NCBI RefSeq assembly: GCF_001194135.2
Contig: NC_069007.1
Location: 9,987,262 to 10,035,452 of the forward strand
Direction: 5' to 3'
Length of the DNA: 48,191 nt
Source: Octopus bimaculoides
Taxonomy: Eukaryota
In this document: positions 1-48,191 of the stretch, one piece after another
Layout of the letters: every line of letters starts with the position of its first letter
How positions within the stretch are numbered: position 1 is the stretch's first letter
Made by a program: the position numbers and the translations under genes
Notes under the pieces: model-generated
What the model was told of the DNA's origin: nothing
The model's input: the letters and a program-made list of their open reading frames with translations, nothing else
Database searches by the model: none

Positions 1-308
1 AGTACCGCCTGACTGGCTCCTGTAGGATTTTCGAGCGAGATCGTTGCCAGTGCCCCTGGACTGGCTTGTGCGGGTGGCACATAAAAGACACCATTTCGAG
101 CGTGGCCGTTTTCGTGCGGGTGACACGTAAAAGCACCCACTACACTCTCTGAGTGGTTGGCGTTAGGAAGGGCATCCAGCTGTAGAAACTCTGCCAAATC
201 AGACTGGAGCCTGGTGTTGCCATCCGGTTTCACCAGTCCTCAGTCAAATCGTCCAACCCATGCTAGCATGGAAAGCGGACGTTAAACGATAATGATGATG
301 ATGATGAT
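1..308 (+). mobile_element. SINE/RTE-tail repeat (family B), 3' part ending in (GAT)n
   Basis: Tail GTCCAACCCATGCTAGCATGGAAAGCGGACGTTAAACGAT(GAT)n recurs at 2221, 28378, 37590, 39995 and 42530. Confidence 0.85.
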
Positions 309-313
309 ATATA

Positions 314-634
314 GGAGCACTCCATCACTTACGACAACAAGGGTCTCAGTTGATACAATGGGACAGCTTGCTCGCGAAATTAACATGCAAGTGGATGAGC
401 TCTCCACAGACATGTGTATCCTTAACGTAGTTCTCAGGGAGATTCAGCATGACACAGAGTGTAACAGGGCTGGCCCTTTGAAATACAGGTACCACTCATT
501 TTTGCCAGCTGAGCAGACTGGAGCAACATGAAATAAAGTGTCTTGCTGAAAGACACAACACGCTGCCGGAAATTGAACTCACGACCTTACAATCATGAGC
601 CGAATGCCCTAACCACTAAGCCACATGCCTTCAC
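314..634 (-). mobile_element. tRNA-derived SINE (family C-related)
   Basis: 3' half (TTAACATGCAAGTGG..CTCCACAGAC..TAACGTAG) matches the copies at 40409 and 43314; tRNA-like head on the minus strand near 570-634. Confidence 0.8.
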
Positions 635-645
635 ATATGTATATA

Positions 646-1032
646 TTCTTTTACCTTTTTACTTGTTTCAGTCATTTTGACTGTGGCCCTGCTGGAGCAC
701 CACCTTTAGTTGAACAAATCGACCCCAGGACTTGTTCTTTGTAAGCCTAGTACTTATCCTATCAGTCTCTTTTGCCAAGCCGCTAAGTTATGGGAATGTA
801 AACACACCATCAGTTATCAAGTGATGGTGGGGGCATAAACACAGACACAAAAACATATACATATACACATATATATGTGACTGGCTTCTTTCAATTTCCG
901 TCAACCAAATCCACTGACAAGGCTTTGGTCGGCCCAAGGCTATAGCAGAAGACACTTGACCAAGGTGCCACACAGGGGCACTCATGGGAATCATGTGGTT
1001 CGGAAGCAAGCTTCTTACCATACAGCCATGCC
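646..1032 (-). mobile_element. tRNA-headed SINE (family A), near full length
   Basis: Reverse complement of the family A unit at 17592-17995, including the internal (TA)/(CA) microsatellite. Confidence 0.9.
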
Positions 1033-1402
1033 TATGCCTATTATATATATAGAATATAAAGTATATATATTTAATTATATATTATATGAATTATATACAT
1101 ACATACATATATACATACAAACGCATATATGCACACATGCAGGTGCATTCATATATCTATCTATCTATATATATATATATNNNNNNNNNNNNNNNNNNNN
1201 NNNNNNNNNNNNNNNNNNNNNNNNNNNNNNNNNNNNNNNNNNNNNNNNNNNNNNNNNNNNNNNNNNNNNNNNNNNNNNNNNNNNNNNNNNNNNNNNNNNN
1301 NNNNNNNNNNNNNNNNNNNNNNNNNNNNNNNNNNNNNNNNNNNNNNNNNNNNNNNNNNNNNNNNNNNNNNNNNNNNNNNNNNNNNNNNNNNNNNNNNNNN
1401 NC

Positions 1403-1433
<31 letters not shown>

Positions 1434-2142
1434 TGTGGGTGGATGTGGGTGTACATATATTATATATAAATGGCTTTCAGAGTCTGTCTTCATTTTGGAT
1501 AAAATTGGACAAGAGGAAAGAGAAAAATAAATCAAAACAAAACAAAAACATTCTAGCAATCATTTTGAATTTTCTAATTTCGCAGTAAAATTATTTGAGT
1601 CATGTTTAATTAAGAATTAAACAGGTTTCCATAAATATAACAAAATTCTTTCTAAATGATAATAAAATATAAATTTTTTTTTTAGAATTTCTGCAATGCA
1701 AAATTAAACCATTTTAATCACTGAGATGATGCAGTCAGCAGGTATTAATTCCAGCTGTCACAGTTTGCGAATTTTCAAATTTAGATTATCCTGATAAATG
1801 AAAGCTCTTTATATTTGCAATAAAATTATGAGATTGTGGTAGAAATATAAAAATGTTTTAATATTTTTTGAAAAAAATATTCGGTTCCATAATTGACGAT
1901 AGCAGTTTCAATATGAAGTTGGGAATTATTTTTAGAGATTTTGAAAATATTTTGTTCGGTGGAGTGTCTGTATGTGTGCTACATGTTGTTTGCTATATGA
2001 CAGTTGAGTTATATTGCAATGTGTTTGTTTGTATGTAGGGGTGGTGGTAGCGACATTCGGGTATATAAGGTGTAATCAATTATGATATCTACATATATGT
2101 ATGTGTGTGTGAGTGTGTGTGTATTTACACACACATACACAC

Positions 2143-2175
<33 letters not shown>

Positions 2176-2185
2176 NNNNNNNNNN

Positions 2186-2220
<35 letters not shown>

Positions 2221-2221
<1 letters not shown>

Positions 2222-2409
2222 CGGGCACGTAAAAGCACCCACTACACTCTCGGTGTGGTTGGCATTAGGATGGGCATCCAGCTGTAGAAACTCTGCCAAA
2301 TCAGATTGGAGCCTGGTGTCGCCTCCTGGTCCATCAGTCCTCAGTCAAATCGTCCAACCCATGCTAGCATGGAAAGCGGACGTTAAACGACGACAATGAT
2401 GATGATGAT
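2221..2409 (+). mobile_element. Family B SINE/RTE tail, 5' truncated, following (TA)n
   Basis: High similarity to 120-308. Confidence 0.85.
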
Positions 2410-2879
2410 AACAAATTAAAAGGGTAGCTTATTAGCAATTAGAACCTAAAGCCAAAATTAATAGTCACAAAAGTGATGGACGGTACTGTATAGCATCATT
2501 TATTCTAAAATAAGAGTTAAATTAATTCCTAAGCCACTAAAGCACTATGCTTAATGACTGACAAAGGGAGGTAAGTCCCTAGCGTATATAGCCTATCACG
2601 ATTTCGAATTTTGGTGTAGACCACCTTAACTCTCATTCGCGGCTCTTAATGCCTAGGGTTAAACTCAACTTCCTTTGTCATTTGTTAAAATCATTTGCTG
2701 ATTTTCAAAACATTAAAAGTGTAAGCAACAAATTAAAAAGGGTGGTTTATTAACAATTAGAACCTAAAGGCAAAATTAACAGAGGTCACAAAAGTGATGG
2801 CGGGCACTGACTAGCACCACTTACGTTAAATTAAGAGTTAAATTAACTCTAAAAACTACTAAAGCACTATATTTAATGA

Positions 2880-2885
<6 letters not shown>
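2409..2885 (-). mobile_element. Partial tandem repeat (about 155 bp direct repeats around a spacer), Penelope pLTR-like
   Basis: 2409-2562 resembles 2725-2885; the spacer holds a degenerate hammerhead-like fold on the minus strand; ends in (TA)n. Confidence 0.5.
2590..2644 (-). ncRNA. Degenerate type I hammerhead-like motif
   Basis: Minus strand: AGCC-GCGAATGA-GAGTT AA GGTG GTCTA CACC AA AATTC-GAAA-TCGTGA-TA-GGCT. Stems I, II and III pair, but the core deviates from CUGANGA. Confidence 0.35.
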
Positions 2886-2913
<28 letters not shown>

Positions 2914-2914
2914 G

Positions 2915-3100
2915 TGTCAAGCCAAGTGAGATTGTAGTCATGACCGATACCAGTTTGACATAACTGGCCTGTTAAAAGCACCCTTCAAATGTTGGGTGAT
3001 ATGGTGTGCTTGTGAATACCTGCTGAGCCGAGTGAAATCCTAGTCACAGCTGATGCCAGTGTCATCTGACTGGCACCTGTGCCAGTGACACATAACAAGC
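2915..3100 (+). mobile_element. Degenerate family B internal fragment
   Basis: GCCAGTGTCATCTGACTGGC and AAAAGCACCC motifs are shared with family B. Confidence 0.55.
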
Positions 3101-3486
3101 ACCGTTTATTATTTTTTTTTTTTGGCCCCAGAAGAATAAAAGGCAAAGCTGCCTATAGTGAAGATTGATCTCAGAACATAAGAATCCAAATTAAACAGTT
3201 CAATTCATTATATATGACAACGACTTCTACCTGGTCATCTCACCTCACGTGTTCTGTAACCTGATTTCACAGTAACACTAAATACAGGTCCATATATTTA
3301 TTTATTCAGTAGCTGCACAATGTTGGTCTTCAAGTTAATTGCTGTCCTTCCTATACTATTATGCAAAACAGTTGTGTCTAGACATGCTCGTTTACATTTT
3401 TAATAAGTAGTCTTCAGCTACTGTCATCATCAGAAGTTTAGGGATGGAGTAATGAGTCGTTCTTGGTGAATTATTAAATAATAGAC

Positions 3487-3621
3487 GCAGGCATGGCTCT
3501 GTGGTAAGAAGTTTGCTTCCCGACCACATGGTTCCAGGTTCAAGTGTGTCACCTACTATAGCCCCAGGCTGACCAAAGCCTTGTGAGTGGATTTGGTAAA
3601 CAGAAAGTGAAAGAAGCCCAT
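3487..3621 (+). mobile_element. Family A SINE 5' half, truncated
   Basis: GGCTCTGTGGTAAGAAGTTTGCTTCC..CCAAAGCCTTGTGAGTGGATTTGG..GAAAGAAGCCC. Confidence 0.85.
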
Positions 3622-3625
3622 CATG

Positions 3626-4958
3626 GGCTTGTTGATTTGTTGTGTGTAATTAGCTCACGTGTTCGATTTTTTAAGGTTTTGGAAACACAGCCATGCATGC
3701 GCAAATCAACAAAAAAAAACATTTCTAAAGAAAGCCTTAAAAAATCATTTCTACGGAAAACTTTGCGGGAAGCAGTTCGCTTTGACTTGTGTCAAAAATG
3801 ATATATGATATATTACCATATATTGGAGATTTTGATGCGGCGTATTCGTTTCTGAAGGAGAAGAAAGTTCTGAATAGTGTCACTCCTCGACGTTCGTATT
3901 GCCAGAAAGAAATGACACTCATAAAACATAAGGAAGGGAAGCTATTTCTTTGCCCTACACATAAAACTGCAAAAGAGTCCATTAGGAAGTCTTCTTTTCT
4001 GGCAAACTCTAAATTACGATTACAGGATTTTATTCTTGTAACGTATTTGTGGTCCCATAATACAGCCCTTCATACATCAACTGAGATGACTGGTCTCTCA
4101 AATTCTACTGTTGTTTAATGGTACCAGTACATGAGGGACATTACAAGCAATTCTCTCTTGCGTAACCCCTACCAAATTTGTGGACTTGGGCACATCGTAG
4201 AAATAGATGAATCTATGATGTGCAAACGTAAATACAAAAGAGGTACAATGCCACAGGAGAGGTGGGTTTTTGGAGGATGGGATAGAGAGGATAAAAAAGG
4301 ATTTCTAGTCTTTGTACCTGACCGTTCTTCGGAAACTCTTTTACCCCTTATCAAGAAATTTATCAAACCAGGTACTACTGTGTATTCTGATTGTTGGAGT
4401 GCCTATAATGGGATTACTGAAATAGATGTGAACCCCAAATATACCCATTTCAAGGTGAACCATTCTAAAAATTTTGTTGATCCAACAACAGGTGTTCATA
4501 CCAATTCGGTTGAGTGTTATTGGAAGAACGCAAAACGACGATTTAAAACTATGATGGGGGTACACGCGGACATGGTCGAATCATATCTCGACGAATTTCT
4601 TTGGAGAGAACAGTATGGTAAAATGGGAAATGAATGTTTTGAAAACATTCTGAAGCACCTTTCAGAATGGTTCANNNNNNNNNNNNNNNNNNNNNNNNNN
4701 NNNNNNNNNNNNNNNNNNNNNNNNNNNNNNNNNNNNNNNNNNNNNNNNNNNNNNNNNNNNNNNNNNNNNNNNNNTTTTGTTTTTTTATCACATTACATTT
4801 TGATGTAATTATAATCTAAATTGTCTGTAAAGATTTGTAGAAAATTTCACTAAAAATATCTGAAATAACTTCTGAAAGTTATGGGGAAACGAAGTCGCTG
4901 GGTAACAAACATGCTTGGTATTCCAAAATTTGCCGGCATTGAGTCTAAATTAGAACCC
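3626..4958 (+). mobile_element. Merlin DNA transposon; probable right end, left terminus not seen
   Basis: Contains the transposase; the downstream about 190 bp ending GCCGGCATTGAGTCTAAATTAGAACC is repeated at 7915-8102. Confidence 0.6.
3798..4673 (+). pseudogene. Merlin (IS1016/IS1595, ISXO2-like) DDE transposase with one in-frame stop
   Basis: GHIVEIDES, WVFGG, YSDCW, VNHSKNFVDPTTGVHTNSVECYW and YLDEFLWR motifs. ORFs 3789-4118 and 4131-4673 are in the same frame, separated by TAA at 4116-4118. The end is hidden by a gap. Confidence 0.92.
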
Positions 4959-4989
4959 ACAATGAACGATTGCTTAATACTAATGTTTG

Positions 4990-5162
4990 TGGATTAGGAA
5001 AAAACTTTTCAAATATAAAGAGAAAGTATACAAAGATAAATATTTTCCATCTTGCTGCTATTTAGTTTTGAAAAATAAAATATGTCTTATGGTTTATTGT
5101 TGCTTATATTTTGAATTACAGACATATAAGGACACCAAAATATCCTTTTCTACTTTAGGCAC
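4990..5162 (-). mobile_element. hAT-like subterminal fragment, cut at the LTR junction
   Basis: Similar to 7690-7862 and to the reverse complement of 43087-43230. Confidence 0.55.
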
Positions 5163-5420
5163 TGTGGTGTATGCGTGCGAGTAGATGCAATCGTCTTACC
5201 TCGGTTTTCCTTTCGTCTGTCTTGCGGTATCCGATCCTCGAAGCTTGCCCCGACCCGAAGAACACTAGGAATAGCAGCTGCTTCTCCCAAACCGAGACCG
5301 TTGCTTAGCACGACTTCTCCTGACCACGACCCCGTTCGAAAAAGGCACGAATCCGATCGAGGCCCCCTCTGCCCTTCTTCCTCTTCCGGTCAGCTCCCCA
5401 GTCACTGACGTCATACCACA
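5163..5420 (-). mobile_element. LTR 1 (3' LTR of a Gypsy-type element)
   Basis: TG...CA ends; preceded on the minus strand by purine-rich AAGATCAGGGTGGCG (PPT) and an integrase; homologous to 6843-7131. Confidence 0.9.
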
Positions 5421-5452
5421 CGCCACCCTGATCTTAAAGATCACGTTCACCC

Positions 5453-6180
5453 CTACTCCAATTCGAAGTCCGCCATCCAACCGGGTGGGCGCCTTACATG
5501 CCGAGATCTTCTCAAGCCGGGTGGCTCGTTTCCATCGCGCTCTTCATCGGACGAGGTGGCTATCCTGCGCAGATCCAGCACGTGACGCGGCATTCCATCC
5601 ACAGATACATTATTTCTGGAAGTGACCGCTGTCACTGTTCCCCTGCCCCATTGTGATGTGCAGCGTGCCTTCGGCGGCTTGACCCAAACTTCCTCCCCTN
5701 NNNNNNNNNNNNNNNNNNNNNNNNNNNNNNNNNNNNNNNNNNNNNNNNNNNNNNNNNNNNNNNNNNNNNNNNNNNNNNNNNNNNNNNNNNNNNNNNNNNN
5801 NNNNNNNNNNNNNNNNNNNNNNNNNNNNNNNNNNNNNNNNNNNNNNNNNNNNNNNNNNNNNNNNNNNNNNNNNNNNNNNNNNNNNNGGGATGCCTCCATT
5901 CATACTTGAACACTGCTCTGTGCGGCACAGACTCTTCCGCTTGTCCGGATCGGGGAGACATGTTATACCAGTAGACCGCTTCCAGGGGCAAAATGTGCCC
6001 CCTTTCAGCCATGGCCTTGATCGTCCGATGGTGCCTCTCAACGATTCCGTTGCCACTCGGCCTATACGCCGCTCTAAATAATCGTCGCACCTTCCATCGG
6101 TCAAGCATCTCTCCCAACGCTTCCGAACGAAACGCCGCCCCGTTGTCCATTAGCAGTTCTTCCACGAGACCCCTCTCGAG
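5453..6180 (-). pseudogene. Gypsy-type integrase, second half of the catalytic core plus C-terminus (gap inside)
   Basis: [38 protein letters not shown] (rve D..E); C-terminal VWVKPP..SQWGRGTV..SVDGMPRHV. Confidence 0.92.
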
Positions 6181-6842
6181 ATATTTCCTTTATTCCGTCA
6201 ATGGGGTGCTACGGGTTTATTACTAGAATATGAAGATATGTTTCCATACCAAAATGACCTCAAAGAATTGGCTGCCAAACATGCATACAGCAAAGATGAT
6301 ATACAAAGAATACAACAATTGGCAGAACAAAATAACTTGGAAGTAATTCCTTTGGTTCAAACATTTGGTCATTTTGAGATGTTTTAGACACAGTAAAACT
6401 GATGATTGACCAAATTCTCTCATTGCATCCTCGCAGTCACCGTTTCCATATTGGAGCCGATGAGGTTTATCACATAGGGTTCTGTGAGCGGTGCAAGAAG
6501 ACAATGGCTTCAGAGAACTTAACAAACCAACAGATGTTCTTTGTTCATATTGAGAAAGTTGTGAAATATGTGAAATTGTGTAATATGTGTAAATGCAATC
6601 ATCTGACTGTTCTCATGTGGGATGATATGAGGTTTTGTGAACTGGCTCTTCTTAAAGAATCTAAACTAGGTGATCTTGTGGAACCAATGGTATGGCACTA
6701 TGTAACACAATTCGTCCTACCTAATGATATTTGGGACCGTTATTCCAAAGTATTTCCAAACATTTGGTTCGCAAGTTCTTTCAAAGGTGCTACCAGTTCT
6801 TCTGCCTACTTGACGAATATTATGTATCATGCCGAAATAGCT
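6181..6842 (+). pseudogene. HEXD: Processed, intronless fragment of hexosaminidase D (GH20), frameshifted by an internal deletion
   Basis: [37 protein letters not shown], then after a frame change MIDQILSLHP..FHIGADEVY..MWDDM..VEPMVWHY..WFASSFKGA; collinear with recalled human HEXD (HEXDC). Confidence 0.93.
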
Positions 6843-7131
6843 TGTGGTGTATGCGTGCGAGTAGATGTAATCGCCTTACCTAGGTTTTCCTTTCGTCGAC
6901 TGCGAGTCTGTCTTGCGGTATCCAATCCTTGAAGCTTGCCCCGACCCAAAGAACACTAGGAATAGCAGCTGCTTCTCCCAAACCTAGACCGTTGCTAAGC
7001 ACGTCTTCTCCTAACCACGACCCCGTTCTAAAATGCGCACGAATCCCGATTGAGGCTCGCTCTGCCCTTCTTCCTCTTCCGGTCAACTCGCCCGTCCGGT
7101 CAGCCTCCCCAGTCACTGACGTCATATCACA
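6843..7131 (-). mobile_element. LTR 2
   Basis: TG...CA ends; homologous to LTR 1, with two extra short segments and scattered substitutions. Confidence 0.9.
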
Positions 7132-7281
7132 TTTAACAATTTGGCTATAACAAAGGAGAAATATTTAATAATCGGTTGTAACTGAGACACAATATCTGCA
7201 AATTCCTTCGCTTCTTCATAACTTTCAGAAAAACGAATATTTTTCAATGAAATTTTCAAATATACATGCTGATACACATCA

Positions 7282-7536
7282 CATAATGTTTTCAAAACTC
7301 CCACAGGGGGTCCGTGGACAGCAAATACAATTTGATTTTATATATGTTTTTTAATCGAAATCATTTAATTGACAGTAAACCTATTTGTTAAATACTGTTA
7401 AATAAATAAATGTAAAAATATATGATATTTTAAGGAAATATTTATGTATAAATTTCATAAGCGTTTATAAGGGGGTCCCTAAGGTAAAGCCTGAAATATA
7501 AAGGGGTCCGCAAGTCAAAAAGTTTGAAAACCCCTG
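7282..7536. mobile_element. hAT/Charlie-like MITE
   Basis: Right TIR AGTTTGAAAACCCCTG; degenerate left TIR CATAATGTTTTCAAAACT; internal GGGGTCC repeats; no clean TSD. Confidence 0.55.
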
Positions 7537-7689
7537 ACTTAAGGCATCAAAAAAGAGAAGGAGCTCCACAGAAATGGTAAATGGTTCACAGCACAAAACA
7601 AAATCACTAAACTTGCTAAAATAATATTCGAAGTGGTGTTTATTATTGGAAATATGATGATTTCGAAGTGTTCATGTTGCCATAGTGAG

Positions 7690-7890
7690 GATCTGATCAA
7701 AATCTTTTCAAATATAAAGTGACAGTATATAAAAATAAACATTATTTTCCATCTTCCAATTAGTTTTGTTGCATTTTTAAAGATAAAATATATCTTATGA
7801 CTTCTTGTTTATATTTTGTATTACATATATAAAGGGACACCAAAATCTTTTAAGTACTTAGGGCCTCTACGGGTTTTAGTTTCAGCCCCG
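7690..7890 (-). mobile_element. hAT-like element terminus
   Basis: Reverse complement begins CGGGGCTGAAACTAAAACCCGTAGAGGCCCTAAG, matching CAGGGCTAGG..TAGAGGCCCTTAGCAC at 43087. Confidence 0.6.
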
Positions 7891-8102
7891 TCTGCATGTG
7901 TGTGCGCGACCACCATTTTGTTTTTGTTTTTTTATCACATTACATTTTGATGTAATTATAATCTAAATTGTTTGAAAAGATTTGTAGAAAATTTCACTAA
8001 AAATATCCATATTTCTGAAAGTTATGGGGAAACAAAGTTGCTGGGTAACAGACATGTATAGGTATTCCAAAATTTGCCGGCATTGAGTCTAAATTAGAAT
8101 CC
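7891..8102 (+). mobile_element. Second copy of the Merlin-associated 3' terminal region
   Basis: Direct repeat of 4776-4958. Confidence 0.6.
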
Positions 8103-8109
8103 ACTAACT

Positions 8110-8485
8110 TAACTGGTATTCTATTTTATCAACCTCAAAAAAGTGAAAGACAAAGCTAACTTTGGTAGGATTGGAACTCACAGCATAAAGAGTTGGAAGA
8201 AATACTGCTAAACATTTTGTCCGACCCACTAACTTTTCGTAGTCCGGCCCCATCCTAAGGAATGGCTTCTAATTTATGCTCAAAACCAGAGATTTCTTTC
8301 CTTTTGAGGAATGATTTCAATCGATTACATTGACCCATTGCGCAACTGGTGCGTTGTTTCATCGAGCCCAGATGTATGAAAGGCAAAGTTGATCTCGGCG
8401 GAATTTGAACTTGAAATGTTAAGAGCTGAAATACCGCAGGAGATTTTATTTTCCGACGTTCTAACGATTCTGCCAGCTCAAGTCA
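8110..8485 (-). mobile_element. Two degenerate SINE (family D) fragments
   Basis: AACTGGT..TTTATC..GAAAGGCAAAGTTGATCTCGGCGGAATTTGAACT motif appears twice. Confidence 0.7.
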
Positions 8486-9436
8486 AATGATAAGGTCGTT
8501 CCTTGATTGTTGTTTCTTAATTCCAGGTCAACCATTATGGAGCAAATGTACAATCAAATGCATTCCACCCACGACCATCGTCTTTTTTATTGTGGAGAGA
8601 TATCTAAGACAAAATTACCTATTGTGTGTGTGTGTTCGTGCATGTGTGTGTGTGTCCTTTAATTTTAAGACATGTAATATGGAGGGAGATTTGGTTGCTA
8701 CTTCTAGCAAACAGAGCGACTTCATAGCGACTCCCTGTGGGACCCATGTTATACAATAGTGCCGATATTAATAATATAAATATAACTATAGCTCACAATC
8801 TGTTAGGAAAATATTTATGGAACTGTGATGCATACATTCAAGTGGAGATTGAAAATGGAAGATTTGTTTTTATTTGCAATAATTAATGATAAAGATATCA
8901 TTCAGAAATTGTTTCAGTTCATTAGAACGTTTCCATTTTTGTCCTTTTTTTCTTTTTTTCTCTGCAAGTGATTTATTAAAATATATTTTAATTTACGGTC
9001 TACTTTTAAAGTTCGAATAAAATGTTAATTTTTCAAAAATTAGTTTTTGAATTTCACGACTATTTAACGGAGTTAAACGAAACGAAAAGCAAAATTACGA
9101 AGATAATAATTATGATTTTCTTTTTATATTTCATAAATAATTTCAAAATTAACTTGGTAATTTGTACAAACTAATTATATTAAATCTAATTAATCTTTTT
9201 ATCTAAATTTTGTTAATGAAATGTTCAGTGAGACGTCTGAGGTTACATTGGAATGTTGTGTCGTCTGCTCCGTACGTCAGCATTAGAGAAAATTACTCTC
9301 CGACACTGAAACACACTCACAACCTTCCAAATTCAGCAATTTTATATCGATTATCATAGATATTGCTTTGATTCCTGAAAACAAGCAATATTCTTTCTCA
9401 ATAAGTGAACGTTTTCAAGTGTGCAGAGCAGTCGAT

Positions 9437-11404
9437 ATGGCCGATAAAGTTAATCTTCTAACAGCTGTCCTATGTTACATGGACAATCACGGTATTCTAA
9501 ATACTGTGAAGAACGTTTGCAAGGAATATGAGCAAATGGGAAATTGTACATTTTATTCGTTCGTCGTTGAAATTGATTCTATAGAATTTCTTAATGAAAA
9601 CCCATTTCTTGGAAATCTGCTTTTGAATTCTCCTCGTGAAGCTACGCTGCTATTTCAAGAGATTTTATATTATTATATTACACTTATTAAGCTTCTTAGT
9701 GAAGACATAAAACTTAATCAAATTTCAGTTGTAATACGTTTGATATCTATTCCTAATATTGCTGGTGTTTACGTCATAAGAACATTCTGTGACCTTCTTG
9801 CAATGCCTGCGAAAAACCGAATGATAACTTTGCAGGGTGTCGTTATGGGAATGACGGCTTTGTCAAAGTATACCCACCACACCATATATGCATGTCCAAT
9901 CACAGAATGCCCTGGATCTTCCAGTAAAGAATACATAAGAACGCATATTCCTGGTGCCACAGAAGCTGAGATAATTCGGAACAATTTTTGCTGCTTTTAT
10001 TGTGGGTCGATTTTAGAGGAAGTAAAACCATGTCGATATTTAGCTGATAAGATTATTGCTGAAGTCATTCCTTCCTGGGCATTTATGGACTCTAAAAGTT
10101 TCCGGCATCAAGCCATTCTTGTCTACATCAGAGGAGACTTAATCAAAAAAGTTGGTCTGGGAAAAGAACATCAGTTTTTTGGGATTGTCAGACGTGATTA
10201 CCAAGACAGTGAAATATTAGTTACCATTGAGGCAAATAACATTACAAACATTCCTTATGACCTTTTTGCTCGTCATTTTAAATGCTTACCAAACAGTCTT
10301 TGGGACATATTTCAAAATACATCAGAAACACCATGGAGGTTTGCTTCTAGTCTGGCATTTTACTTTGCTGATAAAATTGTACCTCCAGGAAGTTTCTGGG
10401 TGTTAAAATTAGCCATTCTTTTAAACCTTGTATGCAGTGGAAATGAGAACACTGATCCTTTACATCTTCTTGTAATTGGGGAAGAAAGCCACATTATATC
10501 CAAAATCTTGCTCTACTCTCTGAGGTTTTGTCCCCGAGCCATCAGACATACTGCCAATAATTATTTAACAGGCAAGGTAACTGCCGATACATATTGTAGC
10601 GCACCATATTTTGTGGAAGCTGGGTCTTTATTATTAGCATCGAATGGAGTATGTTATCTCGGAGATGTTTCACAATGTACGAAAAATACAACTGAAAGAT
10701 TGACATCAATCTTGATCGAAAAGAAAATTAAACTTGAAGTGGGGTCAAAGTTTACCGAAGGCCTCCCACACCTCATTGAATACCCATTAAAATGCAGAAT
10801 TTGGGCTTTTGACTCAACAAACTGTAAAATCACTGAAAAAGGTGATGATCTTTTATCAAAGAGCAATTTTGTAAGTAGATTAGGTTATCTGATGGACGCT
10901 TTTAACTTTATTGTTTTCACCAGTCCTCATGAGAATTATAACATCATGAACCACATTTTTGAAAGTTATTTTGATGACGATCACACTGCATCTATTTTAG
11001 ATTCTGATCTCCTTCAGCTTTTAACCAATTTACGAGCACAAGAAGTCAGTCTGACTGACAAAAGCGAACACATTTTGAAGACTTACTATATCGCTTCTCG
11101 AAGAGCCCGGAGCATTTCCATGGATTCTTCCCTGGTTCCAGTGTCAGCTTTGCAAGTTCTTGCTCAGATTACTCAGAGTTTTGCTAAACTGAGTCTCCGA
11201 CACAAAGCTACTGTGCCTGATGCCATTATGGCAATACGACTCTATGAAGAGGCATTAATGATGAGATTTGGAATGTCAGTATTTGATGTCCATCTCTCTC
11301 AGCAAAATGACAGTAACGATATCAACACGTTTCTCCAGTCTAATGATGCAGCCATGATGAACTTCTTTGCACAGTTTAAACAATGTTGTACCAGCTTCTC
11401 TTAA
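9437..11404 (+). CDS. MCMDC2: Minichromosome maintenance domain-containing protein 2 (meiotic MCM pseudo-ATPase), single coding exon, 655 aa
   Basis: Uninterrupted ORF from ATG 9437. Matches recalled MCMDC2 features: LQGVVMGMTALSKYT, CPITECP, YIRTHIPGATE..IRNNFCC, VEAGSLLLASNGVCYLGD, YYIASRR, A+LSLR, LYEEALMMRFG. Confidence 0.93.
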   Translation: MADKVNLLTAVLCYMDNHGILNTVKNVCKEYEQMGNCTFYSFVVEIDSIEFLNENPFLGNLLLNSPREATLLFQEILYYYITLIKLLSEDIKLNQISVVIRLISIPNIAGVYVIRTFCDLLAMPAKNRMITLQGVVMGMTALSKYTHHTIYACPITECPGSSSKEYIRTHIPGATEAEIIRNNFCCFYCGSILEEVKPCRYLADKIIAEVIPSWAFMDSKSFRHQAILVYIRGDLIKKVGLGKEHQFFGIVRRDYQDSEILVTIEANNITNIPYDLFARHFKCLPNSLWDIFQNTSETPWRFASSLAFYFADKIVPPGSFWVLKLAILLNLVCSGNENTDPLHLLVIGEESHIISKILLYSLRFCPRAIRHTANNYLTGKVTADTYCSAPYFVEAGSLLLASNGVCYLGDVSQCTKNTTERLTSILIEKKIKLEVGSKFTEGLPHLIEYPLKCRIWAFDSTNCKITEKGDDLLSKSNFVSRLGYLMDAFNFIVFTSPHENYNIMNHIFESYFDDDHTASILDSDLLQLLTNLRAQEVSLTDKSEHILKTYYIASRRARSISMDSSLVPVSALQVLAQITQSFAKLSLRHKATVPDAIMAIRLYEEALMMRFGMSVFDVHLSQQNDSNDINTFLQSNDAAMMNFFAQFKQCCTSFS

Positions 11405-11999
11405 AAACTAATCACAAACTTATACAAGCTATTTTTTTATTGGTGCTTTTTGAGTGAATACCAAGATATTTGCTTAGTACATAACTTTCACACTTGGTAC
11501 ATAGTACCTCATTGTTACATAGTTTGTTTTTTGCTGTTTTATACTTACACACTTTTCTTATATTCCTCATCATTTTGTATCCTCACTGTTTCATACACTT
11601 AATAGCCTCCTGACATAGTACCAGACACACACACACATAGTGCCCATAAATTACCTTTACAATTTGATACAATAAATAGTGGAAGTTGTAAAGATTTGTG
11701 AACACTCTGTATGATATGCATAGGCACATGCGCGCGCACACACACACACACACACATGCACACAAAACAGCTTCCTTTCATATATATATAATTTAAACAA
11801 ATATGAACTCAGGGTAGTCAGTGGCATGTATTTGAATGGCATAGAGAAATACAGGTATATCAAATACCATACAACATAAATTCTTGATTTATTGAAGTTC
11901 TCTGACTCTAAAGAGTGTATCATGATTACCAAATAGCAATGAAGACTCCTGTTGAGGAAGGGAGATAATCATAAAAATCAAGAATTTCTCCAAAAGAGA

Positions 12000-12230
12000 A
12001 AGACAGACTTTACTGTCTAGTTTTAAATAAAGAATTATTTAGTAAAATAACTTTCTCATTATTAAGCTACTGTTTGGAACATAAAATTAACATGAAATTT
12101 TGATGGAAGGTTTTTAATTAGAACACTTTAACCCTTTTGTTGCCATATTTCTGTTAAAATACACTGCCTTTATTGCAATTAATTTTTTAAATAATGAAGA
12201 AATTAATAAAATAATTTAATCATTATTTAC
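12000..12230. mobile_element. Non-autonomous repeat with TTAA|CCCTTT terminus (piggyBac-like MITE)
   Basis: TTAACCCTTTTGTTGCCATATTTCTG recurs at about 44650 and in reverse at 24270-24405 and about 43790. Confidence 0.45.
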
Positions 12231-12407
12231 AGTTTTATTCCCATATTGAAGATAATGAAGAATACAGCAAAAAGAAAAGAGAATTGAATGAGTGTTCTCT
12301 GCAATACTTCTTTATTCTTTGATTTAAATTTCAGACTTCCAAACCCACCTCAACTTAAATTAATCTAGTTGAGATTGCCTCTCTAATGATAGCTGGCCAA
12401 CAGGGAT

Positions 12408-12443
12408 GGTGGCGGTGGTGGTGGTGGTTGTAGTAGTAGTAGT

Positions 12444-12489
<46 letters not shown>

Positions 12490-12500
12490 GTAGTAGCAGC
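12408..12500. repeat. (GGT)/(GTA)/(CAG/CAA) compound trinucleotide repeat
   Basis: Visible directly; not in a gene context. Confidence 0.9.
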
Positions 12501-13039
12501 ATGAATGAGAAAGGAAGGGGTTGTAGATGAATCAGGAAGGAAGGGGTGATGGCAAACTTGGTAGTGGGATGATGGAAGTTCTATGGTGAAAAAAAAAGTA
12601 AACAGCATTTCAACTCTGCGTGAGTATATGTGTGTGTATATAAAAGGGAGTCGTGTGTGTGTGTGTGTGTGCAATGGAAATGGGATGGTGAACGTTCAAT
12701 GCTGAAAAGAAAAATCAAACAGCGTTTCAACTCTGTTTGAGTATATGTGTGTGCGTGTACAAGGGAAGTATTTGAATGTTTGTATCTGTGAGTATTATGT
12801 ACCTTATTTTCTACCTTATATATAAAATACTACAATTAGCTGTCGTTTTCGACAGCAAGAGGTCAGCTAGTTAAATATAAAACAGGACATTGAGCAAAGC
12901 ATTATTGGTGCACTTGACATGTGAAGTTGAAAACTACTGGTGCAATTGGTATGGAATCTTAATCACTACTGGTGCAGTGTGCATGCAAGGTTTAAAAGCA
13001 CTGTACAATCTGTATGGAAAGTTATACATTTTACTGGTC

Positions 13040-13200
13040 TTACTCCTTCTGAGTTCAAACCCCACCAAAGTCATCTTTGCCTTTAATCCTTTTGAGATCA
13101 ATAAAATAAGCACCTACTGAGTACTAGCGTTGATGTAAACAACTTACCCCTTTCCTCAAAATTGCTGACTCTATGCCGAAATTTGAAATCGTTACTATCA
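13040..13200 (+). mobile_element. SINE family D fragment
   Basis: B-box GAGTTCAAAC followed by CTTTGCCTTTAATCC..AATAAAATAAG..AAAATTGCTG..AAATTTGAAA. Confidence 0.7.
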
Positions 13201-14123
13201 TTATCATTGCTACAAATATTACGTGCTCTACTAGTCGGTAGGGATGGGAAGAAAGTAGCCTGGATGTTGGGTATGTAAGTGCCTAATTAAACAGAGTTTT
13301 AAAAAACGGATGAAGTAAACGGTTCCACATCCATTTTTTCACGTTTATCCGAAATTATAATGTATTTATTTGTATATGTAATATCATTCAATAAGTCCCC
13401 AACCCTATTTGTCCAGTGTATTGTCTCCTCTTTGTTTAACCCTTGTGGTTTGTATAATATCATTGAGTTTGGGAGACAACAAGTATCGTCAAGGAACCTT
13501 GAGATTGGCCTTGTACCAAATTTTGAAACCATTATTATTTTCTTTTTAATCTCACAACAGAGCTTATATCCAGGAATGATTGCATCACAAATTCAGTTAT
13601 CCAAGAGCATACAGTCACCATGCAACTCTTAACCAATAACAGTATTTACAGAATAATAAGAAACAAAAAGAAGACCAAGTATGGCTCTCACACAAAATCT
13701 ATTCTCCAAAGGTCTTTTTACTAAAATCCACCTGTACCCTCACCCCTCCCTTAAAATGCATTAAGAACTAGATTTCTATGGAGGGAACCATCAGAGAATA
13801 GCATTAGATTAAGCCGTTTCTGCAAACAATTTATTCCAGATATGTAATTGCACAAGAGAAAATCTTCTTAGTGGATATATAGATTTTAATACAGTTCTGT
13901 AGAATGGTAATGTAACAGCAGAGAGGTCTGTAAATCTTATAATTACACTTGCATACTTTGGAATATTGATGTACATTAAAGGCTGAGCAAACTAGAATGT
14001 AGATTTTTCCTGTCCTCCTGCTCAGAAGCCGGCTTAAGAGTGACATGAATAATATAGAGGAGAGAACAGTTTCAATATGGTTTCTTATGATGCTCCATGT
14101 TGCTGCCAAATTCCTCTCCCTTC

Positions 14124-14189
<66 letters not shown>

Positions 14190-14211
14190 TATGCACATAA
14201 ATAAGTGTGTA

Positions 14212-14258
<47 letters not shown>

Positions 14259-14539
14259 GGAAAAGAGTGAGAGAGATTTAGCATTTATATTGAGCATATT
14301 TCTACCTACATACATATATATTTTGTATGTATGTACGTTCGTACGTATGTATGTATAAATATGCCTGATATAACAGCCAAATCTTTATGTTTGTCTATCA
14401 ATCAATCAATTTATCTGTCTGTCTATCTTTCTAGCTACCTATCTATCTATTTATCTCTCTATCCATCCATCCATCTATTTGTCTATCTATCTATCTATCT
14501 GTCTGTCTCTATGGCGTATGTGTTCCCCCCACAGATGGA

Positions 14540-14910
14540 TGTATTGCTATCACCTGGTTAGCAATACGGGTGATTAGGCTATAGCCGACACTGCCAGATA
14601 TTTTGAGCATCTCTGCAGTGATTCCTGATGGGCTGGGGGCTTTTCCTGTCTTCATACTCTTAATTGCTTTATCTACCATAGTACTGTCAACTCAGATAGC
14701 TGGTCCCTCTGTTGGGTCGACATTCGACAGACTCTCTTTCTCCCATTCATTCTCTTTCGTAGTGGCATCTCCAAACCTCTTTCTTTGCAGCCTCATTTAG
14801 TGCAAGCTTACCATCATCCATGCAAACACATTTCTCTCCTACATCACGATTCTCTCTCACACACTGTCTTGCAACATGAAATACTTCAAGTCTTTGGTCC
14901 TCACGGTGTA
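14540..14910 (-). pseudogene. RTE-clade LINE ORF2 fragment (region between endonuclease and RT)
   Basis: KEVWRCHYE / ENEWEKESL..MVDKAIKSMKTGKAPSPSGITAEMLK, with a frameshift and a stop. Confidence 0.85.
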
Positions 14911-15096
14911 AAACTATATTTGTGTACATGTATATAAGTAATGTTTGTAAAAATATACACATGTATATATAACTATATGTAAAATACATACATTAAAACA
15001 TCATTTATATGGCTGTGTATTCCTGTGTAAAATGGTGTACTGAGTTATCTCCCTTTCTCTCAAAAAGGTAACTAATCCATCCAATAAATAACGGCT

Positions 15097-15208
15097 TCAG
15101 GTTTCAGCACAAGGCCAGCAATTTTCAGGGGAGGGGTAAGTCACTTACATCACCCCCAGAGTTCATTGGAAATGTCTTTTATCAATCCTGAAAGAATGAA
15201 AGGTAAAT
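15097..15208 (-). mobile_element. SINE family D 3' fragment
   Basis: Reverse complement of the tail at 13100-13200. Confidence 0.6.
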
Positions 15209-15792
15209 AATGATTGATAAAACCAGACTAAAGCAAAATTTGATTGATCAAAACTCCTGAAGGCATTGCTCCAGTTTGGCCACACTCCAATGGCTGAATC
15301 CAATATAGAAAACATGCAACAAGCGTAGACATGTTTTAAGTATCATAAACATCAAGGTTCCAAGTTTATTCTTGTCAAAGACTAACCAAATGTGAAACCC
15401 CACCTGATTCCTATGCCTACCATTCCTGATGTTGTAATACAGAAGCATGATTAATGTTTTGCACAAGGAACTTATATTTGGCAAAGAACCAGACACATGG
15501 GAACTATTTTGTAAAGAGGTTAAATTTGTAATTGTAATGTGCCATAAGAAAATATGGCATTAGAACAGCACTCTGTAGGAAACATTCTTTTTTAGAGAGA
15601 GACATTTAACTCTTGAAGTCCTGTGACACTTTTTCTATACAATTCTCTTGATATAAATTTAACACACACATATCATAATAAATGGCAAACTCAAACAAAA
15701 AAAAAACGACCAGTTTAGAGAAAGCTTACCAAGTCATGCCAAAGCCTTGTACCGTCATAGGCATAACAGCTGACTGCATATATATATATATA

Positions 15793-15990
15793 TTCTTTTA
15801 CTTGTTTCAGTCATTTGACTGTGGCCATGCTGGAGCACCGCCTTTAGTCAAACAAATTGACCCCAGGACTTATTCTTTGTTAGCCTAGTACTTATTCTAT
15901 CAGCCTCTTTTACCGAACTGCTAAGTTATGGGGAAGTAAACACACCAACATCGGTTGTCAAGCGATGTTGTGGGGACAAACACACACACA
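15793..15990 (-). mobile_element. Family A SINE 3' half
   Basis: Near-identical to 646-850. Confidence 0.88.
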
Positions 15991-16109
15991 CAATATATAT
16001 CGAAGCTTTGTGATTGAATTTTGTAGGCGGAAGTTACTACCGTGTGTGTATATGTCTGTGTATGTGCTTGTGCCTCTCTCCCAGAGAGTGAGAGAGGGAT
16101 ATACATATA

Positions 16110-17372
16110 TATATATTCCCACCAAGAGCCTGCAAGCCCTCTCTCATGGAGCCAACATAAAATATTATCAGCAATTACTTCTGCATGTTTTTTCCCTTCC
16201 ACTTCAACTTCAGGAGTAAATTTAAAAACAAAAGCTGACCACCAGGCTCAGAGCAGACAGTGTAGTGCTCTTCTTTGATTAGACCTGGAAATTTTCAGGA
16301 AATTCCATTTAATTCAACCATAACTTTGGTTTCATCTCTTCTTCAATCAAACAAAAGACAGGAGAAACCTCCTTTTAATTCTTATTCTTGCTGATCAGAT
16401 ACTTCACTTGTTACTTTTTCTTATGCTCTTCTATGTTTATTATGATCTATAACCAAGGATGAATCCTCTTGACCGATGAGGCATGCATCTATCCAAGTGG
16501 AAATTGCAATTTCAGCAGCCTCACAGAGTCTAGTATGGTGGCGAATACTAGCTAATGCAATGTTTGAACTGTCTCTTGTATTATATTTTCTTCTCTTTGT
16601 TATGGCTTCAGAAGATTCCTTAGAATTTTCATCTGATATTACTTCATTTTCTTCAGAAGAACCATCAAACAACTGGTAAACATCATGGCAGTGCTGTTCT
16701 TCTCTTTGCATGATTTCACTCTTCATTCTCTTCTTTTCTTCCTTCTCTCAAACAAAACCTTTCCTTTTTTTCAGTAGGAATCTGTCTCTTACTTTATAAT
16801 CAGTTGAACCCATTTGCATACTGCCTTGGCCTCCTACCTTTGTCCTCAGTGAGCTTATGAAATCTAGCTCTAGAAAAGGTATATTCTTTTCACGAGAGCA
16901 ACAACAATCAAGGTGGGAATGATTTCTTCTCTTACCAATGGGAGAACATTCCCCCCTTTGAACACAAAACTATGGAATACTTGCAGCTCAAAATATCGAA
17001 CAGTGTAGAAAAGCATTTTTCATTGACAAGTTTCCTTTACCAAGTGATGTGTGTACTGCTTTCCACTACAATCTCATTAGTTTTAGCTCATTTGTTCAAC
17101 AATGAATGATCTCCGGTGGTTTGAATTGTGCATTAGCTTTTGTCCACTGGCACAGAAGATGGGGTGTTATATTATGTACAAGTTCCTTATCTGTATAGTT
17201 CCTTATCTGTATAGTTCCTTCTGTCCTTGGAATTTTGTTTCCTAAGTAGTAACCCAAGTTTTAAAATGTCTCTAACTGTTGGAAGCTCTAATACAGGAAG
17301 CTCTTTCCCTGTACCAATTAACAGGCTCAAGTGAGATGACATCTGGCCTCTCTTCTTCAGCATTGACATCTT
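16110..17372 (-). pseudogene. Decayed DNA transposase of a widespread, poorly classified invertebrate family (recalled as cc8L18.2-like)
   Basis: SSHLSLLIGTGKELP.LELPTVRDIL, QWTKANAQFKPP, IPFLELDFI, IALASIRHH, LVIDHNK, SCLLFD*RRDETKVM, FPGLIKEEHYTVCSEPGG; many stops and frameshifts. Confidence 0.75.
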
Positions 17373-17591
17373 GTGAATATATGAAAAGCATAAAAATTCA
17401 TTTAACCAATTAAAAGATAATATAAGATTCATTTAACCAATTAAAAGATAATAGAAGAGTGATATTTTGTGTCTAATCAGTTTTTCATATAAGTTTTCAG
17501 TTATTGTTTCAAAACTACACCATATTGAAAATTAGAATAAAATTGATGTAGGTTAGAGTTATTTTAATCCATTTTGTTATATATTCATCCT

Positions 17592-17995
17592 AGGCGTAGG
17601 AGTGGCTGTGTGGTAAGTAGCTTGCTTACGAATCACATGGTTCCGGGTTCAGTCCCACTGCGTAGCACCTTGGGCAAGTGTCTTCTACTAGAGCCTCAGG
17701 CCAACCAAAACCTTGTGAGTGGATTTGGTAGACGGAAACTGAAAGAAGCCCGTCGTATATATGTATATGTATATGTGTGTGTGTGTGTGTTTGTGTGTGT
17801 GTGTTTGTCCCCACAACATCACTTGACAACCGATGCTGGTGTGTTTACGTTCCCATAACTTAGTGGTTCGGCAAAAGAGACTGATAGAATAAGTACTAGG
17901 CTTACATTGAACAAGTCCTGGGGTAGATTTGCTCGACTAAAGGCGGTGCTCCAGAATGGCCACAGTCAAATGACTGAAACAAGTAAGTAAAAGAG
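17592..17995 (+). mobile_element. Family A SINE, full length
   Basis: tRNA-like head (TGGCTGTGTGG / GGTTCAGTCC), conserved core, internal (TA)(TG)n and AAGTAAAAGAG tail. Confidence 0.92.
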
Positions 17996-18184
17996 TATAT
18001 CTCAAGTCTGGGAGGAAAAAAGGTGCAATAATTTCACTACCAAATTAGATTTTTAGTAAGTTATTAAAATTGACACACCTTACTGTCCAGGTTTCAGCTC
18101 CATACAGCAATGGATAAAGCACCATAGCCTGGTACACCTTACATTTGATGCATATAGAAACATGCCTATGCAGTAAACTGGAAT

Positions 18185-18290
18185 AATTATTAGCCTACCA
18201 GCCTTATTTTCTGAGTTCAAACTCTGCTGAGGTCGACCTTGTCTTTCATTCTTATGGGATCAATAAAATAAGTACCAGTTGAGTACTGGG
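18185..18290 (+). mobile_element. SINE family D fragment
   Basis: GAGTTCAAACTCTGCTGAGGTCGACCTT..AATAAAATAAGTACCAGTTGAGTACTGGG. Confidence 0.7.
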
Positions 18291-18302
18291 TGAGGGCAAT
18301 AT

Positions 18303-18635
18303 TGTAGTGGCGCGAAATTATGGCCGCCATTAAGGAAGTACAATCTACGCATGCGCAAGAGACTTACCTTCCCGGAAGCCCCTCGAGTGTGCATGCGTAG
18401 TAAAACCAGTACTTAAAGCGCTTGGCGCGCTTTCTAAGCTCTCTCTTTAGCGCGATGCTTTCGACGTAACAACTACTTGCTCCTCTCAGATGCCTCAACA
18501 AAGCTCTTAATGTCCAGATGCTGATTACAAGTTAACCAGCAGCTGCTAAGCTGAATGACACAGGATTTGTAAAGCCAAGCATCACCAAAATAAAACTTAT
18601 CTTTATTATGTTGTTAATTGTTCTACTGTTTCTTA
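18303..18635 (+). mobile_element. Probable solo LTR (CpG-rich, 333 bp)
   Basis: Starts TGTAG; ends TCTTA (TA rather than CA); ATAT flanks both sides (18299-18302 and 18636-18639); AATAAA at 18589 followed by a GT/T-rich tract. Confidence 0.55.
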
Positions 18636-18739
18636 ATATGTAATTTTGTTGAAAAGTGATAGAGAGAGACTAATGTCTCTATTGCAACTATCACCCCTTT
18701 TACAATATAATTGACTAAACTATTCCTGGGTCAGTGTAA

Positions 18740-18960
18740 AGAAAGCTGCATCCCTCCTGCCAAGCCATGTTGAGCCAGTGTGACAAAATTAGGCTCATCA
18801 AACCAGTATGATCTCAAGAACATGAAGAGGCTTTGTCCTACAGTGGACCGAACATAGGCAATCAAATCCAATCCGGAAACATGCCTATTTTCCCACAGCC
18901 TCTCCTGTAGCCTGCCAAATGAAGCACTAGCTACCCACCACAAAAAATGCCACCCTGGGC
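18740..18960 (-). pseudogene. Degenerate RTE LINE ORF2 C-terminal fragment
   Basis: ASASFGRLQERLWENRHVS resembles the RTE motif ASAAFGRL..VW. Confidence 0.5.
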
Positions 18961-19099
18961 AGCCTCTATCCACCTCATCACTTTTATACTACTCTAGGGG
19001 AGAATGTGAATTTACTAACAGGCTTTATTGCCTGGTCATTTTTGGAATCTGATGTTGAGATCTGAGAGATCAATATTTTTCTTGAATATACATTAGCAT

Positions 19100-19132
19100 G
19101 CACACATTTGTACACACACACACACACACACA

Positions 19133-19182
<50 letters not shown>

Positions 19183-19664
19183 CATAGAAGTACAACCGCT
19201 CTCATCCATTTATATAGACATACAGATATACATACATGTACACACATACACAGATGCTCATATTCACACACGTATACACATACACAGATGACGCAAACAC
19301 AAACTCGCGCGCACACACACACATGCATATTCAGACACTCTTTCTGCAACGCACTCACACACACAAACTCACACATACAAACTCACTTATACACACACAC
19401 ATGCACAAACTCATTTGCATAATCACATGCATTGATGCACACACACACACACACTCATGCACGCTCACACACATCTAAACACATAGAGACACACTCTTAC
19501 TCTCACACACACACATTCACACATGGAGATACACTCTCACACACACGCAAACACTCTCTTACACTCACACACACATTCATGAATATACATACTTACACAC
19601 ATACATTCCCAGACACACACTCACACATACACATTCCCAGACATGCATACAAGCGCACTCACAA

Positions 19665-19695
<31 letters not shown>

Positions 19696-19700
19696 TACAT
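19100..19700. repeat. (CA)n/(CT)n and cryptic CA-rich simple sequence
   Basis: Visible directly. Confidence 0.95.
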
Positions 19701-20157
19701 AAACGGACAGGTGTGTTAACACCTGCCTAAAAATTGTTTGCTCGTTCTTCCATCCATCACCTTGATGCTTTAACTGTCACAGAACACCTGTAGCAGAACC
19801 ATAAGACCGATATCTCAATGGTTGACTCCTCATTAATCATTAGTCATTAACTTAATCACCAAACCTGGTCTGTCAGTAAACTCCAAGAACGTGAGAGGAG
19901 CAGAGGGCGTGGCCGGAGGAGTTTCCTTCGTCACTTTAAAGACTCTTCTGTGTTTTATTGCGTGTGTGATGTCAAATGATTAACAGGTATGAAATACCTG
20001 TGGAGGAGGGTGGGGGAGCAAGAGAAAGAGGAGACAAAGACCTGCATGCATTTCACATGCTCATACACACATGCTACATACATACCTGCACATTTATATA
20101 TGATCCATATCTTCTGCATGTCCACGTATGCATACATATGAATATAAATAAAGATAT

Positions 20158-20315
20158 TGGCTGTGTGGTAAATAGCTTGCTTACCAACCACATGGTTCTG
20201 GGTTCATTCTCACTGCATGGGACCTTGGGCAAGTGTCTTTCTACTATAGCCTCAGGCCGACAAAAGCCTTGTGAGTTGATTTGGTAGATGGAAACTGAAA
20301 GAAGCCTGTCGTATA
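20158..20315 (+). mobile_element. Family A SINE 5' half
   Basis: Head and core, ending at the internal (TA)n. Confidence 0.88.
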
Positions 20316-20326
20316 TATATACATAT

Positions 20327-20487
20327 AGGCGCAGGAATGGTTGTATGGTAAGTACCTTGCTTAACAACCACATGGTTCTGGGTTCTGTCCCACTGCATGA
20401 CACCTTGGGCAAGTGTCTTCTACTATAGCCTTGGGCCAACCAAAGCCTTGTGAGTGGATTTGGGAGACAGAAACTGAAAAAAACCCG

Positions 20488-20534
<47 letters not shown>

Positions 20535-20907
20535 NNNNNNNNNNNNNNNNNNNNNNNNNNNNNNNNNNNNNNNNNNNNNNNNNNNNNNNNNNNNNNNNNN
20601 NNNNNNNNNNNNNNNNNNNNNNNNNNNACATTTGTATATACATATATACATTTATGCCAATGTATATATATATGTGTGTGTGTGTGTGTATGTGTGTGTG
20701 TATGTTTGTGTGTCTGTATTTGTGCCCCCAACATCGCTTAACAATCGGTGTTGGTGTGTTTACGTTCCCATAACTTAGCGGTTTGGCAAAAGATTCTGAC
20801 AGAACTAGGCTTACAAAGAATAAGTCCTGGGGTCAATTTGCTTGACTAAAGGCAGTGCCCCAGTATGGCCATAGTCAAATGACTAAAACAAGTAAAAAAA
20901 TAAAAGA
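20327..20907 (+). mobile_element. Family A SINE, full length, expanded internal (TA)n containing a gap
   Basis: Both halves match 17592-17995. Confidence 0.9.
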
Positions 20908-20984
20908 ATGAAAATATATATATATATATATATTTCATTTATGTGGTTTGCACACACACACACACATACATACATACTCTATCC

Positions 20985-21240
20985 AGATTACAAAGTCAGG
21001 TTTATACCTGTAATTATTGAGGCTCTGAGATATCTAACATACTACCTAAATAGCAATCTTGAGAAATTAGGCTTCTCAAAATCAAAAACGAGAAAGCTAA
21101 TTCAAACACTACAGATCCAATCCATCACTGGAAATGTACAAATCTGTAAAACTTTCCAGAAGTTTATCATTTAAATATATATGAACATGTCTAGATATGT
21201 AACTATATGCATGAGAATACATACATAAAACATACAAATC
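20985..21240 (+). mobile_element. 3' end of an RLE-type LINE (R4/Dong-like), 5' truncated
   Basis: YPDYKVRFIPVIIEALRYL..LEKLGFSK..KLIQTLQIQSITGNVQICKTFQKFII* followed by a 3' UTR. Confidence 0.7.
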
Positions 21241-21586
21241 TGCCACATGGTTCTGGGTTCAGTCCCACTGCGTGGCACTTTGGGCAAGTGTCTTCAACTA
21301 TAGCCTCGGGCCAACCAAAGTTTTGTGAGTGGATTTGGTAGACGGAAACTGAAAGAAGCCCATCGTATATACATGTATATATATATGTGTATCTGTGTTT
21401 GTCCCCCCAACATTGCTTGACAACCGATGCTATTTTGTTTATGTCCCCGTAACTTAGCGGTTCAGCATAAGAAACTGATAGAATAAGTACTAGGCTTACA
21501 AAGAATAAGTCCTGGGGTCGATTTGCTCGACTAAAGGCGGTACTCCAGCATGGCCACAGTCAAATGACTGAAACAAGTAAAAGAGT
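21241..21586 (+). mobile_element. Family A SINE, head slightly truncated
   Basis: Matches 17592-17995. Confidence 0.9.
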
Positions 21587-21638
21587 ATATGTATGTATAA
21601 AGATACATATCTACAGATATATATATATATATATATAT

Positions 21639-22230
21639 ACAAAAATAAGAGGAATGACCAGCAAAAGTGGACTCCTATATGCTAGAAATAGATGCCGAAT
21701 CATCTAACCACGAAAAAATATGTTCTCAGTAAAAAATTAGCGACATTTATTAACTGCAGAGTTATTTCCGGACTTAGCACGCCAGATTGAAGACATTTGA
21801 AGGGATACACTGAATGTGATTTGTAGAACTCTACACGTGCTCCCTTTCTAGTGGACGTCTTATGTCTAGTTCTGGAAATTATATTTTTAAATCGATAGAC
21901 TATGCTGATGATCCTGCAGATATTTACTTATGTAAATTTTACAGGTGAAACCATGGTACATAGGTTAATCGTTTTTTTTAGTATTTTTTTCATTTGTCTT
22001 GCCCTTTTACAGTCTGTTGTGTCACTAATTTTCTACTGAGAACATATTTTTTCGTGGTTAGATGATCCGGCATCTATTTCTAGCATATAGGAGTCCACTT
22101 TTGCTGGTCATTCCTCTTATTTTTGTATGTAATATAATTTTAATCTTCGGATTTTTTTAATATGCTAGACCACTGGTTTTAATTGATTAATATCAATTTC
22201 TACCCTTATTAATAAATTTTATATATATAT
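21639..22230 (+). mobile_element. Penelope-like pLTR fragment with a 5' inverted partial copy
   Basis: 21639-21745 is the reverse complement of about 22020-22126 (about 3 mismatches); hammerhead inside; bounded by (TA)n. Confidence 0.7.
21900..21963 (+). ncRNA. Type I hammerhead ribozyme
   Basis: CTATG-CTGATGA-[T CCTG..ATTTAC TTAT GTAAAT..CAGG T]-GAAAC-CATG-GTA-CATAG: 5 bp stem I, palindromic stem III, GUA site; T.T mismatch at the base of stem II. Confidence 0.8.
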
Positions 22231-22311
22231 TAGTATCTTTATACAAATATATATATATAAAGATATATATCAAGAGGCATATATGTATATAGAGAAAGAG
22301 GGAGAGAGTGA

Positions 22312-22428
22312 TGCGGACATGGCTGTGTGCTAAGAAGCTTGCTTCCTAACAGTGAGATCTTGGGTTCAGTCCCTCCGCGTGACACCTTAGGCCAAGTGTT
22401 TTCTCCTATAACCAGGCCAACCAAAGCT
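22312..22428 (+). mobile_element. Family A SINE head
   Basis: GGCTGTGTGCTAAGAAGCTTGCTTCC..GGGTTCAGTCCC..GGCCAACCAAAGC. Confidence 0.8.
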
Positions 22429-23324
22429 AAGGCGGAGGTAATAATAATCACATTAAATGGCAAGAGTAAAGGAGGAGATTAACTTCATTTCTGTCAAATA
22501 TTAATTAATGCATTTGCCATTCTAGCTCTCAATTTCAATGCATTAAACTTGTCACTTGTCATGAGATAATTATTATTTTCTACATAGATACATTGGATGA
22601 ATGAATCAGACATTTACTGGTTGTGGAATGTGACCCATCATATGACAGTATGACAGGTAACACTACTGTATGTGTGTGTTTTGAGCATGTGTGTATTTGT
22701 GTGTGTGTGTGTCTGTCTGTCTGTCTGTGTGTTTGAGCACGTGTGTATTTGTGTGTATTTGTGCATGTGTGTGTTTGAGCATGACAGTAATTTACTGTAA
22801 TATATTTTTGTGTCAACCATCTCAGTTAAATCCAATCAGGATTTTTAAACCATTAAAAAACATAAAAATATTCCTGTACAGTTCCTATTTTAGCCTCGAT
22901 GCTGCGAAGTAAATTTATTGTACGAATAATAATAAGTTAAAATTAATATAAACCCATTTTCAATCTCTCAGTTTTGAATTTATTTATTTTGCAAGAATTT
23001 TAATCTGAAATCATGTGCTGAAACCAGTTTTTGTTGTATTTTGAAAGTGTGATATTAAAATCTACAAACACATTCATTGCTAGTTGCTGTTTGTCTATTA
23101 AACTTTTTCTTATTTTCTCGAAATTCTTTTTTCTTTCCACATCCTCTGTGAGGCTCTTTCAATGGGAATATATTTTCTATAGCCATTGAAATGGCTACAG
23201 AGATGCTGTGATGAAAAAGTATGAGGGGAAGAGAGGAAGAATATAAATAAACACCCATAGAATATGCTTGTAACCTTTAATAGAATCGCTCTCCTAAAAC
23301 ATATTAACACATTTTCAGTATTAT

Positions 23325-23745
23325 TCTTCTACCTGCTTCAGTTATTAGACTACGGCCATCATGGAGCACCACTTTGAGGAATTTTAGTTGAAAGAATCAA
23401 CCCCAGTGTTTATTTTTAAGCCTGATACTCATTGTATTGCTCTCTTTCTCTGAACTGCTAAGTTACAGGGATATAAACACACTAACTTCGGTTGCCAAGT
23501 GATGGCAGGAAACAAACACAGACACCAAGACACACACATACTCACATACACGCATGCATGCATGCATGCACGTACACACACACACACATGTATATACGAT
23601 GGGCTCCTTTCAGTTTCCATCTACAAAATCCATTCACAAGTCTTTGAACTGCCCGAGGCTGTAGTAGAAGATACTTGCCCAAGGTGGGACTGAACCTAGA
23701 ACCATGAGGTTGGAAAGCAAGCTTCTAAGCATGCAGCCATACATG
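23325..23745 (-). mobile_element. Family A SINE, diverged
   Basis: Reverse complement of the family A unit. Confidence 0.85.
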
Positions 23746-25809
23746 GTCCTATGAGGCTACACAAACAGATTGACATCCTACTCTCTCCCTCATATACATC
23801 TTGTACCTTGGCTGCACACCTTTCTCTCTTTCCAGATGTAGAAACCATGCGTTCACCTCTTCAGCAAAACACTTGGTCTTCTTCCTCTATCATACTTTCA
23901 TATCCCTCAAGATTATAACCACACGGTTGAGGATCTTGTTTGGCACATATTTGGTGACATAACCGGTGCCACAAAAATAGCACCCAGCACACTCTTTAGG
24001 GTGTGTGGGTATTTTGAAAATACCTCACAAAGAGATGAATGTACCTGCTATGGTTACAGGCTGCCCTTTGGCAGAGGCATAACATCTGTTCAGCCACCCC
24101 TTCCAGGGATGCAGCAAAGCCATGGGACTGCAGCATTGTGGATTGTGAAGAGGAGGGTGTGAGTGCATCCCCTTGTTTTCACATCATGTAATGTTTTTAA
24201 ACTATTATGATCAATGTACAAATGATGTTGTTCACTTCCAATTCTTCAATAAAATTTTAAAAAAGGTAGTGTTTCCCAACAGAAATATGGTAACAAATGG
24301 ATTAATAATTACAAAGTTATTTTACTAAATTCTTCATTATTTTCAAAATTAATTGTAACAAAGGCAGTAGATTTCAACAGATATATGGTAACAAAAAGAT
24401 TAAGTGATATGAATTAAAATTTTCTTACAAAATTTCATGTTTCAAACACCAGCAACATAATAAAAAAATTATTATGATAAATTCTTTTTCGGCAGAGTAT
24501 TCCAATAGTAATATGGTAAGCTAAAGGACTAAAGACTTTGCAAGTGCCTACCTTGAATAATATAGATTGATAGTAACATTTTCCTTTTATGGCAAAATAT
24601 GCACCTAATTCAATAAAATTATGAAGGTTACTCTGATTACTATGCATAAAATACAGAATATTTGATTTCTTTGTAGATTAGATACGCATAATTCGTCCCT
24701 GCTTTTCAATCTCAGTATTTAAGCTACGCATAGTAGTGCTGTGGTACACATGCTGCATACACTCCTACAACACCGTTTTTACGTGCTATAAAGGCAGAAG
24801 TAAATCTGCCTTCGACTCAGTCATGCACCTGTGTTTCGCTTTTTTTTTTTGTGTGTGTTTTACTATATAAATCTCACCAACTGCCTACCCTGAGTAATTA
24901 CTGACAGCACATGCCTGGTGGTGCTATATCTCTCAGCCATTGGAGAACATCAGTGGCATGTAGAGGGAAGATGGGCTTGCTTGCAGAGGCAACAGCTAAT
25001 CTTCCACAGAAAACCTTACCTGGACTTGTATTTTCAGGAGAAACATTTCAGATGGAGATACTCAGATACATGCAAGCACAGATACTATCAGATCACAAAA
25101 GCCATTGGTTTTGTACTTAATTTATAAATGACTGGGTATAGTTGTAATTACAAAATGTAGATTATATCACTTATTTTCCTTTTTCTTTTAGTGGCCACTG
25201 TGATTAAAATCTTTTTCCCTTCTAGCAGGAACATGAATGATTACCGACTCAATAAAGAAATGAAAAACCAGATTGAAAAACTAGATTTCTTTTTAAGAGA
25301 CAAATCGCCTCGCCATCTGTCCATCCCTCCATTCATCAACCTCGCTATCTGACTATCTATCTGTCCATCCACCCTTCCATCCATACATCTGACCACAAAG
25401 AGAAATCATTACTGTATAATAGTATGCCTTCTAACAGATCAATATCTTCAACACCATCAAGACTCACAACAAACTGCTGTCAGTGATTGGTTGATTGGTT
25501 GGCTGGCTGGTCGGTCAGTCAGTCGGTTGGTCAGTCAGTCGATCAGTTAATTGGTCAGTTGAATGGCTGGTCAGTTTCTGGGCTGGTATGGCAGACACAA
25601 AGGTAGGTCAAGACTGGAGAACAATTTACCAAGTAGAAGAAATTAGGGTCTTCAACAGAACAGATGAGGGTCCAATACTAAGAGTTAAAAGAATTTTTCA
25701 GAGAACTGCAGGATAAAAATAAGAATAACAATAAAAGGAGAGGACTTACTGAGTGAATACACCTTGGGAATTGTGATTCATTCATCTTTCTAATTATATG
25801 TATTTTTGT

Positions 25810-25873
<64 letters not shown>

Positions 25874-25875
<2 letters not shown>

Positions 25876-25972
25876 CAGGAGCCAGTACCGCCTGACTGGC
25901 TCCTGTAGGATTTTCGAGCGAGATCGTTGCCAGTGCCCCTGGACTGGCTTGTGCGGGTGGCACATAAAAGAC
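25874..25972 (+). mobile_element. Family B copy running into a gap
   Basis: 25884-25972 is identical to window positions 1-89. Confidence 0.9.
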
Positions 25973-26140
25973 NNNNNNNNNNNNNNNNNNNNNNNNNNNN
26001 NNNNNNNNNNNNNNNNNNNNNNNNNNNNNNNNNNNNNNNNNNNNNNNNNNNNNNTATATATATATGTATGTATATATGTATATATGTATATATTTAAATA
26101 TATATATATATATATGCATACACACACATACATATATGTT

Positions 26141-26187
<47 letters not shown>

Positions 26188-26286
26188 GTGCGCACTTATA
26201 TATATATATGTATGTATATATGTACATATGTATATATTTAAATACATATATATATATATATACACACACACATACATATATATGTT

Positions 26287-26327
<41 letters not shown>

Positions 26328-26646
26328 GCACATATATGTACATGCTTATGTATATAATATAATGCAAATATATATATATATATACATATATATGCATATA
26401 TATATACACATGTATGTATGTAAAGAAGCTATATTGCAGTCCTTTTGATCTGATTGCTTTTTTTGTCAACAATTGCGCTGCCTCATCGTAGTAAATATTA
26501 AGATTTGTCTGATTTTTTGTTACTAATGAATATGTATGGACAGACATGTAAATATATATGTGTGTGTGTCTGTGTATACACACACATATATACATGCGTA
26601 CATACATACATATGTTTATGTATATGAGTATATATATTAAAGATAT

Positions 26647-26990
26647 ATACAGGATGTTTGGGCAAAATTTGAGGCAAAATTTAATGTGTCCTTTTATCAG
26701 GAACAGCTTGGTATTTGGAGAACAGTCAACAGCGTTGGAGAGCATGATGATTATAGTTGTAGTTGAAGAAAAGTTAGCTGACATAAGAGGACTGGAAGTC
26801 ATCTGAATATTGGAAAAGAGTTAGCTGCATTATGATGATTCATGTTTTGTGTCAAAGTGATGACATCATGTCTGCTGCTCAATGCTCTGTAAACATTGCA
26901 AAAGCTGTAGGACACAACATGGACATCATGAAAACCAAGTTCCTTCAAACAGTGATGGCCTTTAGGTGTGTCTCCAATGGAATTGGGGTA
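26647..26990 (+). mobile_element. Degenerate Tc1/mariner remnant
   Basis: TA|CAGGATG..AATTTGAGG terminus similar to 40277; MKTKFLQTVMAF..VSNG resembles the Tc1-type TKFP..VMV motif. Confidence 0.5.
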
Positions 26991-27184
26991 TTTTAATTTT
27001 AAAAAAAACATATCTGAAACATTTGTAGTAAATCTCAGCCCATTTGTGTCATTATATATATATATATATATATATNNNNNNNNNNNNNNNNNNNNNNNNN
27101 NNNNNNNNNNNNNNNNNNNNNNNNNNNNNNNNNNNNNNNNNNNNNNNNNNNNNNNNNNNNNNNNNNNNNNNNNNNNNNNNNNNN

Positions 27185-28240
27185 ATATCAAAAAATAAGC
27201 AACACGGATTTCAAAGGTGATTGCAGTACGCACATTTCATGCTACTTCAATTTATTTAAGTAATGCGAGCATTACCTTAAATGCAATATGAAGAGCAATC
27301 TTCAGCTGCACGAAAAAATGCAGAAAAATTACTGTAGAAAAGACATATTATAAATGTGGCAACATTTCAAATCCAAGTGGGAGAGAGAATACATAAAAAT
27401 CCAAATGTGAGGAAGAATACATAAGTCCATCTTGACATATATATATAATACAAAATGAGACAAGAAAGGGACAAAACATCCAGATAGACGATTCAAAGAA
27501 AACAAGGACAAGTCATTCGAAGTTTTCTTTCCTCAGTTGAGTACCACATTATCTTCGCAATTTCGGCTGATTATACTCGAGATTGCTCTAATCTGGCCAG
27601 CCCCAAGGAAAAACTAAGCTAAGAGCATTCGATTCCTTGGAAGAAAGCAGCGAATGTATATGATAACAAGAACGGAAAAAAACGGACAATGTTACACAAA
27701 TACAATGAAAATAATTACAGGACATAACAACAGATGTCTTTCGACTAAGGACAAATTAAATTAAGCTGGCGTGTGTGGAAATAAAGCCTTATGGCAGGGA
27801 TATAAGATTTCACAGGCACAGGGAGGAATATCGATGTTGCACGGACAACGGCCAGCCAAGAAAGAAAGATCAGGCTTGGTCAAATACCGGTCATGTGAGA
27901 ATAGAAGAGAGAGATGCATATGGACAAGGACAGCTGCATAAAGAAGTGCCGAGCTCTAATTGTGGAGGGTACCTGTGGAAATTTACAGAAAAACAAAAGA
28001 CAAAGACAGGTGTATGAACAAGAAGCAGGTGTATTAGTTTGACACTCAAGAAAGTGAGAAAGTCTTTTACGTTTTGAGCCTATGCTCTTCAACAGAAAGG
28101 AATAAGAGAAAATAAACAGAAAGAGATTAAAATGACGTGTGGATTTAGCGATCAAGCATGGCGACTGGTTGAGGAGAAGTAGAAAGAAGGAGAGATAATA
28201 AAGTGTTAGTGGCCCCAAAATGAAGGTACACATGCGTGTG
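27185..28240 (-). mobile_element. Penelope-like repeat region with an inserted RTE fragment (27890-27985, +)
   Basis: Hammerhead-like motif at 28062-28100; the insert reads GHV..DKDSCIKKCRALIVEGTCG. Confidence 0.45.
28062..28100 (-). ncRNA. Variant minimal hammerhead-like motif
   Basis: Minus strand: CTTT-CTGTTGAA-GAGC ATAG GCTC-AAAAC-GTA-AAAG. Stems pair; the core has several substitutions. Confidence 0.45.
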
Positions 28241-28377
28241 TGTGGATAGGGGCTAGTGATTTTGATGTGTGTGGGTATGTGGATGATGGTGTGTGGTGTG
28301 GATGCTGGGAAGTGGGCAGTGCTAGTATGTGTGGAGTGGTATGGGAATGTGGAGGTATATATGTACACACATATATA

Positions 28378-28790
28378 TCATCATCACTATCATCATTTAA
28401 CATCCACTTTCCATGCTGGCATGGGTTGGACAGTTTGACTGGAACTGGTAAACCAGAGAACTGCACCAAGTTCTTCCGATTTCACATGGTTTCTACGGCT
28501 GGGTGCTCATCCTAACATCAACCACTCCAAGAGTGTAATGGGTGCTTTATGTGCTATTTGCATGACACCGGCAATGGCCACAACTACAATGTCACAGGTG
28601 CCATTTACATGACATTAGCAACATCCACAACTACGGTTCCACTTGGCTTGATGAGTCTTCTCAAGCACAGCATATTGCCAAGGTCTCAGTCACTTGTCTT
28701 CACCTTCGTGAGGCCCAACATTCGAAGATCATTCCTCACCATCTCATTGCTCACCTCCATGGGGCCCAACATTCGAATATGCATACACAC
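28378..28790 (-). mobile_element. RTE LINE 3' end (ORF2 C-terminus plus 3' UTR shared with family B)
   Basis: EMVRNDLRMLGLT..WQYAVLEKT followed by the family B tail and (GAT)n. Confidence 0.8.
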
Positions 28791-29074
28791 ATATGCATAT
28801 TCACAAATACATGCATACACACACATATGCATATACAAAAAGATAGTTAGATAGACACAGAGAGAGAGAGAGGGGTGGTTATAGAGTATATACGCACATA
28901 TTTTCTTGACATGTTTATATTAAAGAGTTGTTCCTTTATTCATTTCACATAGACATTGAGCATTGCCCCAACTAATTTCTAATCAGTTGTTGAGCACATT
29001 CAGAGAACAAATGACTCAATAAGAGAAACAGAGATGACCCTTTTGAGATTCATGAGTGACTACTTACCAATGCT

Positions 29075-29319
29075 CATGCACCCAAACACACACACACACA
29101 TGTACACATACAAACACACACCAGCACACTCATACAGGCACACACACATACACACATACACAATTACATACACATACACACAAACACGTGTACACACATG
29201 CATATACACACACACACACATGCATACAAACACACATACTCACATACACACATGCACATCATGCATACACAAATACACAAACATCAGCGCACACCATACA
29301 CACTGACACACACACTCAT

Positions 29320-29353
<34 letters not shown>

Positions 29354-29990
29354 ACATGCACACATACACTAATACACATGCATATACACTCTCATACACA
29401 CACAAACAGCAACAAACACACACACACACACACATACACACAACTATATATATATGCATATGTACATGTATAGATTCACAAAGCTATACATACATGCAGC
29501 ATCTAGCGTTGATTTTGCTGAAAAGAAGAGGAATATCAATAATGTTGTCTTCATCATCGTCATCATTATCGTCGTCATCACAGTTGTCGTCATCGTCATC
29601 AATAATACAGCCTCCAATAATATCGATACCCACTAACGCTAATAAGATCTGCATTACCACCACCACCACCACCATCAACCACTAACACTAATAAGATCTG
29701 CATCACCACCATCACCAGTGTCAGCAGCACTGTCACCACCACCGACAGCACGACACCACCATCACCGTCACCACCACCACCACCATCAAAACCATTACCA
29801 CCCCACAACTACTATCACTACCACCACCATCAAAACCACCACTTCTACCATCACCACTACCACCACCATTATCACCCCACAACCACCACCACCACCACCA
29901 TCAAAACCATCATCACCATCACCACTGCCAACAACAACAACGTCACTACTATCACCACCACCATCAATTCTACCACTATCCCTACCACTA
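29075..29990. repeat. CA-rich simple sequence followed by (ATC)/(ACC) trinucleotide arrays
   Basis: Visible directly; includes a duplicated CTAATAAGATCTGCAT unit. Confidence 0.9.
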
Positions 29991-30157
29991 TAAAGAAATA
30001 TCAACCCTTCCTACCCAACTTCCCACCCTCACCTTATGAAATTAGATGAAAATAGTGTTGTTGGTAGAGGTGGTGGTCATGTTTTATGCACAAATACATA
30101 CACACACATACAACTGCACACACACAATCACATCTATCTCTCTCTCTCTCCATCTCC

Positions 30158-30192
<35 letters not shown>

Positions 30193-30248
30193 TTTATCTG
30201 AAGTTTTTGGTAGTTTTTGAAGGTATCAGCACTTATCGTAAAATATAA

Positions 30249-30643
30249 TGCCAACTATATGTGGTGGTCCCATACAAGATGATGCTACTGTTGTTTTTGG
30301 CCCCAGGAAGACATCTCCTCCAGCTGGCTAACGACACACTGTCTATGCCCAATCAGTATTTGCAAAGGGAAATTATCATTCCCATCTCTACCCTTACGTG
30401 ATACACATGGACCCGGGTTTCTAGGTAGTAACCCATCATCAGTGTGTTATCATGTTTTCATCAGTAGCACATGATTATCACACACTGATACCCAGGTCTG
30501 TGTGTACCACGTAAGGCTAGAGGTGGGAACGATGATTTCCCCTCGGACACAGACACTGTGTCATTAGCCAGCTGGAGATGTCCACCTGGGGCTAAAAACA
30601 ACAGCAGCATCATCCTCTATGGGACTGCCACATTTAGTTGGCA
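30249..30643. mobile_element. 395 bp imperfect palindrome of two head-to-head hammerhead-bearing units
   Basis: TGCCAACTATATGTGG...CCACATTTAGTTGGCA; the arms pair along their whole length; centre near 30455-30468. Confidence 0.85.
30404..30448 (-). ncRNA. Type I hammerhead ribozyme motif (left arm of the palindrome)
   Basis: Minus strand: ACACA-CTGATGA-TGGGT TACT ACCTA-GAAAC-CCGG-GTC-CATGTG; intact core and GUC site; mismatched base of stem I. Confidence 0.75.
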
Positions 30644-30704
30644 ATTGTAGTTTACGATTCTGTAATGCTACTGTTTACTTCACGCTCAGAGATTTAATTT
30701 TGCC

Positions 30705-30745
<41 letters not shown>

Positions 30746-31074
30746 ATATATATACATACATACATACATTTGCTGGTAAAAATATACCTAAATGTATGTG
30801 TAGACACAAATACATGCACATACACACACAGATATGTGTATGATGATGGGAGTGGTGGTGGTGATGATAGTGAAAGTGGTGATGGTGATGTTGGTGGCTG
30901 TGGTGGTTTTTTATGCACAGACACACACATATATATATATATATGCACAGACACATATATATGTGTGCATGTGTGTGTATATGCATGTATGTATCTGTCT
31001 GTGTGTGTGAATACTTATGTACATATGGACATCTGTATGTAAGTAACATATATGTGTGTGCATGTGTAATAACT

Positions 31075-31119
31075 CCCCCTCTCTTTTCCTCTTCCTCTCC
31101 CTCTCCCTCTCTCTCTCTT

Positions 31120-31184
<65 letters not shown>

Positions 31185-32380
31185 NNNNNNNNNNNNNNNN
31201 NNNNNNNNNNNNNNNNNNNNNNNNNNNNNNNNNNNNNNNNNNNNNNNNNNNNNNNNNNNNNNNNNNNNNNNNNNNNNNNNNNNNNNNNNNNNNNNNNNNN
31301 NNNNNNNNNNNNNNNNNNNNNNNNNNNNNNNNNNNNNNNNNNNNNNNNNNNNNNNNNNNNNNNNNNNNNNNNNNNNNNNNNNNNNNNNNNNNNNNNNNNN
31401 NNNNNNNNNNNNNNNNNNNNNNNNNNNNNNNNNNNNNNNNNNNNNNNNNNNNNNNNNNNNNNNNNNNNNNNNNNNNNNNNNNNNNNNNNNNNNNNNNNNN
31501 NNNNNNNNNNNNNNNNNNNNNNNNNNNNNNNNNNNNNNNNNNNNNNNNNNNNNNNNNNNNNNNNNNNNNNNNNNNNNNNNNNNNNNNNNNNNNNNNNNNN
31601 NNNNNNNNNNNNNNNNNNNNNNNNNNNNNNNNNNNNNNNNNNNNNNNNNNNNNNNNNNNNNNNNNNNNNNNNNNNNNNNNNNNNNNNNNNNNNNNNNNNN
31701 NNNNNNNNNNNNNNNNNNNNNNNNNNNNNNNNNNNNNNNNNNNNNNNNNNNNNNNNNNNNNNNNNNNNNNNNNNNNNNNNNNNNNNNNNNNNNNNNNNNN
31801 NNNNNNNNNNNNNNNNNNNNNNNNNNNNNNNNNNNNNNNNNNNNNNNNNNNNNNNNNNNNNNNNNNNNNNNNNNNNNNNNNNNNNNNNNNNNNNNNNNNN
31901 NNNNNNNNNNNNNNNNNNNNNNNNNNNNNNNNNNNNNNNNNNNNNNNNNNNNNNNNNNNNNNNNNNNNNNNNNNNNNNNNNNNNNNNNNNNNNNNNNNNN
32001 NNNNNNNNNNNNNNNNNNNNNNNNNNNNNNNNNNNNNNNNNNNNNNNNNNNNNNNNNNNNNNNNNNNNNNNNNNNNNNNNNNNNNNNNNNNNNNNNNNNN
32101 NNNNNNNNNNNNNNNNNNNTCTTCTTCTTCTTCTTCTTCTTCTTCTTCTTCTTCTCCAACTTCCTTTCCTTCTCTTCCTCTCTTTCCTCTTCTTTTCCTC
32201 ATCTGTCTTCTTCTTCTTCTTCTTCTCTTTCTCCTTCTCCTTCCTCCTCCTCCTCCTACTCTCCCCTTGCTCTGCTCTTGCTGACCTGACTGTTTCTTTT
32301 TCCATATCCTCCTTCATCTCTTTTCCTTCCCCACCATCTTTTCATTCTCCACTTTCTCCTCCTCCTCCTTCACCTCTTCC
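31075..32380. repeat. (CT)n/(CTT)n polypyrimidine tract spanning a gap
   Basis: Visible directly. Confidence 0.9.
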
Positions 32381-33367
32381 TTCTCCTCTCATGGACACCC
32401 TTTTCTTATGCTCAAGTTTCACTGCCTTTCATATACCCCCACATGCAAGCTCACGTGCATCCATATACATACATATGTATATATGCATGTGTATGTATAG
32501 GCATATTTACATGTCTGTATATATGTGTGTGCATGTGTATATGTATGTATACATATTCGCACATATATATGTATGTGAGTGCATGCATGTGTATGTCATT
32601 ATACCTTCTTCCCTCATCTTTGATTCTTACCTATCATTAACCTATCACATACGTCTATTTATAGTAATTTGACATCCTTGTATTCTTCCTCCCTCCCCCA
32701 CTTAAGATTTTACTACCAAAACTTCTATTCACTTCAGTATCACCCCACCTATCCCTTTTCTCTACCTTTCTTCTATCCATCCCAAAATGCATCTCTGTCA
32801 TATCACCCCTACTCACGTATCTCATATTCTTTTACTCCTTACCTTATTGCCTCTTCCTAACCCTCTCCCATCCTCCCATTACGTTATCTTGACCACCAAC
32901 TAACACTCCTTTTCTCACTTCTTTCACCCTTTCTTTTTTTCACTCTTTTGTCTTGTTGTCTGTCCCTTTTTTCTTTTTTCTCTCTTCCTATCATTTTTTC
33001 TTCCTGTTTTAAATTTGACCTATCTCCTCTTTCTATTCATACACATTTCTCCTCCCCGCCTCTATCTACAAATACTACCAATACATTCTCAAATTTTTAC
33101 TCACACCACAAAACCCTTTCGAATTAGCAACACTGATTCCACAGCTACATACTTTGAAATGACTCAACATGAACTGCTATTGGAACTTACATACCATGTA
33201 CAAAAAACTTTTTTTACCACTTCTATACACGATTTTCCTCGAATAATGGAACTGCAACTAACATTATCTTTATATATTTTATTTCTACTTTCATTCTCTT
33301 ATTTCCTTCTATATTCCCTATCTTCTCCTTTTCCATAATAATTCGAACTCAGATATTTTCTCACACC

Positions 33368-33416
33368 ATCTCTGATGAAAGGATATCCATAATATCCCAG
33401 AAACACCTGTAAGACT
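33368..33416 (+). ncRNA. Type I hammerhead-like motif, decayed
   Basis: TCT-CTGATGA-AA GGATAT CCATA ATATCC CA-GAAAC-ACCT-GTA-AGA; intact core; base of stem II mismatched; 3 bp stem I. Confidence 0.65.
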
Positions 33417-34155
33417 ATTTCATTATAGATGTCCTGAAAACTCCTCACAGCCTTGGCTTAGTTATCNNNNNNNNNNNNNNNNNNNNNNNNNNNNNNNNNN
33501 NNNNNNNNNNNNNNNNNNNNNNNNNNNNNNNNNNNNNNNNNNNNNNNNNNNNNNNNNNNNNNNNNNNNNNNNNNNNNNNNNNNNNNNNNNNNNNNNNNNN
33601 NNNNNNNNNNNNNNNNNNNNNNNNNNNNNNNNNNNNNNNNNNNNNNNNNNNNNNNNNNNNNNNNNNNNNNNNNNNNNNNNNNNNNNNNNNNNNNNNNNNN
33701 NNNNNNNNNNNNNNNNNNNNNNNNNNNNNNNNNNNNNNNNNNNNNNNNNNNNNNNNNNNNNNNNNNNNNNNNNNNNNNNNNNNNNNNNNNNNNNNNNNNN
33801 NNNNNNNNNNNNNNNNNNNNNNNNNNNNNNNNNNNNNNNNNNNNNNNNNNNNNNNNNNNNNNNNNNNNNNNNNNNNNNNNNNNNNNNNNNNNNNNNNNNN
33901 NNNNNNNNNNNNNNNNNNNNNNNNNNNNNNNNNNNNNNNNNNNNNNNNNNNNNNNNNNNNNNNNNNNNNNNNNNNNNNNNNNNNNNNNNNNNNNNNNNNN
34001 NNNNNNNNNNNNNNNNNNNNNNNNNNNNNNNNNNNNNNNNNNNNNNNNNNNNNNNNNNNNNNNNNNNNNNNNNNNNNNNNNNNNNNNNNNNNNNNNNNNN
34101 NNNNNNNNNNNNNNNNNNNNNNNNNNNNNTATATATATATATATATATATATATA

Positions 34156-34369
34156 TCAATCATAAGAGCACAAAAATGTGCCTGCCAGTTAGAAATAAGA
34201 GTTAAAACCTTCATTTAAACCACTAATGATAAATTAGTGAAATTACGACAGAAAATCAACAGTGGTTGTTGATTTTCTGTTGTAATTTTCGGTGTTATTA
34301 TTGGTGGCTTAAATGAGTTTTAACTCTTATTTCTAGCAGGCAGGCGCATTTGTGTGCCCTTATGACTGA
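34156..34369. repeat. 214 bp imperfect palindrome (about 105 bp arms, 5 nt loop GTGGT)
   Basis: TCAATCATAAGAGCAC...GTGCCCTTATGACTGA; TA-flanked. Confidence 0.9.
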
Positions 34370-35014
34370 TATAAATTTTAATTCTATAGCTACATAATAA
34401 TGATGATGATGACGATGATGATGGTGTTGGTGATGATGATGATGATGATAGGTACTGTAGACATACATTATGTAAAAGTACCCTAATAAACACCTGAAAT
34501 TGTATTATTTACACAACAGGTAGAAAATAATATCACAAGGTACTGTAGATGCCTATTGTATAAAGTATCCTTAACATCTCATACAGAACAGTTAGACGAT
34601 AACAGAAGAAGGAACTTCAGGCAAACATTATGCAACATACCCCTAATATTTTAAGCACAAGTTGAAAACCATACAACTAGGTACTGTAAATGTGTATTAT
34701 GTACTGCAGATAAGTGTAATGTAAAACAAAAATTATATAAGCATCTAGGTACCATAGATATGTTATGTAAATATTATGTAAAGTATCCGGGAAAGACACA
34801 GAAATTATATACATAACCGACAGCAAATATCATTATCAGGTACTGCAGACACATATATTATATAGAGTAATTCTTGTAGAATAATAGGAAATAGCATAAA
34901 GATAGGTGTTAAAGGAAAGACTAAAACCTATCACTTGATGTAGCTGAGGCACAGACGGCAGCACCTGGTCGTGCAACAAAGGCAAAGAAGAAGAGAACTG
35001 GATAACAACAACAA

Positions 35015-35075
35015 CAGCAGTAACAACACTTATAGTACAAATGATCATGACGATGATGATGATGACAATACTGCA

Positions 35076-35118
<43 letters not shown>

Positions 35119-35140
35119 TTAATAATAATAATAATAATAA
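35015..35140. repeat. (AAC)/(GAT)/(AAT)n arrays
   Basis: Visible directly. Confidence 0.9.
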
Positions 35141-35814
35141 TCAGATGGGTAGTCATGATGAATATATTGCGCTTTGTATAATTGTAGCCCAGTGTCACTT
35201 TGATGGCATGCACCACTCTCTAACTCAATAATAATAATAACAACAACAACGCTAAAAAACAATAACAGGAACAAGTAGTAGTAGTAGNNNNNNNNNNNNN
35301 NNNNNNNNNNNNNNNNNNNNNNNNNNNNNNNNNNNNNNNNNNNNNNNNNNNNNNNNNNNNNNNNNNNNNNNNNNNNNNNNNNNNNNNNNNNNNNNNNNNN
35401 NNNNNNNNNNNNNNNNNNNNNNNNNNNNNNNNNNNNNNNNNNNNNNNNNNNNNNNNNNNNNNNNNNNNNNNNNNNNNNNNNNNNNNNNNNNNNNNNNNNN
35501 NNNNNNNNNNNNNNNNNNNNNNNNNNNNNNNNNNNNNNNNNNNNNNNNNNNNNNNNNNNNNNNNNNNNNNNNNNNNNNNNNNNNNNNNNNNNNNNNNNNN
35601 NNNNNNNNNNNNNNNNNNNNNNNNNNNNNNNNNNNNNNNNNNNNNNNNNNNNNNNNNNNNNNNNNNNNNNNNNNNNNNNNNNNNNNNNNNNNNNNNNNNN
35701 NNNNNNNNNNNNNNNNNNNNNNNNNNNNNNNNNNNNNNNNNNNNNNNNNNNNNNNNNNNNNNNNNNNNNNNNNNNNNNNNNNNNNTATTAGGAGGGAAGT
35801 CATTGCTTTATGAA

Positions 35815-36019
35815 TATATACATGTATGTATGTGTGTGTGTATATATGTATGTATGTATGTACGTATGTATGTATGTACCTATGCACGTATGTATGTATG
35901 TATGTATGCATATATGTATGTATGTATGTGTGTATATATGTATGTATGTATGTACGTATGTATGTACCTATGCACGTATGTATGTATGTATGTATGCATA
36001 TATGTATGTATGTGTGTGA

Positions 36020-36056
<37 letters not shown>

Positions 36057-36206
36057 AACATATAAACACACATATTGTGAATATATGTATGAGTAGATAT
36101 ACATATAAATATATATATGTATATATATATATATACATACATATATATAGACATACACACACACACATATATAGAGTACTCATATATACCTATAAACTAC
36201 ACATAC

Positions 36207-36255
<49 letters not shown>

Positions 36256-36505
36256 ATATACTACATGTATATATTATATATATATATATGTGTATATGTG
36301 TGTGTATGTATGTCTGTGTGTATGTATATGTATATATATGTGTATGTATATGTATATGTATATGTATGTGCATGTATATGTATATGTATATGTGTATGTA
36401 TATGTATATGTGTATGTATATGTATGTGTATGTATGTGTGTGTATGTATGTGTATGTATGTATGTATATGAGTATATAATATATATATATATGCATGTAT
36501 GTATA
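35815..36505. repeat. (TATG)n/(TA)n compound microsatellite with higher-order duplication
   Basis: The GTACCTATGCACG-containing block occurs twice. Confidence 0.9.
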
Positions 36506-37589
36506 TGAGTATATATATATTGCATAAGCCAGTGTGGCTTGGAGGTTAGGTAGTAGTTAGTGGGAAGGCAGTAAAAAAAGGTGGTGGAAGAAAGACAGAA
36601 TACTAATGAAGAAAATAGACGAATGTGAGTGAGAAGCAAGAGGTGCGTAGTGGTGTGTATGCTTTTATATTTATTTTACGTATGTATTTATGCCTGTATT
36701 CTCATATCTTGGAGGGGAAATCATGGTTTCTTTCCTTTACATCATAGAATTTTCTAGTTATTCCAATATTGCCTCACTGGTTTTAATATATACATTCGAA
36801 TGTGTGGATAAGTGCGTGTCAATGTATAATGGATGTATATATATATATATNNNNNNNNNNNNNNNNNNNNNNNNNNNNNNNNNNNNNNNNNNNNNNNNNN
36901 NNNNNNNNNNNNNNNNNNNNNNNNNNNNNNNNNNNNNNNNNNNNNNNNNNNNNNNNNNNNNNNNNNNNNNNNNNNNNNNNNNNNNNNNNNNNNNNNNNNN
37001 NNNNNNNNNNNNNNNNNNNNNNNNNNNNNNNNNNNNNNNNNNNNNNNNNNNNNNNNNNNNNNNNNNNNNNNNNNNNNNNNNNNNNNNNNNNNNNNNNNNN
37101 NNNNNNNNNNNNNNNNNNNNNNNNNNNNNNNNNNNNNNNNNNNNNNNNNNNNNNNNNNNNNNNNNNNNNNNNNNNNNNNNNNNNNNNNNNNNNNNNNNNN
37201 NNNNNNNNNNNNNNNNNNNNNNNNNNNNNNNNNNNNNNNNNNNNNNNNNNNNNNNNNNNNNNNNNNNNNNNNNNNNNNNNNNNNNNNNNNNNNNNNNNNN
37301 NNNNNNNNNNNNNNNNNNNNNNNNNNNNNNNNNNNNNNNNNNNNNNNNNNNNNNNNNNNNNNNNNNNNNNNNNNNNNNNNNNNNNNNNNNNNNNNNNATA
37401 TAAAAGAAGTAAGGACCAAAATCCTTCAAAGGAATGTTAAACATCCTATCCACCAGTTCAATCCAAGCAAAGAATATATAAAAACTATACAGTCAATATT
37501 GGTATAATCAATAAAGTAGAAGGAAAAGAAAAAAAGATTGTCTATGCCTGTACTTTTTGCCTTTCCTTATACTTTATATATATATCGTC

Positions 37590-37810
37590 GTCATAGTTTA
37601 ATGTCCACTTTCCATGCTGGCATGGGTTAGACGGTTTGACTGAGGTCTGGAAAGCTAGCAGCTGCACCAGGCTCCAATCTGACCTGGCAAAATTTCTACA
37701 TCTGGATGCCCTTCCTAACACCAACCACTCTAAGAGAGTAGTGGGTGCTTATACGTGCCACTAGCATCAGGGCCAGTCAGGTGGTACTGATATCGAACAC
37801 ACTTGAATAA
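37590..37810 (-). mobile_element. Family B / RTE tail
   Basis: Reverse complement of 120-300. Confidence 0.85.
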
Positions 37811-37837
37811 TGCTTTTCACATGCCATATATTATTGC

Positions 37838-37877
<40 letters not shown>

Positions 37878-37881
<4 letters not shown>

Positions 37882-37945
37882 GGACTGAACCCGGAACCAT
37901 GTGGTTGGTAAGCAAGCTACTTACCACACAGCCACTCCTGTGCTT
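37878..37945 (-). mobile_element. Family A SINE head only
   Basis: GGGACTGAACCCGGAACCATGTGGTTGGTAAGCAAGCTACTTACCACACAGCCACTCC. Confidence 0.85.
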
Positions 37946-38119
37946 ATGTATGTGTGTGTATATATATATATAGATACACACAGACATGCTGGTATTTATA
38001 GAGTGCTAAACACTTTTGGTATGCAAATTAGGGGCTCCTTCATAGAATAACTGCTGCATTTGTTGAGTATATAAACAGTTTGGCTAGTTGTTTCTCTGGA
38101 GACTGTCAGAATGATGTGG

Positions 38120-38165
38120 ATGACTCTGATGAGAACCCAATAAGGTTTGAAAATTGATTAAGGTT
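38120..38165 (+). ncRNA. Decayed hammerhead-like motif in an about 250 bp (TA)n-bounded unit (37985-38230)
   Basis: CT-CTGATGA-GAACC CAATAA GGTTT-GAAA-ATTGAT-TA-AG; core and stem II intact; stem I poor. Confidence 0.5.
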
Positions 38166-38264
38166 GCTCATTGCTTTTCAGTGCGTGGAGAAATAGCTAA
38201 AATTTGCCCTGTTTATAAATACCATGTTATATATATATATATATGTATTTATCCAGAGGTGGGA

Positions 38265-39192
38265 TTGAAATTTGTTTAGGTGCTGGTTCTCTCTTTTACA
38301 TACCTAATTTTCTCGGTCTATTAGGAACCAAGTCTCTTTCTCTCTTCCACTCCTACAGACTAGTTCTGTAGTGCACCAGCACATGGTTGCATGTGCGGTG
38401 AGAGCCAGCAGTGACGTTCATGAGACAGTGTGCCGAGTGACATCACTGTGTTTACTTCACAAGTTGTGAAGCTAGTGGTTTTGTGATCACATGTATGCTG
38501 TGGTCTGTTGTTTTGTCATGAACAGGAACACAGAGCCAACATGAAATTTTGCATTAAACATGGGAAGTCTGTTATAGAGAAATTGACCATGCTTTGGCAA
38601 GCTTACAGCGATGAGACAAAGAGTTGTACACAATGTTTCAGGTGGCACAAGCACTTCAAAAGTGGAAGAACATCTCTGGAAGACGGTGAGCAATCTGGAA
38701 GACCTGCTACAGGCATCACCCCTGGAAATGTTGTATTGCGCATTGAGAATTCATCCCCCAAGGCCAAGCGTTTCAGAGAGGACATCCAGTGAAAGCAATC
38801 AGATCTGTGGAGTACAAAGAATTGGATTCTTCAAGACAACAAAGCACCCTATCACTTGTGAGTTCTTGCCAAAAACAACATGGTACCACTTCCACACCTG
38901 CCCTGTTTGTCACATTTAGCACCTGTAAACTTCCATCTCTTCCCCAAGATGAAAATTCAGTTCAAATGTCACTGTTTTAACACTAGTGTCAAGATCCAGA
39001 GTAAATTACAGAAGATCCTCAACTCACAGAAAATGACTTCCAGGCCAGATTCCAAAAGTAGTAGGAATGCTGGGACAGGTGTGTTGCTGTGCAAGGTGAC
39101 TGTTTTGAAGGAGATGATGTTAAAACCTAGGTAAATAAGCTATTTTTTGTTAAACCTAACTAGTCCCAGGAACTTTTTGATACCACCTCGTA
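38265..39192 (+). mobile_element. Mariner element, internally deleted
   Basis: EHRANMKFC..CFRWHKHFKSGRTSLED..SGRP (N-terminal HTH); PHLP..LAPVNFHLFPKMK (PYSPDLAP-like); right end GGAACTTTTTGATACCACCTCG|TA. Confidence 0.88.
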
Positions 39193-39589
39193 CATTTGTA
39201 ATTTTTTATGTGTGGAACATCAAGACAGAAAACCATAAAAGTGGCAAAACAACAGAAGAAATAAACTGCAAATAAGACATTTATGTATCATCATACTTCA
39301 AATATTTCCATATTGAAACTGGAATTCCATCATATTTTTTTTACCAATTGCCTGTTTTATTCTATTGCCATCAGTTGTGGGATCTTTCATCCCTCAATCC
39401 CATTTTCACAAAATCCCTAACTATCACCCAAATTCAATAGGAGATCAATGAAATCATTCATCATGGGATTTGTCACATTTATTTTTCTTTTCTGTTTTTT
39501 CTACATCAAAGTAATTTCTTTTATCAGAATGTATGATGGCATTCTTCACTGAAATTCTTCCTTTTTCTGCCTCTGCAAAACTTAGAGCA

Positions 39590-39856
39590 ATGGTCATTAT
39601 CCATCATTGTTGTCATCGTCGTCTTCATCGTTTTCGGCATTGTTGTCGTCTTCACCATTATCATCATCATTATGATCGTCGTCGTCGTCATTATCATCAT
39701 CATCACTGTTGTTGTCATTGACATCATAATCACCATTGTCATCATCGTCATCATCGTCATCATCATCATCATAATTATCATCATAATCGTCGTCGACATC
39801 ATCATCATTATCCTCCTCCTCCTCATCATCATCATCGCCATCATCATCATTGTCAC

Positions 39857-39888
<32 letters not shown>

Positions 39889-40005
39889 CCATTATCACCA
39901 ACACATTGTCATTGCCATCATTATCTTCATCATCATCCTTATCACCAACACCACTATCATCATTGTCATCTTCATCATCATACTCATCATCCTCATCATC
40001 ATTGT
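39590..40005. repeat. (ATC)n cryptic trinucleotide array
   Basis: Visible directly; continuous with the (GAT)n tail of the adjacent family B copy. Confidence 0.9.
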
Positions 40006-40200
40006 TCTAACGTCCACTTTTCCATGCCTGCATGGGTCACGCAGAGTTTACAGAGTTTGTTGAAGCAGATTTTCTACAGCTGAATGCTCTTCCTGTCACG
40101 AACACTCACCTGTTTCCAGGCATATTCCCTCATGGCCAGATATGTTTTTCATGAAACATTTGGAAATGGCGTGACATTGCTTGTATGATAGTTACACCTG
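39995..40200 (-). mobile_element. Family B / RTE tail, diverged
   Basis: AACGTCCACTTTTCCATGCCTGCATGGG motif. Confidence 0.7.
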
Positions 40201-40278
40201 TTTACAACTAATGCACAATGTCAAGACAAACACACACACACATACACACACACACACACTGGCACACATAGATGCATA

Positions 40279-40965
40279 CAGGATGCATAAGATATTTGAG
40301 GACAGATTAATGTTTATAAAAAAATAGATACATAATAACAGATAATAACTTTATTTATCAAAAAATGCTATGAGGATAAAAATAAATCTTTTCAATAATG
40401 TTATTCATGGAGGTGCAATGGCCCAGTGGTTAGGGCAGTGGACTCGCGGTCATAGGATCGCGGTTTCGATTCCCAGACCGGGCGTTGTGAGTGTTTATTG
40501 AGCGAAAACACCTAAAGCTCAACGAGGCTCCAGCAGGGGATGGTGGCAAACCCTGCTGTACTCTTCCACCACAACTTTCTCTCACTCTTGCTTCCTGTTT
40601 CTGTTGTGCCTGTAATTCAAAGGGTCAGCCTTGTCACACTGTGTCACACTGAATATCCCCGAGAACTACGTTAAGGGTACACGTGTCTGTGGAGTGCTCA
40701 GCCACTTGCATGTTAATTTCACGAGCAGGCTGTTCTGTTGATCGGATCAACTGGAACCCTCAACGTCGTAAGCGACGGAGTGCCAACAACAATTATGTTA
40801 TTCAATAAAGCCACCTTCAGCTTCAACATATATTTCTATATGAGATCCAAACCATCTACATGCTCGAATAAAATGGTCCTGGTTCATTTTGGACATTACT
40901 CTGACTATGGCAGCCTTCAAAGAATCTTTGGTGTTATGGGTGCCTTCTGTGGTTCCACTTGCTAT
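40279..40965 (-). mobile_element. Tc1-like transposon 3' remnant, interrupted by a SINE
   Basis: HNTKDSLKAAIVRVMSKMNQDHFIRAC..VEAEGGFIE*; TA|CAGGATG terminus at 40277. Confidence 0.75.
40409..40789 (+). mobile_element. tRNA-derived SINE (family C), full length with TSD
   Basis: A box TGGCCCAGTGG; B box GGTTTCGATTCC; (AAC) tail; 15 bp TSD with 1 mismatch (40393-40407 and 40790-40804). Confidence 0.93.
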
Positions 40966-41569
40966 GAAAGATATATAGCCCAGTTTTTCCATACACCATT
41001 CCATAATTCTTATATATATGTTTGTGTATGTGTGTGTAGACATATATATATATATGAGTTTGTGTGTGTGTAGACATATATATATGTGTATGTTTATATG
41101 TATATCAAACTACAATCTTTTAGGGAATATTTCCAAATCCTATGTGTCAATAATATATTTGAAGAATAAGAAAAAGAGAAAGAAAATCAAAATTAAACAC
41201 AAAACAGGAATAAATCATTAAAAAAAAAATAGAAAAAAAACACCAAAAACGAAAAAGAAAACTGATTTTCTTGTATGGATTTCATTTAAAATGAATTTTG
41301 AAAAAGTTTTATCTATTTTTTAAAGGAAATTTGGGATGTGAGGAGGGGTAAATTTCAATAAATTCCTGGGGTCTTCTGCAGAAAAATAAAATAAACATAG
41401 AAAAATTATAAAAAATAAGAAGCAAAAACAGTTAAATCCATAAGGTTCCCCCCTCCCCTCAAAATTGACATTATTAAAGAATTTCGATAAGAAACCGATA
41501 TTAGAATGAAAAAGATAGGAATAAAATTGGAATAGTGATCGCAAGGTCTGTAGAATGGAGGTTAAAGAC

Positions 41570-41658
41570 ACGCACACACACACTTACTTACATACACACT
41601 CACATGCACACACACTCATACACTCACACATACATACCTACACTCACATTCACACACA

Positions 41659-41703
<45 letters not shown>

Positions 41704-42181
41704 GCACACATACACACACACTGACACAATCACACACTCACACACAAAAACATGTTCTCTCTCTCTCTCTCTCTCACATACACACACACATACTCACACA
41801 TACACACTGTCACACAATCACAGTCAAACACAATCATGCAGCCACACACATGCACATTCACACGCACATGTACACACACACTCACACAGTCACAGTATCA
41901 CACACATAGTTACACATGATGAATACACACACACACACTAACACATACACACACACAGTCATAATCATATGCACACCATTACACACAATCACACAAAATT
42001 AACACATACACACTCATACACTCACATACACAACCACAATTCAGACACATACACAGTTATTCACACACAATCACACGCACACAGAGTCACAATTCACACG
42101 CACATACACACACACACACAGTCACAATTCAGACACACAGACACACACTCACTCACTCACACACAATCACACACAGTCACA

Positions 42182-42214
<33 letters not shown>

Positions 42215-42224
42215 NNNNNNNNNN

Positions 42225-42266
<42 letters not shown>

Positions 42267-42270
42267 CTGA
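41570..42270. repeat. CA-rich cryptic simple sequence
   Basis: Visible directly. Confidence 0.95.
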
Positions 42271-42529
42271 CACACAAATGTTTAACAATCTCAATTAACA
42301 GATAAAAGATGGAGTTTTTCTCATATTTTATCGTTTGTCATTCTATATTTCTTAAAGGAATTAATTATTAAGATTTGAAACTAATTATCAACAGATGGCT
42401 CCTCTCTCACAGCTCCTGAAATATTTAAGTGTGTTAATTAACCACATTGAGAGGGTGTGGTGTCCAGTTAAAGAGATGCTGTGTTGTCCCCTAATAAAGC
42501 TTTGTAATTTTGTCTTCTCAGTTGTGTCC

Positions 42530-43025
42530 ATTATCATCATCATCAGCATCAGCAGCAGCAGCATTTAACGTCCGTTTTCCATGCTGGTATGGGTTGGACG
42601 GTTTGACAAGAGCTGACCAGCTGAAGGGCTGTTCAGGCTCCATGTCTGTTTTGGCATGGTTGCTACGGCTGGACGCCCTTCCTAACACCAACCACTTTAC
42701 AGAGTGTACTAAGTGCTTTCACACAGCACAGGTGCTTTTTACATGGTACCAGGACCTATGAGGCCCGCAAGATTAGGGATGCTCAGATGGAGAGGGTTGC
42801 AGGGGATGAGCCTGTATGCAAGCGCAACTACACTTTTACTTAACCTAACATGTCTTTTCAAGCACAGCAAACTGCCAGGGTTCTCAGACCCCTGTTGTCC
42901 CTTCTGTGAGTCCCAACGCCTGTAGATCCTTCCTCTCTACTTTGTCCTACATCTTTCAAGATCTACCCCTTCCACATGTTCCCTCTGCAATTAGAGATCA
43001 GCACCTCTTGATGCAAGTGTCCTGA
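42530..43025 (-). mobile_element. RTE LINE 3' end
   Basis: DTCIKRC*SLIAEGTCGRGRS..DLQALGLTE..WQFAVLEKT followed by the shared tail. Confidence 0.8.
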
Positions 43026-43086
43026 TTAAAAAAAAATACTGGACTTTCACTAATCAAATTGTCTTCCCTCTCACAGCCACTGAAGT

Positions 43087-43230
43087 CAGGGCTAGGTTAA
43101 GTAAGACCTATAGAGGCCCTTAGCACTTAAAAAGATTTTGGTACCACCATAAATAGGTAATTTCAAAATATAGACAATAATGAACCATAAAATAAATTTT
43201 TATTTTTATTTTTCAAAATGAAATAAGACT
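43087..43230 (+). mobile_element. hAT-like terminus running into a gap
   Basis: CAGGGCTAGG..TAGAGGCCCTTAGCACTTAAAAAGATTTTGG; matches 7690-7890 in reverse. Confidence 0.6.
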
Positions 43231-43313
43231 AANNNNNNNNNNNNNNNNNNNNNNNNNNNNNNNNNNNNNNNNNNNNNNNNNNNNNNNNNNNNNNNNNNNN
43301 NNNNNNNNNNNNN

Positions 43314-43653
43314 TGATCCGATCAATGGAACAGCCTGCTAGTGAAATTAACGTGCAAGTGGCTGAGCACTCCACAGACACATGTACCCTTAGCGTAGTCC
43401 TCGGGGATATTCAGTGTGACACAGTGTGACAAGGCTGACCCTTTGAATTACAGGCACAACAGAAACAGGAAGTAAGAGTGAGAGAAAGTTGTAGTGGAAG
43501 AGTACAGCAGGATTCGCCACCATCCCCTGCCGGAGCCTCGTGGAGCTATGGTGTTTTTGCTCAATAAACACTCACAACGCCCAGTCTGGGAATCAAAACC
43601 ACGATCTTATGACCGCGAGTCCGCTGCCCTAACCACTGGGCCATTGCGCCTCC
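43314..43653 (-). mobile_element. Family C SINE
   Basis: Reverse complement of 40409-40745. Confidence 0.92.
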
Positions 43654-44119
43654 ACTTTGTCCTTGTATCTATACTAGAAAGAAATATCAATCCATAAATT
43701 GACACGAAATTTTGTTGGAAGGATTTTAATTGAGATCACTTTGAAATAGAAAGTTTATCATAGACCCAAGGGCTTGTCCCAGACATGTTGGTAACAAAAG
43801 AATTAATGCCTATAAAGGTTGGATGACTGGCCAACTGCCTGACCAACCACCTGGCTGGTTTGCAGGTGAGTATGCAGGTACAAGGTAAGATCAGTGAAAT
43901 AACACCTGTAATCAGTGTCACGTCATGTCCTGAAGTTTGGAAAGTGCGATGCAGCCTGGCAGGAAGTTTGGATTCTTGGCACATCAGCACCAAAAATGTG
44001 GCAAACAACCAGGATTACATATATATATATATATATATATTTTTTTTTTTTGGTGCCTGTGAGCAAGTACCAAAGAATTTGTTTATCAATTTTTCTGATT
44101 CTATAAAGCATGTTGTCTG

Positions 44120-44375
44120 CTGTTGTTGTTCTTATTATTTTTATTGTTGTTGGTGGTGTTATTGTTATAGTTATCATCATCATCATTATTATTATTAATT
44201 TATTATTATTGTTATTATTATCATTATTATCATCGTCGTCATCATCATCATTGTCGTCGCCATCAACACCATTATCATCATCATCATCATCGTTTTTATT
44301 ATTATCATCATCATCATTATTGGTGTTGTTATTATTATTATTATTGTTGTTATTATTATTATTATGACGATGATG
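44120..44375. repeat. (TTA)/(ATC)/(GTT) arrays
   Basis: Visible directly. Confidence 0.9.
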
Positions 44376-45184
44376 AGAATCTTATCAAATTTCTCACGTG
44401 GCCATATATAGAGATCGGAATAAAATTGCAAAGAGAGGAACAAACAAGTGTAAATAGTTACAAAAAGTTTAGACTATTCCTTTCTGGGTAGCTGGGTACT
44501 TTATTGGTTGGCTGGATGGCTGGCCAGTTTGCTTGTTGACTGGTTGGTTGGTGGGTGGCTGATTGCATGTAGCTGAACAACTGAAATATTTCTGAATGGA
44601 AGGGTAATGAGATCAATCCCAACAGCAGGCACTTCATTCCCACTGCTCCTTAACCCTTTCGTTACCATATTTCTGTAGAAATACTCTGTCTTTGTTTCAG
44701 TAAGTTTTGAAAATAATGGAAGCTCACTTTGTTACCACATGGTTTCAGGTTCACTTCCAGTACATGGTAGCTATTGTCCCATTCTGATTAATTTCATGTG
44801 AGTCAATTTGGTAGATGAAGCCAATAATGTGTGTATGTGTCTGTGGATGCATATATGTGTGTGTATGTGTGTGTGTCTGTGTATGTATGGAGATTGAAGA
44901 TATGGAGGAGAAATACTCTCAGCACCACAAGGAAACAAGGAACGCAAGAAGAGAAGCAAGAATGCCTGTTAATATATAGCATTTTCAAGCAAACATTTAC
45001 CAAAGTTATACATCAAAAACTGGGATTTACAGTCATCAAAGAATCCACATTCTACAATCTATTTATAACATTTAAATCTTTAGTGTTTAATCCAGCAATA
45101 TCCACCCAAAATATTCAACCAGTTTTATTTTCAAACTAACCACATCATACTTCTCACAACTACCCTGCATACCAGCCTCCCCTC

Positions 45185-45375
45185 TTCCTACCACCGATAT
45201 ATCCAAGGGAAAGGCAAAAGGGGCTGAAACAGCTTGGCACATGTGACGTCGCAACTCATTTCTACAGCTGAGTGACCTGGAGGAACATGAAATAAAGCGT
45301 CTTGCTCAAGGACACAATACACAGCCCAGTCCAGGAATTGAACTCACTACCTCATGATTGTGAGCCTGACACTGT
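45185..45375 (-). mobile_element. Family C-related SINE 5' part
   Basis: CATGAAATAAAG..CTTGCTCAAGGACACAA..GGAATTGAACTCAC, as at 525-600. Confidence 0.75.
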
Positions 45376-45419
45376 GTTTATAGCATGCTAGTTTAGAAGA
45401 ACAGAGGCCATTGTAATAG

Positions 45420-45570
45420 TGGTATAAAGAGACTATCAAATCCACTCAGAAAGCTTTGCTCAACCAAAGGCTATAGCAGCAGACACTTGCCCAAAGAGCC
45501 ATACAGTGGGACTGAACCTGGAACCATGTGGCTAGGAAGCAAGCTTCTTACCACACAGCCACGCCTGTGC
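45420..45570 (-). mobile_element. Family A SINE 5' half
   Basis: Reverse complement of the family A head and core. Confidence 0.85.
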
Positions 45571-46399
45571 CGTCACTAAATTTCTTGAAATATTTCTAAT
45601 TAAAAAGTGGTAAGGACACAAAAGAGTGAAGGAATTATTGTTTTTTAATCAAGAAATATTTTATTAGTTCCACTTTATAATTTTATTTTAGAAATTTACA
45701 TGATGGGGTCAATACATTATCAATGATTTCATGAAGGGGTCAAAGATATAGACAGTATGCCCAGTCCCAGAATGAGACAACTGGGGCACAGCTGTTTGGG
45801 TATTGGTGATCTGGCGTGGCTGAGTGGACATTCAACCTGTTTTGGCAATAGTCTTTTTTGGCACTTGAGGCAAACACACAAACACACACACACTCACACA
45901 TGAAGAAATAAGTGAAAGAGAGAGAGGGGTGCTACATATACATACAAACATAACTAGACGTTCACACACATAGAGGGGGAGAAGTAGGGAGGAAGGGGAG
46001 GGGTGGAGAGGGATTGCTATTGTGGTTGTTGTTGTTGTTATTGGTTTTGCTGTTGTTGTTGTTGTTGTTGTTGTTGTTGCTGTCATTGTTGTTCTTATTG
46101 GTGTTTCTGCTTTTATTGACGTTGTTGTTGTTATCGTTAACGTAGTTCTCCTGCAACTGTTCCATGTGGTGTTTTACCATATTCTCAAGAACGGCATGAA
46201 GAACTGAAGAGCTATTAAAGAAATTGGTCTTATCAGCACAAAACAAAAAAACACAATAAAAACAGAGAGAATCCACTAATTATGTAACGAGGTAAGGCCT
46301 TCTAACTTAACAACTAACGATGCAATGATTATAAAATTTAGAGGGTGGGGAGGCGGGACATTAAGTAATTAATCTTGATAACAGTCTGGGAGTAACGAG

Positions 46400-47580
46400 T
46401 GTGGGTGTATGTGTGTGTGTATGTGAATGCACATGTATGTGTGTGCATGTGTATGCTTGTGTGTGTGTATGTGCATTTTTATATGTGCATATGTATGTGC
46501 ATACATGTCTGTATCTGTGTGTATGTATGTACATATGTGTGTGCATAAGTGTATGTGAATGCACATCTGTGTGTGTGTATATATGTGAGTTTGTGTGTGT
46601 TTGTGTGCACATGCGTTTTTGTGTGTATACATGTTTATATNNNNNNNNNNNNNNNNNNNNNNNNNNNNNNNNNNNNNNNNNNNNNNNNNNNNNNNNNNNN
46701 NNNNNNNNNNNNNNNNNNNNNNNNNNNNNNNNNNNNNNNNNNNNNNNNNNNNNNNNNNNNNNNNNNNNNNNNNNNNNNNNNNNNNNNNNNNNNNNNNNNN
46801 NNNNNNNNNNNNNNNNNNNNNNNNNNNNNNNNNNNNNNNNNNNNNNNNNNNNNNNNNNNNNNNNNNNNNNNNNNNNNNNNNNNNNNNNNNNNNNNNNNNN
46901 NNNNNNNNNNNNNNNNNNNNNNNNNNNNNNNNNNNNNNNNNNNNNNNNNNNNNNNNNNNNNNNNNNNNNNNNNNNNNNNNNNNNNNNNNNNNNNNNNNNN
47001 NNNNNNNNNNNNNNNNNNNNNNNNNNNNNNNNNNNNNNNNNNNNNNNNNNNNNNNNNNNNNNNNNNNNNNNNNNNNNNNNNNNNNNNNNNNNNNNNNNNN
47101 NNNNNNNNNNNNNNNNNNNNNNNNNNNNNNNNNNNNNNNNNNNNNNNNNNNNNNNNNNNNNNNNNNNNNNNNNNNNNNNNNNNNNNNNNNNNNNNNNNNN
47201 NNNNNNNNNNNNNNNNNNNNNNNNNNNNNNNNNNNNNNNNNTATACATGTGTCTTTGAATTTGTATGAGTTTGTGTGTGCATATATGTGTTTGTGAGAGT
47301 ACATGTGTGTATGTGAGTGTGTTTCTAGGCATGTGGGTTTGTGTATTTGCACCTGTATGTGTGTGTATAAGTGTGTGTGTTTGTATGTGTGAAAGTGTGT
47401 TTGTTTGTGTGTGTGTGTAAGTGTGTTTGTGCATGTGTATGAGTGTGTGAGGTTGTTTTTGTTTGTGTGTGTGTGAGAGTTTGTGTTTATATGTAAGTGT
47501 GTATGTATGTGTGAGTGTGTGTGTTTGTATGTGTGTGTGTTTTTGCATGCGTGTGTGTGGGTGTGTGTGTGTGTATACGC
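46400..47580. repeat. TG-rich cryptic simple sequence spanning a gap
   Basis: Visible directly. Confidence 0.95.
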
Positions 47581-47788
47581 TTCTGTCTGTGTATATACGT
47601 GTGAGAGGTGGGGAAACACATCTGTTAATACATTGCCAATATCAAATCCAAACCACTGCAGTTTCTCGTTAGAAGTATATCGTTAACAAGAAAACTGTAT
47701 ACTTACCAATCTGAGATATTTCCTGCAGTTAATCTTTTAATGTGCTTCTCAACCCAGGCTTTAAGCTGTTATCTATTTATTTTTGTTT

Positions 47789-47833
<45 letters not shown>

Positions 47834-48156
47834 GTGTGTGTTTCCATATACATATACATACACACGTATTTGTATGTATGTGTATATGTATATATTTCAT
47901 ATACACATACATATGGATATATATGGGGTTGGTGAGTGCATGTATCTCTGTATGTATGTGTGTGTATATATACACACACACACAGACACACATACACGCA
48001 CATGTATGTGTATATATATATATATACGTATGTACGTAAATATATGTGTGTTTGTGTGTGTGTAAGTAAAAATCCAGACAAATGATAACAGGTGGAAGGA
48101 ATGTATTTATATGAACATTTGTACATAAGTTACACACATATATATATATATATATA

Positions 48157-48191
<35 letters not shown>

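Follow-up and report, generated by a model that had tools for sequence, protein, structure and literature searches.

How does an intronless piece of a host gene come to lie inside a retrotransposon, in the opposite orientation, and can the resulting unit still move? This question is raised by positions 5163-7131 of a 48,191-nucleotide stretch of the Octopus bimaculoides genome (NCBI RefSeq assembly GCF_001194135.2, contig NC_069007.1; hereafter the window), where the order of features is LTR1, a purine tract, the 3' half of an integrase gene on the minus strand, a hexosaminidase D (HEXD) cDNA on the plus strand, and LTR2. A sequence-only reading of this DNA had proposed that an LTR element captured a spliced host cDNA in antisense, in place of gag, protease and reverse transcriptase (RT), and that the product may be mobile and carry HEXD as cargo. 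All features listed in that reading are present in the assembly, in place or a few bases off, and far above chance. The spliced origin, the antisense orientation and the replacement of gag/pro/RT were upheld and the junctions fit capture by an LTR element, but the mobile cargo element was not supported. We hold with about even confidence that the locus is a non-functional, lineage-specific partial retrocopy of O. bimaculoides hexosaminidase D mRNA within the DNA copy of an LTR retrotransposon. The product is best read as a dead, immobile chimera rather than a member of a mobile cargo-carrying family.

The HEXD cDNA (plus strand, 6181 to about 6837) is composed of exons 3, 4, 6, 7, 8 and the first half of exon 9. 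Exons 3 (6181-6290), 4 (6291-6378), 6 (6379-6465) and 8 (6658-6726) match the parent genes of both O. bimaculoides and O. vulgaris; exon 7 (6466-6657) carries a 12-nt insertion and a 3-nt deletion relative to the parent, and exon 9 starts at 6727 and breaks off mid-exon at about 6831/6837. The 82-nt exon 5 is absent and was skipped at 6378/6379. Homology ends at about 6831-6837 and not at 6842, as the sequence-only reading had it. All exon joins fall exactly at parental GT-AG introns, amounting to five intron removals and one clean exon skip. The same reading had allowed for a parent gene that is itself intronless; alignment showed an intron-bearing parent instead, which is 38 kb long in O. 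bimaculoides and 45 kb long in O. vulgaris. The piece matches Pfam Glyco_hydro_20 (E=2.5e-9) and an O. vulgaris HEXD-like protein (84% identity, 207/247 columns, with a 28-column gap; E=1e-149). Compared to the O. bimaculoides parent, the copy differs by 14 substitutions in 639 nt, two indels and the one exon skip, which excludes contamination by cDNA. Retrocopy and O. bimaculoides have derived residues in common, namely the S in ILSLHP and the F in NIWFASS. We also considered a solo LTR inserted into an older pseudogene, in which case HEXD should resume to the right of LTR2. This was rejected, as tblastn returned nothing outside 6178-6836 in the 48-kb window, and no HEXD continuation was found in the right flank (7132-7698).

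The skipping of exon 5, which comprises 27 codons plus 1 nt, shifts the HEXD frame, and the frame is broken at this one place, 6378/6379. The RNA source was probably an out-of-frame HEXD isoform lacking exon 5, which forms part of our best explanation. The fragment is missing codons 1-36, exon 5 and about 210 C-terminal codons. As had been pointed out, the GH20 motif HIGADEV is intact within a 176-codon open reading frame (6402-6932, plus strand) that covers exons 6 to 9a and runs into LTR2. Despite this motif, the fragment does not contain a complete GH20 catalytic domain in one open frame, and in a fragment of this kind an intact motif says nothing about function. An exact look-up in the protein collection gave no start-to-stop match on record for the 176-aa, junction-spanning product. 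The same kind of look-up for a neighboring 655-aa MCM-like open reading frame also gave none on record.

The element itself is represented by two integrase pieces, both on the minus strand. The second half of the catalytic core (5887-6180; motifs DNGAAF, NGIVERHH and WRHP) has an open frame, is truncated on its N-terminal side at 6180 and gave a weak Pfam rve match; it is 84% identical in nucleotides to an O. sinensis element, with the alignment stopping at 6177. The C-terminal domain (5453-5699; GEEVWVKP...FELE) is open up to its stop codon at 5453-5455 and 71% identical to the same element. At the protein level, the best named relative is an O. sinensis protein (84% identity), and the others are from cephalopods and gastropods, in agreement with the proposed integrase 3' half on the minus strand. 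Both pieces are separated by an assembly gap written as 187 N (5700-5886), where homologues predict about 17 missing codons (about 51-54 nt). Compared with homologues, the pieces are consecutive and correctly ordered, share one orientation and have no overlap; their frames differ as written, with the 187-N length being only an estimate. While relatives carry RVT_3/RNase_H, Integrase_H2C2 and rve domains, the window retains only the 3' half of the integrase core and the C-terminal domain. Gag, protease, RT and the N-terminal half of integrase are absent from the element. HEXD occupies the place of gag/pro/RT, as had been claimed, and has replaced half of the integrase as well. Elements with the RNase H-integrase order of pol and LTR ends of the TG..CA type (Ty3/Gypsy, BEL/Pao or retrovirus-like) would be the candidate superfamilies. 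Between the integrase stop codon and LTR1 lies a 32-nt spacer (5421-5452), which in element sense ends in AGATCAGGGTGGCG, followed directly by TGTGG. It contains the purine tract AGGGTGG, whose purine richness is modest. The polypurine tract (PPT) called at this place was hence borne out as a tract, although a weak one, and we regard it as a putative PPT.

Both LTRs were found as had been described: they are direct repeats of one another with TGTGG...CCACA termini, in minus orientation. LTR1 (5163-5420, 258 nt) is the 3' LTR in element sense and contains, near its end, the palindrome TGACGTCA, which abuts the purine-tract spacer. LTR2 (6843-7131, 289 nt) is the 5' LTR in element sense, has both canonical ends complete and faces HEXD with its inner (U5) end. 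The two differ by 17 substitutions over 258 aligned positions and by 4 indels, while only about 5 differences would be expected from the divergence of the HEXD retro-lineage (6/639; P=1e-5). Eight of these differences are located at CpG sites, and non-CpG sites alone give P=0.06. This hints that the LTRs may predate the capture, or may not be sister copies. Among the sequences searched, further copies of the LTR element were found neither in the window nor in the octopus parent loci and integrase-related sequences. In the O. sinensis element and a related ENA contig, homology was confined to the integrase; neither resembled the LTRs or contained an intact element. A 25-mer present in LTR1 and LTR2 alike had no match in metagenome and viral collections, in which octopus DNA is not expected.

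At the outer LTR edges, a target-site duplication was sought and not found (GGCAC versus TTTAA). The left flank (5000-5162) is a copy of a dispersed repeat, B, which is broken by LTR1 and ends in GGCAC; the right flank (7132-7698) begins with TTTAA and lacks any duplication of the left. A continuation of repeat B, as seen from 7867 onward, was not found to the right of LTR2. The missing target-site duplication requires one further step, which may be a later rearrangement, recombination between elements or misplacement of the LTR1 contig.

The last of these concerns how the sequence was put together. Integrase core, HEXD and LTR2 lie together on a single contig (5887-20534), while LTR1 and the integrase C-terminus reside on a separate contig of 925 bp (4775-5699) that is bounded by N-gaps at 4675-4774 and 5700-5886 and is made up of dispersed repeats and element sequence. 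That HEXD lies 'between two LTRs' is thus true as scaffolded and rests on the join of the 925-bp contig, which may be mis-scaffolded. It could derive from another copy of the family and have been placed by read pairs mapping to repeats, so that only integrase core, HEXD and LTR2 are truly linked. In addition to the position and repeat content of this contig, the absence of a target-site duplication, the discontinuous flanks, an LTR divergence above expectation and a written gap far larger than homologues predict all speak for such an artefact. On the other hand, the integrase pieces are rightly ordered and oriented without overlap and leave a plausible small stretch missing, and read pairs anchored in the unique HEXD sequence would reach this contig, so that a scaffolder would have legitimate grounds for the join. 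We consider a scaffolding artefact possible, though not probable; it would be compatible with either of the two capture models weighed below.

Both junctions of the HEXD cDNA are informative as to how it was joined to the element. The boundary between integrase and HEXD is located 0-3 nt from the exon 2/3 boundary. At the crossover (6178-6180), the two sequences have the microhomology GAG in common, as part of CTCGAG in the antisense integrase and as the final three nucleotides of HEXD exon 2 (GCTGAG, followed by ATATTT of exon 3). With the O. sinensis element (84% identity) as a proxy for the lost continuation of the integrase, the similarity extends to 9 of 12 positions, for which the background probability is P=4e-4, or about 0.011 given the three exact matches. 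At the other end, HEXD stops 5-11 nt short of the precise point at which U5 ends in the complete LTR2. These unexplained nucleotides comprise a filler, TAGCT (6838-6842), which may start at 6832; CCGAAA at 6832-6837 matches the parental TCGACA at 4 of 6 positions. The exact 11-mer did not occur elsewhere in the window, in the O. vulgaris parent locus or in the O. sinensis element. HEXD ends mid exon 9 with neither a poly(A) tract or A-run nor a 3' UTR. Directly after the 5' LTR, the sequence in element sense reads CCACA followed by AGCTATTTCGGCATGATAC and has no primer-binding site (PBS) of the TGG type; the family's own PBS may differ. Microhomology, short filler and lack of poly(A) agree with capture by an LTR element and not with a pseudogene of the LINE type. 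What is unusual is the antisense orientation of the cargo, with HEXD on the plus and integrase on the minus strand as had been noted, together with its contact with the U5 end, where the PBS belongs, and the absence of a target-site duplication.

The tRNA primer normally sits past the U5 end, and strong-stop DNA naturally stops at the U5 terminus. We estimate a chance of about 1 in 500 (0.1-0.2%) that a deletion breakpoint placed at random in an internal region of about 5 kb would fall this close to U5. The GT-AG sites at which the introns were removed are in sense orientation, which shows that the template was a sense mRNA, and under the standard scheme of retroviral reverse transcription a sense mRNA copied into the plus strand of the element would yield antisense cargo. 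We therefore infer, as regards both the capturing strand and the succession of steps, that the HEXD RNA may have been copied by plus-strand rather than minus-strand DNA synthesis. Plus-strand strong-stop DNA (U3-R-U5) would have passed the U5 end and continued onto a HEXD mRNA, which either was annealed there as an aberrant primer or was picked up after run-off. The mRNA would then have been copied from mid exon 9 backward to the exon 2/3 junction, where the 3' end of the new strand may have switched, at the GAG-anchored microsimilarity, to the nascent minus strand within the integrase gene, before both strands were completed. The outcome would be LTR, 5-11 nt, antisense HEXD, integrase 3' half, PPT and LTR, a product that would have been dead on arrival because it lacks PBS, gag, protease and RT. 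If correct, this would be a reverse-transcription error as yet undescribed for LTR elements: a host mRNA, standing in for the tRNA primer or reached by plus-strand strong-stop DNA after run-off, is copied into the plus strand of the element and leaves antisense cargo fused at U5. We put this forward tentatively and as a rather doubtful possibility. Some observations tell against our best explanation as a whole. An integrase-inserted unit is expected to have a target-site duplication, and none is present, nor does the left-flank repeat continue at the right; the LTRs are more divergent than expected from the HEXD copy; and LTR1 and the integrase C-terminus stand on a short, repeat-rich contig between gaps. 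In a limited literature search, no published case came up in which an LTR element had captured host mRNA in antisense or during plus-strand synthesis.

Capture of reverse-transcribed RNA at chromosome breaks is established in yeast and mammals, and HEXD may likewise have entered after integration of the element, if a double-strand break, or a large internal deletion reaching from just within the 5' LTR to mid-integrase, was repaired by end joining that sealed in a HEXD cDNA fragment of about 650 bp. In this case antisense cargo needs no special cause, as orientation would be random; the GAG microhomology and short filler are typical of end joining, and the LTRs appear older than the HEXD copy. 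However, the breakpoint would have landed 5-11 nt off the exact LTR edge by chance, at the low rate estimated above, and a resident element should keep its own target-site duplication. As it has none, an additional event is needed here too, and we judge repair capture unlikely. It would also be possible to arrive at this layout by nested events, in which a LINE-type, 5'-truncated HEXD pseudogene inserted into the integrase gene and a deletion that began in the middle of exon 9 and reached the inner side of the 5' LTR then removed the HEXD 3' half with its poly(A), the rest of integrase, RT, protease and gag. Truncation at the 5' end and microhomology at the 5' junction are typical of LINE-mediated retrocopies, and old elements commonly carry internal deletions. 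Yet no poly(A), 3' UTR or target-site duplication is seen, nor any trace of gag, RT or the N-terminal half of integrase, and the same improbable breakpoint beside the LTR edge is required, which makes this series of events improbable.

That the locus is a non-autonomous LTR element with HEXD as cargo, mobilized in trans and present in several copies with identical junctions, is very improbable. The two LTRs and the PPT-like tract are in its favor, and published chimeras can retropose again (PMC5131818). Against this, no PBS-like sequence follows the 5' LTR, the leader/gag region usual for packaging signals is gone, a target-site duplication is absent, and no second copy was seen in the sequences reached, namely the window, three other octopus loci and the scanned collections. 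The last alternative is a chimera formed by RNA splicing, in which an antisense LTR element within or upstream of HEXD supplied a cryptic donor within antisense integrase that was spliced or back-spliced to the exon 3 acceptor before the RNA was retrocopied. It would account for an integrase/HEXD junction within 0-3 nt of the exon 3 acceptor, and since the layout can be read as HEXD-LTR-PPT-integrase in circular permutation, a circular RNA was examined as well. We regard this origin as hardly credible. A chimeric transcript from an element in an intron was ruled out, since the HEXD parent loci of O. bimaculoides and O. vulgaris are free of LTR and integrase sequences and the former has a gap-free intron 2. 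Back-splicing or a circular RNA was ruled out by the canonical TG..CA ends on both LTRs, which it leaves unexplained, and by the proxy integrase, which continues after CTCGAG with AAA rather than a GT donor. Moreover, GAG is the end of exon 2, so that an ordinary exon 2-3 mRNA accounts for the junction.

If plus-strand capture took place, an antisense chimera at the U5/primer position would show recruitment of host RNA during plus-strand synthesis, where the accepted minus-strand template switching predicts sense cargo. It would widen the set of structures to seek when mining retrocopies and add a documented example for the repeat-rich cephalopod genomes. Should LTR2 still act as a promoter, it would drive transcription of HEXD exons in antisense over about 650 nt, and such RNA, if made, could contribute to control of the parent gene through small RNAs or antisense, in the way of the retrocopy-derived silencing RNAs of some insects (PMC9674220; bioRxiv 10.1101/2022.04.04.486979). 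A single dead HEXD copy probably has no biological impact, unless it proves to be transcribed in antisense. The locus also illustrates that draft scaffolds can give a one-sided chimera the look of a complete two-LTR element.

Among known systems, LTR-mediated retroposition is a route by which young retrocopies arise in Drosophila and several other animals, as described by Tan et al. (2016, Genome Res; PMC5131818), who cite earlier cases from yeast Ty1 and maize Bs1 and do not discuss the orientation of the cargo relative to the element. In these chimeras, internal open reading frames are replaced, the microsimilarity has a median of 6 bp, and some junctions contain 2-26 bp of de novo sequence (PMC5131818). 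The octopus locus resembles them (PMC5131818) in that an intronless, partial host cDNA without poly(A) replaces internal open reading frames, with an LTR on each side, and in that one of its fusion points shows microsimilarity and the other contains a few nucleotides added de novo. In contrast to the sense cargo expected from the published minus-strand switch model, its cargo is antisense; the fusion is at the U5 terminus with loss of the PBS and without target-site duplication; and the host is a cephalopod.

Like processed pseudogenes made by LINEs of the L1 type, the HEXD copy is spliced, 5'-truncated and non-functional, but it differs from these by its mid-exon 3' end, the missing poly(A) and target-site duplication, and the retrotransposon sequence directly at both ends. 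With cDNA or RNA-templated insertions at repaired double-strand breaks, it has in common an orientation that may be random, junctions with microhomology and filler and the lack of a target-site duplication; that process does not account for a junction placed at the end of an LTR. On present data, break-repair capture and our best explanation cannot be told apart. The locus is further reminiscent of the transduction of oncogenes by retroviruses, which occurs by read-through and non-homologous recombination during reverse transcription and likewise leaves intronless host exons between retroviral sequences, with replicative genes replaced and a defective product. Transduced oncogenes, however, are in sense orientation, expressed from the LTR and retain PBS and packaging signal, which allows a helper virus to mobilize them, and none of this holds for the octopus HEXD chimera. 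The HEXD copy represents a rare variant of a known retrotransposon route for copying host genes.

The layout proposed in the sequence-only reading (LTR, integrase on minus, HEXD on plus, LTR) was borne out in the assembled sequence, and the locus is a real, young but dead retrocopy of hexosaminidase D (HEXD) lying antisense within an LTR-retrotransposon remnant. Two direct repeats with TGTGG...CCACA ends, LTR1 (5163-5420, 258 nt) and LTR2 (6843-7131, 289 nt, beginning with a canonical TG at 6843), enclose the unit as scaffolded. They differ by 17 substitutions over 258 aligned positions and four indels (11, 1, 1 and 18 nt), and their GC content is 0.54-0.56 compared to 0.37 for the window. Between them, the minus strand encodes the integrase C-terminal domain (5453-5699; GEEVWVKP...FELE, stop codon 5453-5455) and the second half of the integrase core (5887-6180; a 17-residue stretch followed by NGIVERHH...WRHP). 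Relatives of this integrase occur in Octopus sinensis (84% identity), Acanthosepion, Argonauta and gastropods, where RNase H, an H2C2 zinc domain and rve are present upstream. The 32-nt spacer between the stop codon and LTR1 holds a weak purine tract, which together with the integrase strand places the element on the minus strand, with LTR1 as 3' LTR and LTR2 as 5' LTR.

The two integrase pieces are split by a run of N (5700-5886). They are consecutive, co-oriented and without overlap, and exactly 17 residues are absent between them in an alignment to a cuttlefish homologue, in agreement with other homologue sequences. About 51-54 nt would thus be expected versus the 187 N written; the integrase frames on the two sides disagree as written, but the gap length is an estimate. 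To the left of the gap, a 925-bp contig (4775-5699) with a second gap at its other end contains dispersed repeats, LTR1 and the integrase tail; a single contig (5887-20534) runs from the integrase core through HEXD and LTR2 into 13 kb of flank. The window is interrupted by fourteen N-gaps and is very rich in (AT)n, (GT)n and (CA)n microsatellites; most of its long ORFs are translated microsatellites or N-runs.

The plus-strand translation of 6178-6836 matched GH20 hexosaminidase D (Pfam, E=2.5e-9) and was 84% identical to its O. vulgaris counterpart (identity in 207 of 247 columns; a gap spans 28 columns). Its nucleotides correspond to six separate exons in the parent genes of O. vulgaris (45 kb) and O. 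bimaculoides (38 kb), and every exon join coincides exactly with a GT-AG intron of the parent genes in both species, confirming the suggested spliced cDNA. No further HEXD exons were found elsewhere within the 48-kb window. The 82-nt exon 5 is cleanly missing at 6378|6379, resulting in a frame shift, which points to an exon-5-skipped transcript as the source. Exon 5 (about 23216-23332 in L003, the O. bimaculoides parent gene) is present in every annotated octopus HEXD isoform that was aligned, which covered the cluster except for one member, so a rare non-productive splice form may be what the retrocopy preserves.

The retrocopy shares derived residues with O. bimaculoides, and 14 of 639 sites separate it from the parent there; rooting with O. 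vulgaris assigns six of these changes to the retrocopy lineage and eight to the parent lineage, which is under selection. Six of the eight are synonymous. The six substitutions in the supposedly neutral retrocopy lineage (6181-6831) are fewer than a neutral clock predicts, at small numbers. Compared with either parent gene, the retrocopy bears an in-frame 12-nt insertion (6572-6583, TTGTGTAATATG), apparently a slipped duplication of the neighbouring TGTAAATGCAAT, and an in-frame 3-nt deletion at about 6624. The shared derived residues, substitutions and indels show a genuine genomic paralogue that arose in the O. bimaculoides lineage and is distinct from the parent locus. Contamination by cDNA is excluded by the substitutions, the insertion and the deletion. 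The 176-codon ORF with the catalytic motif HIGADEV (6402-6932) does exist but has no functional meaning, as the fragment lacks codons 1-36, exon 5 and about 210 codons at the C-terminal end.

At the left junction (..CCCCTCTCGAG|ATATTTCC), exon 3 starts with ATATTTCC at 6181, and exon 2 ends in ..GCTGAG in both parents. The GAG at 6178-6180 is common to antisense integrase and HEXD mRNA, which puts the crossover at 0-3 nt from the boundary of exons 2 and 3. With the O. sinensis element as proxy for the lost integrase continuation, integrase and HEXD agree at 9 of 12 positions (background probability 4e-4; 0.011 if three exact matches are taken as given). At the right junction, the match to the O. 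bimaculoides parent stays complete to 6831 and decays beyond (CCGAAA versus TCGACA in the parent, then TAGCT versus ACCAT); as LTR2 starts at 6843, this leaves 5-11 nt of filler attributable to neither. No TGG-type primer-binding site (PBS) follows LTR2 in element sense, and the HEXD|LTR2 junction has no poly(A).

Splicing at sense sites identifies the template as sense mRNA; as it now lies antisense in the element, it was either copied into the plus strand of the element or joined inverted as DNA. At the exact U5 terminus, the tRNA primer and minus-strand DNA meet, and plus-strand strong-stop DNA ends there. Since the HEXD end adjoins this terminus, we favour plus-strand capture of HEXD mRNA during reverse transcription, judging from the anatomy of the locus and the textbook scheme. 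Plus-strand synthesis would run from U5 onto HEXD mRNA, which either substitutes for the primer or is picked up after run-off, and would copy it from the middle of exon 9 upstream as far as the exon 2|3 boundary. Transfer to minus-strand DNA at the shared GAG within the integrase gene would replace the normal PBS-guided second jump, giving a product with both LTRs complete, but without PBS, leader, gag, protease and RT. A limited literature search found no precedent.

The main rival is repair capture, in which a cDNA fragment was joined into an already integrated element. This accounts for random orientation, microhomology and filler, and also for LTRs that look older, but demands that a breakpoint should fall by chance just 5-11 nt away from the edge of the LTR. 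The LTRs differ at 17 positions versus about 5 expected from the HEXD retro-lineage (P=1e-5); eight of the 17 are CpG sites, and P is 0.06 with CpG excluded, so that the greater divergence is suggestive only. A chimera made by splicing of an antisense element and HEXD is disfavoured because no such element lies in the HEXD parent loci and the integrase proxy shows no GT donor.

The outer flanks (GGCAC| left, |TTTAA right) form no target-site duplication (TSD), and a dispersed repeat copy is interrupted by LTR1 without its expected continuation beyond LTR2. No model explains the missing TSD by itself; a later rearrangement, recombination between elements, insertion without integrase or just a misplaced LTR1 contig could account for it. 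With PBS and TSD both absent at the locus, the mobile HEXD cargo family envisaged earlier is unlikely. Repeat modules are ordered A-B to the left of the chimera (4775-5162) and B'-A' to the right (7699-8104), with 92% (A/A') and 78% (B/B') identity. Related pieces lie at 7206-7257 (inverted) and 43099-43232, and similar 40-50-nt pieces occur in the unlinked O. bimaculoides parent locus; A and B are generic repeats and do not back local flank continuity. The LTR1 contig is closely preceded by a separate DNA-transposon derivative, an ISXO2-like DDE transposase domain (4131-4673, plus; PF12762, E=1.5e-21) whose frame enters a gap at 4675. An uninterrupted 657-codon plus-strand ORF (9431-11401; longer frame from a TTG start at 9368), 2.3 kb downstream of LTR2, encodes Pfam MCM P-loop and MCM AAA-lid domains; its exact product had no match in the protein-position index, and this intronless gene, as the neighbour of a retrocopy, could be a retrogene itself.

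LTR-mediated retroposition has been modelled by minus-strand switches, with internal ORF replacement, microsimilarity and occasional 2-26-bp filler (PMC5131818). The HEXD chimera is alike in its ORF replacement, microsimilarity and short filler. However, minus-strand switching implies sense cargo and a kept PBS, whereas here the cargo is antisense and the PBS is gone; the chimera is probably a new form of LTR-mediated retroposition.
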